Part shown: positions 1-64,000 of the stretch, piece after piece
How positions within the stretch are numbered: position 1 is the first letter of the stretch
Layout of the letters: every line of letters begins with the position of its first letter
Source of the DNA: an uncultured Methanosarcinales archaeon
GTDB taxonomy: Archaea; Nanobdellota; Nanobdellia; Woesearchaeales; ARS49
Direction of reading: 5' to 3'
NCBI GenBank assembly: GCA_964362535.1
Contig: CAYIEN010000003.1
Location: 6,018 to 70,017, forward strand
Length of the DNA stretch: 64,000 nucleotides
Translations under genes and position numbers: made by a program
Notes under the pieces: model-generated
Told to the model about the DNA's origin: nothing
Database searches by the model: none
What the model saw: the letters and a program-made list of their open reading frames with translations, nothing else

Positions 1-433
1 CTGCCCAGACAAATACCATTCCTAACAAAATGTAAAATCCACCTAAGACTGCCGTCTTTGGAACACTATGCTCAACTAAAAATGTAACAACTGGCTCAAC
101 TGTGGCAAAACCGGTGATGTGTTGCTCGGCCCAATTGAACGCGTTCAGTTCTCCGAAAGCGCTGAATACTAATGCTAAGATTCCGGGAATAACAAGCATC
201 CAACCAACACTGCGGAACAATTTACTCATGCTTCCCGCAAGGAAACCCATAACGAGAATGCTTAACAGAATTAAGGCAACGCCGATGTAGAATCCATACG
301 GCGAATGAAGCCACGGCTTGACATGCAAATTCCACGCAGTACCTAAGACTCCCAACATCATACCGATGCCGGAGAAAAATCCCAAATGCGCGCCCGTGTG
401 CAACGTGCCGTGACTGAACAGTTTTTCAAGCAT
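1..433 (-). CDS. Partial CDS, hydrophobic membrane protein (5' part; continues beyond window start)
   Basis: Open minus-strand frame from ATG at 433-431 to window edge without stops; translation MLEKLFSHGTLHTGAHLGFFSGIGMMLGVLGTAWNLHVKPWLHSPYGFYIGVALILLSILVMGF... is strongly hydrophobic (multi-TM). Not in ORF track because no stop in window. Confidence 0.4.
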   Translation of the reverse strand, partial: MLEKLFSHGTLHTGAHLGFFSGIGMMLGVLGTAWNLHVKPWLHSPYGFYIGVALILLSILVMGFLAGSMSKLFRSVGWMLVIPGILALVFSAFGELNAFNWAEQHITGFATVEPVVTFLVEHSVPKTAVLGGFYILLGMVFVWA

Positions 434-632
434 TTTATGCCTTGATATTTGTCGATTAATAAACATTACGAGAGAAGGCAAGATTAGGGGATAATGGGGT
501 AAATTGAGAGTGAATGGTGACGAAAAATATCTTAACAATCAGGCAAATCATGCACTTTCTGTTCAGGCAAACCCTCATCATACGCTAAGAGCTTTTCAAA
601 CGCTTCCTTGAGTTTGTCTTTCTTTACTTGCA

Positions 633-1022
633 TCATAACTCCTCAACCTCAGCGCCAAGCTTTTCGTACGCAGCCATCTTGATAACTTTCAAAGATAGTA
701 ATGCACACTTTAATCTAACGGGAGAAATCGGAATGCCTAACATCTTGAGAACGTCTTCTTTGGTGAGCTTCTTAACGTCTTCCAACGATTTACCTTCCAA
801 ATGCTCGGAAAGAAGCTCGGCACTAGCCTGCGAAATAGCACAGCCGTGACCGTCGTGCTTGAGCTGCGTGATGATTCCTTTGCTGACCGTGCCCGTGATT
901 TTAATCATGTCGCCACACAACGGATTCAAGTCTTTCGCCTCAATATCTGGCTCGGACAACGTGCCCTTGAATCGTGGATGACGGTAATAGTCCATGATGA
1001 TCTCAGGATACATCTCGCTCAT
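633..1022 (-). CDS. NifU/IscU/SufU-type Fe-S cluster assembly scaffold protein
   Basis: 129 aa; three conserved Cys contexts (NPLCGDMIKI, GHGCAISQAS, VRLKCALLSL) typical of U-type scaffolds; last gene of suf cluster, stop overlaps next small ORF. Confidence 0.75.
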   Translation of the reverse strand: MSEMYPEIIMDYYRHPRFKGTLSEPDIEAKDLNPLCGDMIKITGTVSKGIITQLKHDGHGCAISQASAELLSEHLEGKSLEDVKKLTKEDVLKMLGIPISPVRLKCALLSLKVIKMAAYEKLGAEVEEL

Positions 1023-2218
1023 AACTTAAACACCTGCTTCGCCTTGACAAGCGCCTTGATGAACAAATCAATATCTTTCTTCGTCGAGTACAGCGCGATG
1101 CTGATTCTCGCCGCCGCGCCGATGTTGAGTTCGTGCATCAACGGCATACAGCAGTGATGGCCTGATCTAATTGCGATGTTGTCTTCGTCGACAACCGTCG
1201 CCAAATCATGCGAGTGAACGTCACCCAAATTGAAACTGATAACTCCTGAGCGTTCTTTCGGACCGTAAATAGTAACCCCCGAAACTGCCTGCATCTTTTC
1301 GTACGCATATGAGATGAGCTCTGCGTCATGCGCCGCGACCTTATCCATTCCAATTTTGTTGAGATAATTAATGGCTGCAGCCAAACCGATTGCTTCCGGA
1401 ATGGCGGGCGTGCCAGCCTCAAACTTCCACGGCACTGCGTTCCAACTTGATTTTTCCAGCGTGACTTCCTTAATCATGTCGCCGCCAAACAAAAACGGCT
1501 CCATCTTGTCAAGCAACTGCTTCTTCGCGTACAGAACGCCCACCGTCGGGGCGAACAATTTGTGACCGGAAAACACGAGAAAGTCAGCGTCCATATCCTT
1601 GACATCAATGGGAAGGTGCGGAATGCTTTGCGATGCGTCAACGAGAACCAATGTGCCGTGCTTGTGCGCTTCCGCGATTAATTCTTTGACGGGGTTGATT
1701 GTGCCCAGCACGTTTGAGACGTGCGTTACTGCGAGAATTTTTGGTTTCTTGGCCAGCAATTTCTTTGCCTCAACCAAATCCAGTGTGCCTTCTTTCGTGA
1801 TGGGAATAAACGAGAGTTTTGCGCCCGTTCGGTGCGCCAACGCCTGCCACGGAACGATATTGCTATGATGCTCTATAACGGTCGAGACGAGAAGGTCGCC
1901 CTTTTTGACGGCAAGATCGCCCCACGAACGACTCACCAGATTAATGGCTTCCGTCGCGTTTCTGACAAACACAATCTCGTTCGGCTGCGCCTTGATAAAG
2001 TCCGCAACGGTCTTTCTTGCTCCTTCGTACCACTCGGTCGCACGCGCACTCCATTGGTAAACTCCTCGATGCACGTTCGCGTTTGTCGTTTCAAGAAAAT
2101 GCTTAACTGTTTTCAGAACAATCTTCGGTTTTTGACTGGTCGCACCGCTATCTAAGTAGACAGTTTTGCTTTTCAAAATAGGAAAATCACTCCGCCACGA
2201 CTTACGCCAAAAGAACAT
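1019..2218 (-). CDS. sufS: Cysteine desulfurase SufS (class V aminotransferase, PLP-dependent)
   Basis: DFPIL...VYLDSGATSQKP N-terminus, HHSNIVPW, SGHKLFAPTVGVLY (PLP-Lys) motifs; ORF-track start 2230 is TTG, first ATG at 2218 preceded by GAGG; overlaps sufD end. Confidence 0.85.
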   Translation of the reverse strand: MFFWRKSWRSDFPILKSKTVYLDSGATSQKPKIVLKTVKHFLETTNANVHRGVYQWSARATEWYEGARKTVADFIKAQPNEIVFVRNATEAINLVSRSWGDLAVKKGDLLVSTVIEHHSNIVPWQALAHRTGAKLSFIPITKEGTLDLVEAKKLLAKKPKILAVTHVSNVLGTINPVKELIAEAHKHGTLVLVDASQSIPHLPIDVKDMDADFLVFSGHKLFAPTVGVLYAKKQLLDKMEPFLFGGDMIKEVTLEKSSWNAVPWKFEAGTPAIPEAIGLAAAINYLNKIGMDKVAAHDAELISYAYEKMQAVSGVTIYGPKERSGVISFNLGDVHSHDLATVVDEDNIAIRSGHHCCMPLMHELNIGAAARISIALYSTKKDIDLFIKALVKAKQVFKL

Positions 2219-2801
2219 CAGGAACCTCAACTTCTTTACGGATTTCTTCCGGAAGCTCGTCCAACAACAAAAAACTGCGAATCAACAATTGGCGCGCTTC
2301 CTTCTCGGACAAACCTCTGGAGGTTAAATAAAAAACGTGTTCGGCATTCAATGGACGGACGGTTGACGCGTGACCTGCAGAAACATCATTTTCATCAATC
2401 TCCAAATTCGGCAACGTGTTCGCCCGCGCATCCACGCTGGCAAGCAACACGTGCTGTGACAATCGAGAGTCTGACTTACATGCGCCTCTCACTATTTTCA
2501 TATTACCAACAACATTCGCCTTTCCATTACCTGTGAGCACGCCACGGACGTCCACACACGCCGTGCTTTCCTCCGCGTTATTGACAACATTGCTCGTGAC
2601 ATCAAACGACTTGTCGCCAACAAACACCGTGAATTCACGATACACACTGCCCTTTCCTTCCAAACGGATGGTGCGCGTCGCGTTCGTGTCTTTCGTGAGC
2701 ACGCTGACAAACAAGAGTTTACCATTGACCGTAATATCATGGTTTTCTCCGTGGTCAATGATTGTTCTTGAGGTATTTGCAGGAACAACAATCGTTGTCA
2801 T
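2202..2801 (-). CDS. sufD: Fe-S cluster assembly protein SufD (short form)
   Basis: 199 aa beta-helix type sequence with C-terminal helical part ([18 protein letters not shown]) paralogous to SufB C-terminus; ATGA overlap with sufB stop; position between sufB and sufS. Confidence 0.7.
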
Positions 2802-4210
2802 CCGACGCTACCTTCCATTTCTAATTCGATGAGTTTGTTGAGTTCAACCGCGTATTCCATGGGAAGTTCTTTGGTAAATTCGTTGATGAATCCGAGAACA
2901 ATCAACGCCTTTGCCTGCGCTTCGTTCAACCCGCGGCTCATCAAGTAAAAGATTTGGTCCTCATTGAGCTTTCCAACCGTCGCTTCGTGCGCAATACTGG
3001 CAGTTTCTTCCTCAATCTTCATCGTCGGATACGTGTCTGAACGTGACAATTCGTCGAGTAACAATGCGTCGCATTGGACCGTGCTGCTGACTCCCGTGCA
3101 TCCTTTTGCAACTCGGATAAGTCCTCTGTAGCTTGTTCTGCCGCCGTCCTTGCTCACTGATTTGGAGATGACTTGTGATTTTGTGTTTTTTGCTAAGTGA
3201 AGAATCTTTGTGCCCGCATCCTGATGCTGACCTTTGCCCGCGAACGCAATACTCAAGATGTTAGCTTTCGCGCCTTCGCCCTTCAAAATGACTGACGGGT
3301 ATTTCATCGTAAGTTTGCTTCCTAAGTTGCCGTCAATCCATTCGACCGTTGCAAATTCGTGGGCCAATGCTCGCTTTGTGACAAGATTGTAAACGTTACT
3401 GCTCCAGTTTTGGATGGTAACGTATCTTACGAATGCGTTTTTGTGTGCAATGACTTCGACAACCGCACCGTGCAACGAATCTGTGCTGTAAACGGGAGCC
3501 GTGCAGCCTTCGATGTACGTGACTGATGCACCTTCGTCAACGATGATGAGTGTTCGTTCAAATTGACCGACGTTCTTCGCGTTGATTCTGAAATAGGCTT
3601 GAAGAGGGAGGTTGACTTTGACGCCTTTCGGAATGTAAATAAATGAGCCACCGCTCCAAAACGCGGTGTTCAAAGCAGCGAACTTGTTGTCGCCTGACGG
3701 AACAACGCTGGCGAAATACTTCTGTACTAACTCTGGCTGTTGCTTCAATGCAGTGTCCATGTCAAGGAAAATAACACCTTGCTTTGCAAGGTCTTCATTC
3801 AGCTTGTGGTAAACCGTCTCGGATTCGTACTGCGCGCCGACGCCGCCCAAGAATTTCTTTTCTGCTTCCGGAATACCCAAACGGTCGAACGTGTTTTTGA
3901 TGTCTGCCGGAACGTCATCCCACGAATGCTCGGTCTTTTCGTTCGGCTTGAGATAGTAAGTGATTTTGTCATAATCAATTTTGGTTAAGTCTCCGCCCCA
4001 CATCGGCGTCGGCTTGTTCACGAAAATCTTGAGCGCTTCCAAACGCTTGTTCAGCATCCAGGCAGGCTCGTTCTTCTGTTTTGAGATTTCTCTTACGACG
4101 TCTTCAGACATTCCTTGCTTCGTTCGAAACACTGCTGTTTCTGCATCGTGAAAACCATACTTTTCCTCATACGACGCGTTAACTGATTGAAGTTCTGTGT
4201 TCTGACTCAC
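2798..4210 (-). CDS. sufB: Fe-S cluster assembly protein SufB
   Basis: 470 aa, highly conserved SufB sequence throughout; GTG start overlapping sufC stop (GTGA). Confidence 0.9.
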
Positions 4211-4950
4211 ACCGGAACCTCATGCAGCCACGCATACCCTTGCTTTTCGAGCTTTGTTGGCAAGGTTGCGTCGCCTGATTGCGCTATCTTTCCGTCAATC
4301 AAGACATGCACGTGGTCAGGCTTCAAGTGTTCAAGAATTCTGTTGTAGTGCGTGATGACTAAACTGCCGAACGTCGGACTTCTGAGCGTGTTGACCGCGT
4401 GCGCGACGAGTTTCAAGCTGTCAATGTCCAAGCCAGAGTCTGTTTCGTCCAAGACGGCGATTGTAGGTGCGCTGAGCAAGAGCTGCATGATTTCCACACG
4501 CTTCTTTTCTCCGCCAGACAAACCAACATTTAATGCGCGGTCACCGAAACCTTGCGGCAAACCAACCAATTCAAACGCGTTTGCTAACGCTCGTTGGAAT
4601 TCAATTGCCTTCGAATTCGGATGTGTGGCTTTGTACAGCGTAAACAAGAAACTTCGCATTGCGAGACCGGGGATTTCGACTGGGTGCTGGAACGCCAAGA
4701 AGAGACCGAGTTTTGCACGTTCGTCAGGGCTTAATTCGAGAATAGACTTGCCGTCGTAGAGAATGTCTCCACTGGTGACTTCATAACCGGGATGACCTGC
4801 GATGACGTAGCTGAGCGTACTCTTGCCCGAGCCATTCGGACCCATCAGTGCGTGAATCTCGCCCGGCTTAATTGTTAGGGTGAGTCCTTTGAGGATTGCT
4901 TTACCATGCGCGCTGACGTGCAAATTCTTGATTTCAAGTGTTTTGTTCAT
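4207..4950 (-). CDS. sufC: Fe-S cluster assembly ATPase SufC
   Basis: Walker [13 protein letters not shown] signature LSGGEKKR, Walker [13 protein letters not shown]-loop. Confidence 0.9.
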
Positions 4951-5017
4951 ATGTGCGACCTTTTCGTAGTTAGTTTGATTAGTTCTTTTTTGCGCCCGTC
5001 GCGCTTAAGTAAAAAAA

Positions 5018-5593
5018 TTAAGCGAAAGACTTACCGCAGCCACAGCTTGATTTTGCGTTCGGATTTTCGATTTTGAAACCGGAACCATGCAGGCCATCAA
5101 CGTATTCAACCGTTGCGCCGTTCAACATGTCAAGACTGTCCTTGCTCATGAAAACATTCATGCCGTGCTTCATCAACACAATATCGCCGTCTTTGGCAGC
5201 GTTGTCGAAGTCCATCGAATAGCTGTAACCCGAACAACCGCCTGGAACAACCTCAATACGGAAACCGTAACCTTCCTTGCCTTCAGCCTTTGCAAATTCT
5301 TTCAATTTTGCAGCAGCCTTTTCGGTGACGATGACGTCGCTTGCGATAGGAGTTTTGACCGCTTCGGTTTTCTTTGCGTGTTTTAATTCAACCGCTTCAT
5401 TCATTTCTTTGACCATTTGTTCGATGTCTTCTTCCGACATGCCATGGCCCTTCGCGCCTTGCTCAACGGAGTCCATGCTTGCGCCGTGACAGCCGAAGCA
5501 ATGTAAGCCACGCTCGGCCATAACCATAACTGCTTCCGGATGCTTGTTAGCCAAATCCTGAATGTTCATATCCTTTGTAATTGCTTGCGTCAT
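5018..5593 (-). CDS. Fusion protein: N-terminal DUF1858-like (hybrid-cluster-protein-associated redox disulfide domain) + C-terminal A-type Fe-S carrier (IscA/SufA/ErpA-like)
   Basis: N-term NIQDLANKHPEAVMVMAERGLHCFGCHGA (DUF1858 CxxC signature); C-term GYGFRIEVVPGGCSGYSYSMDFD ... SSCGCGKSF (A-type carrier 3-Cys signature). ORF-track 5' extension (to 5752) overlaps upstream regulator; ATG at 5593 preceded by GGAGGG. Confidence 0.6.
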   Translation of the reverse strand: MTQAITKDMNIQDLANKHPEAVMVMAERGLHCFGCHGASMDSVEQGAKGHGMSEEDIEQMVKEMNEAVELKHAKKTEAVKTPIASDVIVTEKAAAKLKEFAKAEGKEGYGFRIEVVPGGCSGYSYSMDFDNAAKDGDIVLMKHGMNVFMSKDSLDMLNGATVEYVDGLHGSGFKIENPNAKSSCGCGKSFA

Positions 5594-5594
5594 A

Positions 5595-5960
5595 TTACCC
5601 TCCAAAACACGTGTCGCAGTCTTTACCGACATTCGCGACTTTGTGATGAATTTTACACGTTGCTTTTGATTTAACCATACTCGCCAAAATAAGTTGGACT
5701 TCGTAAATAAAGTGCTGCTGATCCGTGATTTTGTTTGCTGCTTTAATGACACTCTCTTTGACCGTCACGTCGAGCTCAATTGTTGAGGCTCGTTTATCGC
5801 TTAAATATTGACTGATGGCTGATTCAGTAACGCCCATCACTTTCGCAATCTTTGTCTGCGACCACTTCAAGACTTTGAACGCCTTCGCGAACTCACGTCT
5901 TAATGCAGGCAAGATGTAAAACACCTCAACTTCCTGCGGATGAAGCAGCTTAATTCCCAT
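5595..5960 (-). CDS. HTH transcriptional regulator with C-terminal Cys/His cluster (possible metal or Fe-S sensing regulator of the suf operon)
   Basis: HTH-like WSQTKIAKVMGVTESAISQYL; C-terminal CKIHHKVANVGKDCDTCFGG; first gene of suf transcription unit, leaderless start 28 nt from TATA at 5984-5991. Confidence 0.5.
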   Translation of the reverse strand: MGIKLLHPQEVEVFYILPALRREFAKAFKVLKWSQTKIAKVMGVTESAISQYLSDKRASTIELDVTVKESVIKAANKITDQQHFIYEVQLILASMVKSKATCKIHHKVANVGKDCDTCFGG

Positions 5961-5980
5961 AACTTTACTATGGTTAAGAA

Positions 5981-5993
5981 GGGTATATAAAGA
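5981..5993 (-). promoter_or_regulatory. Archaeal BRE/TATA promoter (GGGTATATAAAG) for suf regulator/operon
   Basis: TATA-like octamer about 25-28 nt upstream of ATG at 5960; same TTTATAAAG-type box recurs upstream of many genes in window. Confidence 0.5.
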
Positions 5994-6023
5994 TTGTGGA
6001 TGTTGATTTATGAGAAAAGAAAT

Positions 6024-6527
6024 TTATTTACTCGTAACCAACTTCCATGACTTGACAAATCCCGGTGCGTAGAGTTCGGGATGCTTCTTGACGTCTGCAG
6101 TTAACCAACTTACTTTTACCCACTTACCCTGCTTGACTTCCTTGCTTTTTGGTGAGGGTTTGTGATTCGGATTTGCAACAATAAAGATTGCGATTCTGGT
6201 GCGGTGCGTCGGTTCCTCACACAGAACGTGGTCAACAGACATGAGCTCTTTCTCTTCTAGCTTGACTCCGAGCTCTTCCTTCGCTTCTCTGATGATTGCC
6301 TTCACTTCGGATTCGCCATGGTCAACATGCCCCGAACATGAACCTTCCCACTTGCCCGGCTGAATGTCTTTGGTCAACGAACGTTGCTGAATGTAGACCT
6401 CGCCCTTCTTGAACAAGAACACTCGCACAACCGGATGCAACAGCTTCTTCTGGTGCGCATCATCACGAGTAACTGTTCTTAGAATAGTCCCGTTACTGTC
6501 AATAACGTCAACACGCTCCTTTTTCAT
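6024..6527 (-). CDS. NUDIX hydrolase
   Basis: Nudix box GHVDHGESEVKAIIREAKEELGV (Gx5Ex7REUxEExGU). Confidence 0.8.
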   Translation of the reverse strand: MKKERVDVIDSNGTILRTVTRDDAHQKKLLHPVVRVFLFKKGEVYIQQRSLTKDIQPGKWEGSCSGHVDHGESEVKAIIREAKEELGVKLEEKELMSVDHVLCEEPTHRTRIAIFIVANPNHKPSPKSKEVKQGKWVKVSWLTADVKKHPELYAPGFVKSWKLVTSK

Positions 6528-6572
6528 GAAATTCTCTGAACGTTTTGACTTTTTAAGAGTTGTGTATTGTTT

Positions 6573-7433
6573 TTAAGTGCAGTTTTCTGAGCAGGATTCT
6601 TCTTTGAGATTTGGTACAGACACAACATTTTTTGCGTACATGGTAGGCAAATGTTTTGGCGTAAAAATATATTGAACGAGTAAGAAGGAATTGTAAGGTT
6701 CAGGCGTTATTTGGCGTGCCGAAATTACTCCGTATGCAGGCGCTTGATGATAGGGTTTATTAGTTCTATCCTCAAGTGTAATTAGTTCATTTGAGTAGTA
6801 AATTGTTTCTAATGGAGGTTTTACGATTCCAAAGGTTTCAACTTTAAATCTCACTATTTCCCCGGGCTCATAAAATTCTTTATCAAAAGTTACATTAATT
6901 CCACTGAATACGAAAAAAATGATGATTGTGAATGCATAAATGAGCACTAATCCCCAAAAAAGAAGGCAGGACTTTATAATGAGCGGATATATTGCGTTAT
7001 TTTTTAATTTATTAAATAGAAGAGGTGCCGCCGTATGCAAATAAATAAGAGTGGAGGTAAACGTGAAAATGAAAAACAACCAAATATTTAAAATAGCAAA
7101 AACTGCAATGTTCAACAAAACATATAATCCGAAACTCATCACTCCAAGTAAAAAATCAGGGTGGTAAAAACTAACTAAAAGGTCATTTTCTTGTTCTTTG
7201 TTTGTGCTGTGTGTTTTAAGTAGAGGAAATAGCACTGCAACCCAAGCAACAAGACAACATGAAAGTAGAATAGTCGTAATTACTGCAATAATTGAAATTA
7301 AATCTGAGACTGGAGGAGGATAGGTAGATTTTGAAATTTTAAACAAAAATGTTCCAAGGATGAAAATAAGTGTTGAAATCGTGCCAAAAATGGCTGATAA
7401 TTTTCCATTATGTGAATCATTCTCGGAATTCAT
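6573..7433 (-). CDS. Integral membrane protein, function unknown
   Basis: 286 aa with at least 6 predicted hydrophobic helices; no recognisable motif. Confidence 0.4.
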   Translation of the reverse strand: MNSENDSHNGKLSAIFGTISTLIFILGTFLFKISKSTYPPPVSDLISIIAVITTILLSCCLVAWVAVLFPLLKTHSTNKEQENDLLVSFYHPDFLLGVMSFGLYVLLNIAVFAILNIWLFFIFTFTSTLIYLHTAAPLLFNKLKNNAIYPLIIKSCLLFWGLVLIYAFTIIIFFVFSGINVTFDKEFYEPGEIVRFKVETFGIVKPPLETIYYSNELITLEDRTNKPYHQAPAYGVISARQITPEPYNSFLLVQYIFTPKHLPTMYAKNVVSVPNLKEESCSENCT

Positions 7434-7439
7434 TCAGAA

Positions 7440-7754
7440 CTATCCCGCATCGATCATTTCGATTTCGATGTTAAGGCCTTCGGGAATGGGTACTTTCATA
7501 ACAAGTCTTAATGCGCGTTCGTCAATGCCCAAATCAACAAGTCGCTTGTGAATACGCATTTCAAAACGTTCCCACGTGGCAGAACCGTCGCCACACGGGC
7601 ATCTTCGCGTCGCCATTCGCAACTTCTTCGTCGGAAGAGGAATCGGACCACGAATCTCCACACCAGTCTTATCAGCAATGTCTTTGATGTAAGAACAGAC
7701 TTGATTTAACTTGTCAATGTCAGTGCTTGCCAGCTTGATTCTTGCTTTTTGCAT
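7440..7754 (-). CDS. rps10: 30S ribosomal protein S10 (uS10)
   Basis: Characteristic archaeal uS10 sequence [42 protein letters not shown]. Confidence 0.9.
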
Positions 7755-7825
7755 GGGTGTGTGGATGGTGACGCTCGCCTCACCATCAAGGGCACTCGTA
7801 AATGAAAATTAATAATAAAAAATAC

Positions 7826-9109
7826 TTACATTTCTTTCTTAACAAGGTCAATACAGATGCCTGCTGCAACCGTGCTGCCCGAGTCTCGGATTGCGAAGCG
7901 CGACATTTGCGGAATGTCCTTGTTCTTTTCAATACACAACGGCTGCATCGGCTTAAACTTCACGATTGCGGCATCGCCGTTCTTGATAAAGTCAGGGTGT
8001 TCCTGCATTGTTTCGCCCGTTGCCGGGTTAAGCTTCTTCACGATTTCCATAACCTGACATGCAACTTGTGCAGTGTGGATGTGGAAAACCGGAGTGTAGC
8101 CAACCGTGATGACTGACGGGTGGTTCATGACGATAATCTGCGCCGTGAACTCCGTAGCAACCGTCGGAACGCTTGCCGGGTGACCAAGAACGTCTCCTCT
8201 TGCCAAGTCCTTCTTTTCCGGACCTCGCAAGTTGAAACCAACGTTGTCACCAGGTTCTGCTTCGGTAACGACTTCATGGTGCATTTCGATGCTCTTGACT
8301 TCGCCCATCACTCCCTTGCCTTCACGGCCAGGAACGATGATGACCTTGTCACCAGCCTTCAAAATACCACATTCAATCTTACCAACAGGAACAAGACCGA
8401 TACCGGTAATGCTGTAAACGTCCTGCAAAGGCAATCGCAACGGCAAGTTTGTAGGCTTGACCGGAAGCGTCAACATGTCCAATGCTTCAAGCAATGTCGG
8501 ACCCGTATACCATGCCATGTTCGGAGACTTCTTGACGATGTTTTCGCCAAGGAACGAAGCGGCCGGAATGATCTTGACATTCTCAACTTTGTAACCTGTT
8601 GCCTTGAGCAAGGTTTCAACTTGAGCCTTCGTTGCGTTGAACTTGGCCTGGTCGTACTTGTTCAAGTCTTGCTTGTTGCAAAGAACAACAAGTTGCTGAA
8701 CGCCGAAAGTCTTACACAATCGTGCGTGTTCGATAGTCTGTGCCTGAACTCCTTCAGAACCAACGAGCAAAACTGCCGCGTCAGCCTGGGATGCACCGGT
8801 GATCATGTTCTTGATAAAGTCACGGTGTCCCGGAGCGTCGATAATGGTGAAGTCGTACTTCGGAGTTGAGAACTTCTTGTGGCTCAAGTCGATAGTAACT
8901 CCTCGTTCTCTTTCTTCCTTGAGGTTGTCCATGACGAAAGCGAATTCGAAACCGCCCTTACCCATCGATTCTGCCAATTCCTTCAACTTTCGCATTTCTT
9001 GTTCAGGAACTGCGCCAGCGTCGAACAACAGTCGTCCGACTGTCGTGGACTTTCCGTGGTCGACGTGACCAACGAAAACAACGTTCATGTGCGGTTTTGC
9101 TTTTGCCAT
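7826..9109 (-). CDS. tuf: Translation elongation factor EF-1 alpha (aEF1A)
   Basis: [22 protein letters not shown]-domain motifs; full-length 427 aa. Confidence 0.95.
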
Positions 9110-9162
9110 AGTATGATACCCCTCCTTATGATTATAAGGTAATCAGAGGGGGAAATGGGGGG

Positions 9163-9171
9163 TTTATAAAG
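9163..9171 (-). promoter_or_regulatory. TATA box (TTTATAAAG) for tuf; about 29 nt 5'UTR with GGAGGGG SD
   Basis: Box at 9163-9171; rc CCCCTCC at 9119-9125 gives SD 10 nt before ATG. Confidence 0.45.
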
Positions 9172-9349
9172 CTATCGTTCGCGCTTTCATAAAGCGCGCC
9201 CAAAGTCCTCCTCGTTCACGCTCCGGAACCGATGAGACAAAACGCTCGCTTCGCGATCGTGAAAAAGACTGTTCCCTCGCGCTCACGAAGTCGGACGAGT
9301 TGTCATTTCATTTCCCTTATTTTTTCGGGTGACCTGCTGGTAACGAAAC

Positions 9350-9658
9350 TTACTTTTTATCTGCTTTTTCTTCCCGAATCATGATTTTCGCAACGACAAA
9401 TACGACCAAACCAATGATGATAAAGTTAATCAGAGCGCCCGCGAACGCGCCAGTCCCGAGAACAACTTTACCAATCGTGAAAGTCGCTTCCTGCCAGCCG
9501 CCTGCGGGAATAAACGGAGTAATAATAGGCATCACGATGTTGTTGACTAAGGATTGCACCAATGCAGTTGCTGCACTGCCCATGACGAACGCAATCGCCA
9601 AACCCATCACTTTGTGCTCGTTCAAAAACGCATAGAACGCAAAAAACATTTTTTTCAT
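9350..9658 (-). CDS. mscL: Large-conductance mechanosensitive channel MscL
   Basis: 102 aa, two TM helices, N-terminal FAFYAFLNEHKVMGLAIAFVMGSAATALVQSLVNNIVMP resembles MscL TM1/periplasmic loop. Confidence 0.65.
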   Translation of the reverse strand: MKKMFFAFYAFLNEHKVMGLAIAFVMGSAATALVQSLVNNIVMPIITPFIPAGGWQEATFTIGKVVLGTGAFAGALINFIIIGLVVFVVAKIMIREEKADKK

Positions 9659-9662
9659 AACG

Positions 9663-10109
9663 TCACCCCGTCACTCTGACGACAACCGCTTTATTGTGCT
9701 TGATTAAGTCAGCAGGATTCACTTTGATTAACGCTTTATCAGAACCGCCGCCCGCCCAGCAAAACGGCATGTCTTTGAGTTTAATATCAGCAACAAATTT
9801 TGCTGCGAAGCCTGTCGGAGGAACTCCCCCGACAGGATAGCCTGTTCTTGCAACAACTTCTTCCAGCTTTGCCATTCTGACACCATCGATTTTCAAGTTG
9901 AGACCGAAGCGTGCCATTGAGATACGGTCGTCCCCTCTCACAAGAACTGCATAGAGGTCGTTTTTGCTGTCAATGAAAATGATTGTTTTAACAACCTCAT
10001 TCGGAGGATGCGGACCGTTCATAACATTACCCACAACCATCGGAAACTCCTTCAGCTCGAACGGAATGTTATGTTGCGTAAGATAATCTTTGAGCTTTTG
10101 GACGGTCAT
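9663..10109 (-). CDS. YbaK/ProX-type aminoacyl-tRNA deacylase
   Basis: YbaK-like core (TIIFIDSKNDLYAVLVRGDDRISMARFGLNLKIDGVRMAKLEEVVARTGYPVGGVPP); ORF-track start 10127 is GTG, ATG at 10109 lies about 26 nt from TATTTAAAT box. Confidence 0.65.
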   Translation of the reverse strand: MTVQKLKDYLTQHNIPFELKEFPMVVGNVMNGPHPPNEVVKTIIFIDSKNDLYAVLVRGDDRISMARFGLNLKIDGVRMAKLEEVVARTGYPVGGVPPTGFAAKFVADIKLKDMPFCWAGGGSDKALIKVNPADLIKHNKAVVVRVTG

Positions 10110-10142
10110 TGCGGTTTTTTGTTTCACCGCATTTAAATACCT

Positions 10143-10379
10143 TTGTGCCTTAGCAAGTTTGTGAAAAAGAACTGGTTCGCCGCAAAACGCTACGGATGGG
10201 GATGGACTCCCTCAACATGGCAGGGCTGGTTGATTCTCGTGATTGCAGTTTTGTTAATGGTTCTTTGCATGAGCATTCCGAATATTCCCGCACGAGTTGT
10301 GTGGGTAACGGTTGTTGCTATCGCACTCATCTGGGTTTGTTATCTTAAGGGAGAGAAACCAGGCTGGAGATGGGGATAG
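10143..10379 (+). CDS. Small membrane protein (2 TM), unknown
   Basis: 78 aa, W-rich, two hydrophobic helices; divergent from ProX. Confidence 0.3.
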   Translation: MCLSKFVKKNWFAAKRYGWGWTPSTWQGWLILVIAVLLMVLCMSIPNIPARVVWVTVVAIALIWVCYLKGEKPGWRWG

Positions 10380-10439
10380 TTCAGATTTATTTCTAGAACA
10401 AATAAAAAATTAAAAGAAAAAAATAAAAAAAGAACAGAG

Positions 10440-10775
10440 TCAAAACAACCCAGAAGGATGCGGTTTTGGCTGCTTTTTCTTTTCTTTCGCGTACGCGGCA
10501 TCAATCTGCTTTTCCCACACGCCCCCTGTGTACTGGTGCGAAAACCTCGTATTTTCGGGCTTGAAAAAAACTCTTTTTCCGTTGAATGTCGCACGTATCG
10601 CGTTGAACTTACTTCCCGTTATGGAACGCCAATAAACAGCGAGTCCGCCATTCTTGTATCTGCACGCAAACCCTGCTTCCTCGTCGCAGATCAGCACTTC
10701 CGCTTTGCTCGACTGATACGCAAGAAAACACAGTTTTTGCTCAAGCGCGTCCAACCGTTGCTCGACTTCAGGCAT
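10440..10775 (-). CDS. Hypothetical protein immediately downstream of EF-2 (1-nt spacing)
   Basis: 111 aa, no motif recognised; tight coupling to EF-2 stop suggests co-transcription. Confidence 0.4.
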   Translation of the reverse strand: MPEVEQRLDALEQKLCFLAYQSSKAEVLICDEEAGFACRYKNGGLAVYWRSITGSKFNAIRATFNGKRVFFKPENTRFSHQYTGGVWEKQIDAAYAKEKKKQPKPHPSGLF

Positions 10776-12974
10776 TTACGCCCCGAGCTGTCCAGCTGTC
10801 AATCCCTTTCTCTTAACAATCTGGTCGGTGATTTTGCGTTGCAATTCGTTGGGCAACTTCTCGAACATCTGGTCGATGAGCGAAGAGGTTCCTCGTCCAC
10901 CCGTTGCCGAACGCAAGTCAGAAGACCAGCCAAGCATTTCCCCAACAGGCAACTTTGCCTTGATGGCAGTTTGGGAGCCCATTTCGTTGATTTCGAGGAT
11001 TTGACCACGCTTGTTCATGACAAGCTTCGTCAAGTCGCCCGTAAATTCAATCGGAGCCTCAAGCAAGTGAGTCTGGACAGGTTCGAAAATAATCGGACCC
11101 GCACCCATCATGGCACCACGGATACCCTCTCGAACAGCCGGATACATCTGTGCCGGACCACGGTGAATCGCGTCCTCGTGCAAACCAGCATCCGTCAACG
11201 TAACTTTCAAGCCGAAGCACGGTTCTCGAGCGAGAGGACCCGCATCAACAACCTGTTCAAAACCTTCAATCACGAGCTGGATACATTCAGACAACTGAAT
11301 GTTACCACGCGTCGAGTCCATAAAGATGCAACCCTTGTAGATGTCCTTGATGGACAACGCCGTGTCGTTATCATAACCAGCGTCAACCAAGGTGTCTCGC
11401 AATGCGAGATCCTTCTTCTTGATGCGGCCTTCTGAAATGTTACCGTTTCTGATAAGTTCAGAAATGTGCGGTTCAAGAGGCTCGACCTTGAAGTACAACT
11501 TGTTGTGCTTGTTCGGAGACTTACCTTCAACTTCGCCAGACGCTTTGCTACAGGTTTCTCTGTACACAACAATCGGCGGCGACGTGATGATCTGAACGCC
11601 CTTTTCGTTCAAGATACGACCTTCAATGATTTCCAAGTGAAGTTCGCCCATACCGTGCAACAGGTTCTCGCCCGTTTCCTGGTTGATTTCAATCTTGACC
11701 GATGGGTCTTCTTTTGAAACTTTTCGCAAGACTTCAACAAGTTTGCTCAAGTCCTGCGGCTTTGCAGGCTTGATAGCTTTGCTGATGACTGGTTCGAAAA
11801 TGTGCTTCAATTCTTCGAAAGGTTGATCGGGTTCGAGGGTGATTGTTTCGCCCGCATAACCAGTGATACCTGCCAAAGCACAAATGTTTCCGGACGGAAC
11901 GTGGTCGATAAGTTCAGGCTTGATACCCTGATACATGAACACTTGGGCGACTCTCTGATTTTGCTTTGCCATGTTCAAATAGACCGTCATACCTTCACGG
12001 ATAGTTCCCGAATACAAACGGCCAGCGCTGATTTCGCGGCCTGACTTCGGTTCAATCAAAATTCTTGTGATGACGAACGCAACAGCGCCGTCCTTGTCAC
12101 ACGTCTGCAACGACTTACCCATCGGGCTTTCAATATCGCCCTTCCAAATCTTCGGAATACGATATTTCTGCGCATCAACCGGGTTCGGCAAGTGCTTCGT
12201 GACCATGTCAAGAATAACTTCATTCAAGGGAGCGTTCTTCCACACCCACTCCTGACGTTCTTTCTCTTCCATGTCATATAATTTGAGAATGTCTTTGAAC
12301 GAGACATTTTTCTTCTTCATGTACGGCAAGGAAAGCGCCCAGTTGTCTCGTGCTGAACCAAACGCAACGCTGCCATCCTGAATGTTTGCCTGCCATCGTT
12401 CGCCCAAACCTTTTTCGGCAATCTGCATGACAAGTCTGTTGAATTCCAAAATGATTTTTACGAAACGCTCCTGAATCTGTTCCGGAGTATACTGCATTTC
12501 CTTGATGAGTCGGTCAACCTTGTTGATGAACAACACTGGCTTGACTCGTTCTCTCAACGCTTGCTTGAGAACTGTTTCTGTCTGCGGCATGATACCTTCA
12601 GAAGCACAAACAAGAACAACTGTTCCGTCAACCGCTCGCATCGCTCGCGTAACGTTGCCACCAAAGTCGATGTGACCCGGCGTGTCAATCAAGTTGATAA
12701 GATATTCCTGACCATCAAAATCGTGAACCATCGAGACGTTCGCGGCGTCGACCGTCATTAATCTCGTTTGTTCGTCTGCGTGCTGCCACGTCGCCATACC
12801 CTTGTCGAGGTCGCCTGCGGCTGCATTCGACATCATACCCGCTGCGGACAACAAGTTGTCCGTGAACGCGGTTTTACCGTGGTGAATGTGCGCAGAAGTC
12901 GCAATGTTACGAATATTCTTTTGCGCGCTCGACAAACGTCGCATCTTGTCAATCTGTGTTTCTTTTTCAGCCAT
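10776..12974 (-). CDS. fusA: Translation elongation factor aEF-2
   Basis: AHIHHGKT, DTPGHIDF, NKVD motifs, about 730 aa; ORF-track first codon TTG, ATG at 12974 with GGTGG SD. Confidence 0.95.
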   Translation of the reverse strand: MAEKETQIDKMRRLSSAQKNIRNIATSAHIHHGKTAFTDNLLSAAGMMSNAAAGDLDKGMATWQHADEQTRLMTVDAANVSMVHDFDGQEYLINLIDTPGHIDFGGNVTRAMRAVDGTVVLVCASEGIMPQTETVLKQALRERVKPVLFINKVDRLIKEMQYTPEQIQERFVKIILEFNRLVMQIAEKGLGERWQANIQDGSVAFGSARDNWALSLPYMKKKNVSFKDILKLYDMEEKERQEWVWKNAPLNEVILDMVTKHLPNPVDAQKYRIPKIWKGDIESPMGKSLQTCDKDGAVAFVITRILIEPKSGREISAGRLYSGTIREGMTVYLNMAKQNQRVAQVFMYQGIKPELIDHVPSGNICALAGITGYAGETITLEPDQPFEELKHIFEPVISKAIKPAKPQDLSKLVEVLRKVSKEDPSVKIEINQETGENLLHGMGELHLEIIEGRILNEKGVQIITSPPIVVYRETCSKASGEVEGKSPNKHNKLYFKVEPLEPHISELIRNGNISEGRIKKKDLALRDTLVDAGYDNDTALSIKDIYKGCIFMDSTRGNIQLSECIQLVIEGFEQVVDAGPLAREPCFGLKVTLTDAGLHEDAIHRGPAQMYPAVREGIRGAMMGAGPIIFEPVQTHLLEAPIEFTGDLTKLVMNKRGQILEINEMGSQTAIKAKLPVGEMLGWSSDLRSATGGRGTSSLIDQMFEKLPNELQRKITDQIVKRKGLTAGQLGA

Positions 12975-12986
12975 CGTCAACCACCT

Positions 12987-13478
12987 TCAAAGGATATGTG
13001 CATCATGCACAGACTTATACGAATGTAACTCTTTCGGACTAAACCACACGTTGATCTCAATCTTCGCGTCATTTGCGTCTGAGCTCGCGTGAATCAAATT
13101 ACGAACAACACTTTTCTTAGCGTCGGCATACGCGTAACTCGAGTGCGTGTAATCACCACGAACCGTGCCGGGCAATGCTGCACGCGGTTCAGTTGCGCCG
13201 ATCATCTTTCTCACAATTTCAATCGAACCAATACCTTCGATTGCCAATGCGAGAACGGGGCCTTCTTTAAGGAAGTCCACGTTCATTTGACGGACAGCTT
13301 CGCCACGGCGCAACGCGAGTTCTTCGCGATAGTGCTTCTTGGCAAGCGCATCGTCCGCCCACGCCATCTTAGCACCCACAATCTTCAAGCCGGCCTTTTC
13401 GAATCGCGAAATGATTTCACCCATAACACCACGCTGAACAGCGTCGGGTTTAAGCAAAATCAATGTGCGTTCAATCAC
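12987..13478 (-). CDS. ndk: Nucleoside diphosphate kinase
   Basis: ERTLILLKPDAVQRGVMGEII ... NLIHASSDANDA (NxxHGSD active-site His region). Confidence 0.9.
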   Translation of the reverse strand: MIERTLILLKPDAVQRGVMGEIISRFEKAGLKIVGAKMAWADDALAKKHYREELALRRGEAVRQMNVDFLKEGPVLALAIEGIGSIEIVRKMIGATEPRAALPGTVRGDYTHSSYAYADAKKSVVRNLIHASSDANDAKIEINVWFSPKELHSYKSVHDAHIL

Positions 13479-13675
13479 TTCTTCGCCTCAGCCTTCTTCT
13501 TGTGTTCGGTACGGTATGCGTTCGTCCACTTGGTTTCTCTACCAACGTGACCGAGCTTCATCTGATTCTTCTCGCACTTTCTCGTGCAAAAATAAAAGAC
13601 TCGTGCATCCTTCAAAATCAGCATTTTACCGGTGCCGGCTTCGAGGATGTCTCTGCAAAATGAACAACGTGCCAT
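13475..13675 (-). CDS. rpl24e: 50S ribosomal protein L24e
   Basis: 66 aa, CSFC...C zinc-ribbon N-terminus characteristic of L24e. Confidence 0.85.
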   Translation of the reverse strand: MARCSFCRDILEAGTGKMLILKDARVFYFCTRKCEKNQMKLGHVGRETKWTNAYRTEHKKKAEAKK

Positions 13676-14023
13676 TTACGCGCTCCCTCGTCCGCCTTTA
13701 CCAAGCGGTCGAGCTTCCATTTCGGTTTCTCTGAGCATCAAAATATCGTCCTTTTGTACCGGGCCTTTGACGTTTCGTCTCAAGACTTTGTCCTGGTCTC
13801 TGCCGACCAACACTCGGACTCTGACTTGGATTGCTTCGCCTCGAGAGCCTGTTCGTCCAACAATTTCCTCGACTCGCGCCGGGAAAGACTGCGTAAAACG
13901 AACCGGTTCTGAGCCTCTCTGGGTTGAAGCTGCTGCTGCAGTTGCACCTTTTCCTTGCGGCTTATCGGCCGGTTTTGCCTGCGCCTTATCAGCAACAGGT
14001 TTTGCTTTGTTATCGTCTGCCAT
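13676..14023 (-). CDS. rps28e: 30S ribosomal protein S28e with about 40 aa Ala/Lys/Pro-rich N-terminal extension
   Basis: C-terminal 70 aa [69 protein letters not shown] matches S28e OB fold; only start codon is at 14023. Confidence 0.8.
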
Positions 14024-14027
14024 GGTA

Positions 14028-14354
14028 TTACGCTGCCTTCTTCAATTCTGCAATCAACTTCTTCGCGTCGCCTTCTTCAACAATCGCGATAGCTGCCGTC
14101 GGAACGCCCAAACCAGCTGCCTGGCCAAGCTCTTCCTTCGTGTTAACAACAACGCAAGGAATACCTTTTTCCTTTGCAATCAACGGAATGTGCATAACGA
14201 TTTCTGCCGGTTGAACATCCTTCGCAATAACTGCGAGCTTTGCGGTGCCTCGTTCAACAGCCTTCGTCACTTCATTTGCGCCCTTCTTGATCTTGCCGCT
14301 CGTCTTAGCGACTTCAATTGCCTGAAGCGCGATATCTGCCTGTTCATTTGCCAT
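14028..14354 (-). CDS. rpl7ae: 50S ribosomal protein L7Ae (K-turn binding)
   Basis: [55 protein letters not shown] typical L7Ae; start at second Met (MANEQ) preceded by GGAGG. Confidence 0.85.
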
Positions 14355-14458
14355 ATATTGTCCTCCGAGAAACATAAGTTTCTCTTCAATTCATGCCCAT
14401 ACACTAAGTATAGACAGTCATTATCTCATTAGAGATACTCTAGAATCCTAGTGGGTGA

Positions 14459-14467
14459 TTTATAAAG
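14459..14467 (-). promoter_or_regulatory. TATA box (TTTATAAAG) upstream of rpl7ae; implies long (about 90 nt) structured 5'UTR
   Basis: Box ATTTATAAAGG at 14458-14468; nearest downstream gene in minus direction is L7Ae. Confidence 0.35.
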
Positions 14468-14499
14468 GTTGTGGTGAGATGTGAAAAAAATGAACAGAA

Positions 14500-15417
14500 C
14501 TATCTCTTCCGTTTCTCAAACGCGCTGCGCATGTTTTTTTGGTGCGCTTCATCTTTGCCACGCGCGCGTTTCTCAAAAATCTTTTTCGTGATGACCATCG
14601 CAACGCCTGATCCGGGCAAGATGTTGCCTGCGATTTCTGTCGAGATGTCAAACATCGTTTCCGCGCTCCAGTACTTCTTCGCCATGTCCGCCATCAAGTG
14701 CGTGCCCTTCTGCCAGTTACCTGTAACTCCATCAACTTCGATGGTTGCTCGCGCTTCTCGGTTTTCTTCCTTGAACTCAAACACGTGAATCGGCGCGAAG
14801 AACAAAGATAATCGGTTGATAACTAATCTTTCGTCAAGAATTTCGTCAGCCTGAATTGGCTTGAGAATATCTTTGTATAATGTGTTGAGTAGGAATGATG
14901 CTCTGATTTGCACGGGAAGCACGTCGACATCTTTCTTTTTCAAATCCGCAATGTCCTTGATGCTTTTTGTTTTTGAATCAAGATACTTTGCGTAATCCTT
15001 ACCTTTTTCTAAGAGTGCGTCTTGGACTATTTCTCTTTTGTAATTTTCAAAACAGTGATCCGTGCCTTCAAACACGCAAATAGGAGATTCTGGATGCACT
15101 TTGATTTGGTGCTTCGCAATCGCGACGCTCTGCACTTCCGGACGAACCTGAAATTGGTATTCATTCTTGCGGTGATACTCGTAAAAACTTTCGCCAATAA
15201 TGTGCCAGAACGGCTCGTATCTTTTACGGTAACCGGTAAGAATAATACTTCCGCGCGAACGGTCGAACGCTTTCAGAATGCCTGTGAAAGAACCTAGTGC
15301 GGTAGTTTTGTGCTTTTCCGCTATCTCTTGCGCCTGCGCGCGGTCATAGACGTCATCAATCACTTCAATCGTTTTTGCGTTCTTGCCGAATTCAATCGTT
15401 ACCATTGCTGCCACCAT
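14500..15417 (-). CDS. Hypothetical protein (305 aa), unknown function
   Basis: Long ORF with protein-like composition, no motif recognised; overlaps 3' end of next gene by 19 nt. Confidence 0.45.
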   Translation of the reverse strand: MVAAMVTIEFGKNAKTIEVIDDVYDRAQAQEIAEKHKTTALGSFTGILKAFDRSRGSIILTGYRKRYEPFWHIIGESFYEYHRKNEYQFQVRPEVQSVAIAKHQIKVHPESPICVFEGTDHCFENYKREIVQDALLEKGKDYAKYLDSKTKSIKDIADLKKKDVDVLPVQIRASFLLNTLYKDILKPIQADEILDERLVINRLSLFFAPIHVFEFKEENREARATIEVDGVTGNWQKGTHLMADMAKKYWSAETMFDISTEIAGNILPGSGVAMVITKKIFEKRARGKDEAHQKNMRSAFEKRKR

Positions 15418-16106
15418 GCCATGGCGTCACGGAGATCTCTACCCGTGAATTCCTGCCATGTCTTTTTTGTCGTAAACACCTTCGCATGCGGCAAATCCCA
15501 AAGCAATAAACTGCTCATTCGGGGCGTGCCGAGACGAACGACTAAGTCAGGAGCGGGAATTGAGGAGCTATAAAGGTTTCCTTTTATAGATGACTTTGTG
15601 ATTGCCTCAGGGTCGAGCTTGCCCGCTTGTACTTGCCTTGCTAACAATTTACAGGCGTCAACAATCTCTTCCTGCCCATCGTAACTGAGACATAAGTTTA
15701 CGCGCATTTGCGCTCCGTCTTTTGAGCGTTGCACTAATTCTTTGATGGGGTCGATAACTCTGCCGGGCAAATCATACCATTTACCTAGCACGGAAACGTT
15801 GACGTTTTCCATCACAGTCCACAATAACAATTCGTTAAAGAATTTCACAAATGAATCCATGACTGTGGAAAATAATTGTGTGTTTTCAGTTTCTAACGGT
15901 AACAAGTAGAGGGTGAGTTCTTTGATGCCGATTTCTTTGCACAACTTGATGTATTCCTTGATGTTTACAATTTTTAATGCGGAAGCTTGTTCAAAGGTGA
16001 GGTTGTTTTTTTCAGCGTATTGTTTTGAACCAGAACCCGCGATGGCAATGTGCTTGGGTAACTCTTTTGTTTGTTTTTTAGCAAAGAATTCGAACATACT
16101 GCACAA
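15399..16106 (-). CDS. cis-Prenyltransferase (UPP synthase) homolog, divergent at catalytic N-terminus
   Basis: C-terminal RLGTPRMSSLLLWDL...WQ aligns with UPPS R(T/I)SGExRxSNFLLWQ; N-terminal HIAIAGSGSKQYA replaces HVAIIMDGNGRWA (catalytic Asp/Asn/Arg absent). Confidence 0.5.
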   Translation of the reverse strand: MCSMFEFFAKKQTKELPKHIAIAGSGSKQYAEKNNLTFEQASALKIVNIKEYIKLCKEIGIKELTLYLLPLETENTQLFSTVMDSFVKFFNELLLWTVMENVNVSVLGKWYDLPGRVIDPIKELVQRSKDGAQMRVNLCLSYDGQEEIVDACKLLARQVQAGKLDPEAITKSSIKGNLYSSSIPAPDLVVRLGTPRMSSLLLWDLPHAKVFTTKKTWQEFTGRDLRDAMAWWQQW

Positions 16107-16137
16107 AGGTCACGGATGTTTATAAGCATTATTGAGC

Positions 16138-16992
16138 TTAAATGAACAAAAACGGATTGCCTAATCCTATCATCATCAGAAATGCGATTAAAAAGGCAGG
16201 AACAAACGGAATGCCGTCTTTCACCGTGATTGAAATGTTGTGATGCGTCTTCGACAAATGTTTTAATTCGTCAATTTTCTTTTGCGAAATTCCTAATTTT
16301 CCAGCAACAAAAATAGATTGTCCACCAACAATAACATCTTTGGTAATCCAGTCCCCCTCAAGCAATTTGTCAGGTGTTGCTTCTCGTGTCATGCAGTTTT
16401 CAACTGCTTTGACAAACAAAAACACGTGCGCGATAAACGGGAAAAAAACGGCGAGAATTAATGTGACTATTTTCAATTGAGCATCGTGCATGAAAAACGA
16501 AAATACGCCAAAGACTCCTAACAAAACAAAACCGCTGATACGAATGACTTTTGCATACGTTGTGTGAATAATTGCTTTGTATGCGGGAATAAAGCGATGT
16601 TTTCTTGTTATTGCGAGCCAGACAGTCCAACCAATGCCGTAAAGTGCTCCTGCAATCAAGAAATACACTGCGAACCAGACCAATTTTGTGTCGAGCGTAA
16701 ACGTGAGACCAAGTAAACTTCCCAACGCCATAATAATTTTGGAATCTCCGCCCCCCCATTGCCCGCCGTAATACGTCAGCAAACCAAAAGCCAAACAAAC
16801 ACCAAAACCAATTCCGCTCGCAATCAACGGCGCCCACGAATGCGTCAGCCAGCTGTCCGCGCCATTCAGCACAAAACCTAAAACAATCGTGGAATGACTC
16901 AGCCAATCAGGCACTTCTGTCGTGCGCAAATCCGTAATCGAACTCCACACTAACAAAATAAAACAAACAACCAAAATCACCGTTTCGAGCAT
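16138..16992 (-). CDS. A24-family type IV prepilin/preflagellin peptidase (FlaK/PibD-like), membrane
   Basis: First catalytic Asp context SSITDLRTTEVPDWL and second GGGDSKIIMALG (GxGD), about 8 TM helices. Confidence 0.6.
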   Translation of the reverse strand: MLETVILVVCFILLVWSSITDLRTTEVPDWLSHSTIVLGFVLNGADSWLTHSWAPLIASGIGFGVCLAFGLLTYYGGQWGGGDSKIIMALGSLLGLTFTLDTKLVWFAVYFLIAGALYGIGWTVWLAITRKHRFIPAYKAIIHTTYAKVIRISGFVLLGVFGVFSFFMHDAQLKIVTLILAVFFPFIAHVFLFVKAVENCMTREATPDKLLEGDWITKDVIVGGQSIFVAGKLGISQKKIDELKHLSKTHHNISITVKDGIPFVPAFLIAFLMMIGLGNPFLFI

Positions 16993-16998
16993 GTGCTT

Positions 16999-17361
16999 TT
17001 AGTCCTCTTTCTCTTCGTCAACATCCTCATCTTCCAATGGGTCGGGAACTTCCTGCGGAACTTCTTCTTTGAGCACAATAATATCCAACGTTTGCTCCGA
17101 AGCTTTTCCCGGAATGCGACATTTTGCTTTCACCGTTGATTTTCCCATTCCCAACAAATCGCGATAAACAAGTCGTGGAACGCTGATAAATGTTTGTTCC
17201 TCATTCGCGCCGACAATCGCCTGCTGACTGCACGCGTTGTACGCAAATTCCAACGGACGATTTCCAAACGTCACCATCAAAGGCTGCTTTTCAAAATATT
17301 CCAACTCTCTCATTCCTGTCAACTCAATCTTGTATCCGTTGCTTGTTTCACTCACATTCAT
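16999..17361 (-). CDS. Hypothetical protein with acidic C-terminal tail
   Basis: 120 aa; C-terminus EVPDPLEDEDVDEEKED; no known motif. Confidence 0.35.
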   Translation of the reverse strand: MNVSETSNGYKIELTGMRELEYFEKQPLMVTFGNRPLEFAYNACSQQAIVGANEEQTFISVPRLVYRDLLGMGKSTVKAKCRIPGKASEQTLDIIVLKEEVPQEVPDPLEDEDVDEEKED

Positions 17362-17383
17362 AGTATTTCCCCCGTATGTCTTT

Positions 17384-17899
17384 TTATGGAATCCTTTTTA
17401 AGGATTTCAACAAATAATTTTCTTCATCTGATAATTGCAAGACTTCCTGCTTCGGAGCTTCTTTCTTCGGAGCGGGCTCTTCCTTCTTGCCCATCTTTGA
17501 CGCTTCTTCCTTCATTTTTAATTCAATCGCACTCATTTCTTCCTCATTTAATTGTTTTGGCTTCCACAACACATTCACTTCATCGTTTTCATTACGCGGA
17601 ATGATGTGCATCGCCGTGTGCGGTGCCGATTGACCTGCAGGAATACCATTCGGCACAATCATATTTGTTCCCTGGCAGCCCAATCCCTCAAAGAGAACAA
17701 TGCTGAGTCGGTTTGCCACCGTCATCATTTGGCCGACAACAGCGTCAGGAACTTGTTCAAGAATTGCGTGATGCTCTCGTGGAACAACTAATACGTGTCC
17801 TGTGACGGCGGGCTTCGGCGCGATTAATGCAACGACTTCCTTTGTTTCAATAAGAACGCCAATCTTTTTCTCAATCTGCTGACAAATTTCGCACGTCAT
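17384..17899 (-). CDS. HIT (histidine triad) family protein with Lys/Glu-rich C-terminal tail
   Basis: CEICQ...GHVLVVPREHH...TAMHIIPRNE histidine-triad motif HxHxH-like (HIIP); ATGA-type overlap with upstream HIT gene. Confidence 0.8.
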   Translation of the reverse strand: MTCEICQQIEKKIGVLIETKEVVALIAPKPAVTGHVLVVPREHHAILEQVPDAVVGQMMTVANRLSIVLFEGLGCQGTNMIVPNGIPAGQSAPHTAMHIIPRNENDEVNVLWKPKQLNEEEMSAIELKMKEEASKMGKKEEPAPKKEAPKQEVLQLSDEENYLLKSLKRIP

Positions 17900-18552
17900 T
17901 TTGTCAAAAACTCCGTGACTTCATCAAGATTCGTCATCTTCTTCGCAGGTTTTTGCTTTTCAGCAGGCTTTTCTGCTTTTGGAGAAGGTGTTGATTGAGA
18001 GGGAGATGCTGGTGGCGAATGAGGTGTTGCTGGAGATGTTGGCGCTTTCTGCGAACCAAACACGCGATGCACAAACGGCAACAAATTGTCCTGCAACTTT
18101 TGCGCGTCACTTTCGCTAATGTCAGTCTCTTCAAGCGTAATTCCTGCATCGTCACCTTCCTTTCGCGGAATGATGTGCAGCAAGAAGTGCGCCGCGCGCT
18201 GACCCGCGACCAATCCGTTCGCAACAAAAATAGTGGTGCCCTCGGCCTTCATCGCTTTCAACGCTGCTTGCGACAAATGCTTGGAAAGAACTCCTAACTT
18301 TTGCACCAACGGTTCGGGCAACTGCGGAAGAATACTAATGTGCTCCTTCGGCATCAACAAAATGTGACCAGGAGTCGCGGGATTAATATCGAGAACGGCA
18401 AGAAAGTTCTCATCCTCAAACACTTTACGCGCCTGAATTTTGCCTTCCACCATTTTACAGAAGACACACTGCTCTTTCTGGAGAGCTCTTAGTTCTTCCG
18501 GAGACATATTCTTGATATCTTCTTCCGTCAATTCAGGCATGGAACGATTCAC
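17896..18552 (-). CDS. HIT family protein with Pro/Ser/Ala-rich C-terminal low-complexity tail
   Basis: CVFCKMVEGKIQ...GHILLMPKEH...HFLLHIIPRKE; paralog of adjacent gene. Confidence 0.8.
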   Translation of the reverse strand: MNRSMPELTEEDIKNMSPEELRALQKEQCVFCKMVEGKIQARKVFEDENFLAVLDINPATPGHILLMPKEHISILPQLPEPLVQKLGVLSKHLSQAALKAMKAEGTTIFVANGLVAGQRAAHFLLHIIPRKEGDDAGITLEETDISESDAQKLQDNLLPFVHRVFGSQKAPTSPATPHSPPASPSQSTPSPKAEKPAEKQKPAKKMTNLDEVTEFLTK

Positions 18553-18610
18553 TGAGAAAGCAGATATAAATGTTCTGGCGCAGTTTATCCCTTACTCAAC
18601 CCACCCTAAG

Positions 18611-18619
18611 CTTTAAATA
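18611..18619 (+). promoter_or_regulatory. TATA-like box (CTTTAAATA) upstream of pilin-like gene
   Basis: About 35 nt upstream of ATG 18652. Confidence 0.3.
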
Positions 18620-18651
18620 CTCTCCAAACTCAGTATTTCCAAAGAGGCACT

Positions 18652-19131
18652 ATGAATTCCCGCGGATTGTCACCATTGGTCGCAACTGTCCTGCTCATAG
18701 CTTTCTCTGTCGCTTTGGGCGCAGTCGTCATGAGTTACGGCGAAACCTACGTTGAAACCCAAGCAACATTCGTCAACCGAGGAACAGAAGTCTCCTCAAA
18801 CGTCTGTGATGCCGTTTCTCTTACAGTTATAACGGTCAATAATAACGTCCAAGCCTGCGCAAAAGGAACACTCATTCAAGTCGCGCTTGACAACGGACCC
18901 GTCGCCATCGACGCCATCCAAGCACGTGTTTTGGGTAGTGCGGGAGTCGCGCTCAACCCAAACATTTTGAGCAACTCATTACCCGCAGCATCCGCGCTCA
19001 AAACAACCTTCGGCTACGACCCCGTGGGTGTTCCGTTGCAACTGAAATTCACTCCTGCAGTACAGACCGAAGCAGGACTTTCCTTCTGCTCCGACAAAGC
19101 GGTCACGATCGACAACCCGTCAACGTGCTAA
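18652..19131 (+). CDS. Archaeal type IV pilin-like protein with class III (prepilin) signal peptide
   Basis: N-terminus MNSRGLSPLVATVLLIAFSVALGAVV matches archaeal class III signal/DUF361-type pilin N-terminus (R-G-x-S/T-P then hydrophobic helix); near A24 peptidase gene. Confidence 0.55.
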   Translation: MNSRGLSPLVATVLLIAFSVALGAVVMSYGETYVETQATFVNRGTEVSSNVCDAVSLTVITVNNNVQACAKGTLIQVALDNGPVAIDAIQARVLGSAGVALNPNILSNSLPAASALKTTFGYDPVGVPLQLKFTPAVQTEAGLSFCSDKAVTIDNPSTC

Positions 19132-19134
19132 CCC

Positions 19135-19923
19135 ATGCGCCTCGTTCTCGACATTCGCAAAACACTCGAACAAAACGCAGCCTTCTACTTCGAAAAAGCC
19201 AAAAAGTTCAAAGCAAAAGCAAAAGGCGCACGAGAAACAGCCGAAAAATTCCGTTCAAAACTTGCAAAACAACCTGTTGAGAAAGAGCACAAAAAACCAG
19301 AACTCAAAGAACAAACCAGCAAACACTGGTATGAAAAGTTCAGATGGTTCTTGAGCAGCGAAGGAATGCTTTGTGTTGGTGGTAGAGACGCTGGCTCAAA
19401 TGAATTGATTGTGAAAAAGCATACAGACGCGCATGACTTATTGTGCCACACGGAAGCTCCCGGAAGCCCATTCTTTGTCATCAAAACAGAAGGCGTCAAA
19501 CCGAACCAATTAACCATTGACGAAGCATTGCAAGCAACCGTGAGCTATTCCCGCGCGTGGAAAACCGGAGTTGCAGCGGCAGATGCCTTTTGCGTCACTC
19601 CGGAACAAGTTTCCAAAGAAGCAAACACTGGCGAACACATCGCAAAAGGCTCCTTCATGGTCCGCGGCAAACGAGAAACAAAACAAGTTCCTGTAAAGTT
19701 AGCAATCGGCATGCTGCCCGACAAACGCCTCATGGCAGGACCCGAAAGCGCCGTTTCGAAGCACTGCACCAACATCATGCAAATAGTCCAAGGCGACCTC
19801 AAACCCAGCGACGCCGCCAAAAAAATACAAAAGTATATAGGCACGGGCGAGCCGGACGAGATAATACGACTGCTACCCGCAGGCGAACTACGAGTGATAG
19901 GAAATGTACCAACACACCATTAA
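19135..19923 (+). CDS. NFACT-R (DUF814) domain protein, Rqc2/NEMF/FbpA C-terminal-half homolog
   Basis: WYEKFRWFLSSEGMLCVGGRDAGSNELIVKKH matches NFACT-R core; preceded by K-rich coiled coil; no NFACT-N domain present in this ORF. Confidence 0.55.
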   Translation: MRLVLDIRKTLEQNAAFYFEKAKKFKAKAKGARETAEKFRSKLAKQPVEKEHKKPELKEQTSKHWYEKFRWFLSSEGMLCVGGRDAGSNELIVKKHTDAHDLLCHTEAPGSPFFVIKTEGVKPNQLTIDEALQATVSYSRAWKTGVAAADAFCVTPEQVSKEANTGEHIAKGSFMVRGKRETKQVPVKLAIGMLPDKRLMAGPESAVSKHCTNIMQIVQGDLKPSDAAKKIQKYIGTGEPDEIIRLLPAGELRVIGNVPTHH

Positions 19924-20116
19924 CGTCGGCAAAACAGGCTTAACAGAATCCGTACTGACGGAAATTAAAACACGAATCGAAAAACACGGCCAGATACGAA
20001 TTAAGTTTCTACCGTCTGCTGAAAATAGAAAAGAACTCGTTGCTAATTTGGCCGAAATGGTCGATGCGAAGAAGGTCAGCAAGATTGGTTTTGTCGTTGT
20101 GCTGGCGAAGAAGTAG
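19904..20116 (+). CDS. CRS1/YhbY (CRM) domain RNA-binding protein
   Basis: 70 aa; INVGKTGLTESVLTEIKTRIEKHGQIRIKF matches YhbY IGKNGLT...ELIKVK pattern; overlaps upstream gene by 20 nt. Confidence 0.6.
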   Translation: MYQHTINVGKTGLTESVLTEIKTRIEKHGQIRIKFLPSAENRKELVANLAEMVDAKKVSKIGFVVVLAKK

Positions 20117-20147
20117 GGATTTCTATTACTATCTGAGAAGGTAGGAC

Positions 20148-20567
20148 TTATTCTTTATAGTATTCAGAACTATTGGCAGGTTTCATGTCAGTTTTTCCAT
20201 CGCCGAAAAAGTTGTAAACAGTATCAACTGTTTCGTCAATGCTACCGTGAACAAATCTCCCACACGAAGAAATATTTGGAATCATGATTTTGCCTGTCGA
20301 ATTGTTGAATTTGAACCTAATGATTGTTTCTTTCGGAGTATAGTCAAAACGTGTTATTTCTGCTTCATTAAAAATCGCGGCTTCCTCTGCTTCCGAAGAA
20401 CCGATATGCAGTTTGTATGATTTTGGTGTGCCTATCTTTTTCCCTTCAATGACGAGCCAGCCAAGATTGGGTAGGTAGTTAGGAAAGTGTCCGACATATA
20501 ATGGAATTCGATCAGAAGAAAGACCGTCAATATTTGGACCCTCAGTTAAATGAAGTTCAATTGGCAT
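20148..20567 (-). CDS. Hypothetical protein (139 aa)
   Basis: No motif recognised. Confidence 0.35.
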   Translation of the reverse strand: MPIELHLTEGPNIDGLSSDRIPLYVGHFPNYLPNLGWLVIEGKKIGTPKSYKLHIGSSEAEEAAIFNEAEITRFDYTPKETIIRFKFNNSTGKIMIPNISSCGRFVHGSIDETVDTVYNFFGDGKTDMKPANSSEYYKE

Positions 20568-20701
20568 ATTTAGACGAGAAACGACTTTCTTTTTAAATTT
20601 ATTCTCTATTTCTGAATAGGCTCACCTTTTCTTCCGGTTTAGATAATCGCGGTTTTTCTTATTCTTACGACTATTGATTTTTGGGTTGAAGCGCCGCAAC
20701 C

Positions 20702-20709
20702 TTTATATA
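20702..20709 (+). promoter_or_regulatory. TATA box (TTTATATA) for vapBC operon; leaderless
   Basis: 25 nt upstream of ATG 20734; followed by 2x12-bp direct repeat TGAGTACCCATA. Confidence 0.5.
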
Positions 20710-20733
20710 CTGAGTACCCATATGAGTACCCAT

Positions 20734-20964
20734 ATGACAAAGAATATTGCCATCATGGATAAGGCGTACGATGTGCTTACGAGGCATAAGCTTCCCGGAG
20801 AAAGCTTTTCGCAAGTCATTTTACGAGAATTTGAACCGCAAAAGAGTTCGTGGACTGATTACATTGGAACGTTCTCCGACATTTCTGACAAAGAAGCTGC
20901 GCAAATGCAGGCCGACATCAAGCGCGCACGAAAACTTTCTGACACAAAACGAGGCGATCAATGA
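20734..20964 (+). CDS. VapB-like antitoxin (archaeal family)
   Basis: 76 aa; paralogous to ORF at 27849-28091 (both: short N-term DNA-binding part, conserved D-K-E-A-x-x-M/L-x-x-D-I-K/R-K-x-R C-terminal helix); ATGA overlap with PIN gene; ORF-track upstream Met codons lie inside promoter. Confidence 0.5.
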   Translation: MTKNIAIMDKAYDVLTRHKLPGESFSQVILREFEPQKSSWTDYIGTFSDISDKEAAQMQADIKRARKLSDTKRGDQ

Positions 20965-21350
20965 AATGCTGCGATAGCGCATTCCTGATGGATTTGCTTC
21001 GAGGACTTCCCGCGGCAGTCGCGAAAGCAAACGAGCATCGCCCTGATGAGCTGGTCATTACGCCCATGGCGGCTCATGAAACGCTTACGGGAATTTTTTT
21101 TCGAGGATCCTCCCCGGCAAAACTCGACTCCGCATTTCGCTTCCTCGCAGGATTCAAAATGCTTCATTCGGATCTGGCGTCCTGCGTTAATTCCGCACAA
21201 ATGAGCGCAGCACTCCGAAAAGCAGGAAAGGAAGTCGGCACCGTTGATCTGTTAATTGTCGGCGCAATGCTGTCCAATGATTGTGATACAATTATTACCC
21301 GAGATACCGACTTTAAACGCATCAAAGGAATAACAGTCGAAACCTACTAA
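20961..21350 (+). CDS. vapC: PIN-domain ribonuclease toxin VapC
   Basis: DSAFLMDLL N-terminal acidic motif, TVDLLIVGAML, ITRDTDFKRI C-terminal PIN Asp. Confidence 0.75.
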   Translation: MKCCDSAFLMDLLRGLPAAVAKANEHRPDELVITPMAAHETLTGIFFRGSSPAKLDSAFRFLAGFKMLHSDLASCVNSAQMSAALRKAGKEVGTVDLLIVGAMLSNDCDTIITRDTDFKRIKGITVETY

Positions 21351-21400
21351 AACACACTCATAACCTTTAAATAGCATTCAGACACTAACAGGCACAAAAG

Positions 21401-22915
21401 ATGGCAGACAAAAAAGAGGAAAAGAAGGGAGATAAAGGCAAGTCTGACAAGAAGAAAGAAGTTCTCGCAAAAGACTATTTCACCGAATGGGACAGCGTCG
21501 AAATGGCTAAAGACCAAATCGTTACGTACAAAGAAATATATCCCAAACCAGCAAGCCGCTTTCGCGTACTGCTTGAAGCTCCAAACGTCGGCATCGAACC
21601 ACTCTACTTCTGGATGCTCACCCAGTTCCGCGGCATCGGCTATTCAAAAGTAGACAAAATCTCCGACATCTTCAGCGCATCCGAATCATCAAGTCTTTTC
21701 GGCCAAGGACAACAACGACTTGGCGTCACGCAAGATCGAATCATGAGCTTCTTGCGCATCATGCACGACATGATTAAAATCATTCCCAACCAAGTCCGAG
21801 AACTTCGCGTCATCAAAGAACGACTCCAATATTACGATGATTCCTTCAAAAAAGGCGGAAAAGGAGAAGCCGCAGAAAAAATACTGAAAGGACTGTACGT
21901 TGACCTCGTCGAAGGCGGAACAAAATCAGCAAGCAGCGTCTTCGGACTATCACAACAAGTCGGATTCGTTATTCTTCCAGAGCTGTTCTTCCGTGAACGA
22001 CTCGAACCCGGACAAGACGAAAACAAATTCTTCGAATACATCAAAGGACTTGAAAAAGACTTCAACCCGACGGTCATCAACACACTCCAACGAAAACTCT
22101 TACAGTATTACACGTGGAAAACAAGCACGTACAAAGAAATCAAACAACGACAAAAATATTTGCTTACGTACATGAAACAAGTTTACTCAACGGTACGATT
22201 GTACATGCAGTGGACCAAGCCGTATTTGAAATTAGCAAAAAAGATGGGCATCGACATCGACAGCACCGGACGAGCCGAACTCGTGCGTGCGTTCGAAACA
22301 TCCCTCATCGAAGTCGAAATTCTTGCTCGACGCGTCGAAAAAAGCTCGAAGAACGATTCCCCTGACAAAGAAGAACAAACAATCCACAACTGCATGCTCA
22401 TTACGTTCAGCTACCGCACAAAACCCTCCATGTCCTTCGCAACACCCGACTTCCAACACCGCGGACCAACACACGTCGGCGAAGCAGAAATTACGTGGCG
22501 AAGCTACGCATGGAACGATAAGGATTTGCGTAAATACAAAGAACTCAAAGACGCAGAAGACCTCGAACTATTGAAAAGCATGAGCGAAACACTCAAAAGC
22601 TCACTCGAAGGCGTCGAAGACGACTTCAAAGCATTCATCGAAGAAACCGACAAAGAACTTTATCCGCCCAAGAAAGAGGAAGAGCCTGAAAAACCAAGAC
22701 CATTCTTTTCACCCATCACCGACGTCTTCACCGGCATCGGCGGCGTCAGCAAAGAAATAACTGGAGGAGTCGCCGGCATCGCAAAATCATTCTGGCCCCA
22801 AACCCCAAAAGGCAGCAGCAAATCCAGCCGCGACAGCATCGAAAAATCTGCCAAAAAACTCACGTGGTTATGCTACAAAAACTTCAAGAAAAGCTTCGGT
22901 TTAGTTGCCTGGTAG
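21401..22915 (+). CDS. Large hypothetical protein (504 aa), K/E-rich termini, no assignable domain
   Basis: Long uninterrupted ORF, lysine-rich N- and C-termini; no motif recognised. Confidence 0.45.
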   Translation: MADKKEEKKGDKGKSDKKKEVLAKDYFTEWDSVEMAKDQIVTYKEIYPKPASRFRVLLEAPNVGIEPLYFWMLTQFRGIGYSKVDKISDIFSASESSSLFGQGQQRLGVTQDRIMSFLRIMHDMIKIIPNQVRELRVIKERLQYYDDSFKKGGKGEAAEKILKGLYVDLVEGGTKSASSVFGLSQQVGFVILPELFFRERLEPGQDENKFFEYIKGLEKDFNPTVINTLQRKLLQYYTWKTSTYKEIKQRQKYLLTYMKQVYSTVRLYMQWTKPYLKLAKKMGIDIDSTGRAELVRAFETSLIEVEILARRVEKSSKNDSPDKEEQTIHNCMLITFSYRTKPSMSFATPDFQHRGPTHVGEAEITWRSYAWNDKDLRKYKELKDAEDLELLKSMSETLKSSLEGVEDDFKAFIEETDKELYPPKKEEEPEKPRPFFSPITDVFTGIGGVSKEITGGVAGIAKSFWPQTPKGSSKSSRDSIEKSAKKLTWLCYKNFKKSFGLVAW

Positions 22916-22963
22916 CGCTCATAATTCATACATAATATATAGTTTATCGACGTAAAATCGTCT

Positions 22964-23530
22964 ATGGTCCCCATAGATGCGGAACAGCTCAAACAAGAGT
23001 CGCCATCCGAACGCATCAAAGCGATTACTGCGTTGCGCGCAAAGATTGCGGAACGATTAGCATCTTGGCAAGAACAAACCGAAACAGACCTGCAAACACT
23101 TGCGACGCTTGAACAAGACGCCCAACGAGAACTCGCGACCATCACGCGCATCGAAGTCCCAAAGACTCGCGAAATAAAAGTTGAAGAAATCGGCAAGAAA
23201 AAAACATTGGAAGAAACCGTCGCACCCGCAAAAACAACAACCGACCATGCAAACCTACTCCAACACGCGTACGATTTCGCCCACAAACATGCCTACGACA
23301 AAATCGCAGACATCCGCGACAAATTCGCAACCGGTGAAACACTCACCCCCGCAGAAGAACGCACCGCGCAATACTTCGGCGAACTCTTACAATCATTCCA
23401 CAAAGTCTCCTCCTACATCCGAGACGAACAGACAAAAGAGACACTCACCCGTTCAGAAAAAGCAATCCAACAAATGCAAAACAAACATGATACTGATGCA
23501 GAAGAGCCAACAAAACGGCAGGAGTTCTGA
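22964..23530 (+). CDS. Coiled-coil hypothetical protein (188 aa)
   Basis: Heptad-rich, E/K/Q-rich sequence; same strand, closely spaced with flanking large genes. Confidence 0.4.
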   Translation: MVPIDAEQLKQESPSERIKAITALRAKIAERLASWQEQTETDLQTLATLEQDAQRELATITRIEVPKTREIKVEEIGKKKTLEETVAPAKTTTDHANLLQHAYDFAHKHAYDKIADIRDKFATGETLTPAEERTAQYFGELLQSFHKVSSYIRDEQTKETLTRSEKAIQQMQNKHDTDAEEPTKRQEF

Positions 23531-23535
23531 GTAAT

Positions 23536-25509
23536 ATGGCGGGCGACTATTTCAATAACGGATATCTCAACGCCATGGATCGCTTCGAAAAAGAATTTGA
23601 CATCCCTTCCATTTCTGGCAAAGGAGTTCCGAAGCCTGAAGCATTGATTCCTATCCGCGAAATCGGCGTCAGCATCATGGCAACGAGGGATGCAATTCAG
23701 CCCTTGATTGCAAAGATCCGCGAAGGAGCCAGCAAAGTCGAAATCGGATTTATGGGCTCAGGCAAAGGAAGCATCTTCTCCGGCCAAATCACCCCCGAAG
23801 GCGTCGACGCAGAACAACGACAAGCCATTCGCGAAATCGCCAAAATCAACAAAGTCGAACTCAGCACGCACGCTTCCGTCGGAACAGGCGGATTTGCGGG
23901 CTTCACTAACAGAGGATTTGATGACTCGACTCGCGAACAAAACATCCAAGAATTAAAACGAGCAATCGATTTCGCAGCCGATACCGCTCAAGGCGGAGCA
24001 ATCACCGTCCACATGGACGAATTCGTACGACCTATTTCTGAAGTACAAGGCGGATTCTTGGCGCACCCGGATGAAAAGAACACCACAACGTTTTACCTTG
24101 TCAATGAAAAGACGGGCGACATCATCCGAAGCGTCAGCAAAGACGTACCAATCAATACTCCTATCTGGCGAAAAGCCGAAAAAGGAGAAAGGGCAAATGA
24201 ATTCGGAGAAGCACTCGACAATTTTAATAACCGCGTTCCTAAAATCAAAAAAGACGAAAACGGCAACCCAACTGACAAATTTGACATTCAAACACTCAAA
24301 TGGGAAGACAAGAACGCAACGAACGACATTCTCCGCGAAACCGAAAAGCGCAACCGCAACCGTCCAAAAAATGACCAACTTAAACCTGAACAGGTCTATT
24401 ACGAAATTCAAGTCGAATCAAAAAAATATCAGTTGGAAGGAGAACGTCTTTTTCACATGCAAGATTACGACAAACATTTACGTGAGAAAAAAACAATCGA
24501 AAAAAACATTGATGAGCTCAAAGCAGGAAAAACTCTTAAAATTCAAGATGAAGAAACAGGTAAAATAACCGAACAGGAAATTCCTGCAGAACAAAGAAAA
24601 GCACTCATCGAAAAACAGCAGGACCAGCTGTCTCATGTAAACCACCAAATTTCTCGAATAAACAGTGCAGCTATTTCTTACCAAGAACAATTGCAAGAAT
24701 TCGAACAACAAATGAAAAATATCAAGCCCATGGAAAAAGTCGCACTCGGCAAAAGCACAGAAGCACTCGGACGCGCGGGATTGTATGCATACGATGTTGA
24801 GCAGGCAAAAGGACTCAACAAAAATAAAGACAAACCGTTGTTTATCGCCCCCGAAAACCTCTTCGCCGAAAAATACGGCTCGCACCCCGACGAATTGAAA
24901 GCACTCATTGAAGGTTCTCGAGAACAAATGAAAATACTCCTTCAAAAACGCGGAATGAAAGAATCAGAAGCCCAACAAATCGCTGGCGACCACATCAAAG
25001 CAACCCTCGACATCGGACACTTGAACACGTGGCGCAAATACTTCCAAGCAAAAGACGCAAACGAATCCATTGAATCTAGAGACAAACGATTCAACACGTG
25101 GGTCATTGACAAAATTAAAGAGCTTAACAAAGGCAATATTATTGGTCACATCCACATCACGGACAACTTCGGCTACCATGATGAACACTTGACTCCAGGA
25201 CAAGGCAACGCGCCCATCATGGACTTTATCAAAGAGATGCAGAAGCATTTCAAAGACAAGCCACTTGATTTGGTTGTTGAACCCGGCGCTCAAGATCCTG
25301 CCAAACAATACGAAGCGCTCTACGGTGGCTGGAAACTCTTCGGCCACAGCATCTACGGCATCTCTGCACCTGGTAAAAAACCGTTTGACATGGGCGGTCA
25401 GAGAGGTTACTTTGGTACTACGGTTCCTCCGCAGTTCCTGTTCGGCGAAATGGCGCTTTCGGATGACTACCGAGGAAGTCCGTTCTTTACTGGCTTAGGA
25501 CTTGAATAA
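23536..25509 (+). CDS. Xylose-isomerase-like TIM-barrel (AP endonuclease family 2 / sugar-phosphate isomerase-epimerase) protein interrupted by about 330 aa coiled-coil insertion
   Basis: N-terminal barrel strands (VEIGFMG, ELSTHASVG, KRAIDFAADTAQGGAITVHMDEF) and C-terminal (GHIHITDNFGYHDEHLTPGQGNAPIMDFIKEM, LVVEPGAQDP) with metal-ligand His/Asp/Glu pattern; residues about 170-500 K/E-rich. Confidence 0.5.
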   Translation: MAGDYFNNGYLNAMDRFEKEFDIPSISGKGVPKPEALIPIREIGVSIMATRDAIQPLIAKIREGASKVEIGFMGSGKGSIFSGQITPEGVDAEQRQAIREIAKINKVELSTHASVGTGGFAGFTNRGFDDSTREQNIQELKRAIDFAADTAQGGAITVHMDEFVRPISEVQGGFLAHPDEKNTTTFYLVNEKTGDIIRSVSKDVPINTPIWRKAEKGERANEFGEALDNFNNRVPKIKKDENGNPTDKFDIQTLKWEDKNATNDILRETEKRNRNRPKNDQLKPEQVYYEIQVESKKYQLEGERLFHMQDYDKHLREKKTIEKNIDELKAGKTLKIQDEETGKITEQEIPAEQRKALIEKQQDQLSHVNHQISRINSAAISYQEQLQEFEQQMKNIKPMEKVALGKSTEALGRAGLYAYDVEQAKGLNKNKDKPLFIAPENLFAEKYGSHPDELKALIEGSREQMKILLQKRGMKESEAQQIAGDHIKATLDIGHLNTWRKYFQAKDANESIESRDKRFNTWVIDKIKELNKGNIIGHIHITDNFGYHDEHLTPGQGNAPIMDFIKEMQKHFKDKPLDLVVEPGAQDPAKQYEALYGGWKLFGHSIYGISAPGKKPFDMGGQRGYFGTTVPPQFLFGEMALSDDYRGSPFFTGLGLE

Positions 25510-25576
25510 TTCTCGTTTAACTATCAATTAAGAGTGACAAATGTTCTTAAAGCGCCGAAGGAGATTCTGACGTTGG

Positions 25577-26386
25577 ATGGCCGAATTCACGATACACCCG
25601 CGAGAGAACCCTGTTCTGACACTTTATAGCAAAGATGATAGAGAATTGGCTCGCAAGTTCTCGCAAAAGATATACAAAGAATTCGGCAACTTTCTCAAAG
25701 CAGTTGTCTTATTTGGTTCGGCAGCGACCCGCGAAAAACGCTCGGCAGGAAGCGACATCGACATTCTCATCGTCATCGATGACGTCAGCATGCAGCTCAG
25801 CCAAGAACTCATCACCACGTATCGCTTAATTGTTGAAAAGATGGTTGTTGAAACATCTGACAGATTTCACATCACCACATTGCGATTGACCTCGTTCTGG
25901 GAATACATCCGTGCAGGCGACCCCGTCGGTATCAATATCTTGCGTGACGGACTTGCCATCTTAGACACTGGCTTCTTTGATCCTTTACAGATTTTGCTCA
26001 GACAAGGACGCATACGACCCACGCAAGAAAGCGTATGGAACTACTACATGCGTGCTCCGACAACATTGCACAACAGCAAATGGCACGTGTTGCAAGCCAC
26101 CCTTGATCTGTACTGGGCAGCCGTTGACAGCGCACACGCCGCACTGATGCACATCGGAGAAGTCCCGCCAAGCCCCGACCACGTCGCGGACTTACTGGAA
26201 ACCAAATTCGTCAAAACAAAACATCTCGAAGCAAGATACACCCACATCTTCCGTTACCTCTACAACTTGTCAAAGATGATTGTGCATCGTGAAATCAAAG
26301 AAATCAAGGGAGACGAGTACACCAAATACTATCACATGGCAGAAGAATTCGTCGAACGTATGCGCAAAATAGTTGAACAGAAATAA
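25577..26386 (+). CDS. Pol-beta-superfamily nucleotidyltransferase with C-terminal helical (HEPN/KNTase-like) domain
   Basis: GSAATREKRSAGSDIDILIVID (GS-x9-13-DxD) minimal NTase motif; about 150 aa helical C-terminus. Confidence 0.55.
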   Translation: MAEFTIHPRENPVLTLYSKDDRELARKFSQKIYKEFGNFLKAVVLFGSAATREKRSAGSDIDILIVIDDVSMQLSQELITTYRLIVEKMVVETSDRFHITTLRLTSFWEYIRAGDPVGINILRDGLAILDTGFFDPLQILLRQGRIRPTQESVWNYYMRAPTTLHNSKWHVLQATLDLYWAAVDSAHAALMHIGEVPPSPDHVADLLETKFVKTKHLEARYTHIFRYLYNLSKMIVHREIKEIKGDEYTKYYHMAEEFVERMRKIVEQK

Positions 26387-26767
26387 TTATTCTTTCACAA
26401 CAGATTCTGACTGTTCAAGCGTTTCCAACACTTTTGAAACCTTTCTTTTTTGCCTGCCTAACGACCACGTCCCATACGGAATCGCGTCCGCAACCAAGTG
26501 CAGCAAACCAAGCAACAAGCTCCGATCAACATTACCATGATCACGATGCAGCACCACAACACTCCCTCGCTCAACCGCGTGAATGTGGCGCACTAACTCA
26601 GTACTACGATACGTCTGCTTTTCAGTAAATACATTCGGAGAAGGACGAAATTCATCACGGTAAATCTTGAAATGTTCTGTCGGAACAACCACAAACTTTT
26701 TGCCCAACCCACGAAATTCATGAACGCGCTTACTTGCCAACGCATTCCACAATTCCTGCTGTTTCAT
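26387..26767 (-). CDS. Hypothetical protein (126 aa)
   Basis: No motif recognised; convergent with NTase gene, stop codons abut. Confidence 0.3.
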   Translation of the reverse strand: MKQQELWNALASKRVHEFRGLGKKFVVVPTEHFKIYRDEFRPSPNVFTEKQTYRSTELVRHIHAVERGSVVVLHRDHGNVDRSLLLGLLHLVADAIPYGTWSLGRQKRKVSKVLETLEQSESVVKE

Positions 26768-26845
26768 GCCCGTTTTTAAAGCGTAATACTTAATAATTGT
26801 TTCGCAACCATAATGCTTAAATAGCCATCAGCAGTTCTCAATCAT

Positions 26846-27289
26846 ATGGTTATCGAATCCAAAGTAAGCCAAACTCCCGTTAAGGTCGAACAGCTTTCCC
26901 TTACGGACAGATTGGCAGCAGTCGCTCCCAAAACAGCTTCAACAGCAACCAAAACAATCGCAGCATCAACAGAACAAACTCCTCAGTATTTGCAAAAGGC
27001 AACCGTCGTCTATGATGCATCCGATAAAAAACCTGTTGACACCAAAAAAGTTAAGGTTCACGGCGACATCTTCTCCAAACCTGAACACATCAAGTACGAC
27101 AAAGAAGACCGCAATTTTATTCCTGCAGTTGTTTATGACGTCAACAAAGGACACGTTGACAAACGCTTCGGCAATAGAGTCGCGCACTTGGCACCCAACT
27201 CCACGTCTGGACTTGGTTCAGCTCCTGTTTCAAATAGATTAATCACTTTGCGCATGGGCGCAAGCGACGATTCCTACCTTTGGAATTAA
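26846..27289 (+). CDS. Hypothetical protein (147 aa)
   Basis: No motif recognised. Confidence 0.3.
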   Translation: MVIESKVSQTPVKVEQLSLTDRLAAVAPKTASTATKTIAASTEQTPQYLQKATVVYDASDKKPVDTKKVKVHGDIFSKPEHIKYDKEDRNFIPAVVYDVNKGHVDKRFGNRVAHLAPNSTSGLGSAPVSNRLITLRMGASDDSYLWN

Positions 27290-27483
27290 CAGTTTTCTCC
27301 GCATACATTTAAATAGCCACCGTCGAATAACTCTCCTGTCAAATGGCAGTGAAAATCATCAAATTCGTGAACGACGCATGCTTCGGCAAGAAGCACGACC
27401 TTATCGAACAGTGCAAAAACTGCTGGATCCACGAATCCTGTTTGATATGTTTTAGAAACAGAAAATAATTCTTAACTAACGAT

Positions 27484-27870
27484 TTACACTATTTTAAGTC
27501 CGGGTATCCTAGAAAATTCTTTATGATTGCCCGTTTTGATTGGGCATCCTTCCGCAAGTGCGATTGCACCGATAAACGTATCAACTAATCCAATAACTTT
27601 TCCCTTCTTTTGTAAGTGCGCCGTAATTGATCCTGCAACACGGGCACTCTCAGGTCGTAGGGTTAAAACATCAATCCCTTGAGTCAATGCTTCAATTGCT
27701 GCTAGATGTATCGGAACGTTATTCGATTTATACGCTCCTAACGTGAGCTCAAAAAGAGTGAACGTCGTCATGACTAACGGACCTGCACGGTCAAAAAAGT
27801 CCAGCGCATCTTCTTTTCCGCGTAAAGCATCGATGAAAATATCAGTATCTACACATATCGGGGTTTCCAT
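27484..27870 (-). CDS. vapC: PIN-domain ribonuclease toxin VapC
   Basis: ICVDTDIFID, VDTFIGAIAL, PIN acidic residues; paired with upstream antitoxin. Confidence 0.7.
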   Translation of the reverse strand: METPICVDTDIFIDALRGKEDALDFFDRAGPLVMTTFTLFELTLGAYKSNNVPIHLAAIEALTQGIDVLTLRPESARVAGSITAHLQKKGKVIGLVDTFIGAIALAEGCPIKTGNHKEFSRIPGLKIV

Positions 27871-28091
27871 GAATTCCTCATTTTGCGGATATCTTTCTTC
27901 AGGATTTCCGCTTCTTTATCCGTCATTTTCCACATTCCGAAAATCTCGCGCAGACTCGGTCGCGCACGTACATGACTGAGTGCTTCATCGAATGAAATCG
28001 GTCTGCCTTTTTCATTCTGTAGGTCTGCTGCCTTTTTTGCCAGCCACATATAGTTTTCTTCACCTATCTTGATTACTTTTGTAACAGTCAT
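27849..28091 (-). CDS. VapB-like antitoxin (same family as 20734-20964)
   Basis: MTVTKVIKIGEENYMWLAKK ... TDKEAEILKKDIRKMR parallels first antitoxin; leaderless start 28 nt from TTTATAAAC box at 28117-28125. Confidence 0.5.
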   Translation of the reverse strand: MTVTKVIKIGEENYMWLAKKAADLQNEKGRPISFDEALSHVRARPSLREIFGMWKMTDKEAEILKKDIRKMRNSWKPRYV

Positions 28092-28132
28092 GTTACTTAG
28101 TAACTTAGTATACTTTATAAACTTTACGACCA

Positions 28133-29278
28133 TTACGTGATTTCAAAGACTAACGCGCCAACATATTTTCCTCTCGCCACTCCTTGTGGAATCGTTGCGT
28201 TGATGGACAAACCCGCAACCTCACCAACACCCAAATGCGTTGTTCTCAGCACTGTTGTTATGATTGCGTCAGCATTTAGTTTTACGGTTATGCTTACATC
28301 AATCGGAACATTACCCGTATTCTGCAACGTTGGCCTGTTTTGCGTTGTTGTGTCTTCATCACCTTCCAAAGATAATGTCCCGCCTGGAGAAATTTTGAGC
28401 GCAAGCAACGGCGCATCCAAACTCACGCCCGTCACCGGCAGAATCTCAACAATGAATGCGCGCGTTTCTGTCTTGTTGCCATCCGTCGCAGTAATGGTGG
28501 CTGTGTAATTACCCGGCAGCGTTGTGTAAGTCAAATGAATTGTTGCGTCGTATGTGTCTGGACCGGATTCTTTCAGGTCGATGACTTCTTCCAAAAATGT
28601 TACTAAGACTGTTGCAGGCATCAGCGTATCAACCGTTATTGCGACATCGCCACCGATGCCCGGAATAATCCTGACCTGCTTTGTTATGCTCGCCTCATCA
28701 ATTACAGCTGTGTCGTTTACTTCCAACTCAATCGGAACTTCGAAACCGCCGCCCGTAACCGCGCCAAATACTGGACTTGCTGCCACAAAATCAAGCGCGT
28801 TATTACCCGTATCTTTTGTCCGTTGGAGGCTTTGTAAAGAGTCTGTGCCTGCATGAGGTGTGCCTTCAAACAAACCTGATTTGATCCCTACTTCCTCACC
28901 CCAACCCACCGCGTCAATAATCGCACCTGTGCTGTCCTTGATTGCAATGCCTGCGTCTGTGTTTGCCATCGTAATAGGCTCTTCGTGCTGCGCGGACGGA
29001 AGGTCGCCCCGTAGAGCTTCCCAACCCGCGTCAGCAATGATATACGTCCCTCCAGAAGAAAGGACGGAGTCGGACGGCACGATTGCATCGGTAAGTGAAG
29101 CTTCCGTGGCAAGCACCCACCCTGATATGTCAACCGCGGATATGCCCTTGTTTTGCAACAAGACAGCCTCCCCGCCCGACTCCGAAGCGGGATCGTAAAG
29201 AACTTCTTGAATTACTACTTGCGCTGAAACCGTTGATATTAGCATTAACGCGAAAATAATCAAGATCACCCATTTCAT
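28133..29278 (-). CDS. Secreted/surface protein with lamin-tail domain (LTD) and Ig-like beta-rich repeats
   Basis: Signal peptide MKWVILIIFALMLISTVSA; LTD signature VVIQEVLYDPASESGGEAVLLQNKGISAVDISGWVL; T/V/I-rich beta-strand repeats. Confidence 0.55.
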   Translation of the reverse strand: MKWVILIIFALMLISTVSAQVVIQEVLYDPASESGGEAVLLQNKGISAVDISGWVLATEASLTDAIVPSDSVLSSGGTYIIADAGWEALRGDLPSAQHEEPITMANTDAGIAIKDSTGAIIDAVGWGEEVGIKSGLFEGTPHAGTDSLQSLQRTKDTGNNALDFVAASPVFGAVTGGGFEVPIELEVNDTAVIDEASITKQVRIIPGIGGDVAITVDTLMPATVLVTFLEEVIDLKESGPDTYDATIHLTYTTLPGNYTATITATDGNKTETRAFIVEILPVTGVSLDAPLLALKISPGGTLSLEGDEDTTTQNRPTLQNTGNVPIDVSITVKLNADAIITTVLRTTHLGVGEVAGLSINATIPQGVARGKYVGALVFEIT

Positions 29279-29423
29279 AAAAATATCAAAGATGAACTCC
29301 TTAAAATGAGCATCTGACAAAAAAGCGGAAGAATGACTGAAAACTCCAGATGGTTTTGCGGAATTTACTATCTGTTACTTAAAAAGAAATCACGAGTGCA
29401 TGAAGGAAAGGAAGGAAAAAAGA

Positions 29424-29900
29424 TTATTCTTTTTTGTGTTCCGCAACGAGCGCTTCCAAATCAGTTAAGACTTGTGCATGTCTCAGTTCAGTAATGCTTC
29501 GAACTGCCTTTACTGTCTGTGCAATTAATGGTAATGCGTTTTGTAATGCTTCTTGTGATGCATATCTGAGATTAATTGTAGTCGGGTGATATTCGTAATA
29601 TTCAGAATCATTTTCGAGAGTCGTTTGACAGCCTGAAAGCTTTTCAATCGCAGGCCACGCCTCAATCGGGCAGCGATTTCCGAGTTCAAGCGTTACCATA
29701 AAATGATTATAGTCAAGATTCTCGCAAATAGTGCCGAGTTCATCTTGTTTGTTGGAGATTTGGTAGTTACAGTCACTTGATTGTTTGATGGTGATTTCCA
29801 TCTGATAAATCGCAGAAAATGCCTGCTCAATTAAAGGAATCATTACTTTTGCTCGTGCAGCATATTTTTCGTTTTCCGCAGAGAGTTCTTTTTCGTTCAT
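29424..29900 (-). CDS. Hypothetical protein (158 aa)
   Basis: No motif recognised. Confidence 0.35.
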   Translation of the reverse strand: MNEKELSAENEKYAARAKVMIPLIEQAFSAIYQMEITIKQSSDCNYQISNKQDELGTICENLDYNHFMVTLELGNRCPIEAWPAIEKLSGCQTTLENDSEYYEYHPTTINLRYASQEALQNALPLIAQTVKAVRSITELRHAQVLTDLEALVAEHKKE

Positions 29901-29945
29901 AATGCACCTAAAAAACTAAAAATAAAAAAGAAAAAAAGAAGTGAC

Positions 29946-31316
29946 TTACTTGCCTTTCGGTTTCGCCATCATTGTTACGAGAACAATGATGATGACAACT
30001 GCTGCCAAGATACCAACAATCAACGCGGTGATGCCTGCGGGAGTGTCCAAGAAGGAATCATTCGCGCGAGCCTTAACGGTTGTTGAGGTGCTGCCGGTTG
30101 AGCCTGAACCAGACGGAGTCGGTGTAGGCGTAGGTGTCGGAGTCGGCGTGGGTGTAGGCGTCGGCGCAGGAGTGGGTGCGCAGTCTTCAACCTTTACACT
30201 CAACGACTTTCTGTCGCTTTCCGTGTCGGTGTTCCAGTACGAAATCACGTCAACAGCGTACGTGCCTGCCTTTGTAGAGGTCGGCAACACAACGTTGATG
30301 GTTCGTGAGCTTTCGTCGCTTTCATCAAGCTCGATCATGTCTTTGATGACACTGACACCGAGCGTCGGAACTGCGATTTCAACCGCGACTTCGTCTTCGT
30401 CATTCTTGCCGCTGTTGAACAGCTTCAACTTTGCGTCGAAGGAGTTCTTTCCGCACGCAAGCGTGCTCGGACTCAAGGAAGCCGTCTGAATTTGGATTTC
30501 GTGGCTTTCACGCTCAACCTTCAAGTCAATCTGGATTTTCTGACCGTGTCTGCCAGAGAACGGACTTTCGCCGCGTCCTTCAACAGTCACGTCAAGTACG
30601 TACGTGCCAGATGCTTCGCTATCAATTTCGACGTTGCTGATGGTAATTGAGTCTTCATCATTCGCGCTCAACGAAGAGATATCCTCATCTTCGTCAACAT
30701 CAAAGTCAGAATCGTCGATTTCAACATGAACCGTGACATCGTCAAAGTCAACATCGTCATCTTCACTGAACGTGTTTTCCACATCGACACGAATGTCAAT
30801 TTGGTCGCCAGGCTTCAAGTCCTTCAAGTCATCGCCATCTTCAAGCGACTTTTCATCTTCGCCGTTAACGGTAATGTAGACCTTCTTGATTTCCATGTGG
30901 TTCTCAATCTGCGCAGACAAAACGCCGCTGCCAGTGATGGTCGCTGCGCTTTCTGTGCCGGTCGCAACCATATTGCCGATAACGATTGCGTTGTTGTCCA
31001 ATGCACTGTTGACCGCATCATGGTTTTTTGCCAAAACGCTGGTAACCGTGACGGTCGCGGACGCGCCAGCAGCCAATGAGCTGGGAACGCCCGAGAATCC
31101 GATGCTGTAGTCACTCGATGCCGTAGAAGACATCGAAATGGCCGTAACTGTCGTGTTGCCCGAGTTGGTCAACGTGAACGTTGTCGAGACATTCGTGCCT
31201 GCATCAACGCTTGCGCTGCCCAATGTCGCGCTGGACACATCAAGGCTTGCGCTTGCAAGGCTCGCACTGAGTGCGAAGCATGCCAGCAACATAACCAATA
31301 GTGTAAGTTTCTTCAT
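29946..31316 (-). CDS. Cell-surface protein: signal peptide, Ig-like/acidic domains, (PT)n linker, C-terminal TM anchor
   Basis: MKKLTLLVMLLACFALSASLASA signal; C-term APTPAPTPTPTPTPTPTPTPTPSGSGSTGSTSTT + LIVGILAAVVIIIVLVTMMAKPKGK; SD GGAGTGGGGG before ATG 31316. Confidence 0.55.
   Translation of the reverse strand: MKKLTLLVMLLACFALSASLASASLDVSSATLGSASVDAGTNVSTTFTLTNSGNTTVTAISMSSTASSDYSIGFSGVPSSLAAGASATVTVTSVLAKNHDAVNSALDNNAIVIGNMVATGTESAATITGSGVLSAQIENHMEIKKVYITVNGEDEKSLEDGDDLKDLKPGDQIDIRVDVENTFSEDDDVDFDDVTVHVEIDDSDFDVDEDEDISSLSANDEDSITISNVEIDSEASGTYVLDVTVEGRGESPFSGRHGQKIQIDLKVERESHEIQIQTASLSPSTLACGKNSFDAKLKLFNSGKNDEDEVAVEIAVPTLGVSVIKDMIELDESDESSRTINVVLPTSTKAGTYAVDVISYWNTDTESDRKSLSVKVEDCAPTPAPTPTPTPTPTPTPTPTPSGSGSTGSTSTTVKARANDSFLDTPAGITALIVGILAAVVIIIVLVTMMAKPKGK
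30109..30180. repeat. Hexanucleotide-periodic tandem repeat (GGYGTMGGMGTM)n encoding (PT)n linker
   Basis: ggagtcggtgtaggcgtaggtgtcggagtcggcgtgggtgtaggcgtcggcgcagg; potential length-variable tract. Confidence 0.6.
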
Positions 31317-31458
31317 ATTGAAATACCCCCACTCCAAGAGTGTTGTTATTCCTTAGGAGTAATGGTTTATATATAAAGGTATCGGTCGTTTATGAAGGGC
31401 ATAACACGCACAATAGAGCTTTATAAAGGCAAAATGCCTGAGAAAAAAAGATCGTATG

Positions 31459-32472
31459 CTACTTTGTCATGAATTCATACGTCACTTTTGACGCCGAACC
31501 AATCACCCTATTCGCTTCCTCAACAGTTGCGCCTTTGCTCATTGCGCAAATAATGTAATGATGATCTTTCAAATAGACAATGCCGCAGTCATGCGTCGAC
31601 TCCTCATCGGGAGTCACGCCATATTTATGCGCCAAACGAATCGATGAGGGAATTCCGGACACGAGCTGCTCCTCGAACGGCGTATCTGCCAGCAAGGAAA
31701 GAATCTCGTTCGAGAACACCCGACGCAAATACGTCGACAAGTACAACGACCTGAACATGTTCGCATATTCCTTCACGCTCGCCTTGGTCACGTCGTCTTT
31801 TTCCTTTGGCCAGTCAAGACCCATCGCAAGACGGGCTTCCATCACGTCATCAAGCGATAGTTGATTCAGCAACGTGCGTGCAGCAGTATTATCGGACTGC
31901 ACCAGCGTATAATAAATCAGATCTTTAATAGTATATTCCGCTCCCGGCTCAACAAATCCAAGCGTGCCAAACCTTGAATCAATGTCAGTCGCCTCAAGCT
32001 TTATTTTATCCGATGGACTTATCATGCCATCCTGAATCCGCTTATATATTGCGACAACAATAGGTAACTTCGCCAGACTTGCCGGGAAAAACTTTTCGCG
32101 CTCATTCAACCCCATCCATGCCCCTGTCGTCAAGTCTTCCACATATAGGGCGTAATTACCGTGTACCGCCGGATCGTTGAGCAGGGCTAACATTTCTGTC
32201 CTGAGTCCAGTCAGGGAAACGGTTCCCGTTTTTTGAATTTCCAAAAAGTCGTTCACCTCCAATGCTGCGATGTCCGGACGAATCAACTCAAACTGGTTTT
32301 CCTTTTCAGCGGAATTCTGCCCAATCAACTGAGGCGTCAAGATCAAGGTATGCCACCACGCAACAGAACCGTTCACTAACACAATAAAAAGAATCAAAAC
32401 GCATACAATCAACGTCCAATTTCTTTTTGGCTTCCCCTGCCCTCCATGATCGGGATGCGTTGGTGCTTCCAT
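31459..32472 (-). CDS. Class A beta-lactamase-like serine hydrolase, N-terminal membrane anchor
   Basis: SxxK (FPASLAKL), SDN loop (VQSDNTAA), KxG (HKYGV) elements in class-A order; N-terminal TM helix. Confidence 0.55.
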   Translation of the reverse strand: MEAPTHPDHGGQGKPKRNWTLIVCVLILFIVLVNGSVAWWHTLILTPQLIGQNSAEKENQFELIRPDIAALEVNDFLEIQKTGTVSLTGLRTEMLALLNDPAVHGNYALYVEDLTTGAWMGLNEREKFFPASLAKLPIVVAIYKRIQDGMISPSDKIKLEATDIDSRFGTLGFVEPGAEYTIKDLIYYTLVQSDNTAARTLLNQLSLDDVMEARLAMGLDWPKEKDDVTKASVKEYANMFRSLYLSTYLRRVFSNEILSLLADTPFEEQLVSGIPSSIRLAHKYGVTPDEESTHDCGIVYLKDHHYIICAMSKGATVEEANRVIGSASKVTYEFMTK

Positions 32473-32548
32473 AAATCACTCTTTACAGAAGTATAATAAA
32501 AAGCTTTAGTAAAAACATATATAAAGCCCCGTTCTATTTAAATCTTCT

Positions 32549-32803
32549 ATGGATACTTGGGCAATAATAGGAATTCTCGGCGCCATTTGCATCACCATCG
32601 GTTGGATTCCTGAAATACTTGTTGGGCTCAAGAAAAAAAGCTTGAGAGGCGTTGCGTGGTGGCTCTTACTCATTGAGTTGGCAGGTTCGTTGTTGTTCTT
32701 GGCATATGGTTGGCACCTTGGCGACTCAGTTATTATCGGAACAAACATTGCTGCGAGCTTCTTCCTGCTCCTCCTTGTCGGCATCAAAGCCCACTACAAT
32801 TAA
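32549..32803 (+). CDS. SemiSWEET/PQ-loop-like small membrane protein (3 TM)
   Basis: 84 aa, 3 TM helices; GWIPEILVGLKKKSLRGVAWWLL resembles PQ-loop (LPQxxxxxxxKSxxGxS) with PE for PQ; leaderless from ATATATAAAG box 32518-32527. Confidence 0.4.
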   Translation: MDTWAIIGILGAICITIGWIPEILVGLKKKSLRGVAWWLLLIELAGSLLFLAYGWHLGDSVIIGTNIAASFFLLLLVGIKAHYN

Positions 32804-33798
32804 TTTTGTTGCGCGACAAACTGGTACGTTGTCTCAGAAACTGTTGAAATAATTTGCGTTGCCTTTTCCTGCGATATCCCTTCAACCATAACACACAACA
32901 TATAAGGTGTTCTCCCAGCGTATACAATGCCACAATCATGAAACTCTTTAGTCACAGCATCACCTTCAGAACGTACACCTATCTTGTGCGCCACCGTGAT
33001 ACCTTCCGGAACACCCGCAACAATCTGGTCATTAAACGGAGTATCACTCAACAAGGAGAGAATGTACTGAGAATGCTCTCGGGTTAGATACGTTGAAAGA
33101 TAGAGGGTTCTGAAAATGTTACTGTACTCTTTCGGCGAAACCAACGTTTGCTGGTTCTCAAAATCAGGCAACGGCAAACCCATTGTCAGCCGCGTTTCAA
33201 TCCATTCCTCAGGCGTGGTGATGTCTGCCAAGGCATTTGCAGCCGTGTTATCCGATTCCTGCAGCATGGTTTGGGTCATCGCACCTACCGTTGTGCGATA
33301 GCCCATGCCGCTCTGCGCCAGCAACCCGAATTTGTCATCCAAATCATTCGGCTGAAGCACGATTTCGTCTTGCAACGACAGCGTGCCGTCTTCCACTTTC
33401 TTTAAAACGGTCGCGGCCAACTGCGTTTTCAATAGGCTTGCCCCAACAAACTTTTGCCGCTCATTCACGCCAACCCACGACCCGCTCGTTAAATCTTCAA
33501 AATAAATACCTATATTGGTTTGGTTGTCAACTATATTATCATAACTTTCTCTTAACGGCTTGTAGTAGAGCGAACGTTGCGCGCTTGAAAAGTCATCATT
33601 GCTCAGTTTCGCGATGTCCGGACGCAACAATGAGAATTTTGTTGAAGGCATAACCTCATTTTCTCGCTCCTGCCACAAATCAACCGAAACCAAAACTCCA
33701 AGAAGAACATTAAACCCGATAAGCACACAAACAGCAATCAACAACCAATTCTTTTTATGATGTTGATGATGCTCCGCAGGAGGACTGTCCATATTCAT
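32800..33798 (-). CDS. Class A beta-lactamase-like serine hydrolase, N-terminal membrane anchor (paralog of 31459-32472)
   Basis: SLLK (SxxK), ESDNTAAN (SDN), HKIG (KxG); His-rich N-terminus then TM. Confidence 0.55.
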   Translation of the reverse strand: MNMDSPPAEHHQHHKKNWLLIAVCVLIGFNVLLGVLVSVDLWQERENEVMPSTKFSLLRPDIAKLSNDDFSSAQRSLYYKPLRESYDNIVDNQTNIGIYFEDLTSGSWVGVNERQKFVGASLLKTQLAATVLKKVEDGTLSLQDEIVLQPNDLDDKFGLLAQSGMGYRTTVGAMTQTMLQESDNTAANALADITTPEEWIETRLTMGLPLPDFENQQTLVSPKEYSNIFRTLYLSTYLTREHSQYILSLLSDTPFNDQIVAGVPEGITVAHKIGVRSEGDAVTKEFHDCGIVYAGRTPYMLCVMVEGISQEKATQIISTVSETTYQFVAQQN

Positions 33799-33981
33799 GA
33801 TTTATTCACAAGACTACATAAAGATTTGTGTGGTATTTGTCTATGTTCTCCTTTTCTGTGCCTCTATTGAGCGTAGCAATGGCACTATTAACAAAAAGAC
33901 TGACTGAAAAACTACCATGAACGAGAAACATGCAGGGGAAATTGAATAGGAATAGATGGAGATAAAAAAGATTCAGAACAA

Positions 33982-34575
33982 TTATCTAGACGCGTCTGCT
34001 TGTCTTTCCAATTCCAATTTCTTGGAGATTGCGAGTGACTTTTGGTCCAACTTGTAGGCTGCCAAAATTTCGTCAGCCAATGCGGTTTCAATTGCCATCT
34101 TTGAGTTGAAGCTCTTCGCGTACGCACCCTGCGTAAAGTATCTGAGGACAATGTCGATTCTTCGTTGCGGCGAACATTCGGTTGCCTTCGGATAACGCGC
34201 GCCACCATATTCGATCGTGACGATTTCTTCACGAGGAGCAGCGTTTTCAACAGCCTTAACGAAAACTTTGATCGGGTTTTCCTTCGTCTTTTGCTCGATG
34301 ATTTCAAGCGTCTTCTTAACAATCTCGTACGCCTGCACAGCCATGCCAGTCATCTGACCGGAACTGCGCCAGTGCTTGCCTGACTTCGAGCCAGGAATCA
34401 TGACCTTGTTGATTAAGCGTTCAACAATGAAGACCTTGCTCTTGTGGAACGAGTGACCAGCATATCGTGCGCCTGTTTTAGGAACGATTCTGGGAGCCGT
34501 GACAATGTATCGCTGGAGACCGAGGTCTTCCACCGCGATGCCTTCCGTATCCCATTTGTTAAATGCAAGAACCAT
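33982..34575 (-). CDS. rps7: 30S ribosomal protein S7 (uS7)
   Basis: NKWDTEGIAVEDLGLQRYI ... KSGKHWRSSGQMTGMA ... archaeal uS7; ORF-track 5' extension overlaps S12 so start set at internal Met (197 aa). Confidence 0.85.
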   Translation of the reverse strand: MVLAFNKWDTEGIAVEDLGLQRYIVTAPRIVPKTGARYAGHSFHKSKVFIVERLINKVMIPGSKSGKHWRSSGQMTGMAVQAYEIVKKTLEIIEQKTKENPIKVFVKAVENAAPREEIVTIEYGGARYPKATECSPQRRIDIVLRYFTQGAYAKSFNSKMAIETALADEILAAYKLDQKSLAISKKLELERQADASR

Positions 34576-34585
34576 GTGTGTAGTG

Positions 34586-35023
34586 TTACTTTCGTGCCTT
34601 TTCAATCTTTCCTGAACGCAATGCGAGCAGGCTCTGATCATTGACTTTGATAACTTGCCATCGAACGCCAGGAATATCTCCCTTGGCTCGACCCTTCTTT
34701 CCACCGATGCATTCAATCATGACTTCATCGTGTTCGTCAACAAGCTTCAATGCACCATCGCCCGGCAAAAATGCTGTGACTTGTCTTCCATTCTTGATGA
34801 GTTGGACTCGTGCGCACTTTCTCATTGCTGAGTTAGGCTGCTTTGCTTCCAACTGAACCTTTTCAAGAACAATACCCTTGGCCTGAGATGCGCCTTCTAA
34901 CGGGTCAGATTTGACTTTGAGATTAAGCATACGCTTGATAAATTTCTTGTTGTGCCAACGACCCTCATGTCGACGTCTCATCAAAGACTTCGCAACATTG
35001 AGGCCATTCGCTTTGTTTGCCAT
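34586..35023 (-). CDS. rps12: 30S ribosomal protein S12 (uS12)
   Basis: Conserved uS12 ([30 protein letters not shown]...); leaderless from TATTTAAAG at 35048-35056. Confidence 0.9.
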
Positions 35024-35047
35024 TAGACTTCAAACCTTGAGTGGGGG

Positions 35048-35056
35048 TATTTAAAG
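35048..35056 (-). promoter_or_regulatory. TATA box for rps12-rps7
   Basis: TATTTAAAG 25-28 nt upstream of ATG 35023. Confidence 0.45.
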
Positions 35057-35120
35057 CTTACGGAGACGTTGCTTCTTGAGTAGCGAATTCTTTATATTGG
35101 CTGAAAATCCTTCTTTTGGT

Positions 35121-35423
35121 ATGGCAGAACCCCTCGAAATCATGGTCGTTCGTAAAAACAAAGACACAACGCTCTTTGCTGATCGAATGTATGATACTCC
35201 TAAGGTTCATCTTGGCAACACGGAATCTGTTCGTGTTGAAACAAGCGTTCCCGGCGCCAGATCACTCGCTATCACGTATGTTAATATCCCTGATAGTTCC
35301 ATCGTTGAGAATTTCCGCGCATTTGCCAAGACTATCGGTACAGGATATGATATTCCTTCAGCACGAACAGAATTCTACCTTTCACTCTCTGACAATACTC
35401 GCGTCTTGCTCATGGATAAATAA
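35121..35423 (+). CDS. Hypothetical protein (about 100-115 aa), start uncertain (TTG at 35076 or ATG at 35121)
   Basis: Protein-like composition; no motif. Confidence 0.3.
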   Translation: MAEPLEIMVVRKNKDTTLFADRMYDTPKVHLGNTESVRVETSVPGARSLAITYVNIPDSSIVENFRAFAKTIGTGYDIPSARTEFYLSLSDNTRVLLMDK

Positions 35424-35436
35424 GTCTACGCTATTT

Positions 35437-35787
35437 TCATTTTGGTAAATTCAATCCTTTAATCGACCACGTTCTTTTTTTCAATGCTACAGTAGGATCA
35501 TAGACTCCTTTCTGCGCACCAACACAGCTCATGTTGTAATCTCCTTCACCTTGACTTTGTAATAAAAACTCAGCATTCACGGTGTAGGCAAGATCAGGAA
35601 TCGGACTTCGATTCACGCGTAGCCACGTACTTCTCGGTAGCAACCAGCCGTTCTTTTGCATTACAAAGTAATACTTCGGACCGTAAAAGTTATTGTCTGC
35701 GTGTCCATCCTTGCACTCACGCAAATACTTTTCCAAGTCACCTCGTAGTTTCGGAGAATACGGTTTGAATAAATCAAAGAAATCCAT
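35437..35787 (-). CDS. Hypothetical protein (116 aa)
   Basis: No motif; downstream of zinc-ribbon protein, 7-nt spacing. Confidence 0.35.
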   Translation of the reverse strand: MDFFDLFKPYSPKLRGDLEKYLRECKDGHADNNFYGPKYYFVMQKNGWLLPRSTWLRVNRSPIPDLAYTVNAEFLLQSQGEGDYNMSCVGAQKGVYDPTVALKKRTWSIKGLNLPK

Positions 35788-35793
35788 TGTGAT

Positions 35794-36015
35794 TTACAGC
35801 GGAGTGTATATTGCGTGACAGGTTCTACAACCGTATGCTAAGTTGTCATCCCATAAGTCATTGCTACCGCACTTCATGCAGCGACCAGTGTAGTGACCGG
35901 TCGGTTCGTTATTTGGATTGTTTGCACTTTTCATTCTCGCAAGTTGTTGCGGAGAAAGTGCTCCTTTAACGCGCTTTTCTAATGCTTCATCATTAGCAGA
36001 TCGTTCAAACATCAA
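35794..36015 (-). CDS. Small zinc-ribbon protein (73 aa)
   Basis: C-terminal CMKCGS...CRTCH four-Cys zinc ribbon; ATGA-type overlap with nusA stop. Confidence 0.4.
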   Translation of the reverse strand: MMFERSANDEALEKRVKGALSPQQLARMKSANNPNNEPTGHYTGRCMKCGSNDLWDDNLAYGCRTCHAIYTPL

Positions 36016-36422
36016 GCAACCTTTATTTCACTAATCGGAAAGTGTCGTTTGACAATCATTTCTGTTGAGCGTAAATTCATCGCGCTTCTGCCAATCAACA
36101 GTCCACGCATTTGGTGGTTTGCCGCGTGCAGCGTAATCTTTGCGTCTTCCTGCACGATGTCTTGCAATTCCAGAGGATAAACAACATTGCGAATGAACTG
36201 TTTCAAATCAGTAGAATACTCAATAAATCGAATCTTCTTTTTAAGCAAGTTTTCGAGCTTCTTAACAACAACGCCGCCCTTGCCGATACAGCGAGCAATC
36301 GAGTCAGCCGGAATCAAAAAAGTAACTCTCATTTCCTCGAAAATAACATCCTTCGGAGTAACCCCCGAAAGCTGCTCGACAAGATTCATGATTTTGAGAT
36401 CTTCAAAACCGTACGTGACCAC
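36012..36422 (-). CDS. nusA: Archaeal NusA-like protein (two KH domains)
   Basis: IGKGGVVVKKLENLL and GLLIGRSAMNLRSTEMIV KH GxxG loops; position after rpl30e as in archaeal RNAP operon; GTG start. Confidence 0.8.
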   Translation of the reverse strand: MVTYGFEDLKIMNLVEQLSGVTPKDVIFEEMRVTFLIPADSIARCIGKGGVVVKKLENLLKKKIRFIEYSTDLKQFIRNVVYPLELQDIVQEDAKITLHAANHQMRGLLIGRSAMNLRSTEMIVKRHFPISEIKVA

Positions 36423-36428
36423 GAGAAC

Positions 36429-36698
36429 TTACTCCGTCACGCCAAGAATGCTGACGCCAAACTGCTTTCTGCAGAGCGCGCCCACTTCATCACTTGACAA
36501 CGGAAGCTCAACAACCTGCACGCCAGCCAATTCAGCAAAACGCTTAACGTCCTGACAAACATCTGCCTTGCAGTTCTTTGAGGTAAATACACGCTTAACG
36601 CCGCCCGTCTTGACGAGCTTCATCGTGCGTTCCTGGCCCAAAATAACTTTGCCCGCTTCAAACAACTTCTTGATTTCAACAATAACATCCTTTGCCAT
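36429..36698 (-). CDS. rpl30e: 50S ribosomal protein L30e
   Basis: 89 aa, KLFEAGKVILGQERTMKLVKTGGVKRVFTSKNC typical L30e. Confidence 0.85.
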   Translation of the reverse strand: MAKDVIVEIKKLFEAGKVILGQERTMKLVKTGGVKRVFTSKNCKADVCQDVKRFAELAGVQVVELPLSSDEVGALCRKQFGVSILGVTE

Positions 36699-36699
36699 T

Positions 36700-37833
36700 T
36701 TACAATTTCTCCTTTACGATTTTAGCGACAAGACCGGGCAAACCCGTACCGATCGGCACAGGCTGGTTCAACATGACGTTCTCAACAACCGAGTTGAGCT
36801 CGTCACTCTCGCCGACAAGCGCGGCCTCAATAATGTGCAAGATAGGAGTTTCGAAAGAAGCTCGTGCAAGCACGGAGTTCTTCTCGCTGATAACACCATA
36901 TCGGGTAACTCCCTTGACTTCACCTGAAACTGTCATCGTGTCAACAACCAACATAAAATGGCGGACATCAATATCAATACCCTGCGATTGGAATGCGTGC
37001 GAAACTTCATTCAACACAGCCTGACGCGCGGCTTCAATGCCGAGAACCGAATAGACTTCCAACACATCGTTGGTCGTCGTCTTGGTCGCGTCAACAAAGT
37101 CAAGCTCCAACACTTTCTTCAAGTTTGAGCCAGCCGTGATAATCAAAAACTCATCCTTTCTACGGACAGGCAACACCTGACGGATTTCCTTAATTCCAGT
37201 GATGTAGACCTTCTTGACTTCTTCCTTCATCTTATACAACTCATTCAGACTTTCGCCCTTGAGCTTGATCGAGATTTCAGAACCTTCGCCCTTGATGGTT
37301 GCTCCCTTAATTCCCTTTTCGAGAGCCTTGACAACCGTTGAAGCAGTAATGCTCAATTCCTTCATGCGTTCGGAGCTCAACTTTGCTTCGATTTTCAAGT
37401 CGATAACATTCATGTTGAATTCAGTAACGAGTTCGCCAAACGTGGTTTCTTTGAGAGCAAGCGCGAGTTCGCGAATGTCCTTGCCTTTGTTATACGGAGC
37501 TTTCAGGAAGATTTCCATCTTCGGAGTCTTGATTTCCTTGCGGCCGTCAAGCAATTCAACGACACGAGGCAAACCCATCGTGACGTTCATTTCGGCAACG
37601 CCCGCGAAGTGGAACGTGTTCAACGTCATCTGCGTCGAAGGTTCACCGATACTTTCCGCGCCAACAACGCCGACGCTTTCTCCCGCGTCAACCTGCGCAG
37701 CCATGAAGTCAGCATAGACTTGCTTTGCAACTTTCTTCAACTTGTTTGCCGGACACTTTTCTTCGATTTCCTTCAACAAGTGCTCGGGAAGTTTGCCGCT
37801 GTAATCATCAAGGTCTTTGTGCATGGTTTTCAC
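36700..37833 (-). CDS. rpoA2: DNA-directed RNA polymerase subunit A''
   Basis: 377 aa, conserved A'' (Rpb1 C-terminal) sequence; GTGA overlap with A' stop. Confidence 0.95.
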
Positions 37834-40598
37834 TCGGTCGCATCAATAATGCGTTGAACATCAATTTTACCGCTTTCCGTACGGCTCACGTCGAGGCCAT
37901 CCTCGCCGTATTTGAACTGGATAATCTTACCCGTCGCGTCACGGACCGTGCCGTCATACTCGACGCGCAAGTCCTGCAATGCGTTCGCCAAACGTCGGTA
38001 CAAATAACCAGACTTCGGCGTACGCAAGGCGGTGTCGACCAATGAGTCTCGACCTGTAACGTTACAGAAGAAAAACTCCTGCGGCGTCAAGCCTTTCTTG
38101 AAGTTGTTTCGCACGAAACCGTGCGCTGCAGGGCTCAAGTCGCCCTTGGTAAAGCATGAAAGTGTTCGTCCCTTGTAACCCTTGGTGATTCGGCTGCCAC
38201 GGAGTGCCTGTTGACCAACGACTGCCGAGATCTGTGACATTTGCAAAATGTTTCCTCGCGCGCCAGAGTCAACCATGATCTTGGTGTCCGTGTTCATCTT
38301 GGACTTTTCCTTGACCGTCTGACCTGCTTTGTTACGCGCCTTGTTGAGCAATTCCAAAATCTTCAATTCGAGCGTTTCGAAAACACTTCGACCAGGGAAT
38401 GCTTCCAACTTACCATCATGGTACTGCTGGATCAATGCCTGGACTTCGTTTTCGGTCTCGACCATTGTCGACTCGATTTGTTCTTGCGCCGCAACAGGTA
38501 AGTCGTAGTCGCTGATTAACGTGCTGAAACCCGTTCGTTGCAAATAGTCGCTGCTGAGCTTGAGCATTTTGTGCAAAATATCCGTTGAAACGTGCGAGCC
38601 ATACTGGCGGTGCAACGCGCGGAGCAAAAGTCCAGAACCCTCGCCACCAATCGCGTTTTCGTCAATAACTCCTTGCGTGAGCTTACCGTTCTTTACAACA
38701 ACTGGTTCGCTTGAGCGAGATGTTCCGGTGTAGTTGAAGTCGTCCGGCATCAATGTGCTGAACACATCTTTACCGTCAACCATTTTTTTGTTCGGCAACT
38801 TCGCGTACGTATCAACACCAATGCTGATGAGGAACTGAATTGCGTCTTCACGCGTAAATTCACCAAACTTTGTCAACGCGTATGCGCCTGACAATGCTTC
38901 TTGGATTCCACCGATGACCGGCAATCCGAATCTCGGCGAGATAATCTGCGTTCGGACATCCATTAAGATTTCCGCTTCAGCTCTCGCTTCTTCTGTCTGC
39001 GGAACGTGCAAGTTCATTTCGTCGCCGTCAAAGTCTGCGTTGTAAGGCGCACAAACTGCCGGGTTCAAACGCAACGTTCGACCAGGCAAGACTCGGACCT
39101 TGTGACACATCGTGCTCATTCTGTGCAAGCACGGCTGTCGGTTGAAAATAACAACGTCGCCGTCCATCATGTGACGTTCGACAACATAACCAGGCTGCAA
39201 TTCTTCGAGAGCTGCTTCCTTGGTCTCTTCCGTGATTTTCTTTTTCTTACCGTCCGGACGAACAACGTAGTTCGCGCCGGGATACGCGGTCGGACCGTTC
39301 TTGATGAAGTTCTTCAAGTACGCCATGTTCCACGGCTGCACAACTTCAGGAATCGTGACTTTCATCGCAACGACTTTGGGAACGCCAACTTCGTTGATCT
39401 TAATCATGGGGTCGGGCGAGATAACCGTACGGGCGCAGAAGTTCGTTCGCTTACCCGCGAGGTTGTGTCGAATACGACCTTCCTTGCTCTTGATACGCTC
39501 GGTCAACGTCTTCAACGGCTGACCAGATCGGTGTCGTGCCGGAGGCAACTGAGCGACATCGTTGTCAAAGAACGTTGTAACGTGATACTGGAGCAAGTCC
39601 CACAAGTCTTCAATAATGATTTCGGGAGCGCCTGCGTTAATGTTTTCGAACAAACGCTGGTTGATACGAACAATGTCGCCCATCTTGTGCGTCAAGTCGT
39701 CTTCCGAACGTTCGCCCGTTTCTAGCGTGATAGACGGACGCATCGTCACAGGAGGAACTGCTAATACGGTAAGAATCATCCATTCCGGTCTTGCGGTGAT
39801 GGGGTTCATCCCGAACATGATTGCGTCTTCGTCAGGAATCTTTTCCAAACGAGCACGAACTTCGATCGGGCTGATTCTGCGATCGCCTTCCATAAACGTG
39901 GTCGGCTTTTCGAGAACAATCTTGGTCTGCTTCGCGTTGCAGTGAGCGCACTTGCCGCCAGACTTCAAGCTGTCGATGATTGTCTTGATTGCTTTTCTGC
40001 GAGCGCGGAGGCCGCCTTCCTTCTCAATCTTTGCAAGAATATTCTTGCTCTTTTCCATCTTTTCCTGAGGAATCAAAATCTTACCGCACTCGTTGCACGT
40101 ACTGCGCAACAACGAAAGAATAACAGGAACGAACTTGATGTGCACAACAGGTCGTGCCAATTCGATGTAGCCGAAGTGACCAATACATTCCTTCAGCTTG
40201 CAACCGCACGTTTTACAGCGGAGACCCGGGTCGATAACGCCGAGTCGGATGTCCATCAAACCACCGTCGACAGGATAACCTTCCTTGTCGTAAAGTTCAG
40301 GCGTGACGACTTTGGCCGATGCCATTTTCTTGATCATTCGCGGGGAGAGAACTCCGAACACGATGCTTTGGACTTTCTTGTAAATAAAATGCGGTTGTGA
40401 GGATGAGATTTCCTTTCTTCCCGGTTCTGCAGAAACAGGAGCCGCAACAGCCTCGGTCTGCGGTTCGCTCGGAGCCGATCCCGCGACATCACCAGACTTC
40501 AACATGACTTCATCAACATTCTCTTCCGATTCCGGAGCGAGCTGTTCGATGTCGGCCTTTGTCTCTTTCGATGCTTTGGGTTTTGGCATTGTAATCAC
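37830..40598 (-). CDS. rpoA1: DNA-directed RNA polymerase subunit A'
   Basis: Zn-binding CxxC clusters, NADFDGDEM catalytic motif; start GTG 40598 or ATG 40589. Confidence 0.95.
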
Positions 40599-40954
40599 GC
40601 ACTAAGTTTTTCTTCCAATGTTTTAATTGCTGCAATCATGTGCGGAATGTTTGTTTCAACTTCAGTCATGTCTTTGCATTCTCTGCTGAATTCAATTTTG
40701 TTTTTGCTATTGTGATCTCGTAACATGAGCTCCATGCGGAATGGATTGTAATTGCCCGTTTTTTCAACGAGCATGTGTCCAACAGCTTTTTCGTTATTAA
40801 AAACGAAATTGTACAAGTGGTGAGGCGCATCTGGAGGGTTTCGTGCATTTTTTGTTTGTTCAATATCATATGCAGGGCAAATTTTTTGCAGTTCTGCGTA
40901 CAACATCTGTTCGACCTTTTGTCCTTCTTCCAGTGTCATGAGTGATATTGCCAT
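40595..40954 (-). CDS. Hypothetical 119 aa protein encoded between rpoB' and rpoA' (translationally coupled on both sides)
   Basis: Start 1 nt after rpoB' stop; stop overlaps rpoA' start; no recognisable motif. Confidence 0.5.
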   Translation of the reverse strand: MAISLMTLEEGQKVEQMLYAELQKICPAYDIEQTKNARNPPDAPHHLYNFVFNNEKAVGHMLVEKTGNYNPFRMELMLRDHNSKNKIEFSRECKDMTEVETNIPHMIAAIKTLEEKLSA

Positions 40955-40955
40955 T

Positions 40956-42761
40956 TTAGTACTTGCTCTTCAAGACCATCTTCGGATAAATTCCGAGAGA
41001 CTTGAATTCGTCAAGGATTAATTTGAATGCGTAGCTGATTTCGACATCGTTGACTTCGGTGTTCTCGCCGCAAATCGGACAGTAACGCTTGTTCTTGTAC
41101 GGGTCGTGAATCGCGATGATACCGCAGTTCTCGCAAATCGGAACAACTGTTTTGTCCGAGTCGAAACGTTCCTTCAACAACATGGAAGCGCCGTGCGCGA
41201 CAAGCGTGTCCTTTTCCATTTCTCCAAATCGCAAACCGCCTTCCTTTGCGCGACCTTCGGTCGGCTGGCGCGTAAGCAACTGGATGGGACCGCGGGCTCG
41301 CGACTGAATCTTGTTCGCGACCATATGCTTTAATCTCAAGTAATACATAGGACCGACATAAATCTTGGCCTGGAATTGTTCGCCCGTGATACCGTTGTAG
41401 AACGTTTCAACACCGTTCTCGCGGAAACCCAACGACTGCAATTCTTTTCTGATGGCTTCTTCAGGCTCGGCTTCGAAAGGCGTGCCGTCGATGTATCGGC
41501 CGCCAAGAGCGCCGACTTTGCTACCAATCAATTCAATTAAGTGTGAGAACGTCATTCGCGAAGGCAACGAGTGCGGCGAGAACAACATATCAGGAACAAT
41601 ACCTGAAGCGGTGAACGGCATGTCCGCGCTCGGAACAACCAAACCAACAACTCCCTTCTGACCGTGACGCGACGTAAACTTGTCGCCCACTTCAGGAATA
41701 CGCTGGTCTCGCAATCGAACCTGTACAAGCTTGTTACCTTCTTCGTTTTCTGTGATAAGGACAAAGTCAACAATACCTTCTTCGCCGTGCTTCAACGCAA
41801 CGCTCGATTCACGACGCGTGTTGCCCGCAAGACTGTATTCTTCCAATGAGTTCAAGAATCGCGGAGGAGAAGTTTTACCGATGATAACGTCTTCTTCTCG
41901 GACCTTTGCTTCCGGATAAATAATACCGTCGCCTTCCAAGTAGCGGTAGTCTTTTTCACTCTTGTAACCCTTGACTTCCTTGTCGGGAACCGCGATGTCA
42001 TCCATTAAGCCGCCAGAGTAACGCAATTCTTCCGCGCCTTCAGGGTGGAAGAACGTGCTTCGAGCGAAACCTCGGTCAATACTACCTTTGTTGATGATGA
42101 TTGCGTCTTCCATCGTGTAGCCACGGTAGCTCATAACCGCGACAACAACGTTCTGACCGCTCGCGTGCTTATCATAATGGCTCAATTCGTGCATCATGCT
42201 TTGAACGAGAGGCTTTTGCGGATAGTGCAAGACGTTAATGTCCATGTCCATTCGCGTGTGATAGTTCGCCGCGTACAATCCCATCGACTGACGCAAGTTC
42301 TTAACGCTAATAATAGCTCGAGGAGCGTGGCAATAGTTCGCGTACGGCATTAAGCTCGCACTCAAACCAAGCATTGCAACAGGAGAAATTTCTAAGTGCG
42401 TGTGTTCAGGAGTAAGATCAGCTTCTTGGAATGCAACCAATGCGTTTTCTTCTTCGCTTGCGTCAAGGAATTCGATAACGCCCTGTTCGAGCAAATCATT
42501 CCAACCAATTTCGTTCTTTTGCAACTGCTTGATGTGCTTCTCAGTCAGCATCGGAATGCCGTCCTTGACAACAATCAACGGTCGTCTTAATCGACCGCGG
42601 CCAGACTCGACCGTAATGCGATTCAATGATTCATTGTAAAACAAGTTGACTTGGTGAGCGACCGTTCCCTTGCGTCGTTCGGACTTAATCTGCTTGAGGA
42701 ATTCTTCCTTGTGCTCGACGTCGCCGACATACTTGCCGTTGAGGAATACTTCGGTACTCAT
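40956..42761 (-). CDS. rpoB1: DNA-directed RNA polymerase subunit B'
   Basis: 601 aa; C-terminal half of Rpb2 homolog incl. Zn ribbon CENCGIIA...CPICG. Confidence 0.95.
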   Translation of the reverse strand: MSTEVFLNGKYVGDVEHKEEFLKQIKSERRKGTVAHQVNLFYNESLNRITVESGRGRLRRPLIVVKDGIPMLTEKHIKQLQKNEIGWNDLLEQGVIEFLDASEEENALVAFQEADLTPEHTHLEISPVAMLGLSASLMPYANYCHAPRAIISVKNLRQSMGLYAANYHTRMDMDINVLHYPQKPLVQSMMHELSHYDKHASGQNVVVAVMSYRGYTMEDAIIINKGSIDRGFARSTFFHPEGAEELRYSGGLMDDIAVPDKEVKGYKSEKDYRYLEGDGIIYPEAKVREEDVIIGKTSPPRFLNSLEEYSLAGNTRRESSVALKHGEEGIVDFVLITENEEGNKLVQVRLRDQRIPEVGDKFTSRHGQKGVVGLVVPSADMPFTASGIVPDMLFSPHSLPSRMTFSHLIELIGSKVGALGGRYIDGTPFEAEPEEAIRKELQSLGFRENGVETFYNGITGEQFQAKIYVGPMYYLRLKHMVANKIQSRARGPIQLLTRQPTEGRAKEGGLRFGEMEKDTLVAHGASMLLKERFDSDKTVVPICENCGIIAIHDPYKNKRYCPICGENTEVNDVEISYAFKLILDEFKSLGIYPKMVLKSKY

Positions 42762-44245
42762 TGTGAAATCTCCTTCATGCCTGCGTGCTTCAACGCGGCC
42801 AATACTTCAGGTTCTTCTGCTTCGCGTGATACTTGTGCGAGGAGTGCGAGGTTCTTTCTGAGACCGATGTTGGTACCTTCAGGAGTTTCGCACGGGCACA
42901 AACGACCGAGGTGCGTTGCGTGAAGTTCTCGTGCTGCGAAGTTTTCTTGGCTTGAGCTAAGCGGAGAAACAACTCGCTGCAAGTGCGACATCTTGTCCAA
43001 ATGATTGATGCGCTGCATTCGTTGCGAGATTCCCTTACGCGAACCGACCCAGTTGCCCGTGGCCATCGCGCTGTAAATTCTCGACGTGAGAAGCTTTTCT
43101 CTGATAATAACTTTGATGCTGGGGAACTTGCCACGCTTGACAAGTCGTTGGAAGTTGTAGAGCAAGTCGCCGATCAAAACCTTCAAGTTCACGCGGAACA
43201 AGTCGGTAAGCAAGTCGCCTGCGAGCTTCAATCTCTTGTTGCCGTAATGGTCCTTGTCGTCCTGCGCGATTTCCTTGTTCGCGACAAGCATGAATTTGCG
43301 GAGCATCTTGCAAAGATTTCTTGCCTTTGCAATTCTGTTTTCTTTCTTGATGCCGAGATGGGGAAGCAAGTATTTGTCGAGGAGCTCGTCCATTCGTTCC
43401 AAACGAACATCCTTCGCCTGCGTGATGCCGACCTTCTTCGCGACATTGTCGATCGCGTCATCCATCGTCTTGATGTTGGCGTGCTCGAACAAGTTAATGA
43501 GAATTTCGTCAAACTGGCGTTCCTTGCTGACCGCATTCATGATATCTTCGTCCTTCAAAAGACCCAATGCCTTGATCAACATGATAAGCGGAACTCGCTT
43601 GACTCGCGTGAATGAAAGGTAGAAGACGCCGTCCTTGAGGCGTTCGATGGTGTGCGGAACACGGAATGCCGCGAATTCGCTGTAAATCTTGCCGACGTAT
43701 TCTGACGTTCCACCGTCGTGCTCGATGGTGAACTGGTTTGCCGCGAGATCTTCAACATTAACGAGAACTCGCTCAGTACCGTTGATAACGAAATAGCCAC
43801 CAGGGTCGTCAGGATCCTCTCCCTTTTCCATCAATTCATCGCGGCCCATCTTGTGCAAGTGGCACAAATTGCTCTTCAACATGATAGGCAAGCTACCGAT
43901 TTGCGTCGTGATACTCTCACGCTGCACTTCATTGATATGGCTCGAAACTTCGAGGAAAACAGGAGCTGCATACGAGATTTTTCTCAATCGTGCTTCAACC
44001 GGATAAATAGGACGCTTGCTACCGTCGGCTTCCGTGATTTCAGGCTTGCCGATAATGATTTTGTCAAATCGAATCTTGAACGATTCAACATTCGGAGGAA
44101 TAATTGTCGGCTCGATAATTTTGCTTTCATCGACGACACGTTGCAACATTTTTTCAACAAAATCGTTGAAGCTTTCAATATTGGAACGAACGAGCGAATT
44201 CTCCTGGAAGTATTTTTCGAAAATAAGCTTTGAGTAACTCGCCAT
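42758..44245 (-). CDS. rpoB2: DNA-directed RNA polymerase subunit B''
   Basis: 495 aa; N-terminal half of Rpb2 homolog; ATGA overlap with B'. Confidence 0.95.
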   Translation of the reverse strand: MASYSKLIFEKYFQENSLVRSNIESFNDFVEKMLQRVVDESKIIEPTIIPPNVESFKIRFDKIIIGKPEITEADGSKRPIYPVEARLRKISYAAPVFLEVSSHINEVQRESITTQIGSLPIMLKSNLCHLHKMGRDELMEKGEDPDDPGGYFVINGTERVLVNVEDLAANQFTIEHDGGTSEYVGKIYSEFAAFRVPHTIERLKDGVFYLSFTRVKRVPLIMLIKALGLLKDEDIMNAVSKERQFDEILINLFEHANIKTMDDAIDNVAKKVGITQAKDVRLERMDELLDKYLLPHLGIKKENRIAKARNLCKMLRKFMLVANKEIAQDDKDHYGNKRLKLAGDLLTDLFRVNLKVLIGDLLYNFQRLVKRGKFPSIKVIIREKLLTSRIYSAMATGNWVGSRKGISQRMQRINHLDKMSHLQRVVSPLSSSQENFAARELHATHLGRLCPCETPEGTNIGLRKNLALLAQVSREAEEPEVLAALKHAGMKEISQ

Positions 44246-44246
44246 A

Positions 44247-44489
44247 TTAACCCGTCACCACACGTCGGTAAAACACGGTTTCGCCCGCTGTCGGCGAAGG
44301 GCGAGTAATCTTGACAATGTCATCTTCCTGCACATTCAAATCTTCAATCGCAGGATCAGAAATGAGAATACGAGGTAATTGGTATGCCGTAATACTGTAC
44401 TTTTCGAGAAGTTCTTTTACTTCCTTATCAGACGCCTTCGAATGTTTAGGGACAAGTGTGTGCTTGGTGACGTCGTATTTTGCTTTCAT
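44247..44489 (-). CDS. rpoH: DNA-directed RNA polymerase subunit H (Rpb5-like)
   Basis: 80 aa; HTLVPKHSKASDKEVKELLEKY...LPRILISDPA typical RpoH. Confidence 0.85.
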   Translation of the reverse strand: MKAKYDVTKHTLVPKHSKASDKEVKELLEKYSITAYQLPRILISDPAIEDLNVQEDDIVKITRPSPTAGETVFYRRVVTG

Positions 44490-44562
44490 TCGCGAGGTTC
44501 CTCACTTCTGAATGTCTCACACCGGGGTGCGGTGCACGTTGTCTGCTCTTCTATTCGGCTAC

Positions 44563-44627
44563 GGGCCACAAGGCAATCTCGGATCTTGCGATCCTCGAAG
44601 CCTTGGCCCCGTTCGCGCCTTCGGCGC
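44563..44627 (-). other. Two consecutive GC-rich hairpins between tRNA-Lys and rpoH; second reuses tRNA-Lys 3' acceptor strand sequence
   Basis: Minus strand: GCGCC-GAA-GGCGC then GGGGCCAAGGC...GGATC-GCAA-GATCC...GCCTTGTGGCCC; 13-nt direct repeat ACGGGCCACAAGG at 44561-44573 and 44630-44642. Confidence 0.5.
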
Positions 44628-44630
44628 TCA

Positions 44631-44704
44631 CGGGCCACAAGGGATTTGAACCCTTAACCCACTGGTTAAAAGCCAGTTGCTCTACCAGGTTGAGCTAGTG
44701 GCCC
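44631..44704 (-). tRNA. tRNA-Lys (anticodon UUU)
   Basis: Cloverleaf: acceptor GGGCCAC/GTGGCCC, D GCTC/GAGC, anticodon stem ACTGG/CCAGT loop CTTTTAA, T arm AAGGG-TTCAAAT-CCCTT, discriminator G. Confidence 0.8.
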
Positions 44705-44908
44705 AACGTTTAATCGCACTCACTCTGTAGAGTGATGCGTGAGTGTTGAGCAACTTGTCTTCCGTGGTAGAATAATTGTGAATGGTTTTCCCCTCAAAGC
44801 GCGCTATGGCTATATATAAAGTAAAGCCAAGAAACAAGGGGGTTGTTTATAAAGCTTGTGGTTTCATGAGTAAAAAAGAAGAAAAAAACAAAGAAAAACC
44901 TGTTTTCC

Positions 44909-45097
44909 TTACTTCTTCTGGCAATCTTTGCAATTCGCGCTTGCAATACCGCCAATTCCCCACAAGAGGAACAACACGGTCCACCAGCTCAAATTCCAGA
45001 AATTCCAAATGTTCAAGTTCTGCAACAAGAAGCAGATACCTGCAAGCAGCATCAATATGCCGCAAATCTTTTGACACTTTGTACATCCGCCCATCAT
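44909..45097 (-). CDS. Small membrane protein with two CxxC pairs (about 62 aa)
   Basis: MMGGCTKCQKICGILMLLAGICFLL...ASANCKDCQKK; SD GAGGTGA 7 nt before ATG. Confidence 0.35.
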   Translation of the reverse strand: MMGGCTKCQKICGILMLLAGICFLLQNLNIWNFWNLSWWTVLFLLWGIGGIASANCKDCQKK

Positions 45098-45140
45098 GGG
45101 AATCACCTCATTTTTAACTCTCTTTATCTAGCAGAATCAA

Positions 45141-45425
45141 TCATTTTACTCTATTTAAAGTTTGCTTGCGCTTTTGCGACCAAAACCACCAATTTCGCTT
45201 TTCCCTAGTCAAATTCGGGTATTTTGCCTGCATGATTGCTGCTTGGAAGACATCCTGACAGCAAATATCGACCTTTCCCTTCTTGGCACAAAGAGCTCTA
45301 TATAGAGTGACCGCGTTCTTGGACTTTAGCTGTTCAACTGTTTTGATGCCCAACAGGTGAAAATCCCGCTCCATCGCAGGACCAACAGAAACCAAATCAG
45401 TGAGTTTACGTTGTTTGGAAAGCAT
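45141..45425 (-). CDS. Helix-hairpin-helix protein, TfoX C-terminal-domain-like
   Basis: LTDLVSVGPAMERDFHLLGIKTVEQL resembles TfoX_C/HhH DNA-binding motif. Confidence 0.35.
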   Translation of the reverse strand: MLSKQRKLTDLVSVGPAMERDFHLLGIKTVEQLKSKNAVTLYRALCAKKGKVDICCQDVFQAAIMQAKYPNLTREKRNWWFWSQKRKQTLNRVK

Positions 45426-45517
45426 TTATTAACCCACATTCGTTGTTTCAATTTATGCGACAAAAGGCTCCTTACGCAAAAACCTGGAAAGAATCATTGC
45501 AGGAAGCATTCTGCGAC

Positions 45518-45985
45518 TTAGTGACAGGTATTTTTGCCTTTTTTAGCTAAATACTTCTGGTGATATTCTTCCGCAGGATAAAACATCACGGCTTTTGAGA
45601 TTTGCGTGACTACTTTCTTTCCGAGACGCTTTTCGGTTGCCATCTTTGATTGTTCAGCTTCCTTCTTTTGTTCTTCAGAGTGGAAAAAGATTGCTGAACG
45701 GTATTGTGAACCTTCATCCGGACCTTGGCGGTTCAATGTGGTTGGGTTGTGGTTTTCCCAGAAAATCTTTAGCAATGCGCTGTAAGAAACTTTATCGGTA
45801 TCAAACGTGACTTCAATCGCCTCCGCGTGGCCTGTCTCGTCCGTGCATACGGCGTCATACGTCGGATTCTTCATCGCGCCACCAGTATAACCAACTCTGG
45901 TCGAAATTACTCCGGAAACTGCGTCGAATAACGTTTGAACGCCCCAGAAACAGCCTGCTGCAAATGTCGCGAGTTCTTTTTTCAT
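45518..45985 (-). CDS. msrA: Peptide methionine sulfoxide reductase MsrA
   Basis: Active-site GCFWGV motif near N-terminus, conserved MsrA core. Confidence 0.85.
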   Translation of the reverse strand: MKKELATFAAGCFWGVQTLFDAVSGVISTRVGYTGGAMKNPTYDAVCTDETGHAEAIEVTFDTDKVSYSALLKIFWENHNPTTLNRQGPDEGSQYRSAIFFHSEEQKKEAEQSKMATEKRLGKKVVTQISKAVMFYPAEEYHQKYLAKKGKNTCH

Positions 45986-46006
45986 AGTCTAATACAAACG
46001 GAAGAA

Positions 46007-46663
46007 CTATTTAACAATTTCCAAAAACCCGTATTTTACGGCGTGTTCATGCGCCGCTTTCTCAAACTGCACTCTGCCCATGCCTGACTGTAAGATATTG
46101 CCGCCCATCGCGCGTACATTCCGTTGGTGCATACTATTCTCAACTAACTGATTCACCACCGCACAATATCCTACTCGACCAAACATTTCCGAAAAACATT
46201 CAAGCGCAGTCTTTGCATGCTGCTCAATTTGCTTGTTCGCGCGTTGCTCATCAGTACTAATAAGTTTAATTTCGAAAACAACACCCAACTGTTTCGCAAA
46301 CCGAACATCATCAACTTCCCCAATTTTGCTATGCGCACGCATCTGCTCCTCACGAGACATCGCATCAGTGATGCGATAATACAAACTATGCTGCCCACGC
46401 ACATCATCACGAACCACATATTTTTCGGAAACCAACGGTAACGATGGCGTTACAATATCTGTATTTGCCCCATCGCGAATCGCGTCAAGTGCGTCAGACA
46501 AATACCACTCTGAAAACTTGCTCAACATCTGCGGCCACTGCAAACCAGAAACTAACTTGCGATGATCATCAGAACAAATCTTTCCCCAATCAGGATCAAT
46601 CTCAGGCAACAACGCACAAACCTGTTCGAGAACACTATTTGAGGTGAACTTCATAAAACCCAC
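46007..46663 (-). CDS. Hypothetical protein (218 aa)
   Basis: No motif recognised; immediately 3' of tRNA-Asp. Confidence 0.4.
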   Translation of the reverse strand: MGFMKFTSNSVLEQVCALLPEIDPDWGKICSDDHRKLVSGLQWPQMLSKFSEWYLSDALDAIRDGANTDIVTPSLPLVSEKYVVRDDVRGQHSLYYRITDAMSREEQMRAHSKIGEVDDVRFAKQLGVVFEIKLISTDEQRANKQIEQHAKTALECFSEMFGRVGYCAVVNQLVENSMHQRNVRAMGGNILQSGMGRVQFEKAAHEHAVKYGFLEIVK

Positions 46664-46697
46664 TCACCCCTCCACAGACGTCTTACTGAATGCTGAA

Positions 46698-46769
46698 CGC
46701 CCTGGCCGGGATTTGAACCCGGGTCGGAACCGCGACAGGGTTCCATCCTAACCGCTAGACTACCAGAGC
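46698..46769 (-). tRNA. tRNA-Asp (anticodon GUC)
   Basis: Acceptor GCTCTGG/CCAGGGC (one G-U), D GTCT/GGAT, anticodon stem GAACC/GGTTC loop CTGTCGC, T arm CCGGG-TTCAAAT-CCCGG. Confidence 0.85.
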
Positions 46770-46796
46770 AATATACTCACCCTTCCTTCGAGTTGC

Positions 46797-46804
46797 TTTA
46801 TAAA
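46797..46804 (-). promoter_or_regulatory. TATA box (TTTATAAA) for tRNA-Asp
   Basis: About 30 nt upstream of tRNA 5' end. Confidence 0.45.
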
Positions 46805-46843
46805 GATTATGGTGAGGAATGTCTTTGTTTGTCCACGCAAACC

Positions 46844-46851
46844 TTTAAAAG
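46844..46851 (+). promoter_or_regulatory. TATA-like box (CTTTAAAAG) for tRNA-Tyr
   Basis: About 28 nt upstream of tRNA-Tyr 5' end 46876. Confidence 0.4.
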
Positions 46852-46875
46852 CAGTCCAGCGTGACTATGCATAGT

Positions 46876-47006
46876 CCCCTCCTAGCTCAACGGTGGAGCG
46901 TCCGGCTGTAGACGAAAAGTCACTCGCAGACCATGGTCCCAGGACCAGGAATGAACGCGAGTCAGCAGAACCCGGAAGGCTGCTGGTTCAAATCCGGCGG
47001 AGGGGA
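46876..47006 (+). tRNA. tRNA-Tyr (anticodon GUA) with about 59-nt intron at canonical 37/38 position (46912-46970)
   Basis: Archaeal Tyr identity C1-G72 (CCCCTCC/GGAGGGG), A73; D GCTC/GAGC; anticodon stem TCCGG ... CCGGA split by intron; loop CTGTAG; T arm GCTGG-TTCAAAT-CCGGC. Confidence 0.7.
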
Positions 47007-47225
47007 TATTTTTTGATTTGGACCAGCAAGTTTGTTTTTGGTCATTACAGCCTATAACGCTAGAAAACTGCATTTCTTCATTTTTTAGTTGTTTTGTCAT
47101 TTGTCGAAAATGCTCAAAATTGAACGAAACTTGATGGAATCCTGCCATTTTCACTCTTTCAGGAGGTTGAGTGTGAATGAAATTAATAAATCCATCCCTG
47201 GCAAAACGGATTTGAACCGTTAAGT

Positions 47226-47939
47226 TCAGTTTGAAACTGTTAGTTGCAAATCAACTGGGAATGTCAGGTAAGATCTTATCTTTTTGTTAAAAGTAACATT
47301 CATATCTTTAACGATGTATTTCGCAGATATATCTGCATCAAAAAAACAAATTCCGCAGCCTGTTGAAACAGCACTCACATTTTCTCCCGGTTTCATTTTA
47401 AGAGGATTGAAAGTGAATGAAGCATAGCTTCTATCTTTTCCTGCAAAAGGGTAACAATTAGCTTTTTTAAAACCTTGAATTACATCTTTATTTCCTAAGG
47501 GGATTATACGTTCAGCTCGAGAAGGTAATAACGGAACTTGATAGTATTCATCGTAGTCTTCAGGCATCTCACAAGAATGAATAAAAATATCTACCTCCCG
47601 AAAAGTGTAATCTCCGGTATTTGTTACAATCAAGGGCAGGTATTCGCCAAATGCAGCGGAATAAAGGAAAGGCGAAATTTCTACTTCAATATTAGGCACT
47701 TTTTGCAAATCATCGCGAATTTGAGCATAATTGTAGGATACCTGAAGTTGTATGCAAAATAAAAGTACTGAAAACAAAATGAACAAAAATAAAAAGCGTC
47801 TTTTAACGCTAAAAAAGTTTGCGATTAAATGTGTTGTGCGATTCCAAGTTCCGTGAATGTGTTGGTAACAATTGTTTGTTCCTTCAGATGCCTCTCTATC
47901 ACAAGGGTTGCCTTCATTAGTAGTTCCTTGGCATTTCAC
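47226..47939 (-). CDS. Membrane protein with N-terminal Cys/His-rich segment and single TM
   Basis: CQGTTNEGNPCDREASEGTNNCYQHIH then hydrophobic FLFLFILFSVLLFCI helix. Confidence 0.4.
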   Translation of the reverse strand: MKCQGTTNEGNPCDREASEGTNNCYQHIHGTWNRTTHLIANFFSVKRRFLFLFILFSVLLFCIQLQVSYNYAQIRDDLQKVPNIEVEISPFLYSAAFGEYLPLIVTNTGDYTFREVDIFIHSCEMPEDYDEYYQVPLLPSRAERIIPLGNKDVIQGFKKANCYPFAGKDRSYASFTFNPLKMKPGENVSAVSTGCGICFFDADISAKYIVKDMNVTFNKKIRSYLTFPVDLQLTVSN

Positions 47940-48052
47940 AAAGAATTGGTTTCGTAAACCTTATTTAAGGATTATGTGCTTTAATTCGTGACGGGGGTCA
48001 AAAAGGGGGTGTAAACCCTCGTCTTGGTTTTATCAGTTCATTCTGCGTATGT

Positions 48053-48370
48053 TTGGTCATGGAACCGTTTGTTGTTTTGGATCGTTCAAATAAGCATTTT
48101 TCGCGTTTTATGGACTTGTTGAAAGAACAGGAGCATGTGCGTATTAAGGATGTAAAGAAGATTGTTACGCATTCTTCGTATTATGGTGTTATTCTGAAGA
48201 AGGTTTGTGGTTTGAATGAAGTGATGCGTGAATTGTCTCCGAAATTCTATATTGCTGAACCTGCTTTTGACGTGACGGAAAGCAAGGAAGTGTTCACTGC
48301 CTTGAAACGTTGTCCAAACCTCGTTATTGAGGCACGTAAAGAATTCTTCCTGCTGAGGTACACACAATGA
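48053..48370 (+). CDS. Hypothetical protein (105 aa), co-transcribed with RHH protein
   Basis: ATGA overlap with downstream gene. Confidence 0.35.
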   Translation: MVMEPFVVLDRSNKHFSRFMDLLKEQEHVRIKDVKKIVTHSSYYGVILKKVCGLNEVMRELSPKFYIAEPAFDVTESKEVFTALKRCPNLVIEARKEFFLLRYTQ

Positions 48371-48588
48371 GGAAAAACCATCAGATACGTTTTCGCGTCG
48401 ATCGTGAACAGGCAGAACGCATTCGTAACAAAGCAAGCGCAAAAGGATATTCAAGCACAAGCGCATATTTACGTCATCTAGCTCTTGAACGCGATATGCT
48501 GATCGAGCAAGCAATTCTTGACACTCGCGATGATGTCGTGACACTTTCGCGGATGATTAAGGAATCACGCAAAACTGGCACTGTTTAG
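48367..48588 (+). CDS. Ribbon-helix-helix DNA-binding protein (MobC/CopG-like)
   Basis: IRFRVDREQAERIRNKASAKGYSSTSAYLRHLAL matches RHH beta-strand plus helices pattern of MobC-type proteins. Confidence 0.5.
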   Translation: MRKNHQIRFRVDREQAERIRNKASAKGYSSTSAYLRHLALERDMLIEQAILDTRDDVVTLSRMIKESRKTGTV

Positions 48589-48807
48589 TGCAACAACGTC
48601 TGTTTTAGGGCGTTCTTGACTATCGAGGAAAACGAGGACTGCTTTACGTCCCTCGCAATTAACTAGATAGTAGAAGACTTCATCACCTTTTTGGAGCGCG
48701 TTACCAACAACAAGCTCTTTTGCGAGTGTTAAGAAAAAGTTAGCGCGCTTTTGCTGTAAACGCACTGACCAACCCACGCCTTCAAAATTGCCTTTTGTTG
48801 TATTCAT
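48565..48807 (-). CDS. Hypothetical protein (80 aa)
   Basis: No motif. Confidence 0.25.
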   Translation of the reverse strand: MNTTKGNFEGVGWSVRLQQKRANFFLTLAKELVVGNALQKGDEVFYYLVNCEGRKAVLVFLDSQERPKTDVVALNSASFA

Positions 48808-48953
48808 CAGTTTGAAACCGCCCCACCTCTTATCCTGAATGTGTTTTTTTCCCTTTATAAAATGGCTGAGAAAAAAATGGAAGAAAATGTAGAGAAAAGC
48901 TTAAAAAGCACACAATATCCTCCATTTTTGAAGGGGCTGATGGAAGTACATCG

Positions 48954-50021
48954 GTGGAATTTGACCTCAAAAACATCAAGATATTGACGGAACTTGACAA
49001 GAATTGTCGACAACCGTATTCTGACATTGCCAAAACAGTCAATCTTTCTCAGCAATCCGTAAGCCGCAGAATCAACAAACTCCTCCAGGAAGGCGTTCTG
49101 AAACAGTTCGTCACATTCATCAACCTCGAATACATCGGTTTTCGAGTCATTAACATCTGTTTGAAGCTGAAACACATGCCTCAAGCCGAAGAAGAACACC
49201 TCCTTCAGCTCATAAGCGACATTCCGCACGTCAACTGGCTTTGTAGCCTTTCTGGAAGCCCTTACGACTTGATAATTGGCATTCACGCAGCAGACGTCAG
49301 CCACTTTGAACGCCTCTTTAACCAAATTACAGGCATATTTGAGCACGAAATCATCGACGACGGATGGTTCAACTGCATGGACAGCTTCCAACTCCCCTAC
49401 CCCCTCCAAAAGCGCAAGCCAGAGGTTCCGTCAAGCATTGGCGTAAAGCTCGGCCCAAAACTCGCCTTACAACGTCTTGACTACCTGATCCTCCAAGAAT
49501 TAGCAAGCAACGCCCGAATAACCAACCAAGAACTAGCCAAAAAATTCAAAACAGGCATTCAAACCATTACTGCACACATTCAACGCATGGAACAAGACAA
49601 CGTCATCCAAGGCTACAAGCCGTTGATTGACATGCAAAAACTCGGATACCAATGGCACCTCGTATTGTTTAAACTGAAATACGTTGATGCCGAAACCAAG
49701 AAACAATTCATGGAATTCCTGAAATCAATACCCCAAACCTTCTTCGTCGTTCACGGAGTGGGAAACTGGAACATGCAAGTCGAATTCTACTGCAAAAACA
49801 ACGACGAATACGGACAAGTCATGAACACCATCTTCCCACAAAAATACCACAAAATCATCAAAACACAACACGAACTTATTATTTTAAAAGAACACAAATG
49901 CATCTGGTATCCTGCTGCGAAAGTCGAAGAAGCTATCCAAACGAAACTTGGCAAATGGAATTCCCAAAAACAACCACTCGAACAACCCATCAAAACACTC
50001 ATCAAACGAACAAAAACATAA
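48954..50021 (+). CDS. Tandem (duplicated) Lrp/AsnC-family transcriptional regulator
   Basis: Two HTH_AsnC-like units (LDKNCRQPYSDIAKTVNLSQQSVSRRINKL; LQELASNARITNQELAKKFKTGIQTITAHIQRM), each followed by RAM-like domain. Confidence 0.6.
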   Translation: MEFDLKNIKILTELDKNCRQPYSDIAKTVNLSQQSVSRRINKLLQEGVLKQFVTFINLEYIGFRVINICLKLKHMPQAEEEHLLQLISDIPHVNWLCSLSGSPYDLIIGIHAADVSHFERLFNQITGIFEHEIIDDGWFNCMDSFQLPYPLQKRKPEVPSSIGVKLGPKLALQRLDYLILQELASNARITNQELAKKFKTGIQTITAHIQRMEQDNVIQGYKPLIDMQKLGYQWHLVLFKLKYVDAETKKQFMEFLKSIPQTFFVVHGVGNWNMQVEFYCKNNDEYGQVMNTIFPQKYHKIIKTQHELIILKEHKCIWYPAAKVEEAIQTKLGKWNSQKQPLEQPIKTLIKRTKT

Positions 50022-50085
50022 TAGGAAGAAAAGGTGAATCTTTTTATGAGAAAGTTCTTTAAATCAGCATCTTTCATCAGGCATA

Positions 50086-50829
50086 ATGGCGGATAAAGAT
50101 CAACAAAGTGTAGGTTGTGCGAGAAACATTAACGAAAGTTCGGCATTGGGCATTCTGAGTGAACAGGTGGATGAAGCGGGACTGCGTTTTTGTTGGGACA
50201 CTTTGCCTTCTGATAAACGGAATATTTTAAGGCCGGATTGCAAAAATATCGAAGATGTCATTCTGGACGCCGCACGTATGTACTTGAGTCCTTCATTTGT
50301 CTTTGATGGTCCTGAAGACTTTTCTAAAGGATCACTTGTATACATTCTCATGGTGGACTCAATACTTGAATTTATGGAGGGAGAAGTCCATATTGCTGGC
50401 GAAAAGCTCAAAACAAGATTTTCGACATTCACACAAGCTCCCTACGACTTGTTACCTGGCAAAGAAGTTATGCGTCTGAATTTTTATGAGCCAAAATCAA
50501 TAGCAGATTTAGGATGCGTTGCCGTTCACGAATTCTCGCACTTATACGACGCCCGAAGAAACAAACTCGCAATTGAGGAAGATACAAATCAGCTCCTACC
50601 TAGTGAAAAAACTCGATATGGCAGATCCATTACGCATGTTGTTTCAGAAGTAAAAGCTACACTTAGAGAGCTTATTTACGCAAAATCCTTAGATTGCAAT
50701 AAAGATGAAAAAGATCGCCTTCTGGCAATAAATTTACGGAGATTAACTAAAGAACTAGATGAATTAAGCGTTAGTAATGTTCAAGAGAAAATATGGTTAG
50801 AACTCGATATTGGTAAATACTTGAAGTAA
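50086..50829 (+). CDS. Putative zinc metallopeptidase (HExxH motif)
   Basis: VAVHEFSHLYD is the single HExxH element; otherwise unassigned. Confidence 0.35.
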   Translation: MADKDQQSVGCARNINESSALGILSEQVDEAGLRFCWDTLPSDKRNILRPDCKNIEDVILDAARMYLSPSFVFDGPEDFSKGSLVYILMVDSILEFMEGEVHIAGEKLKTRFSTFTQAPYDLLPGKEVMRLNFYEPKSIADLGCVAVHEFSHLYDARRNKLAIEEDTNQLLPSEKTRYGRSITHVVSEVKATLRELIYAKSLDCNKDEKDRLLAINLRRLTKELDELSVSNVQEKIWLELDIGKYLK

Positions 50830-50869
50830 CTCTGCCTTTTCGATCGATTAAGAAGCTAGGGTTTCTTGT

Positions 50870-51154
50870 TCAAAGTAATCTTGTGTTGAGAGGGTGCGGG
50901 CAGAATGTTTTTAAGAAATAGTCGATTTTTTCGGGGTGTTGTTCCGCATCGCGTTTTAGATGAGTCACTCGAGCAACGTATTGCAAGACTGCCTGATACT
51001 GCTGAAGAGGGTTATTCAACGCAGCGATCTGGTCACGATGCATTTTGATAGATACAGCCACACTCGGATTATCCGCGTACTCCCAAAGAAGTTTGATAAA
51101 GTAATCAAAGGCGTTAAGCGGCTCGCGCATGATAACATCAAGTTCTTCTGTCAT
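50870..51154 (-). CDS. Hypothetical protein (94 aa), last gene of SET operon
   Basis: No motif. Confidence 0.3.
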   Translation of the reverse strand: MTEELDVIMREPLNAFDYFIKLLWEYADNPSVAVSIKMHRDQIAALNNPLQQYQAVLQYVARVTHLKRDAEQHPEKIDYFLKTFCPHPLNTRLL

Positions 51155-51205
51155 AGTAGTCTGGAATGCTCAAATGAATAAAAACCTTCACTTTCTCGTT
51201 TCTAG

Positions 51206-52156
51206 TTAGGCATGTTCTGTTCCGGGGTATCGTATTCGTGGTCTTCCTTGTCCTCGTGTTGTGCGGATGTATTTGCTGAATTCGCACATGCAGTTTTGTA
51301 ATGACATGACGCTGAGTGTTCGTTCATTCATCGGTAAGTCTGTAAGTATTCTTGTTAGGTCTCCGAGGACTCTTTTTTGGTTGTCGCGGAGCCAAAAAAG
51401 CAGTTCTTCATCAGTGAGCCCATCAGTATTGGAGAATAAGTAGCGTAGTCCTTTCTTGCAGCCGGGTCCCGCAACGACAAACTCATTCTCACTGAAAGGA
51501 AACGCAGGAATGTAGGTGAAGTCAACAAATATTTGGTATGCGAGAAAGCGCCCCAGTCCTGGACAGCTTTCCAATGCTTCAAAAACTTCTCGGGGCGTCA
51601 CACTGCGCATTATTCTCCCGATAATGTCCTGCGCTTTGTGCAGTGCAACGAGCCGTATGATGCGAACTGCTTTGTTCGGTTCATTCGAGAAAAGCTTGTT
51701 TGCCGCAGCTTTCGGTCCGCTCGTGAAAAAAGCATTAGAAAACAACACAAACCGCGCACTATCCAATTTCTTTCGAATACTGTCATAAGGTATGTTGTCG
51801 AAATCAACAAGCCCGATGTGCTCTATGGTTTGTGACTTGTTAAACAGACGAAAAAGAATACAGTTGAGAAGCGTGTGCCCATAAGAAAGATTTGTATTTA
51901 GACAAACGTGGTTGATAAGCCAAATCGTTTCTTTGTCCTGTTCGCGCCGCACATTCGTAAACTTGTACTTTTGCAAAATAGGGTCTTGCGTCCACGGCTT
52001 TGGCAAATGTTTTTCTTTCGCAAGCCGAATACGATATCTCTCGCAAACCCAATACGCAAACAACCGCGCTTCCTCAACATTCAAAACCGGCACAGCAACC
52101 CTGATCAGCTCTTTGCGAACCGCACAATACGGAATATCTGCAGATTTCAATTGCAT
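51206..52156 (-). CDS. Hypothetical protein (316 aa), W/F/Y-rich conserved blocks; no confident family assignment
   Basis: Blocks PWTQDPILQKYKFTNVRREQDKET, GLGRFLAYQIFVDFTY, FVVAGPGCKKGLRYLF; in operon with NDT-like and SET genes. Confidence 0.4.
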   Translation of the reverse strand: MQLKSADIPYCAVRKELIRVAVPVLNVEEARLFAYWVCERYRIRLAKEKHLPKPWTQDPILQKYKFTNVRREQDKETIWLINHVCLNTNLSYGHTLLNCILFRLFNKSQTIEHIGLVDFDNIPYDSIRKKLDSARFVLFSNAFFTSGPKAAANKLFSNEPNKAVRIIRLVALHKAQDIIGRIMRSVTPREVFEALESCPGLGRFLAYQIFVDFTYIPAFPFSENEFVVAGPGCKKGLRYLFSNTDGLTDEELLFWLRDNQKRVLGDLTRILTDLPMNERTLSVMSLQNCMCEFSKYIRTTRGQGRPRIRYPGTEHA

Positions 52157-52219
52157 AAAAAAACAATACCCAAGAACAGATTAAATAACTTACTTGTCAG
52201 GATGGGTAAAGATCGCGCA

Positions 52220-52417
52220 TCACAACTTGTGCATCTTCTTAGCAACAATGGTCAATATTCCTGCAAATAACAGTGTGGTGAATGAAACAAGTATTATGCG
52301 CCACACTTCAGACATTCCGATTGGTTTGAGAATGAACTGGTGCAAAAGAACTACTAAAACGATATCAATAACCCAAATGAGCAAGTAACGCGAATGCGAT
52401 TTCTTACGTGCCATCAT
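52220..52417 (-). CDS. Small 2-TM membrane protein (65 aa)
   Basis: Hydrophobic helices; within operon. Confidence 0.3.
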   Translation of the reverse strand: MMARKKSHSRYLLIWVIDIVLVVLLHQFILKPIGMSEVWRIILVSFTTLLFAGILTIVAKKMHKL

Positions 52418-52445
52418 CCGTTAGTGTTCTTTTTGATTTATAAGA

Positions 52446-52835
52446 TTATCTCTCAAGATGAACCGCGTTTTTGAACAGTTCTATGTTGTTGAGCGGGATA
52501 ATCCCTGCTGCGAAAGTGTCGATTGCGATGTCTTTTGTTGGTTCCGAGAAATAAACAGGTTTTTTGAGTGCGAGCGCGTATCCAAGCTCGATTTTAAGGC
52601 TTGTTCCGATGTATCCTTCTGGAACAATAAAGTAAACAGCATCGCACTTCTCAATTGCCTCGTAGTATTCTAACGCTAGTCTCTTTTTTGTTTCAGGACT
52701 GTCAGCCACATCACGATTTTCCGATATTTGATCAACATTCGGACACAACGGCTGCAAACCTAACTCATTCATACACTTTATCGTCGCTTTCACCACATCA
52801 CGAAAACGCATACTCGAACCGATCAAAATTTTCAT
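52446..52835 (-). CDS. Nucleoside 2-deoxyribosyltransferase-like (Rcl/DNPH1-type N-glycosidase fold) protein
   Basis: CDAVYFIVPEGYIGTSLKIELGYALALKKPVY matches the family's flavodoxin-like catalytic core (E in xELG, GKP). Confidence 0.5.
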   Translation of the reverse strand: MKILIGSSMRFRDVVKATIKCMNELGLQPLCPNVDQISENRDVADSPETKKRLALEYYEAIEKCDAVYFIVPEGYIGTSLKIELGYALALKKPVYFSEPTKDIAIDTFAAGIIPLNNIELFKNAVHLER

Positions 52836-54097
52836 AATTTCTCCACTACTTGGTTTTCATCTTCATAAACGATTTTTCCCAGCGCATCTTTAGAAGATGC
52901 TTCTGATTTAATATTCGAAAGATACTTTTTGTGTGAAAGCAACAACGTTTTCTCGTACGTCGCTTTACCCTTTTTGGTAAGATAGAATCTATACTTGCCT
53001 TTTGGAAGCGTTGGCTTAACAAGCCACTTCTTTCGTTCCAACACTTCATTTATGAGAGTTTCTGGAAGTAATCGTTTGCCTGCGGAAAAGACTCCTTCGC
53101 CATTCGTTGTGAAGCGATAAAGTTGCATTTTCTGCCGTTCAATAATGAATGGTGGAACAACGCCAAGTTGAATGTATTTTTTTTGCAGTGCTTTTGTTAG
53201 TGTTCCAAACGATGCAATAGTTTTGCGACACTTTTTATTTCCGCAGGCGCACTTCATTGTTTCGTTATCCGCAATTGCAGTTGAATAGTCATATGTAATT
53301 TCTTCTCCTGATTTTATGTATTTTATTGCAATGAGACTGGCAGTTTTGCCATGAATCTTTTGTCCTGCATTCGGATTACAAGAATGATTCACGAAGTCCT
53401 CCACGTCGTGCGCCGGACCAATCCACAAGGTTTCCGAAATTTGTGCAGAATGAGCACGTACGCTTTGCGGTTCACGCATCATTTGCACATTCGTCATCAA
53501 TTTACCCGTATACCGAAAAATAACCTCTCCTTTCTTGAAATCACGATTCGCAAAAACACCCTTGCCCGCAGTCTTGGACTTTTTTACTAGCAAAGGCTCA
53601 TACTTCCAACGCTTATTTACCGTTGCCATGAGTTTTTCGTATTTCGCAAAAGAACCAAGCTTTGCGCTTTTTCTTCGTGCATCCAGCCCTTTGCGGTCAG
53701 CAATAGGTCTCGCAATAAAAATGCCTTTCGGAGCATAAAACTGTGTTCCGTACACTTGTTTCTTGCCTGAATTGACCAGAACTCTATCCGTTAAAAACGC
53801 CAGACTTCCTTTGTCTGCTTGTTTTTCTTTCACTGCTTTTTGTAGTAGTTTGAGGCATTTCTTTTGGAATGCGAGATTGTAATCCGCGTGCTGTAAGATT
53901 AGCCAGGCAGCAATGGAGCCCTTCCTGCCCACTAATTTGTATGTTGGCCAGCCAAATTCATTAACAATTTTGACCAACACCTTCGCGTGCCTCTTATCCA
54001 TTTCCGGATCCCACTTACCACCCTTCCCCGCAGCAGTACGCATCTTCACGTCAGCCTTCATCATGCGAAGAAGCTCAAAATGGAGTTTGTGGTTCAT
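52832..54097 (-). CDS. SET-domain lysine methyltransferase-like protein with post-SET Cys cluster and unassigned N-/C-terminal domains
   Basis: GKGVFANRDFKKGEVIFRYTG, NHSCNPN, EITYDYS, post-SET CACGNKKCR. Confidence 0.7.
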   Translation of the reverse strand: MNHKLHFELLRMMKADVKMRTAAGKGGKWDPEMDKRHAKVLVKIVNEFGWPTYKLVGRKGSIAAWLILQHADYNLAFQKKCLKLLQKAVKEKQADKGSLAFLTDRVLVNSGKKQVYGTQFYAPKGIFIARPIADRKGLDARRKSAKLGSFAKYEKLMATVNKRWKYEPLLVKKSKTAGKGVFANRDFKKGEVIFRYTGKLMTNVQMMREPQSVRAHSAQISETLWIGPAHDVEDFVNHSCNPNAGQKIHGKTASLIAIKYIKSGEEITYDYSTAIADNETMKCACGNKKCRKTIASFGTLTKALQKKYIQLGVVPPFIIERQKMQLYRFTTNGEGVFSAGKRLLPETLINEVLERKKWLVKPTLPKGKYRFYLTKKGKATYEKTLLLSHKKYLSNIKSEASSKDALGKIVYEDENQVVEKL

Positions 54098-54165
54098 TAC
54101 ACTTGTTGAGAATTTCGTATTTATAAATCATAAGTTTTAAGAAGAAGACTATCTTCTAAAGATGC

Positions 54166-54582
54166 ATGGCAGAAGTTCAACAGCCTCAAGGCAGTTTTGT
54201 TTGGAAGTATGGCCCGGCCTTTGTTCTCGGAGTCGCGGCTACACTGTGTTGTAGCACCCTTAACGAGCGGTTAGGCTCTCAGCACAAGCGCATTCTTCGT
54301 GACAAATCTGCCATTTACGTTCTGGAAACCTCCATGCTTAAAGATGGCAATCGGCAACAAACAGAACAGACAAATCCTTACTTACCACGTCTCGTCGCAC
54401 TTGAAGACGAACTAACCGCAGAACTTCCAGAACTGCAAGATCTTGAATGGTCTCTTGTCTTCGGTGAACTTTCTGAAGGTAACGCCAATATCAAACAAAA
54501 ATATCCAAAGTACACCGGAAGCTTTGATGCATACCGAGAAAAAATGAACCAGAATTATCACGAAATGTTCAGCAAAAAGTAA
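54166..54582 (+). CDS. Hypothetical protein (138 aa)
   Basis: No motif. Confidence 0.3.
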   Translation: MAEVQQPQGSFVWKYGPAFVLGVAATLCCSTLNERLGSQHKRILRDKSAIYVLETSMLKDGNRQQTEQTNPYLPRLVALEDELTAELPELQDLEWSLVFGELSEGNANIKQKYPKYTGSFDAYREKMNQNYHEMFSKK

Positions 54583-54627
54583 GTGTGTCGGGATAAACAT
54601 ATAAACTTCTGATTCTTTCGTGCGTTT

Positions 54628-54942
54628 ATGGGTTCGACAAAGATTGTTGAGGTGTTACCGAACAAGGAATTCGAATTATTGATTCGTGATTGCGTTATCA
54701 AGATTAATCCTCATGCTTCTTACCGTGTCAGCACTGCACAACGAACGGTCTTTTCGGATGCTGAACTCATCCGTATTTTGAAGGAAGAAAAGCCCGTACT
54801 GTATGGAGAACAAGAAAATGGTCGTTTCGCAGTCATTTTTAAAAGGAACGAAGGATTTATAAGGCTCATTTTCCAACATATCTCCAAAGGAATAGAAGTT
54901 GGAACTTTTTACATTATTGATCAATTACCACCAATAAAATGA
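54628..54942 (+). CDS. Small protein, possible DUF4258-like toxin partner of DUF2283
   Basis: 104 aa; ATGA overlap with DUF2283 gene; assignment by context and size only. Confidence 0.3.
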   Translation: MGSTKIVEVLPNKEFELLIRDCVIKINPHASYRVSTAQRTVFSDAELIRILKEEKPVLYGEQENGRFAVIFKRNEGFIRLIFQHISKGIEVGTFYIIDQLPPIK

Positions 54943-55316
54943 TGCGCAAACACTTAGACGCAAAAGGAGAAGTTGATTATGATTACAAAGAAGACACTCT
55001 GTTTTTCAAAATTCAGAATAGAGAATACGTGAAATCGATTGATTTTGAAGATATGGTTCTTGATGTTGACAAAGAAGGATTCATTACCGGAATTCAAGTA
55101 TTTGACGTATCAAAACTGTTCAAGTTGTCAAAAGAAGCACTTAGAAACGTGAAATACACACAATTCAACACCAAAGTAGAAAAGAACGTCATTACCGTAC
55201 AATTCATGTTCACCTGCGTACAAAGAAACAAAACCATCGTTGAACGAGGAGAAAACATGATCCGCGAATCACCATCCCCACTACTCGAAAGAGAAGTCGA
55301 ATGCATCGTAGCATAA
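54939..55316 (+). CDS. DUF2283 family protein
   Basis: EVDYDYKEDTLFFKI...DFEDMVLDVDKEGFITGIQVFD matches DUF2283 consensus (YDxEADxLYI ... DxDxxGxxxGIEI). Confidence 0.5.
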   Translation: MMRKHLDAKGEVDYDYKEDTLFFKIQNREYVKSIDFEDMVLDVDKEGFITGIQVFDVSKLFKLSKEALRNVKYTQFNTKVEKNVITVQFMFTCVQRNKTIVERGENMIRESPSPLLEREVECIVA

Positions 55317-55352
55317 ACCCATTCTTAAATACCTAAAATGATTTAAAGAGCT

Positions 55353-55853
55353 TTGCACTACTTGTTCGTTATGAAGCAACTTGCAGTGTATTATGACTGT
55401 CAGCATATTCCTCACAAATCTGAAGAAAGGTTTGTTCGCAATCACAAAAACGGTAAAGGAGACACTCTTGTCGAAATTCTTCACGCTGCAGATATTCCTT
55501 TCGAAGTAAGATTTTTGAGTGACGTTCGCCCCTCCCCCATTCTTGTTCTCGAGGAAGACCATCAAGAAAAACGCATGCTTCATCAGCATTCTGGAGCACC
55601 ATTCGAAATCCTGAAATTCGCATATAACGAAGGCTTCTTGACGAAAGAAAAATATATCAACCTAGCCAAACAATACACTCCGAAAGCTCACTGGTCATTC
55701 CTTAAAGCCGACGATACTGTTCAAGCGCAATGGAAGGCAGACGCCCGCGCATCCGTAACAGAAGCCGCCAAGAAAAGACTCGTCAAAGGAAGTCCGATGC
55801 CAGGTATCGACCCGGATGATAAACACGAATACACCATTCGCCTGCCAAAATAG
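55353..55853 (+). CDS. Hypothetical protein (166 aa)
   Basis: No motif. Confidence 0.3.
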   Translation: MHYLFVMKQLAVYYDCQHIPHKSEERFVRNHKNGKGDTLVEILHAADIPFEVRFLSDVRPSPILVLEEDHQEKRMLHQHSGAPFEILKFAYNEGFLTKEKYINLAKQYTPKAHWSFLKADDTVQAQWKADARASVTEAAKKRLVKGSPMPGIDPDDKHEYTIRLPK

Positions 55854-55893
55854 ACGTAAACTACATGAGTAGTTTTAACAGGACACAAAAATA

Positions 55894-56253
55894 CTAGGCT
55901 TCTGACACATAATGATTCTTGTCTGCCACTGGCGTGTACACGATATCTAATCGTATTCCGCTCCATCGAGAACCAATATACCCCGTCGAAAGAAGCCTTT
56001 GGTAATGTTCAGGAGTAATTTTGACAAAGTAATGCCTTTCATTATCTTCCTTTTTTACGGTAATCCCAAAACCCGGCGCCATACCACTCCCCGGAACCCG
56101 CTGAACATTCTTTGAAACACTAAAAAAGATACGCTTACCATTCGAATTATCCGCAAGACACTCCAGCGTTTTCCCTTGACCTAACTTCCGTTCATCAAAA
56201 GCATTAAGAGTCAAAACAAGATCCGCAAAAGCATTCACATTCATAAACTTCAA
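55894..56253 (-). CDS. Hypothetical protein (119 aa)
   Basis: No motif. Confidence 0.3.
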   Translation of the reverse strand: MKFMNVNAFADLVLTLNAFDERKLGQGKTLECLADNSNGKRIFFSVSKNVQRVPGSGMAPGFGITVKKEDNERHYFVKITPEHYQRLLSTGYIGSRWSGIRLDIVYTPVADKNHYVSEA

Positions 56254-56275
56254 AAAAGATGAAGAACCTATTTAA

Positions 56276-56461
56276 TCATTTCGTCGATCTTTTCAGTCTC
56301 GATTGACAATATGCGGCGGCAGCAGTCGTAATTGCACAATATCCTAACACTTGAAACGTATCTTCAGAAGTTTTTTGGGTTTTCCACGCATAGTAATTAC
56401 TCCCCAAAATTCCGACACCCATAATTGCGCCCACAATGATATTTTCAAGAGTGCGATTCAT
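56276..56461 (-). CDS. Small membrane protein (61 aa)
   Basis: Two hydrophobic segments. Confidence 0.25.
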   Translation of the reverse strand: MNRTLENIIVGAIMGVGILGSNYYAWKTQKTSEDTFQVLGYCAITTAAAAYCQSRLKRSTK

Positions 56462-56542
56462 TCATGACTCAAATTAAAGCTCGCTATAAAAATATATTGC
56501 CTGAAGCAACACTTATAAAGCACAATTTCCAACCTACATCTC

Positions 56543-57004
56543 ATGAACATCCGCAAAGCCTCTTTGAAAGACATTCCTGCTCTTGTTGCGCTTTTTCTTG
56601 AGTATGATAAGGTTGAGCACCGTTTGAACCCTTCCGTTCCTATGGGTTTAAAGAAACAATATGTGGTATTCTTCCGCAAAAACTTACCGAAGAAGCGTTT
56701 TGCCGTTTTTGTTGCGGATGACGGAAAGCTTCGCGGGCTTATTCACGCAGAAGTCTTCACCACAAACCAAAAGAAAAACATCGTCCTTTACGGATCCATC
56801 CAAAACGCCATTGTCAGCCACAAGTACCGCAACAAAGGTATCGGCACACAACTACTCAACACCGCAATCACATGGCTCAAAAAACAACCCATCAAAAAAA
56901 TCAACGCATACGTCCACGGCAAAAATGCGAAAGCACTCACATTCTGGAAACACAAAAAGTTCAAAATACGAGGGTATCAGTTGGAATTGCCTGTTAAAAA
57001 ATAG
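56543..57004 (+). CDS. GNAT-family N-acetyltransferase
   Basis: Motif A HRNKGIGTQLLNTAITWLKK (R/QxxGxG/A). Confidence 0.75.
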   Translation: MNIRKASLKDIPALVALFLEYDKVEHRLNPSVPMGLKKQYVVFFRKNLPKKRFAVFVADDGKLRGLIHAEVFTTNQKKNIVLYGSIQNAIVSHKYRNKGIGTQLLNTAITWLKKQPIKKINAYVHGKNAKALTFWKHKKFKIRGYQLELPVKK

Positions 57005-57103
57005 TTCTCGAGAATTATTTTTCTATACCAATAACGCGTCGCACGTGCGGAGGTAACTCAATCAAGATTAGCAAGAATCTTTTTATCAAATTAAAAAAGT
57101 ACT

Positions 57104-57646
57104 TCAAAAACTAAAAGTAATCTTAAATTGTCCTTTAGGGACTTCAATAATTCTATAATTGCTTCCTTCTTTCAGGATTGATACTCCTTGCGTTCTCAAA
57201 AAATCACTATATTCATCTTGCTCAGAACAACCTTGAAGGTTATATCTTTCCAAGATTTCTTTCTCAACGGTCTCATCTTCATCACTTTTGAATTGTTTAC
57301 CGTTGTAATTGCCCTTGCATAATTCAATTGCGTGAATTTCTGCTTTGTTGCTTAACTTGGGCATTCTTGAAGGATGCGATAATTCCGGTGCAGAAGCAAA
57401 TCCATATTCCCATAAAGCTCCGATCATGACTTTTATTACATCTTTCTTAAAATCTTCATTCTCCGCCGTGAAATATGGCGTTCTACTGACATGCTCTTCA
57501 ACTTTATTGTCTAATTCCGTTCCGGGAAAGGCTTTAATCTCTAAAGTCTTGTGCAGAATTGCATCTAAAGAAGAAACTTCAAAAACATGCACATGGTAAC
57601 CGTGATCTTTCTTTCTTTTGACATAATTATTAATTTTGTATAACAT
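57104..57646 (-). CDS. Hypothetical protein (180 aa)
   Basis: Leaderless from TTTATAAAT box 57669-57677; no motif. Confidence 0.4.
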   Translation of the reverse strand: MLYKINNYVKRKKDHGYHVHVFEVSSLDAILHKTLEIKAFPGTELDNKVEEHVSRTPYFTAENEDFKKDVIKVMIGALWEYGFASAPELSHPSRMPKLSNKAEIHAIELCKGNYNGKQFKSDEDETVEKEILERYNLQGCSEQDEYSDFLRTQGVSILKEGSNYRIIEVPKGQFKITFSF

Positions 57647-57776
57647 ATGACTTGATGAATATGACTCCTTTATAAATCTTTCTTTTATTTACTACTAATA
57701 AATGACTATCTTTAACTGGAAAAACAAAAACTTCAAAATAGGGGGATACAACCTCGAACTACCCACTAAAAAATAA

Positions 57777-59591
57777 TTATCTCTTCATGATGTAAAGTTG
57801 CATTGGCACATTTCGAGTATCTCCGCCTTTGTAATCAATAGACTCAATTTTCATGGAGTGCTCTTTGGCCCAACTTTGCATGTGTTGTTCTTGTGCTTGT
57901 TCTGTTTTGAGCATGTGAGTATATCTTTTTTCTGAGAGAGGGCTGACGTTTAACGTCACGCCAATCATTCCCGGCTGCTTCAAATGAGCATACGCAAGTT
58001 CGAGTTCTCGCAATCCTGAAGGAGACAGGTGTCCGAGCCAGTCCAAAAATACCAAGTCAAACTGTTTGTTCGTTTTTTGTAGTGCTTCTTCTGCGCTTGA
58101 AAGTACGAGTTCGAGTCGTGAAAGGCGGCTTTCTTTAAGCAAGGAGTTTACTTTGCGCAGACTCTTGATGCGCGACATAACGTTGTATGCTCGTTCATCA
58201 CGTTCTGGAACAAGCGAGGTTCGTGAATCAATGTTCAATTTTTGTGCGAGAGCAAAATAGCTTCCGAATGTTGGGCCTTCAAGACCGAAATAAGAAATGC
58301 GTTTGTCTTTGAGAAATGAGTGTGCTTGTTCTGCAAAAATGTCTCGGATTTCTTGTTTTTCTCCATTCTTGAACGCATAGTATCCGAGAGGACTTAAGTC
58401 AATACCTTGCGCGCCAAGATGTTGATGAATGACGAACGCATCATACTTTCCTTCCCATCGGCTCTGTCTGTTTGCGCTCGTACCGTTAAAAAGTGTTGGA
58501 GTAACGAACGGTTTGACTGTTGCAAATTCTTTGTCATTCGTAACAAGGTCCATGATTGCCTCAACGTTACCTCCATAAGCACACGTGAGCATTCCCGCAA
58601 GAGTCGTTCCCCAGCGATTAATTGGCTTGCGAAAAAACGATTCTTCCGTTAGTACAGGTAAGATTTTTTTGAATCCAGAAACCATTTTAGGATTTACACC
58701 ATTCTCTTTTCCAAGAACCATGACGAGTGTTTTTGTTGCTTCGCGAGCAATAAGTGTCGGTTTTCCTTTTTTCTGCCACGTGTTTGCTGCTGCTTTAGGA
58801 AAGTCGTATGCTTGGAGGTCGCGGAAGTTTGCAAAGTCAGGATTGTGTGCAATCATGTCGAGAACGGCGTCGCTGGGACTGTTGTGATACGCACTGTGGA
58901 GTGTGCCGCAAAGGTTGGTTTCCCAGCGATTGATAGGTAGTGTGCGGAAGTTTACGGCAGTGAGTTCGGGAAGGATTGTTTTGAAGCCTTCGAGTGTGCG
59001 AACGTCAACGTTTTTGATCTTGCCAAGTTGGTAAATAAATTGTGTGGTTGCTTTTCGTGCAAGGTCTGTTGGTTTTCCTTCGTGACGCCATGCTTTAACG
59101 GGGGCTTTAGGAAAGTCGTAAGAACGTAAGTCGCGAACGTGTTTGAACTCATTGTCGTGCGTGACGAGGTCGAGTATTGCGTCGATGCAGCTTGCGCCGT
59201 ACGCTCTGTTCATCTGTCCAAGAAGCGTCGTACCCCACTTGTTAATGGGTGTATGCATGAACGATTCAGAAGTCAAGAAAGGAAGAACAGCTTTGAACCC
59301 GGCAAAAGTAGTATAATCAACTTTTTGTTCTTGCGCAACACGTTGAACTAGTGTTTTTGTGGCGAGCTGCGCATACGAAAGCCCAGGACGATCGCTCCCT
59401 TTCCAAACATTCTTCGTACCAGGAAAATCAAAAGGCCGCACCTCAATATGTCTTGCTTGCAGCATGCGTGACAATTCTTCCGCTTCATCAAGATGCAACT
59501 GAATGCCTAGAGACTTAACCACCTGCGGCCCCTCAAGAACAACCTGCTCAACAAGCGCGTCAAGACAGACCTCAACATGGCGTTTCGTCAT
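57777..59591 (-). CDS. Large protein with three about 90 aa tandem repeats and C-terminal class I SAM-methyltransferase-like (O-MTase family 3-like) domain
   Basis: Repeats (F/L)xGFKxxLPxLTxxxFxxxPINxWxTxLxGxxxxAYxxxxxDAxLDxxxHxxxFxxxRDLxxYDFPKA x3; C-term FDLVFLDWLGHLSPSGLRELELAYAHLKQPGMIGV resembles FDxIFIDAdK...L(k/r)pGG(l/v)i motif IV-VI. Confidence 0.45.
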   Translation of the reverse strand: MTKRHVEVCLDALVEQVVLEGPQVVKSLGIQLHLDEAEELSRMLQARHIEVRPFDFPGTKNVWKGSDRPGLSYAQLATKTLVQRVAQEQKVDYTTFAGFKAVLPFLTSESFMHTPINKWGTTLLGQMNRAYGASCIDAILDLVTHDNEFKHVRDLRSYDFPKAPVKAWRHEGKPTDLARKATTQFIYQLGKIKNVDVRTLEGFKTILPELTAVNFRTLPINRWETNLCGTLHSAYHNSPSDAVLDMIAHNPDFANFRDLQAYDFPKAAANTWQKKGKPTLIAREATKTLVMVLGKENGVNPKMVSGFKKILPVLTEESFFRKPINRWGTTLAGMLTCAYGGNVEAIMDLVTNDKEFATVKPFVTPTLFNGTSANRQSRWEGKYDAFVIHQHLGAQGIDLSPLGYYAFKNGEKQEIRDIFAEQAHSFLKDKRISYFGLEGPTFGSYFALAQKLNIDSRTSLVPERDERAYNVMSRIKSLRKVNSLLKESRLSRLELVLSSAEEALQKTNKQFDLVFLDWLGHLSPSGLRELELAYAHLKQPGMIGVTLNVSPLSEKRYTHMLKTEQAQEQHMQSWAKEHSMKIESIDYKGGDTRNVPMQLYIMKR

Positions 59592-59792
59592 TCCGCATCA
59601 CCCAGAATGTCAATGGTGAGCTTTACGACCTTTCCAGGGCCGAGCTCGCGCTGCAAGAGCGCGGGGATGACAATGATTGCCTGCCTTCCATGCTTGGCGA
59701 TTCTTTTGGTGATGGTGTACTGCATCATTGCTGTATGGGCTATACATCACCCTTTATAAAGTTACTCCTCCGAAGTAACAAATAAGCAAAGA

Positions 59793-59801
59793 TTTATAAA
59801 G
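59793..59801 (+). promoter_or_regulatory. TATA box (TTTATAAAG) for the MoxR/GXGXG operon; leaderless
   Basis: 22-26 nt upstream of ATG 59823. Confidence 0.5.
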
Positions 59802-59822
59802 GTCTCTTGGTTTTTGTCGTCT

Positions 59823-60341
59823 ATGGTCGGTTTTGACAAGAAGGAAAAGGAAGAGTTTGGCGTTCGCCACGCGAAGCCCGGACAATGGTACCAGTACGGC
59901 CAGTATGGTCAAGCTGACGATCTCGGCAGATTCTTGAGAATTGATGAAATGCACGCCTACTTCGACGAAACCATAGCCGAAGTCCATCGCGCTGACGGCA
60001 TGGAATGCATCACTCGCAAAGGAGAAATCGCCGTAAACCTCCAAGCAATCACCGACTTCTTCCCATCAAACCAAGAAGAAATACAACTCTGGCTCGGATA
60101 CCGCAACTGGCACCGACAATACCTCAACGAATTCGTCGCCATCAACATACCACAAATGGAACCAACAGTCGGCAAAGTCGTCAAAGCATACCGCAGCGCA
60201 TTCCACCTCAAACCATTCATCAGCGGAATCAGCACCAGAGAACTCATCGAAAACAAAGAAAAAATAGTCATCTTCAACACACCAGCAAGCATCGAAACCA
60301 TCACCAAAGAACAACTCGAACGATTCATAGCACACATCTGA
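59823..60341 (+). CDS. Hypothetical protein (173 aa), first gene of operon
   Basis: ORF-track start 59814 is TTG; ATG at 59823; no motif. Confidence 0.45.
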   Translation: MVGFDKKEKEEFGVRHAKPGQWYQYGQYGQADDLGRFLRIDEMHAYFDETIAEVHRADGMECITRKGEIAVNLQAITDFFPSNQEEIQLWLGYRNWHRQYLNEFVAINIPQMEPTVGKVVKAYRSAFHLKPFISGISTRELIENKEKIVIFNTPASIETITKEQLERFIAHI

Positions 60342-60351
60342 GGTAACAATC

Positions 60352-60900
60352 ATGACAAACGAATACCGTATTTACCGATACGACAAATGCACAAAACCAA
60401 GCAAAGGAAAAGAAGTACTCCTAACTGACGCAACAAACCGAGTTATCACTTTTCACAACCTTGTTAGCGATGCCCCTACTGATGTCAAAGCACTTTACGA
60501 AGTTCCCGTTGAAGTAGCAAAAGGAAACGCGCTTCACCACATTCCATCTAGAACTTATCCGCTGGAACCAATGGACATGATTCAGCCAGGACACTACTTC
60601 CGAATCAACTACATCCACACCCCGAACAACTTGACACCGCAAGACTACGGCATACCCAGCGACAACACATCCTTCCGAGTCCATGCAGTCAAAACTATCC
60701 CTGAAAAAGCATTTGAACAGCTTAAACAAGCATGCATCGCAAGCGCCAAGGAATGGTCTGCCCAATACCGCACAAAAACCAAATCGATTAACGCACAAAT
60801 TGCGGCAACAGAAAAACTCCTCAAAACACAAAACGCACAAAAAGACAAAATCGGACAAACCCACAATAAGGAATACCCAACACTCGAAAACCTACTCTAA
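60352..60900 (+). CDS. Hypothetical protein (182 aa), paralog A (N-terminal MTNEYR-YxYD...KGK..LTDATNR.ITF, C-terminal coiled coil)
   Basis: Tandem paralog of next gene. Confidence 0.45.
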   Translation: MTNEYRIYRYDKCTKPSKGKEVLLTDATNRVITFHNLVSDAPTDVKALYEVPVEVAKGNALHHIPSRTYPLEPMDMIQPGHYFRINYIHTPNNLTPQDYGIPSDNTSFRVHAVKTIPEKAFEQLKQACIASAKEWSAQYRTKTKSINAQIAATEKLLKTQNAQKDKIGQTHNKEYPTLENLL

Positions 60901-60908
60901 AAACGACC

Positions 60909-61463
60909 ATGACAAACAACGAATACCGCCTGTACCAATACGACAACTTTAAAGCAGTAAGCAAGGGCAAGAGTGCCGTACTGACTGATGCTACCAACCG
61001 CATTATCACTTTCGAAATACCAAGACGAGGCATCTTGCCGCTCGTTCAGGTTCTCCACAAAATTCCTACAGAAGTCATGGAACGAAAACTCAGTACTGGA
61101 AGCACAAGAATTCCTTCAGAAGAATACTGTACAGAAATACTGCAGCCCGGAGAATTCTTCCGCATCGGCTACCGCCCATCACTCAGCGAATGCTATGGTG
61201 ACGACGCCTACTCCCGAGTCCACACCGTCAAAAATCTCACTCCCGAAGAACTCAAAACAATCCAACAATCCTACGACTCAAGCCTCAAAAACTGGGAAGA
61301 CCACTACGAACGTCTTACCGAAGCACTCAACGCAAAAATTGAGGAAGCAGAAAAAGTTTTGAAAACTTCCGAAAAAGAACTCAACAAAATAACCACAGCA
61401 CACCGCAAACTCCAACCACAACTCGAAGACGTCCTCAAAGGCATTTGGAAACCATTTAAATAA
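60909..61463 (+). CDS. Hypothetical protein (184 aa), paralog B of previous gene
   Basis: Shares N-terminal block MTNNEYRLYQYD...SKGKSAVLTDATNRIITF. Confidence 0.45.
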   Translation: MTNNEYRLYQYDNFKAVSKGKSAVLTDATNRIITFEIPRRGILPLVQVLHKIPTEVMERKLSTGSTRIPSEEYCTEILQPGEFFRIGYRPSLSECYGDDAYSRVHTVKNLTPEELKTIQQSYDSSLKNWEDHYERLTEALNAKIEEAEKVLKTSEKELNKITTAHRKLQPQLEDVLKGIWKPFK

Positions 61464-61472
61464 AAAACTACC

Positions 61473-62765
61473 ATGGCAAACACTCTCCGCGACAAAGTCA
61501 TTGCATTGTACCGCAAGATTGGCGACTACCATTACGCTCCTGTTGATGGCAATGTTAACGGCAAACATTTTTCTACAAATCACGCATTAACAGCATTGAC
61601 CTTTTTGATGAACAAGACGCAATTAGCTCTCGGAGATCCCGGATGGGGTAAAACAACGGGAGCACAAGTCATTTCGAGCTTGTTCTCAGGACTCCCTTTC
61701 GATCTTTATCAAAGACTCATGATGAAGGGTCACCCAGGACAGTACGAAGAAAAATTGGTTGCTCGACCGCACTTCGGAGCCTTGTCTAAAGGTGACGAGC
61801 GAGTCGTGTGGCAAGGATACATCGGCATGGACGCCCTCATCGTTGATGAAATCAAGCACTTGCCCAAAGAAACACAAGCATTACTCTTAGAAGGCATCAG
61901 AACAGGAACGTGGACTTATTTGAACGATTCCATTGTCGAAGGAGAAAAACCCACCTACTTCACCTCTAACGATTGGGGCGAGGCTAACGGCGAAATCATG
62001 GAAGCACTCGCAGACCGAATCGCCGTAGTCATCGAAGAAAAAGCACTCCCTCCTCAACTTGATTTTGAATTAGCGGATGAAAGAGTCAAGAAAGACCTCT
62101 CGCGACCTGATGAAGCACAGCAATGCATTGATGAACTCGCAAAAAACAACTTCCAAGGCTTCAAAACCACTCTTGATTCAGTACGCAAAACTGGTTTGGC
62201 AAAAAATGACGCCGAAAAAGTCCGCACCGAAATCAAAAGCATGAAGCAGACATCCAACGACACCCACTACTTCCTGTGGGGATTGGCTTCAGAAATTAAC
62301 TTCTCTGAACAATACGGAGTCAAACGCGCACGAGACGCCGTCAGCGACCACACACATGACAAAAAGTATGCGGGAGTCAAGATGGCACGAAGCATGAGCC
62401 CACGACCCTTAATGGCAGCATGGCAGTACGCCCAAGGATTAGCTTGGCTTCTCGGAGACAAAACCGTCGACGTCAGCCACCTACAAACAATCATCCCTCA
62501 CGTACTCGCTCACCGTTCTAAATTCTCTAACGACTTCAAAAACTCGCATACTGGTGACGTTCGCAAAGATTATCAAGAACTACACCTTGCAAAAACACTC
62601 GTGAAGGAATACTTCGAAGGAACCTACACCAATTCTGTACTCAAAGTAAAGTCGGCAATCGAGGCTATCCAAAAAGGCCAGAAAATCAACGCAAAAGGCG
62701 CTGACCACCCGCTCGTACGGCAACTGGACTACTGGAACCAGAACATGCCGCAGAGCAACATTTGA
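61473..62765 (+). CDS. MoxR-like AAA+ ATPase
   Basis: Walker A LALGDPGWGKTT, Walker B LIVDEIKHLPKETQALLLEGIRTGTW (MoxR-type DEINRAPPKTQSALLEAMQE pattern), sensor region. Confidence 0.6.
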   Translation: MANTLRDKVIALYRKIGDYHYAPVDGNVNGKHFSTNHALTALTFLMNKTQLALGDPGWGKTTGAQVISSLFSGLPFDLYQRLMMKGHPGQYEEKLVARPHFGALSKGDERVVWQGYIGMDALIVDEIKHLPKETQALLLEGIRTGTWTYLNDSIVEGEKPTYFTSNDWGEANGEIMEALADRIAVVIEEKALPPQLDFELADERVKKDLSRPDEAQQCIDELAKNNFQGFKTTLDSVRKTGLAKNDAEKVRTEIKSMKQTSNDTHYFLWGLASEINFSEQYGVKRARDAVSDHTHDKKYAGVKMARSMSPRPLMAAWQYAQGLAWLLGDKTVDVSHLQTIIPHVLAHRSKFSNDFKNSHTGDVRKDYQELHLAKTLVKEYFEGTYTNSVLKVKSAIEAIQKGQKINAKGADHPLVRQLDYWNQNMPQSNI

Positions 62766-63478
62766 AACTAGCCGACTTAGTGGGAAATCTGTCTCCTGAA
62801 GAAAAATTCGAAAAGAACACGTTCGTTCCTGACAAAAACAGCCTTCAAAAGATCATAGATATTTATGACAAAAGCATTCAGTTGTCGTTCACTAATGATG
62901 ATGCACGAGTACAGCACGTAACGCGTGAACTTTCTACTGTGGAAGACTTACCACACGAATACTTACAATTAATCTCCGAACGCATTCCTGAACCGAGAGA
63001 TCATCGAATAAGTGATTTTCTTGGAGCTGTTTGCAAAAAGCTTATTGGAAATCCTACACTTATTCTTCATGAATTAAGATGGCGCTTCGGAGACAAACTT
63101 GATATCGGCGACAGAATCGTTACCGTTATTGGAAACGTTTCAGTTCTAGGTTCATGCATGCAATCAGGAACAATTCATTTGAAAGGATATGTGAACAGCG
63201 CAGGAACAGGAATGTATGGCGGGAAATTACTCGTTGAAGACACCTCATTTCAAACGGGACCTGGAATGCGAGGTGGTCACATTTACGTTAAAGGAGATAG
63301 CCATCACGTAGCCTGGGAAGCAACAGGAGGAACAATAACCTGCTATGGCGAAGCAACCGGACATTTAGGATACAAATCACACTCAGGCTGCACAATACAC
63401 CTTCAAGGAAACCAAATACCACTTATTGATAACGAGTGCAAAGCAACAATCTATCACCGAGGAAGGAAACTTCAATGA
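62762..63478 (+). CDS. GXGXG-motif beta-helix domain protein (glutamate synthase C-terminal / FwdC-like fold) with N-terminal unassigned about 110 aa
   Basis: Five successive G-x-x-M/x-x-GG-x-I-x-V/L-x-G turns: GSCMQSGTIHLKG, GTGMYGGKLLVE, GPGMRGGHIYVKG, ATGGTITCYG, SHSGCTIHLQG; ATGA overlap with AAA+ gene. Confidence 0.55.
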   Translation: MKLADLVGNLSPEEKFEKNTFVPDKNSLQKIIDIYDKSIQLSFTNDDARVQHVTRELSTVEDLPHEYLQLISERIPEPRDHRISDFLGAVCKKLIGNPTLILHELRWRFGDKLDIGDRIVTVIGNVSVLGSCMQSGTIHLKGYVNSAGTGMYGGKLLVEDTSFQTGPGMRGGHIYVKGDSHHVAWEATGGTITCYGEATGHLGYKSHSGCTIHLQGNQIPLIDNECKATIYHRGRKLQ

Positions 63479-64000
63479 AACTCGCAGACCTCGTAGGACA
63501 ACTCCGGTCGGAAGAACGTGTTGAGATGCGGGAAGTTCCGCGAATACCTTGCACATTTGACAACATTATGCAAGCATATTTGGAAAGCCGCAATATATAT
63601 GAACACGCATCTAATTCGTGGCAGCGTGACCTGCAAGGGGGATATATTCGTGAAGCTTTAGGAAAAATCGATGATGTTGAAGGTCAGTACTGGCAGCTTT
63701 TTTACGATCAAATTACCGCAAAAAAAATGAGAGGTCGTGAAGAACTTTTCTTTGATAGATTTATAGACGAACTTTGTCGGCATGTCTCCGATAAATCAGT
63801 AATTCATCTTAAAAAAGACACATACAACTTTGGAACAGGAATATCAACGGGAAAGACGATTACTATTACTGGAAATGTCGTTAATCTCTGCACTCGAATG
63901 CAATCAGGAACTATTCATTTTAATGGGAATGTTCAGGATGCCGGACGGTCAATGTTGGGCGGCAACCTCAAGGTCCAAAGCAAAAACACTCTTATGAGTT
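63475..64000 (+). CDS. GXGXG beta-helix protein, tandem paralog (3' partial, runs off window)
   Basis: Same N-terminus MKLADLVG... and CTRMQSGTIHFNG, GRSMLGGNLKVQS turns; ATGA overlap with previous. Confidence 0.5.
   Translation, partial: MKLADLVGQLRSEERVEMREVPRIPCTFDNIMQAYLESRNIYEHASNSWQRDLQGGYIREALGKIDDVEGQYWQLFYDQITAKKMRGREELFFDRFIDELCRHVSDKSVIHLKKDTYNFGTGISTGKTITITGNVVNLCTRMQSGTIHFNGNVQDAGRSMLGGNLKVQSKNTLMS

Follow-up and report, generated by a model that had tools for sequence, protein, structure and literature searches.

Organization of the RNA polymerase operon

The window, i.e., the whole 64,000-nucleotide stretch of DNA that was analyzed, contains a core RNA polymerase (RNAP) operon on its minus strand, followed by genes for L30e and NusA-KH (Table 1). 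Few gene arrays of Archaea are as conserved as this operon, and an inserted, co-translated gene within it would therefore be unusual. An open reading frame of this kind, designated X, was located between rpoB' and rpoA'.

Table 1. Features of the RNAP operon in the window, listed 5' to 3' on the coding strand.
Feature	Position	Strand	Identification
rpoH (Rpo5)	44247-44489	minus	Pfam RNA_pol_Rpb5_C, E = 6e-28
rpoB'' (split B subunit, N-terminal half)	42758-44245	minus	Pfam Rpb2 domains 1-3
rpoB' (split B subunit, C-terminal half)	40956-42761	minus	Pfam Rpb2 domains 4-7
Insertion (X plus TTACA spacer, 365 nt)	40590-40954	minus	Comparison with sister junctions; composition
ORF X (119 codons, between rpoB' and rpoA')	40595-40954	minus	ORF and sequence
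Spacer TTACA (5 nt)	40590-40594	minus	From X TGA to rpoA' ATG
rpoA'	37830-40589	minus	Pfam Rpb1 domains 1-5
rpoA''	36700-37833	minus	Pfam Rpb1 domain 5
L30e	36429-36698	minus	Pfam
NusA-KH	36012-36422	minus	Pfam

The junction sequences showed that the rpoH stop codon is followed after 1 nt by the ATG of rpoB'', that the ends of rpoB'' and rpoB' are joined by an ATGA overlap, and that the start of rpoA'' overlaps the end of rpoA' by GTGA. At the rpoB'/X junction, a single nucleotide (A, 40955) separates the rpoB' stop codon (TAA, 40958-40956) from the ATG of X (40954-40952), exactly as the first-pass annotation had described it. The same TAA-N-ATG arrangement is also used at the rpoH/rpoB'' and rpoA''/L30e junctions.

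The downstream junction required a correction. The stop codon of X (TGA, 40597-40595) had been described as overlapping the start codon of rpoA'. The TGA does overlap a GTG (40598-40596), but this GTG, which the ORF listing took for the rpoA' start, is only the earliest start codon available in that frame and is probably not the real one. In the sister genomes L004, L006 and L007, rpoA' lies directly after rpoB' and its product begins with MPKAKPAKE, to which MPKPKASKE aligns in the window. The rpoA' start was therefore assigned to the ATG at 40589-40587, 5 nt past the TGA, and the GTG was rejected, as homology with the sister genomes gives it no support. Despite the 5-nt gap, X and rpoA' would remain tightly coupled. 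The N-terminus of the rpoA' product forms a low-complexity extension of about 70 aa.

A Shine-Dalgarno-like sequence, GTGAT, was found 6-10 nt upstream of the rpoA' ATG, within the 3' end of X. The starts of rpoB'', rpoB' and L30e are preceded by GGTGA or AGGAGA at a distance of 8-14 nt, and inspection of the sequence upstream of the X start revealed no obvious Shine-Dalgarno motif.

Insertion status in the closest relatives

For comparison, 80 species-representative genomes were gathered by rpoB' similarity. The closest rpoB' proteins, from L004, L005, L006 and L007, shared 83-87% identity across their entire length. In the closest relatives, L004, L006, L007 and the metagenome locus L085, the identity amounted to 89-91% when only the C-terminal 300 aa were compared. 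In L004, L006 and L007, the rpoB'/rpoA' junction reads TAC TAA C ATG CCA AAA, i.e., the two genes are joined directly with no ORF between them, and the same direct junction was observed in L085.

Since rpoB' and rpoA' abut in the sister genomes, X and its 5-nt spacer represent a 365-nt insertion, 360 bases of which belong to the ORF. The start of X sits at the exact junction that precedes rpoA' in these genomes. The annotated combination of an insertion with translational coupling was thus borne out, by the 1-nt and 5-nt junctions on the one hand and by the direct rpoB'-rpoA' junction of the sister genomes on the other. Co-expression of X with the RNAP subunits, which had also been proposed, is predicted to be likely from its position and the tight junctions inside the core operon.

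Three sibling contigs (L001-L003), which were assembled independently and stem from one groundwater well, Hainich H43, showed the same arrangement, with the ORF 100% identical. Because three independent assemblies agree, an assembly chimera is an unlikely origin of the segment.

In genome L005, rpoB' is 98% identical to that of L006, yet the junction carries a different ORF, with the start arrangement TAA-C-ATG and a length of at least 93 aa (the contig ends within it). The contrast between L005 and L006 indicates that both the presence and the identity of the junction ORF change between very close genomes. The L005 ORF was a strict orphan, for which no homologue was found. Its AlphaFold2 model (pLDDT 72.3) has the same order of helix, beta-meander and helix as that of X, and the Foldseek match lists of the two proteins did not overlap. 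A resemblance of the L005 ORF to T4-like Alc (Foldseek E = 0.08, TM 0.34) was dismissed as noise. The most parsimonious course of events in this small clade is an ancestor with no ORF at the junction, followed by two independent acquisitions.

These comparisons also bear on the earlier suggestion that X could be a lineage-specific RNAP subunit, for which a homologue at the same position in related genomes was sought. None was found; the closest relatives join rpoB' to rpoA'. A lack of conservation in close relatives had been named at the outset as evidence against a subunit, and this is what the genomes show. As X is absent from L004, L006, L007 and L085, is replaced by a different ORF in L005 and has no homologues, it cannot be regarded as a conserved RNAP subunit. 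Judged from these genomes, X is an insertion found in one population and not a core polymerase subunit.

A search for terminal or target-site repeats around the insert yielded only a chance-level 12-mer and a 4-nt AATG, and no mobile-element signature accounting for the arrival of the segment was detected. An origin of the X 5' end as a duplicate of the rpoA' start was considered as well. The in-register identity to the rpoA' start of L004 was 24/48 nt (p = 7e-4 against the genome background); other windows within X reached 22, and with other references p ranged from 0.015 to 0.39. This candidate was rejected, the similarity being only a weak hint.

Coding evidence for X

Given the composition of this DNA, the probability of a 119-codon open frame is 2.7e-4 per frame, and an equally long open frame in any forward frame was obtained in 18 of 20000 shuffles. 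A codon model built from 34 long ORFs of the window gave X a score of +0.435 bits/codon in frame, and the other five frames were negative. The corresponding values for neighbouring genes were 0.37 for rpoH, 0.37 for NusA and 0.51 for L30e. The first-pass annotation had named codon usage typical of a non-coding spacer as evidence that would count against X; the ORF scored like its neighbours.

The GC content of X at codon positions 1/2/3 was.50/.29/.39, i.e., GC1 > GC3 > GC2, which is a coding-like pattern. At the third codon position, the RNAP genes are much richer in GC (.58-.60) than X (.39), and the insert as a whole has a GC content of about 0.39 compared to about 0.50 in the flanks. A lowered GC3 together with a lack of homologues is also expected of a non-functional insert.

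Structure prediction of X alone, another check proposed at the outset, yielded an alpha/beta fold. The single-sequence AlphaFold2 model reached a pLDDT of 73.8 and a pTM of 0.61 and comprises a helix (8-25), five strands and a second helix (96-118), with only two of the five models above pLDDT 65. A structured non-coding RNA was rejected as the content of the insert: no Rfam match was obtained at E <= 1, and the RNA fold was not unusually stable (folding z-score -0.66).

Taken together, X is most likely a real protein-coding gene. The 119-aa product (pI 5.7) is predicted to be a soluble, mildly acidic alpha/beta protein of 13.8 kDa.

Homology searches with X

The protein collections searched with X represent 15 billion proteins. 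Only X itself was recovered, both among 5.8 billion protein clusters by a word-indexed search and among 1.84 billion representative proteins by a full phmmer scan. The record behind this self-match at NCBI is the hypothetical protein AABY01_03310 of a Nanoarchaeota archaeon. X matched no Pfam or NCBIfam family at E <= 0.1-1, no PADLOC or PHROGs family at E <= 1 and no PDB sequence at E <= 10, and viral contigs (IMG/VR) contained no relative. When its model was compared with the PDB by Foldseek, the best match reached only E = 0.059 and TM 0.44, and the weak Foldseek matches were exclusively to uncharacterised phage proteins.

Several specific identities were rejected on this basis. Pfam, NCBIfam, PDB and Foldseek gave no sequence or profile match to a known archaeal RNAP subunit (Rpo1-13). 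Motifs of the LAGLIDADG, HNH, GIY-YIG or Hint type, which would mark a homing endonuclease or an intein remnant, were not found with Pfam and PHROGs, and PADLOC and PHROGs provided no match to a known defence, anti-defence or phage family. True inteins were readily detected in the relatives L061 and L065.

Across these collections, X has the appearance of a taxonomically restricted orphan gene with no homologue outside its own population. Literature searched in full text contained no description of this insertion or of a slot for ORFs next to rpoA'.

Recurrent ORFs upstream of rpoA'

The junctions of the operon were surveyed in Woesearchaeal loci, namely 80 genome loci and 80 metagenome loci (the latter retrieved with the rpoA' N-terminus as query), together with locus L164. 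For each junction, the loci that contained an entire ORF of at least 70 aa were counted. At the rpoB'/rpoA' junction, such ORFs occurred in 10 of 115 loci, in addition to the window and L005. None were present at the rpoH/rpoB'' (0/73), rpoB''/rpoB' (0/121), rpoA'/rpoA'' (0/95), rpoA''/L30e (0/47) and L30e/NusA (0/62) junctions, i.e., 0/398 for these five junctions pooled.

It was possible to distinguish between an association with rpoB' and one with rpoA', as one clade has the rearranged order B'-A''-A'. In this clade, ORFs were found in 4 of 27 loci at the A''/A' junction compared to 1 of 23 at the B'/A'' junction, so that the slot tracks rpoA' and not rpoB'. The slot is specifically the position immediately upstream of rpoA'.

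At least eight families of slot ORFs were distinguished: X, the L005-type, L010, family A, L053/L141, L088, L094 and L121. Further slot ORFs came from the rearranged clade (L036, L051, L065 and L068). No similarity between the families was detected by BLASTP, phmmer, shuffled Smith-Waterman alignment, hmmsearch or hhalign, and none of eight junction ORFs scanned had a significant Pfam domain. A motif, [VLMI]ET[VLIN], noticed by eye in six slot ORFs, was discarded after an unbiased k-mer test against shuffles (p >= 0.06). The main occupants are nevertheless uniform in their general properties: 106-146 aa, 12-16 kDa, soluble and mostly acidic. Most slot ORFs begin 1-2 nt past the rpoB' stop.

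The nearest neighbours of the carriers, with up to 97-99% identity of the rpoB' C-terminus, usually lack the ORF. In some lineages, rpoB' and rpoA' are separated by an AT-rich non-coding spacer with no ORF, which indicates that an open bridge between the two genes is not obligatory. The slot families would be either mutually unrelated or hyper-diverged, two situations that sequence cannot separate.

Conservation and divergence of family A

Family A was the slot family found at the same position in four lineages (L027, L028, L090 = P0005 and L164 = P0006). Its ORF starts 1 nt past the rpoB' stop, and the rpoA' ATG follows 0-5 nt past its own stop. In L164, for example, rpoB' ends at 3999, the slot gene occupies 4001-4381 and rpoA' starts at 4382, while the junction of L090 reads TAA-A-ATG, as for X. 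Family A proteins are 126-146 aa long, acidic and without a Pfam domain. Family A thus resembles X in slot, geometry, acidity, lack of a Pfam domain and, approximately, size. In contrast to X, which has no relative, it occurs in at least four lineages. The two are not similar in sequence or profile (hhalign probability 0.2%, hmmsearch -1.0 bits, Smith-Waterman z below 1).

Family A proteins are 41-87% identical to one another compared to 96-99% for the rpoB' C-terminus, and their dN is 7-15 times that of rpoB'. For distant pairs, which retain motifs, dN/dS was 0.39-0.63, compared to 0.05-0.07 for rpoB' at comparable dS. For the closest pair, the ratio was 0.99-1.04, and its 438 nt were free of indels and stop codons; rpoB' gave 0.066-0.068 at the same dS. 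The substitution pattern is indicative of weak purifying selection, by which a slot gene can be maintained, if weakly. In some slot ORFs, the sequence may be drifting neutrally while nothing but the open frame is kept.

At the rate of family A, with 41-47% protein identity at 96% rpoB' identity, sequence comparison would fail to reveal a common ancestry of all slot ORFs. Slot genes that are homologous would escape recognition already at 86% rpoB' identity, which is the level between the window and L005.

Interpretation of X

X is probably a true orphan gene that is translated and restricted to one population. As an accessory or passenger gene, it would occupy a recurrent Woesearchaeal (DPANN) slot immediately upstream of rpoA', and we hold this reading with moderate confidence. 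The gene would be transcribed, probably, on the rpoH-B''-B'-X-A'-A'' mRNA. Ribosomes ending rpoB' could re-initiate on X and subsequently on rpoA', by which the X product would be made in roughly RNAP-like amounts, and the open frame of X would preserve the coupled translation of rpoA'. Since sister species lack X, it should be dispensable for RNAP, and it is better described as an accessory or passenger gene than as an RNAP subunit.

What such a gene does, if anything, was considered in several ways. X might be a lineage-specific RNAP-associated factor, as the first-pass annotation had also proposed, i.e., a small acidic protein whose synthesis keeps pace with that of the large subunits and which modulates assembly or activity. 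It would bind RNAP, perhaps at the variable N-terminal extension of RpoA', and the different slot ORFs would be rapidly diverging forms that fill one role. The tight coupling inside the core operon is in agreement with this, as are the bias of the slot toward rpoA' in the rearranged clade (4/27 vs 1/23), the uniform size and acidity of the slot ORFs and the retention of family A in place at a dN/dS of 0.4-0.6. The rate of family A would erase any detectable common ancestry of the slot ORFs, and the predicted models of X and the L005 ORF share their order of helix, beta-meander and helix. However, RNAP does not require X, which is missing in the nearest relatives, and X is unlike any known RNAP subunit or transcription factor. 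Furthermore, hhalign gave a probability of only 0.2% against family A, the slot ORFs have no common motif above chance, and the Foldseek lists of X and the L005 ORF are disjoint. On balance, a role of X as an RNAP-associated factor is considered unlikely.

The slot may, in a broader form of this idea, be dedicated to hypervariable proteins of about 12-16 kDa that are co-translated with RNAP and bind it, X being one allele. Such proteins might be the interface of an arms race with RNAP inhibitors encoded by viruses, or they might modulate transcription in these symbionts according to host or niche. A dN of 7-15 times that of rpoB' would make alleles of different species look unrelated. This proposal is tentative and has to be regarded as rather improbable.

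Equally doubtful is the assumption that X has no protein function and is foreign or junk DNA kept open as a translated relay that carries ribosomes from rpoB' to rpoA' while its residues drift. The fact that the ORF fills nearly the whole insert (360/365 bases) is consistent with it, and so are the orphan status of all slot ORFs, the GC3 of X below that of the flanking genes and the closest family A pair, in which an unconstrained protein (dN/dS about one) retained an intact frame at a dS where rpoB' remained strongly conserved. On the other hand, the codon score of X equals those of bona fide neighbouring genes, and the compact alpha/beta folds predicted by AlphaFold2 for X and the L005 ORF (pLDDT 72-74) are uncommon for random sequence. 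Distant family A members moreover retain motifs under constraint, and some lineages manage with an AT-rich non-coding rpoB'/rpoA' spacer.

It was also considered whether X is a selfish or mobile cassette, be it viral, plasmid or homing in type, with this junction as its target. The precise insertion between conserved genes at a GC content below that of the flanks would fit, as would its presence or absence between genomes at 98% rpoB' identity, the occurrence of different cassettes at the same site and the weak Foldseek matches to uncharacterised phage proteins only. However, Pfam, PHROGs and PADLOC revealed no nuclease, integrase or transposase domain in X, the insert has no terminal or target-site repeats beyond the 4-nt AATG, and neither IMG/VR nor any protein collection searched contained a relative of X. 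An origin of this kind is therefore regarded as very improbable.

Comparison with known systems

Among known kinds of genes, X comes closest to taxonomically restricted orphan genes and to moron-like insertions, as known in general from phages and prokaryotes. Like X, they are small, promoter-less, low-GC ORFs between conserved genes with a patchy distribution among relatives. The case of X differs in its locus, which is a cellular organism's essential core RNAP operon with coupled translation, and in the reuse of the same junction by unrelated ORFs.

Rpo13 and Rpo8/RpoG are lineage-restricted archaeal RNAP subunits (Crenarchaeota; Sulfolobus RNAP structures). They are similar to X in being small and outside the universal subunit set, and X would accompany the large RNAP subunits as they do. 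These proteins are, however, conserved across phyla or orders, encoded away from the rpoB/rpoA junction and seen in RNAP structures, whereas X is limited to one population, is missing from sister species and bears no recognisable similarity to these subunits.

A functional analogy might also exist with small RNAP-binding modulators of viral or host origin, such as ATV ORF145/RIP, Sulfolobus TFS4, phage T7 Gp2 and T4 Alc. They are small, often acidic and fast-evolving and act on RNAP. In contrast to X, they are encoded outside the RNAP operon, and neither sequence nor fold comparison gave a significant match.

The main use of the finding lies in the wider pattern: in a DPANN order, small orphan proteins are encoded again and again at one specific junction, the one upstream of rpoA', with at least one family under selection. 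Such site-specific recurrence inside a highly conserved archaeal operon is unexpected. Binding of the slot proteins to RNAP would make them a new class of accessory factors for transcription, fast-evolving and specific to lineages, in archaea with reduced genomes. Without such binding, the slot would offer a clean natural example of gene birth or capture in which expression is kept by translational coupling in an essential operon.

Strain variation at the locus

Strain SNPs were counted across X and its flanks. X itself had none. In the flanks, the SNPs lay grouped within conserved stretches, a pattern suggestive of recombination or of mosaic assemblies.

Conserved slot family at the rpoB'/rpoA' junction

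In four lineages, a conserved ORF of 126–146 aa was encoded exactly at the junction between rpoB' and rpoA'. No Pfam domain was detected in the members of this family (family A), which occur at the related operon loci L027, L028, L090 and L164. Family A was found to evolve 7–15 times faster than rpoB'; its dN/dS was 0.4–0.6 between distantly related members and about 1.0 between the two closest.

Gene order and other inserts in the RNAP operons of relatives

Among the inserts found in other related operons were two inteins, one within rpoA' and one within rpoA''. The L065 locus also carried an ORF between rpoA'' and rpoA' in which no Pfam domain was found. Its product looks like a secreted or membrane-anchored protein, unlike the other small ORFs located immediately upstream of rpoA'.

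In one Woesearchaeal clade, rpoA'' was placed before rpoA', giving the order rpoH-B''-B'-A''-A' instead of the canonical B'-A'-A'' (L036, L050–L052, L055, L056, L058, L061–L063, L065, L068, L092, L097, L104, L108, L113, L116, L117, L120, L122, L124, L128, L138, L142, L161 and L162). The intergenic spacers of these operons were often AT-rich.

K, E, A and P are abundant in the N-terminal extension that precedes the conserved core of rpoA' in the window. Such extensions varied greatly in length and sequence between relatives, with about 100 additional K/E-rich residues in L081.

Woesearchaeal-type RNAP operons, 70–87% identical to the window, were also present in numerous GTDB records that bear the title 'uncultured Methanosarcinales archaeon' (L004, L006, L009, L011, L012 and many others). 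The Methanosarcinales labels of these records are probably wrong.

Strain differences and further features of the window

When the window was compared with its independently assembled sibling contigs (L001 and L003), the differences were clustered in runs within conserved patches of rpoA' and rpoB' and were almost exclusively synonymous, while none fell in the 119-aa ORF between these two genes. This distribution suggests recombination tracts or a mosaic assembly of co-occurring strains.

A tRNA-Lys(ttt) lies directly upstream of rpoH. Since a further, 131-nt tRNA match was found by Rfam and missed by ARAGORN, it is probably an intron-containing tRNA. Four further long ORFs in the window showed markedly low GC3 (0.27–0.34) and low codon scores; they may be additional recently acquired or weakly constrained genes.

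Coordinates of features in the window and in related RNAP-operon loci
Feature	Location	Strand	Remarks
Family A member	L027:7802-8239		
Family A member	L028:7802-8239		
Family A member	L090:1183-1560		
Family A member	L164:4001-4381		
Intein within rpoA'	L061:3988-8163		1392 aa; Intein_splicing domain
Intein within rpoA''	L065:4827-7517		897 aa; Intein_splicing and LAGLIDADG_3
ORF between rpoA'' and rpoA'	L065:7598-8113		172 aa; hydrophobic, signal-peptide-like N-terminus
rpoA' N-terminal extension	window 40380-40589	-	~70 aa; low-complexity
Clustered differences (vs. L001, L003)	window 38933-39024, 40227-40326, 41244-41271, 41868-41904		
tRNA-Lys(ttt)	window 44630-44705	-	directly upstream of rpoH
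tRNA	window 46697-46770	-	
tRNA match	window 46876-47006	+	131 nt
Low-GC3 ORFs	window 6572-7433, 47225-47939, 50085-50829, 62761-63478

What the first reader, a model, noticed from the sequence alone, without database searches (positions are those of the whole stretch)
50870..54097. Minus-strand operon: SET-domain methyltransferase + nucleoside 2-deoxyribosyltransferase-like protein + small TM + unassigned 316 aa protein
A canonical SET domain (GxG, NHSCNPN, YDYS, post-SET CxCx4C) carries extra N- and C-terminal domains. It is translationally coupled (4-nt overlap) to an Rcl/NDT-fold N-glycosidase-like protein and followed by a conserved-looking 316 aa aromatic-rich protein and a 94 aa protein. 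SET proteins are rare in archaea. The combination with a deoxynucleoside/base-exchange-type enzyme hints at chromatin-protein or nucleotide/DNA-modification biology, or a defence/counter-defence module inside the accessory island.
Basis: partly seen in the sequence, partly recalled or inferred. Interest (0 to 1): 0.65.

Follow-up and report, generated by a model that had tools for sequence, protein, structure and literature searches.

The report
Archaeal orphan phage-type DNA-hypermodification gene cluster
A small groundwater archaeon carries a strain-specific row of five genes in which the "unassigned" 316 aa protein belongs to a phage family linked to chemical modification of thymine in DNA, but the enzymes that normally accompany it are absent from the window and the gene arrangement is not conserved, so it is an interesting mosaic rather than a new system.

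Summary
All five minus-strand ORFs exist as described. The SET and NDT-like genes overlap by 4 nt, and the other gaps are 28-63 nt.

The "unassigned" 316 aa protein is a full-length member of Pfam PF18723 (HMUDK_hel, E 1e-67). This is the family of phage ViI gp160, M6 gp55 and the C-terminal half of SP10 gp186. It has a helix-hairpin-helix fold and is a distant relative of the amino-acid:DNA transferases that hypermodify thymidine. Its own activity has never been shown.

The window has no dUMP hydroxymethylase, 5-hmdU DNA kinase or transferase, so it is not a canonical hypermodification pathway.

The 129 aa protein has a confident NDT/DNPH1/MilB fold with the catalytic Glu. Its family is mainly from CPR bacteria, where it sits in housekeeping contexts.

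The SET protein is catalytically intact, and its three-domain fusion was seen only in this strain.

Linkage:
- SET, the 65 aa TM protein and the 94 aa protein sit near a HMUDK_hel gene only in this strain.
- NDT plus HMUDK_hel recurs once, in a related archaeon, with a helical gene only 31% identical.

Best reading: an accessory-island mosaic in which NDT and HMUDK_hel may both handle 5-substituted pyrimidines. It is a new member of known kinds, of moderate-to-low interest.

The parts
52832..54097 (-). 421 aa three-domain protein. DUF6624 is at aa 8-157 (window 53627-54076). SET plus post-SET is at aa 162-295 (53213-53614). A mobile C-terminal module of unknown function is at aa 317-421 (52835-53149).
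   Evidence: Pfam DUF6624 E 6e-20 and SET E 1.6e-17. The best PDB match is MLL1 SET/post-SET, E 2e-14. The C-terminal module is 67% identical to the C-terminus of a Nanoarchaeota HAD/PNK3P-type protein (P0125), 61% to P0127, and is also attached to another SET protein, P0122. The full architecture was found only in the same strain.
52446..52835 (-). 129 aa protein of the nucleoside 2-deoxyribosyltransferase / DNPH1 / MilB-fold N-glycosidase superfamily. Its start overlaps the SET stop by 4 nt.
   Evidence: PF05014 at 29.4 bits against a cut-off of 28.8. AF2 pLDDT 91.9. Foldseek finds NDTs at TM 0.70, then BcmB, DNPH1 and MilB. Glu83, in the GTSLKIELGYA motif, aligns with the NDT nucleophile and is invariant in the family. 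The family has 112 hits, mostly Patescibacteria, at 55-65% identity.
52220..52417 (-). 65 aa ORF with two predicted transmembrane helices; coding status probable.
   Evidence: The ORF is listed and has two hydrophobic 19-residue windows. The only family hit is a sub-threshold Cap15_TM match, E 0.026. It is present only in same-strain contigs L001 and L043. It was not called as a gene on L001. Three nonsynonymous differences are clustered at 52350-52375.
51206..52156 (-). 316 aa standalone HMUDK_hel protein (the ViI gp160 / M6 gp55 / SP10 gp186C family). It has a helix-hairpin-helix DNA-glycosylase-like fold. Key motifs are FTNVRREQD (aa 66-74), GLGRFLAYQIFVD (aa 200-212), FSENEF (aa 221-226), and the invariant Cys291-Glu292 within SLQNCMCEFSKY.
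   Evidence: PF18723 E 1.1e-67 and phrog_2396 E 1e-76. There are 838 homologs, all of about 310-340 aa among those listed. AF2 pLDDT 93.8. The top Foldseek PDB hit is 8z2m, the 5-PmdU glycinyltransferase.
50870..51154 (-). 94 aa ORF of unknown function, the last gene of the co-directional row.
   Evidence: The ORF is listed. It has no significant match in Pfam, NCBIfam, PHROGs or PADLOC. Among the fetched loci it is found only in L001, and its cluster has a single member.
54118..54127 (-). TTTATAAATA, an archaeal TATA-box-like element 20 nt upstream of the SET start codon. It lies in the 68-nt divergent intergenic region (inferred promoter).
   Evidence: Read directly from the sequence. Similar A/T boxes occur in the spacers before TM65 (TTATAAAT) and before HEL (TTATTTAAT), so those genes may have their own promoters. 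The function of these elements was not tested.

Best explanation
The row is a strain-specific mosaic in a low-GC accessory island of a DPANN-type archaeon. It is not a conserved system.

Its most informative member is the 316 aa protein. This is a standalone member of the phage HMUDK_hel family, a helix-hairpin-helix protein related to the amino-acid:DNA transferases that hypermodify thymidine.

Inferred mechanism for the 316 aa protein: it binds duplex DNA, flips out a C5-substituted uracil or thymine-type base, and acts on it through the invariant Cys291/Glu292. This would be analogous to Cys247 attack at C6 in PaMx11 gp46.

Inferred role for the neighbouring 129 aa NDT-fold enzyme: with Glu83 as nucleophile, it cleaves or exchanges the base of the corresponding (deoxy)nucleotide or nucleoside. 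DNPH1 does this with hmdUMP (from memory), and MilB does it with hmCMP.

Together they would form a loose pair that handles modified pyrimidines, either clearing or salvaging non-canonical pyrimidines or acting on foreign modified DNA, in an organism that probably lives on scavenged nucleotides.

The SET protein is most likely an independent protein-lysine methyltransferase. Its nearest named relative is from a CPR bacterium, as are the NDT relatives, so both may have come from CPR-like sources. The 65 aa and 94 aa ORFs have no assignable role.

Shown: gene presence, family and fold assignments, conserved residues, absence of the canonical partner genes from the window, and the patterns of linkage. 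Inferred: every catalytic step and any cooperation between the genes.
For: Family and fold of the 316 aa protein.

Colinear motif alignment with ADDT: HhH, the [DE]N motif, and DRxxNxxxxExxxC with C291 on Cys247. The Cys247 mechanism is described in PMC11472151, and the requirement for Cys plus Glu in PMC8989533.

The family always sits among pyrimidine-nucleotide or DNA-modification genes:
- Next to or fused with the 5-hmdU kinase in M6, PaMx11 and SP10.
- Next to MazG in ViI and CBA120.
- Next to dCMP deaminase in 42 of 50 viral contigs, and TAGT in 14 of 50.
- Next to dCMP deaminase in the 72% identical archaeal homolog.
- In enterobacteria, with a ThyA-like gene, a dNMP kinase, a TIR/NDT-like protein and Nmad2.

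NDT fold and catalytic Glu.

NDT (80% identical) and a different HMUDK_hel gene (31% identical) lie 1.8 kb apart on the same strand in a related archaeon, which also shares the GNAT and P604 genes.
Against: - No activity has ever been shown for the HMUDK_hel clade. The SP10 kinase works without this domain, and kinase plus clade-2 transferase suffice for hypermodification in vitro (PMC8989533).
- The sequence link to ADDT is statistically weak: hhalign E 0.057, Foldseek PDB E 0.24 and TM about 0.4.
- The window protein has Gln287 where ADDT has Glu243. By motif position, Glu243 corresponds to the essential or metal-binding Glu.
- NDT + HEL linkage is absent from the other DPANN loci. In CPR bacteria the NDT family is solitary, next to LexA or near GroEL.
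- Each spacer carries its own TATA-like box, so co-transcription is unproven.
Confidence: 0.4

Rival explanations
1. The genes are unrelated cargo. The five genes are independent acquisitions that happen to be co-directional in a variable island. NDT is a CPR-type nucleoside/nucleotide salvage enzyme. SET is a stand-alone protein methyltransferase. The HMUDK_hel gene is a solitary gene of viral origin with its own separate function. There is no cooperation between them.
For: - The SET architecture is unique to the strain.
- SET, TM65 and P94 are absent from all other HMUDK_hel loci.
- DPANN homologs of the helical gene are solitary in varied, often housekeeping contexts.
- NDT homologs are solitary in CPR genomes.
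- TATA-like boxes occur before TM65, HEL and P94.
- The region has low GC and is rich in ORFans.
Against: - NDT and a HMUDK_hel gene co-occur again in a related archaeon even though the helical gene belongs to a different clade, at 31% identity. This looks like in-situ replacement.
- A TIR/NDT-like fold protein directly follows HMUDK_hel in five enterobacterial loci.
- The SET/NDT 4-nt overlap implies co-expression of at least those two genes.
Confidence: 0.35
2. The genes form an antiviral defence module. The HhH-fold protein recognises hypermodified or hydroxymethylated pyrimidines in invading viral DNA and excises or covalently traps them, like the Dag or Brig glycosylases. The NDT-like enzyme destroys the modified nucleotide pool, and the small membrane protein acts as an effector.
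For: - HhH-superfamily glycosylase-like proteins are now known defence genes against modified phage DNA (bioRxiv 10.1101/2025.10.29.685425).
- aGPT-Pplase-type domains are predicted, but unvalidated, defence domains (PMC13092281).
- One Woesearchaeota homolog lies next to an integrase and a GmrSD type IV restriction gene.
- The enterobacterial operon includes TIR and SLOG genes typical of conflict systems.
- The cluster sits in an accessory island.
Against: - No PADLOC model matches any gene here.
- Most family members are phage-encoded and lie within replication modules. This suits a counter-defence or DNA-modification role better than host defence.
- Similarity to true glycosylases is marginal: Foldseek prob 0.06-0.25.
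- The TM65 match to Cap15_TM is below threshold.
Confidence: 0.13
3. The genes are part of a self-DNA thymidine-hypermodification pathway. The archaeon, or an integrated virus, converts 5-hmdU in its own DNA into a hypermodified base, and the 316 aa protein is one of the pathway enzymes.
For: The family is named for this pathway and is genetically tied to it in M6, PaMx11, SP10, PhiW-14 and ViI (PMC5889632, PMC8989533).
Against: - The 64 kb window has no dUMP hydroxymethylase, 5-HMUDK kinase, ADDT, PLP or rSAM enzyme, MazG or dCMP deaminase.
- No integrase-related protein was detected near the cluster, although only ORFs from 37.8 kb onward were scanned against Pfam, and no att repeat was found.
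- In 50 viral contigs with close standalone relatives, the kinase is near the gene in 1 and ADDT in 0. The standalone clade therefore works outside the canonical pathway.
Confidence: 0.06
4. The SET enzyme methylates an archaeal chromatin protein, and it is functionally coupled to the NDT-like and 316 aa proteins in one chromatin/DNA-modification operon.
For: The SET and post-SET motifs are intact and resemble the MLL/NSD type. The SET and NDT genes overlap by 4 nt.
Against: - The SET + NDT pair is found only in this strain.
- The nearest named SET relative is from a CPR bacterium.
- No chromatin-protein gene was detected among the flanking ORFs that were scanned.
- In the related archaeon, NDT is instead coupled to an unrelated 169 aa ORF.
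Confidence: 0.06

Closest known systems
HMUDK_hel family (Pfam PF18723): Salmonella phage ViI gp160 (orf00160, Vi01_130c), E. coli phage CBA120 orf156, Pseudomonas phage M6 gp55, PaMx11 gp50, and the C-terminal half of Bacillus phage SP10 gp186
   Same: - Full-length HMM match.
- 33-37% identity over the whole length to the Ackermannviridae proteins.
- The same invariant motifs.
- The same predicted fold: TM 0.73 to SP10 gp186, and 0.60-0.68 to the PhiW-14 and phiRSL1 members.
   Different: - It is encoded in an archaeal chromosome island, not a phage.
- No 5-hmdU kinase is fused or adjacent, and no hydroxymethylase, MazG or dCMP deaminase is nearby.
- It is about 80 aa shorter than the Ackermannviridae versions.
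- It has Gln instead of Glu at position 287.
Amino-acid:DNA transferases (ADDT, aGPT-Pplase clade 2, Pfam PF18724): PaMx11 gp46/PUGT (PDB 8z2m), M6 gp51, ViI gp247
   Same: - It is the top PDB structural match, and ADDT proteins are recovered in BFVD at prob 0.97-1.0.
- The alignment of HhH, the acidic [DE]N motif and the DRxxN...ExxxC motif is colinear, placing C291 on the catalytic Cys247.
- Both families belong to thymidine-hypermodification gene sets.
   Different: - It is not a member: there is no PF18724 match even at E 10, the hhalign E is only 0.057, and TM is about 0.4.
- It has Gln287 at the position of Glu243.
- No activity is known for the HMUDK_hel clade, and it was dispensable for in vitro hypermodification (PMC8989533).
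NDT superfamily N-glycosidases: nucleoside 2-deoxyribosyltransferases, DNPH1/Rcl, MilB (hmCMP hydrolase), BcmB (CMP hydrolase)
   Same: The 129 aa protein has the same fold (TM up to 0.70) and the conserved nucleophile Glu in the ELG motif. The N-terminal GSSMRFR loop resembles the phosphate-binding GSIRGG loop of DNPH1; that comparison is from memory and was not tested.
   Different: It is a very short (129 aa), divergent clade typical of CPR bacteria. The Pfam score is just at threshold. The substrate, and whether it is a hydrolase or a transferase, are unknown.
Enterobacterial ThyA-like / dNMP kinase / HMUDK_hel / ThsB-TIR-like / Nmad2 operon (loci L014-L017, L019)
   Same: A standalone HMUDK_hel gene is immediately followed by a small Rossmann-like TIR/NDT-type protein. 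That protein matches PF08937 at E 3e-20 and has a weak PF05014 match at E 0.21.
   Different: The window lacks the ThyA-like, kinase and Nmad2 genes. The gene order is reversed, with NDT upstream. The partner belongs to a different family of the fold, and the HEL proteins are only about 38% identical.
SET-domain lysine methyltransferases (MLL/NSD-type SET plus post-SET)
   Same: GxG, NHSCxPN, YDY and the post-SET CxCx4C motif are all present, with E 2e-14 to MLL1 SET.
   Different: It is fused to an N-terminal DUF6624 and to a mobile C-terminal module of about 100 aa that is also found on HAD/PNK3P-type proteins. It has only 15 detectable homologs, and none has the same architecture outside the strain.

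Membership tests
Pfam PF18723 HMUDK_hel (ViI gp160-type helical protein) | Profile match above the curated cut-off over nearly the whole domain | tested here: met
   228.8 bits against a cut-off of 25, E 1.1e-67, residues 31-301 on profile positions 5-276 of 281. phrog_2396 matches at E 1.2e-76.
Pfam PF18723 HMUDK_hel (ViI gp160-type helical protein) | Family-invariant residues and motifs: FTNVRRExD, the HhH motif GxGxFLAYQ, SENE, GPG, and C-E-x-x-K-Y | tested here: met
   All 44 invariant columns of a 30-sequence alignment are present in the window protein by construction, and the motifs were located. Position 287 is Gln, as in 4 other members; most members have Glu.
Pfam PF18723 HMUDK_hel (ViI gp160-type helical protein) | Predicted fold shared with named members (SP10 gp186, the PhiW-14 and phiRSL1 helical-domain proteins) | tested here: met
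   AF2 pLDDT 93.8. BFVD Foldseek E values are 1e-13 (SP10), 5e-11 (phiRSL1) and 1e-9 (PhiW-14), with TM 0.60-0.73.
Pfam PF18723 HMUDK_hel (ViI gp160-type helical protein) | Fusion or adjacency to a 5-hmdU DNA kinase (the origin of the family name) | tested here: not met
   phmmer with the M6 gp54, PaMx11 gp49 and SP10 gp186 kinases finds nothing in the six-frame translation of the window. This is not a strict requirement: only 1 of 50 viral loci with close standalone relatives has a kinase within 6 kb.
Phage thymidine-hypermodification pathway (Lee et al. 2018, 2021) | dUMP hydroxymethylase (thymidylate-synthase homolog) to supply 5-hmdU | tested here: not met
   No match in the 64 kb window to SP10 gp188, PaMx11 gp51 or the enterobacterial ThyA-like protein. 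The rest of the genome was not available.
Phage thymidine-hypermodification pathway (Lee et al. 2018, 2021) | 5-HMUDK P-loop kinase plus an amino-acid:DNA transferase (PF18724), the necessary and sufficient pair | tested here: not met
   No kinase and no ADDT in the window. The 316 aa protein itself does not match PF18724 at E up to 10.
Phage thymidine-hypermodification pathway (Lee et al. 2018, 2021) | Presence of hypermodified thymidine in the DNA | not testable with these tools
   This requires LC-MS nucleoside analysis or signal-level nanopore data from this lineage.
Amino-acid:DNA transferase (ADDT, aGPT-Pplase clade 2) | Catalytic Cys with a nearby essential or metal-binding Glu in the QEVETxLC motif | tested here: inconclusive
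   hhalign places C291 on Cys247 and position 287 on Glu243, but at E 0.057 with only two template sequences. The window protein has Gln287. No structural superposition at residue level was possible.
HhH-GPD DNA glycosylases | HhH motif followed by a catalytic Asp, with a glycosylase fold | tested here: inconclusive
   An HhH-like GLGRFLAYQ motif is present. Foldseek finds AGOG/Ogg, AlkA and MutY only at prob 0.06-0.25 and TM 0.19-0.27, and endonuclease III at prob 0.51. No catalytic Asp could be assigned.
Nucleoside 2-deoxyribosyltransferase / DNPH1 superfamily (PF05014) | Profile match, fold, and the nucleophile Glu in the ExG motif | tested here: met
   PF05014 scores 29.4 bits against a cut-off of 28.8. 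The family profile hits PDB NDTs at E 0.0035. The fold gives TM 0.70. Glu83 is invariant and aligned to the NDT Glu. Activity and substrate were not tested.
SET-domain protein lysine methyltransferase | SET profile match with GxG, NHSCxPN, the ELxYDY-type Tyr, and post-SET Cys ligands | tested here: met
   PF00856 E 1.6e-17. MLL1 SET/post-SET E 2e-14, with the motifs aligned. The substrate is not testable here.
Known anti-phage defence systems (PADLOC-DB v2) | A match of any cluster gene to a defence-system model | tested here: not met
   No hits at E up to 0.01 for nine proteins of the cluster and its flanks.
   SET, TM65 and P94 occur with HEL only in the same strain (L001, L043). NDT + HEL occurs in one further related archaeon (L045/L046) and nowhere else among 132 loci.

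The most novel reading that the evidence does not exclude
The standalone HMUDK_hel proteins are kinase-independent, cysteine-dependent enzymes that act on C5-substituted pyrimidines in DNA. In DPANN archaea they have been domesticated and, where an NDT-fold hm-dNMP N-glycosidase is also present, the two work together. The pair would let a nucleotide-scavenging symbiont detoxify, recycle or attack hypermodified (5-hmdU-derived) DNA from viruses or hosts. If so, this cluster would give a function to a phage protein clade (ViI gp160 / M6 gp55) that has had none since 2013, and it would reveal modified-thymidine biology in archaea.
Probability: 0.12. Interest if true: 0.7.

Novelty: new member of a known kind. 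Interest (0 to 1): 0.35.

Why it matters
The HMUDK_hel (ViI gp160-type) clade is widespread: at least 838 detected homologs, 435 phage records, and several DPANN and bacterial lineages. It is extremely conserved, yet it has no demonstrated activity, even though it sits inside the best-studied DNA-hypermodification gene sets.

Here a copy is seen without the kinase, hydroxymethylase or transferase. Viral contigs show that this is the rule for the closest standalone relatives, which pair instead with dCMP deaminase and sometimes with a TET-associated glycosyltransferase. Together these observations argue that the family has its own chemistry rather than being a kinase accessory.

For this particular locus the value is modest. 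It corrects an "unassigned" call and a misleading public name ("nucleotide kinase domain-containing protein"). It documents an unusual SET fusion in a DPANN archaeon. It also offers one testable pairing, NDT-fold enzyme plus helical protein. It does not establish a new system.

Tried and rejected
- **ADDT/aGPT-Pplase membership of the 316 aa protein.** Pfam gives only PF18723, even at E 10. The relation to ADDT is distant and structural only.
- **Sequence searches of the 316 aa protein and its family profile against the PDB.** No hits at E up to 10.
- **Iyer et al. 2013, the paper that defined these families.** It is not held in the library. Its content is cited only through Lee et al.
- **Integrated element.** No att-like repeat of the flanking tRNAs and no integrase among the ORFs scanned. 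Only a NikA-like gene was found. Not all ORFs of the window were scanned.
- **PADLOC defence models.** None matched.
- **Cap15_TM for the 65 aa ORF.** The match is below threshold (E 0.026, 15.6 bits against 28.2), so it was rejected.
- **BLAST/phmmer of SET, NDT, TM65, P94 and P247 against 132 loci holding HMUDK_hel or NDT homologs.** Only same-strain hits were found, plus NDT, GNAT and P604 in L045/L046.
- **A possible recurrent metallopeptidase neighbour.** P247 has HEFSH, L038 has a PhageMetallopep gene, and L039 has an M10-like gene. All three carry HExxH but show no detectable homology, so this was left as a passing note.
- **The label "Patescibacteria" for the identical NDT protein.** It stems from a 1.8 kb fragment binned into a CPR MAG. 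The window itself is archaeal.

Full report
**1. Observation**

The five minus-strand ORFs are present exactly as reported:
- SET protein, 52832-54097, 421 aa.
- NDT-like protein, 52446-52835, 129 aa.
- Small hydrophobic ORF, 52220-52417, 65 aa.
- 316 aa protein, 51206-52156.
- 94 aa ORF, 50870-51154.

SET and NDT overlap by 4 nt. The remaining gaps are 28, 63 and 51 nt. A TTTATAAATA box lies 20 nt upstream of the SET start. Similar A/T boxes occur in the spacers before the 65 aa and 316 aa genes. Only SET and NDT are therefore clearly co-expressed, and a single five-gene transcript is possible but unproven.

The host is an archaeon:
- rpoB is split, and the window also encodes rpoA'.
- An Rpb5/H gene lies on the sister contig.
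- A 131-nt tRNA match, consistent with an intron, lies at 46876-47006.

The samples are Hainich groundwater, 0.1 µm fraction, and the closest relatives of several genes are DPANN lineages. The cluster lies in a lower-GC, ORFan-rich stretch: GC 0.40 for 47-58 kb against 0.46 upstream.

**2. The 316 aa protein**

It is not unassignable. It matches Pfam PF18723 (HMUDK_hel, "5-hmdU DNA kinase, helical domain") at E 1.1e-67 over residues 31-301. It also matches phrog_2396 at E 1e-76.

There are at least 838 homologs, and those listed are standalone proteins of about 310-340 aa. Conservation is striking, with 44 invariant columns in 30 sequences at 44-72% identity. The conserved features include:
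- FTNVRRExD.
- A helix-hairpin-helix-like GxGxFLAYQIFVD motif.
- FSENEF.
- GPGC.
- An invariant Cys291-Glu292.

A tblastn search of cultured phages finds 435 records. They are dominated by Ackermannviridae (ViI, CBA120, Ag3, Dickeya phages) at about 35% identity over the full length. These are the phages known for thymidine hypermodification.

I verified which phage proteins belong to PF18723:
- CBA120 orf156.
- ViI orf00160 ("gp160", Vi01_130c, next to a MazG-like gene), by synteny with CBA120 orf156.
- M6 gp55.
- PaMx11 gp50.
- The C-terminal half of SP10 gp186.

The catalytic amino-acid:DNA transferases M6 gp51 and PaMx11 gp46 are a separate family, PF18724 (ADDT). On nomenclature, Table 3 of Lee 2018 lists M6 gp51 in the same row as ViI gp160 and SP10 gp186C. 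By Pfam, the M6 member of that family is gp55.

**3. What is known about that family**

- Lee et al. 2018 (PMC5889632) list gp160 and gp186C among genes unique to hypermodifying phages, with a predicted HhH DNA-glycosylase fold.
- Lee et al. 2021 (PMC8989533) show that the SP10 kinase domain alone phosphorylates 5-hmdU. They also show that kinase plus the clade-2 enzyme are necessary and sufficient for group transfer.
- I found no activity reported for the gp160/HMUDK_hel clade in these papers or in the 2024 and 2026 structural papers (PMC11472151, PMC13458397).

**4. Fold and active-site analogy**

The AF2 model is confident, at pLDDT 93.8.
- **Against the PDB.** The best Foldseek hit is 8z2m, the PaMx11 5-PmdU glycinyltransferase (prob 0.80, TM about 0.4). 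It is followed by AGOG/Ogg, AlkA and MutY at low probability.
- **Against predicted viral structures.** The series is graded. HMUDK_hel proteins come first (TM 0.6-0.86), then "Pplase1 clade 1" (E about 1e-6), then ADDT proteins (prob 0.97-1.0, TM 0.39-0.49), then endonuclease III (prob 0.5).
- **Profile-profile alignment to M6 gp51 and PaMx11 gp46.** It is statistically weak (E 0.057) but colinear. The HhH motifs align, FSENEF aligns with SFDN, and DRxLNVMSLENCMC aligns with DRPVNIQEVETILC. This puts Cys291 on the catalytic Cys247.

The Cys247 mechanism is attack at C6, loss of phosphate, and formation of an exocyclic methylene (PMC11472151).

The window protein and a few relatives have Gln at position 287, where ADDT has Glu243. 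By motif position, Glu243-Thr244 correspond to the metal ligands E222/T223 of the SH-Ab 15599 enzyme (PMC13458397). That correspondence is my inference.

I conclude that the protein is very probably an enzyme of the ADDT/HhH superfamily that flips a pyrimidine and uses Cys291. This is inference, not demonstration.

**5. Is it part of a hypermodification pathway here?**

No. Searching the six-frame translation of the window found only the 316 aa gene itself. The queries were hydroxymethylases, 5-HMUDK kinases, ADDTs, PLP, rSAM and FAD enzymes, MazG, dCMP deaminase, Nmad2 and TIR-like proteins.

Independence from the kinase is also typical of the closest standalone relatives. In 50 viral contigs of about 40-60 kb:
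- A dCMP deaminase follows the gene in 42.
- A D5-like primase-helicase is nearby in 38.
- Pol A is nearby in 33.
- A TET-associated glycosyltransferase directly follows it in 14.
- A kinase is within 6 kb in 1.
- An ADDT is within 6 kb in 0.
- A ThyA-like gene is within 6 kb in 3.

The 72% identical archaeal homolog also lies beside a dCMP deaminase.

In five enterobacterial genomes the gene sits in a conserved block with ThyA-like, dNMP kinase, HMUDK_hel, a ThsB-TIR-like protein and Nmad2. SLOG and TIR genes lie alongside.

**6. The NDT-like protein**

- Pfam support is marginal, but the fold is clear: pLDDT 91.9, and TM 0.70 to NDTs, with BcmB, DNPH1 and MilB also recovered.
- Glu83 aligns with the NDT nucleophile and is invariant.
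- The family of about 128 aa is overwhelmingly from Patescibacteria, at 55-65% identity.
- In those genomes it is a solitary gene next to LexA or near GroES/EL. This points to a general nucleoside/nucleotide salvage or sanitation role.

**7. The SET protein**

- All catalytic and post-SET motifs are intact, and the domain resembles the MLL/NSD type.
- It is a three-part fusion of DUF6624, SET and a C-terminal module of about 100 aa.
- The C-terminal module is mobile. It is also found on a Nanoarchaeota HAD/PNK3P-type protein (67% identity), on another short protein, and on a second SET protein.
- Only 15 homologs were detected, and the full architecture occurs only in this strain.

**8. Linkage**

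Across 132 loci holding HMUDK_hel or NDT homologs, SET, the 65 aa ORF and the 94 aa ORF occur only in same-strain contigs L001 and L043.

Other DPANN copies of the helical gene are solitary in varied contexts. Two lie near a YchF-type GTPase gene, one of them also near ribosomal protein genes. One lies next to an integrase and GmrSD.

There is one positive signal, in loci L045/L046 from a related archaeon:
- P604 is 52-66% identical to the window's copy.
- GNAT is 76% identical.
- NDT is 80% identical.
- A HMUDK_hel gene lies 1.8 kb upstream of NDT on the same strand, but it is only 31% identical to ours.
- NDT is coupled there to an unrelated 169 aa ORF, and there is no SET gene.

This can be read as in-situ replacement of a functionally required partner, or as two insertions into the same hot spot.

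A profile search found no further NDT-family genes near HMUDK_hel genes.

**9. Conclusion**

But the five genes do not form a conserved module, no defence model matches, and nothing ties the SET domain to the others beyond one strain.

The best-supported reading (about 0.4) is an accessory-island mosaic in which the NDT-fold enzyme and the HMUDK_hel protein may both deal with C5-substituted pyrimidines, the former at the nucleotide level and the latter in DNA. Close behind (about 0.35) is that they are simply unrelated cargo.

All families involved are known, and public annotation already carries the SET and NDT names. PGAP's name for the helical protein, "nucleotide kinase domain-containing protein", is misleading because no kinase domain is present.

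I rate this a new member of known kinds, with interest 0.35. The open question it touches, what the gp160/HMUDK_hel clade does, is real. It is better attacked with the phage or enterobacterial versions than with this locus.

Noticed in passing
window 46876-47006 (+): Rfam tRNA match spanning 131 nt (50.1 bits) that ARAGORN did not report, consistent with an intron-containing archaeal tRNA. It lies at the boundary where GC drops and the ORFan-rich island begins. No att-like repeat of it was found downstream.
   Followed up: partly
L014-L017 and L019 (Brenneria, Buttiauxella, Erwinia, Citrobacter, Aeromonas), about 6.3-12.3 kb in L015: A conserved block of ThyA-like (361 aa), dNMP kinase (185 aa), HMUDK_hel (about 330 aa), ThsB-TIR-like (165 aa) and Nmad2 (220 aa). 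In the four enterobacterial loci (L014-L017), SLOG-cluster3 and TIR genes lie on the opposite strand. It looks like a nucleotide-modification conflict system, and PF18723 has not been functionally tied to one.
   Followed up: partly
L049-L098 (IMG/VR contigs of 40-60 kb): The standalone HMUDK_hel gene is embedded in a replication module. dCMP deaminase is present in 42 of 50 loci, a D5-like primase-helicase in 38 and Pol A in 33. A TET-associated glycosyltransferase (TAGT) lies directly downstream in 14. Almost none have a 5-hmdU kinase or a transferase. This suggests a kinase-independent role, possibly tied to glycosylated hydroxymethyl-pyrimidines.
   Followed up: partly
window 50086-50829 (+); L038 8015-8431; L039 548-1546: The convergent 247 aa neighbour has an HEFSH (HExxH) motif and no family match. 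In two other DPANN loci the gene directly beside HMUDK_hel is metallopeptidase-like (PF18894 PhageMetallopep, and an M10-like protein with CARDB). All three carry HExxH but show no detectable homology to each other.
   Followed up: partly
window 57777-59591 (-) and L045/L046: A 604 aa ORFan with internal repeats of roughly 100 aa; tblastn gives several offset self-like alignments. Its C-terminal stretch (…FDLVFLDWLGHL…) looks methyltransferase-like by eye. It has no Pfam or PADLOC match. It is conserved at 52-66% in the related archaeon, next to the same GNAT gene.
   Followed up: no
window 52350, 52359, 52375 (65 aa ORF); 44661, 44677 (tRNA-Lys); 51216, 51242 (3' end of the 316 aa gene): The window and sister contig L001 differ at only 13 positions in 11.6 kb. 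Six are at the contig end. Three are clustered in the 65 aa ORF and all change the amino acid. Two fall inside tRNA-Lys. This is either population microdiversity or assembly noise.
   Followed up: partly
L043 (1.8 kb contig; NCBI MEK7499670-MEK7499672): A fragment identical to the SET-NDT-HEL junction is deposited in a MAG labelled "Patescibacteria group bacterium", although the window is clearly archaeal, so the fragment was probably mis-binned. PGAP names the helical protein "nucleotide kinase domain-containing protein" although it has no kinase domain.
   Followed up: yes
L040 8165-11591 (Woesearchaeota): Here the HMUDK_hel homolog is immediately followed by a phage-type integrase and a GmrSD type IV restriction enzyme, which targets modified DNA. 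HEPN and UvrD/PD-(D/E)XK genes lie beyond, giving a defence-island-like context.
   Followed up: no
window 48367-50021: A NikA-like mobilisation protein (73 aa) and a 355 aa protein with two Lrp/AsnC-type winged-helix domains lie just upstream of the cluster. These are the only mobile-element or regulatory signatures found in the island.
   Followed up: no
L002 8437-10743 (same aquifer): The 72% identical HMUDK_hel homolog lies next to a LAGLIDADG homing-endonuclease-like gene, a dCMP deaminase and topoisomerase VI subunit A. This is a chromosomal context quite unlike the window's.
   Followed up: partly

Follow-up and report, generated by a model that had tools for sequence, protein, structure and literature searches.

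A MoxR-class AAA+ ATPase encoded directly before GXGXG beta-helix proteins, with no gene for a VWA-domain protein in sight, raises the question of what this ATPase works with and on. MoxR-VWA couples are widespread, and the client is known for few of them. The operon in question lies at the end of the window, i.e., the whole 64,000-nt stretch of archaeal DNA that was analyzed. In a preliminary description it was read as a self-contained six-gene system, in which GXGXG proteins replaced the VWA partner of the ATPase and three small upstream genes were further components. The comparison with 40 distinct related loci leads to a different architecture. It very probably represents a conserved three-component system composed of a MoxR ATPase, a VWA adaptor bearing an HExxH motif, and an array of GXGXG paralogs. 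This archaeal gene system is apparently rare and undescribed so far, and no description combining MoxR, VWA, and GXGXG array components was found in the searched literature.

The transcription unit and its small upstream genes

ORF calling in the window yielded six closely spaced plus-strand genes, O1 to O6, downstream of a single archaeal TATA box (Table 1), as had been described. Judged by the position of the TATA box, their transcript is probably leaderless. Against an expectation of 1.3, the window contains 11 copies of the sequence TTTATAAA, none of them within positions 59802-64000. The gaps between O1 and O2, O2 and O3, and O3 and O4 (10, 8, and 9 nt) correspond to the 8-10 nt given earlier; of the reported ATGA overlaps, the 4-nt overlap of O5 and O6 was recovered, while that of O4 and O5 reads TTGA. 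Since such 4-nt overlaps imply translational coupling, the beta-helix paralogs are likely to be produced together. The operon continues past the window, as had been supposed: O6 is cut at 64000, and two further genes, O7 and O8, were read from a second contig (L019). Near the operon, the window also includes a stretch of lower GC content that encodes a 5-hmdU DNA kinase.

Table 1. Positions of the genes and sequence elements discussed in the text (window coordinates).
Feature	Position	Strand	Remarks
TATA box TTTATAAAG	59793-59801	+	centre 26 nt 5' of ATG 59823
O1	59814-60341; from the likely true start ATG 59823, 59823-60341	+	172 aa from ATG 59823; soluble, co-transcribed
O2	60352-60900	+	182 aa; globular N-terminal part, C-terminal coiled coil
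O3	60909-61463	+	184 aa; O2 paralog, family nearly orphan
O4	61473-62765	+	430 aa; divergent MoxR-class AAA+ ATPase, conserved core of the system
Walker A of O4 (GDPGWGKTT, residues 54-62)	61632-61658	+	G54, P56, G57, K60, T61, T62 invariant in 27 sequences
Walker B of O4 (ALIVDE)	61833-61850	+	D125, E126 invariant in 27 sequences
O5, GXGXG paralog 1	62762-63478	+	238 aa; TTG start overlaps O4 stop
N-terminal tag of O5 MKLADLVGNLSPEEKFEKN	62762-62818	+	proposed docking peptide
O6, GXGXG paralog 2	63475-64000, cut by window end	+	full length 249 aa from L019

No family match was obtained for O1 in Pfam, PADLOC, curated-family, and PHROG searches, and only coiled-coil noise was returned for O2 in Pfam and for O3 in PADLOC. 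O2 and O3 are indeed tandem paralogs, with 40% identity. Among 1.84 billion representatives, their joint profile gave 4 matches, one of them a close orthologue and another a convincing distant relative. The O3 orthologue (P0032) belongs to a sister genome (L049), while a remote O2/O3 homologue (P0035) is encoded in L050 with no MoxR gene nearby. An O1 orthologue, 82% identical, is also found in the sister genome, in a different gene context. Differences between the orthologues of the two genomes concentrate at third codon positions (45/79 for O1 and 79/130 for O3), which marks O1 and O3 as genuine coding genes. The sister genome has a single copy in place of the O2/O3 pair, and the duplication is an event private to the window lineage. 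Its O1-O3 homologues are followed by a module of 46-aa and 604-aa ORFs, with no ATPase gene downstream. An AbrB-like identity considered for the 46-aa ORF was not confirmed by Pfam.

The reading of the locus as a self-contained six-gene system, with O1-O3 as parts beside a VWA-less MoxR ATPase and its GXGXG partner, draws on the single promoter and the tight packing, and Micrarchaeota-type loci also have two or three small genes before the ATPase. According to hhalign, however, these genes are not homologous to O1-O3 (probability <1%), and no homologue of O1-O3 was found in any related MoxR locus. Together with the other module following their homologues in the sister genome, the remote homologue lacking a nearby MoxR gene, and the VWA gene present at all informative related loci (see below), these results leave a six-gene system scarcely credible. 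On this comparative evidence O1-O3 are lineage-specific passengers in the same transcription unit, not parts of the MoxR system. Nor is the special meaning that had been attached to the duplication of two components supported: the O2/O3 copy is private to the lineage, whereas the GXGXG copies belong to arrays of 1-16 members.

The ATPase and its VWA partner

In addition to the Walker motifs, residues N166, D181-R182, and R311 of O4 are invariant in the 27 sequences; by position they would be the sensor 1 Asn, the Arg finger, and the sensor 2 Arg. O4 thus carries the motifs expected for an active ATPase, an activity that is predicted here. It matches AAA_lid_2 with 26.4 bits (cut-off 22.7, E = 5.6e-6) and AAA_5 with 18.4 bits, under the cut-off of 22; AAA_5 matches 27/27 relatives (best E-value 2.5e-11). 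No PDB entry was usefully matched by O4, either with the single sequence or with a profile. When its AF2 model (pLDDT 79) was compared with the PDB by Foldseek, the best match was 2r44 (CHU_0153, a MoxR protein) at 1.7e-12, ahead of RavA, MCM, and BchI. The earlier assignment as a MoxR-like AAA+ ATPase is therefore sustained by invariant motifs, domain matches, and fold. The conserved segment 86-118, modelled at low confidence, presumably forms the helix-2 insert. Weak nSTAND3 matches in the O4 family are located on the ATPase P-loop itself.

The gene following the ATPase encodes a GXGXG or a VWA protein in 27/27 related loci with usable downstream sequence, which confirms the linkage of ATPase and GXGXG proteins, reported earlier as translational coupling. 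Of the 40 distinct loci, 11 have at least 5 kb of downstream sequence, and each of these encodes a VWA protein whose MIDAS is intact. These proteins have 570-620 aa and combine a conserved HExxH motif with a full MIDAS, whose residues D366-x-S368-x-S370, T432, and D494 do not vary across the 10 sequences compared. VWA_2 matches 9/10 of them, every one under the gathering score. The N-terminal H69-E70-x-x-H73 is kept in 9/10 as well, with the pattern HE(I/V/F)(G/S)HY. The domain that bears it has no match in Pfam, NCBIfam, the PDB, or peptidase families, and the VWA protein as such likewise found no useful PDB match with either its sequence or a profile.

No VWA gene is present within the window or L019, which together reach the window-equivalent position 65506. 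The reported lack of such a gene is thus correct for the window; as a trait of the system it does not hold, since 11/11 informative related loci carry one. Comparison with these loci indicates that the apparent absence is almost certainly a truncation artefact, and the VWA gene of the window genome should be located a few kb past the window end. The GXGXG proteins are accordingly no replacement partner: the MoxR-VWA couple persists, with the GXGXG array as a third component beside it.

As in the known couples NorQ/NorD, CbbQ/CbbO, and RavA/ViaA, a MoxR-class AAA+ ATPase is encoded at the related loci beside a VWA protein with a complete MIDAS. The likeness probably extends to a hexamer that remodels a carboxylate-bearing target with the help of its adaptor (PMC9976466, PMC13036017). 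Unlike in these couples, the ATPase is too divergent for sequence searches to find a solved relative, and the HExxH domain at the N terminus of the VWA protein is new. Moreover, the presumed clients are co-encoded as 1-16 tagged paralogs, whereas the known couples serve one unlinked enzyme.

Tagged beta-helix paralogs in arrays

The model of O5 combines a 4-helix domain and a right-handed beta-helix with an N-terminal tag that is disordered. It was built on a 5-sequence alignment, because word-indexed homologue searches perform poorly for these paralogs: the search with O5 matched only O5, and a 56-sequence paralog profile returned 4 proteins. L019, a 3183-bp contig with 1 mismatch to the window in 1677 nt, adds O7 (236 aa) and O8 (at least 193 aa) after O6. 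The window genome therefore encodes at least four GXGXG paralogs, which differ in length; the 238 aa previously given for both proteins applies to O5 and not to O6 (249 aa). Across loci, the paralogs begin with a disordered peptide and end in a conserved C-terminal strand; between the two lie a 4-helix domain, which is variable, and a beta-helix whose rung number varies.

The right-handed beta-helix fold was found for the GXGXG paralogs, which in both sequence and fold come closest to FwdC, FhcC, and the C-terminal domain of GltS. O5 matches PF01493 (GXGXG) at E = 0.098, while two paralogs from another locus (L001) exceed its Pfam threshold, with 42.8 and 36.7 bits versus 32.5. These affinities, and the frequency of metalloenzyme maturation among MoxR-VWA pairs (PMC9976466), would suit structural subunits and maturation factors of a metabolic enzyme akin to formylmethanofuran dehydrogenase or glutamate synthase. 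The match of O5 to the FwdC family TIGR03122 (5e-8), however, stays far under the curated cut-off (32.5 versus 130.65 bits). Neither in the window nor adjoining any of the 40 loci was a gene for FwdA/B/D, an FMN-domain protein, or a clear amidotransferase found. A glutamate synthase cluster, named in the preliminary description as a possible refutation, is thus not what the operon represents, and neither is an Fwd cluster. As many as 16 paralogs are, in addition, implausible for a subunit of one enzyme, which makes this reading highly improbable. Compared with FwdC, FhcC, and the glutamate synthase C-terminal domain (PF01493), the paralogs add an N-terminal tag and a helical domain, vary in rung number, and occur in tandem arrays without catalytic partner subunits.

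Members of the ATPase family are always accompanied by the VWA protein and by such an array, which ranges from a single gene to 16 or more translationally coupled copies, with 10-11 copies in L015, L026, and L041 and 16 in L051. For 66/96 paralogs the best match lies inside the same locus. A fixed-stoichiometry complex of positionally orthologous subunits was rejected on these grounds, and together with the copy number of 1-16 they speak against any complex of constant composition. Within loci, identity is highest for the tag (0.48) and the C-tail (0.45), lower for the beta-helix (0.32), and lowest, at 0.26, for the helical domain, the most variable region.

The tag (O5 residues 1-19, pLDDT <50) has a motif common to O5-O8. 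Between loci, tag identity is 0.26; within a locus it is 0.61, versus 0.32 for the remaining protein. F-x5-E is the consensus of the family, the window lineage has MKLADLVGxL..EE, and three clade-specific versions can be distinguished (DLFDxL, RFGRY, and NPFxG). The tag is thus kept similar among the paralogs of one genome and differs between genomes. Such a pattern would be consistent with a peptide by which the paralogs dock, as clients, onto the VWA-MoxR machine, a function for which we see even chances.

Clients, building blocks, or sensors

According to the proposed mechanism, a MoxR ring would pair with one VWA adaptor, as in NorQ-NorD, and the MIDAS of the adaptor would capture the acidic N-terminal tag of every paralog. 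ATP hydrolysis would then cause the paralogs to be remodelled, released, or assembled, and the HExxH motif may trim or process them. The beta-helix proteins would be the machine's own clients. In published systems, the plug of the MoxR pore is a VWA monomer, and carboxylates on the target surface are needed (PMC9976466, PMC13036017); vWA domains have been described to bind a peptide, which MoxR subsequently sets free in a changed state (PMC7159879). Alternatively, the tag could bind the ATPase itself or mediate contacts between paralogs. That the window holds the promoter-proximal portion of the three-component system, with the paralogs as its clients, is a proposal that may equally prove right or wrong. 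Given that the presumed tagged clients are co-encoded in many copies in the same operon, with a recognizable tag that co-varies with the machine, the system offers a natural test bed for substrate choice by VWA adaptors.

Transmembrane segments are not predicted in any system component, and all are soluble. A cytoplasmic multi-subunit beta-helical assembly is the product that we favour, although such a structural role is possible rather than probable. Gas-vesicle clusters with GvpN, in which a MoxR-class ATPase and several small paralogous structural proteins lead to one cytoplasmic assembly, can serve as a working analogy. Gas-vesicle clusters are not known to include a VWA partner, their gene set is fairly fixed, and no relationship of the present proteins to Gvp proteins in sequence or fold is known. 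The ATPase system was found in 13 of about 185,000 species genomes, and this sporadic distribution is easier to reconcile with an accessory function than with a core structural role.

The same sporadic occurrence would suit a conflict system (anti-virus or anti-host) of the MoxR-vWA ternary type, with the paralogs as diversified sensors or decoys, MoxR-VWA as a threshold switch, and the HExxH domain as a proteolytic effector. The lineage-specific expansions to as many as 16 copies and the strong variation of the helical domain point in this direction. Both the ternary systems (Kaur et al. 2020, PMC7159879) and the present one join a MoxR-vWA core to a variable third partner, and some vWA components of the former bear peptidase domains, reminiscent of the peptidase-like motif seen here. 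Suggestive neighbours were seen in L014 (a Fic/DOC gene immediately 5' of the ATPase), in L037 (a nucleoside hydrolase gene that overlaps the ATPase start), and on the P0007 contig (an integrase and a PrimPol/D5 helicase 5' of the ATPase); the lower-GC stretch with its DNA kinase may be added for the window. However, the system components match no PADLOC, PHROG, or curated family (O4, O5, and O6 all lack a PADLOC match, as do O1 and O2), and no recognized toxic effector is encoded. A viral origin was rejected, as no relative was found on viral contigs and the PHROG search gave no matches. Micrarchaeota loci lie in synteny with housekeeping genes, e.g., GluRS and ribonucleotide reductase, rather than in a variable island, and gene coupling predicts that every paralog is co-expressed at full length. 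Furthermore, none of the third components characteristic of the published ternary systems (VMAP, iSTAND, FtsH, or beta-propeller type) is present, their place being taken by the GXGXG array. Effector-associated domains are absent, gene order differs, and the hosts are small DPANN-type archaea instead of multicellular bacteria (PMC7159879). A conflict function is therefore rather unlikely. More speculative still, the arrays may be co-expressed, fast-diversifying beta-helix recognition modules, loaded by a genome-specific tag onto a MoxR-VWA-metalloprotease switch, as part of a new system for immunity or host interaction that would be specific to ultra-small DPANN archaea.

The hosts of the three-component system are mainly DPANN archaea. 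At 10-15 kb, it is a big investment for a genome of roughly 1 Mb, and its product or sensing role is probably important for the symbiotic lifestyle of these organisms. The system is probably under-counted, because the arrays appear to break metagenome assemblies. Among the genes surrounding the 40 loci, one neighbour gave a single weak GATase match.

Gene block and chromosomal setting

Six plus-strand ORFs (O1–O6) were found between 59.8 and 64.0 kb of the window, packed as tightly as the preliminary description had stated: the intergenic gaps O1–O2, O2–O3 and O3–O4 measure 10, 8 and 9 nt and are followed by 4-nt TTGA and ATGA overlaps. The motif TTTATAAA has 11 copies across the window, where 1.3 would be expected, and none of them lies within 59802–64000. 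Because the promoter element precedes ATG 59823 and the block contains no internal copy, a single leaderless archaeal promoter driving O1–O6 is plausible on sequence grounds. The element that had been proposed is in place.

Features in the last part of the window and in its neighborhood
Feature	Position	Strand	Remarks
Promoter element TTTATAAAG	59793–59801		centre 26 nt 5′ of ATG 59823
O1	59814–60341	+	best start ATG 59823; 172 aa
O2	60352–60900	+	182 aa
O3	60909–61463	+	184 aa
O4	61473–62765	+	430 aa
O5	62762–63478	+	TTG start; 238 aa
O6	63475 onward	+	truncated at the window edge; 249 aa when complete
Second palindromic TATA element CTTTATAAAG	59752–59761		opposite orientation; ~29 nt before the 46-aa ORF
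46-aa ORF	59588–59728	−	stop overlaps the start of the 604-aa gene
Divergent unit	57777–59761	−
tRNA gene	46876–47006	+	131 nt
DNA kinase cluster	51206–54097	−

The window contains split rpoB, rpoA', EF-1alpha, EF-2, SufB and an intron-containing tRNA, and it is chromosomal archaeal DNA. The 131-nt tRNA gene was matched by Rfam and not by ARAGORN; it presumably carries an intron, which would mark the sequence as archaeal.

The ATPase and the VWA partner encoded in related loci

The assignment of O4 as a MoxR-like AAA+ ATPase was confirmed. AAA_lid_2 of Pfam scores above threshold for O4 and AAA_5 weakly; the latter matches 27 of 27 members of the O4 family, and among these Walker A, Walker B, N166, R182 and R311 never vary. 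Searching the PDB by sequence gave no useful match, and the AF2 model (pLDDT 79) has the MoxR protein 2r44 as its best fold match (1.7e-12), followed by RavA, MCM and BchI. O4 is a divergent MoxR-class AAA+ protein of a small family: 5.8 billion proteins contained 26 clusters of it, at 38–48% identity.

Scanning of genomes and metagenomes, combined with contig look-ups, yielded 40 distinct related loci, most of which belong to MAGs of Micrarchaeota and Woesearchaeota. One Methanosarcinales source is included, one locus is a short, probably misbinned contig, and none lies on a viral contig. Wherever downstream sequence exists, the gene after the ATPase encodes a GXGXG paralog or a 570–620 aa protein, which bears out the proposed ATPase–GXGXG linkage. 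Each of the 11 loci whose downstream sequence extends for 5 kb or more encodes this larger protein. Its N-terminal part carries the motif HE(I/V/F)(G/S)HY in 9 of 10 sequences; it also has a VWA domain (VWA_2 matches 9 of 10) and an invariant MIDAS (D366-x-S-x-S, T432, D494). The genes are arranged either as M-V-Gn or as M-Gn-V-Gn (M, ATPase; V, VWA protein; Gn, GXGXG array), with 1 to 6 paralogs before V in the second arrangement. The window locus is of the M-Gn-V-Gn type, with four paralogs so far. Given this order and the constant presence of V where enough sequence is available, the missing VWA gene is best explained by truncation, and the earlier reading of a MoxR ATPase without a VWA partner is very unlikely.

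A variant on 15 contigs (L054, 4300–10619) has a clear ATPase and VWA protein; its four subsequent genes (318–389 aa) barely match the GXGXG profile and are followed by a classical AAA gene. It may represent a further subtype. In other loci, a Fic/DOC-family gene lies immediately 5′ of the ATPase (L014, 8884–9873) or an inosine-uridine nucleoside hydrolase gene extends into the start of the ATPase gene (L037, 8856–9998).

The GXGXG paralogs and their possible role

O5 and O6 are GXGXG β-helix proteins, as first proposed, with matches to TIGR03122 (5e-8) and to FwdC in the PDB (5e-7). The AF2 model of O5 (pLDDT 82) comprises disorder at residues 1–19, helices at 25–93 and a β-helix at 99–232. 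An Fwd/GltS-type enzyme role is nevertheless unlikely, since the catalytic partner is absent from every locus. The operon was also expected to run past the window end, and it does: L019 (3183 bp), the contig of the O5 database record P0027, corresponds to window 62324–65506 with 1 mismatch in 1677 nt and supplies the remainder of O6 together with all of O7 (236 aa) and a minimum of 193 aa of O8, giving at least four paralogs. ATGA overlaps couple every paralog added. O5, O6 and O8 begin with MKLADLVGxL and O7 with the close variant MKTLANDLVGRL.

Copy number per locus ranges from 1 to 11, and a groundwater contig (L051, 1–12980; 12,980 bp) consists solely of 16 consecutive paralogs, whose N-terminal tag variant, MKLTxIIxxEY, is nearest to the MKLADLVG type of the window. 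For 66 of 96 paralogs the best match lies inside their own locus (28–63% identity), which argues against a fixed subunit set and, at the level of sequence comparison, identifies the paralogs as lineage-specific tandem expansions. The family alignment starts with a short N-terminal motif in which Phe is almost invariant (replaced by Val in the window lineage and by Ile or Leu in L051); after it come a helical domain of low conservation, a β-helix of varying rung number and a C-terminal strand G-x-IYHKGK-LI. The clade-specific forms of the motif are LKAxDLFDxL..EE, AxxRFGRYxxE and LxVNPFxG. Within loci, identity is 0.61 in the motif and 0.32 elsewhere in the protein; comparisons between loci give 0.26 and 0.23, respectively. 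By region, within-locus identity amounts to 0.48 for the tag, 0.26 for the helical domain, 0.32 for the β-helix and 0.45 for the C-tail.

In MoxR–VWA couples, one VWA monomer plugs the hexameric ring via a finger in the pore, and surface carboxylates on the target are required (PMC9976466, PMC13036017). It has been proposed that vWA domains bind a peptide and that MoxR lets it go in an altered state (PMC7159879). Disorder and acidity characterise the tag on all paralogs; within each genome it is homogenised, and it changes along with the MoxR–VWA machine. A shared docking peptide would be expected to look like this. From these properties we infer that the paralogs are clients of this machine: capture would take place at the MIDAS site, ATP hydrolysis would remodel or assemble the captured proteins, and the HExxH domain could possibly trim them. 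The product may be a cytoplasmic β-helical assembly, for which the coupled expression of the genes, the conservation of both termini and a fold of scaffold type speak; no transmembrane segments were found in any component. Alternatively, sporadic distribution, varying copy number, the variable helical domain and neighbors including Fic/DOC, nucleoside hydrolase and an integrase with PrimPol suggest that this may be a ternary system of the conflict type whose repertoire has diversified, although PADLOC gave no matches and the Micrarchaeota locus is syntenic with housekeeping genes.

The individual components are of known kinds. Their combination into a system of three parts, the arrays of tagged paralogs and the fusion of HExxH with VWA appear to be new. 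No report combining MoxR or VWA with GXGXG proteins, or describing such a system in DPANN archaea, was found in a literature of incomplete coverage, which is not proof of novelty. About one third of the ATPase-carrying contigs end within 150 nt past the ATPase, and others stop within the array (L007, L009, L016, L018, L023, L025, L027, L037, L040, L044, L047 and L048); L019, the ENA contig of the window, is a further case. The arrays thus seem to break short-read assemblies, so that the system is probably under-represented in MAGs.

Upstream genes and other regions of the window

O1–O3 had been considered parts of the system, a view that the comparison contradicts. Beyond coiled-coil noise, no family match was found in Pfam, NCBIfam, PADLOC or PHROGs, and the related loci contain no homologue. 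Codon-position statistics identify O1 and O3 as real genes. A profile of O2 and O3 gave four matches among 1.84 billion representatives: a close orthologue, a fragment that reproduces part of O2 itself exactly, a coiled-coil match and a remote relative (L050) with no MoxR neighbor. The close orthologue lies in the sister genome (L049), where O1' (82% identical), a single O2/O3-like gene and homologues of a 46-aa ORF and a 604-aa gene follow each other in one direction; in the window, this last pair lies divergently upstream of O1–O3. O1–O3 are passengers. The 604-aa gene encodes three internal repeats of ~110 aa and a weak methyltransferase-like C-terminus, and an AbrB-like nature of the 46-aa ORF found no Pfam support.

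Micrarchaeota-type loci have small upstream genes of their own, unrelated to O1–O3. They encode a conserved helical protein of 125–145 aa (family A3) immediately 5′ of the ATPase (L003 7447–8037, L008 870–1277, L012 9450–9893 and nine more), which matches no known family and might represent a fourth component in this subtype.

The coding strand is strongly A- and C-rich (AT skew 0.32–0.35, GC skew ~ −0.2) over O1–O3 (60000–62000) and over the 21.4–25.5 kb genes (22000–26000), and both regions differ from the remaining window. The DNA kinase cluster encodes a 5-hmdU DNA kinase (1e-67) together with a DUF6624+SET-domain protein and a protein resembling nucleoside 2-deoxyribosyltransferase. As it lies within a stretch of lower GC (0.38–0.42 vs ~0.46) that begins just past three tRNA genes, the cluster may represent a genomic island or a module for DNA modification.
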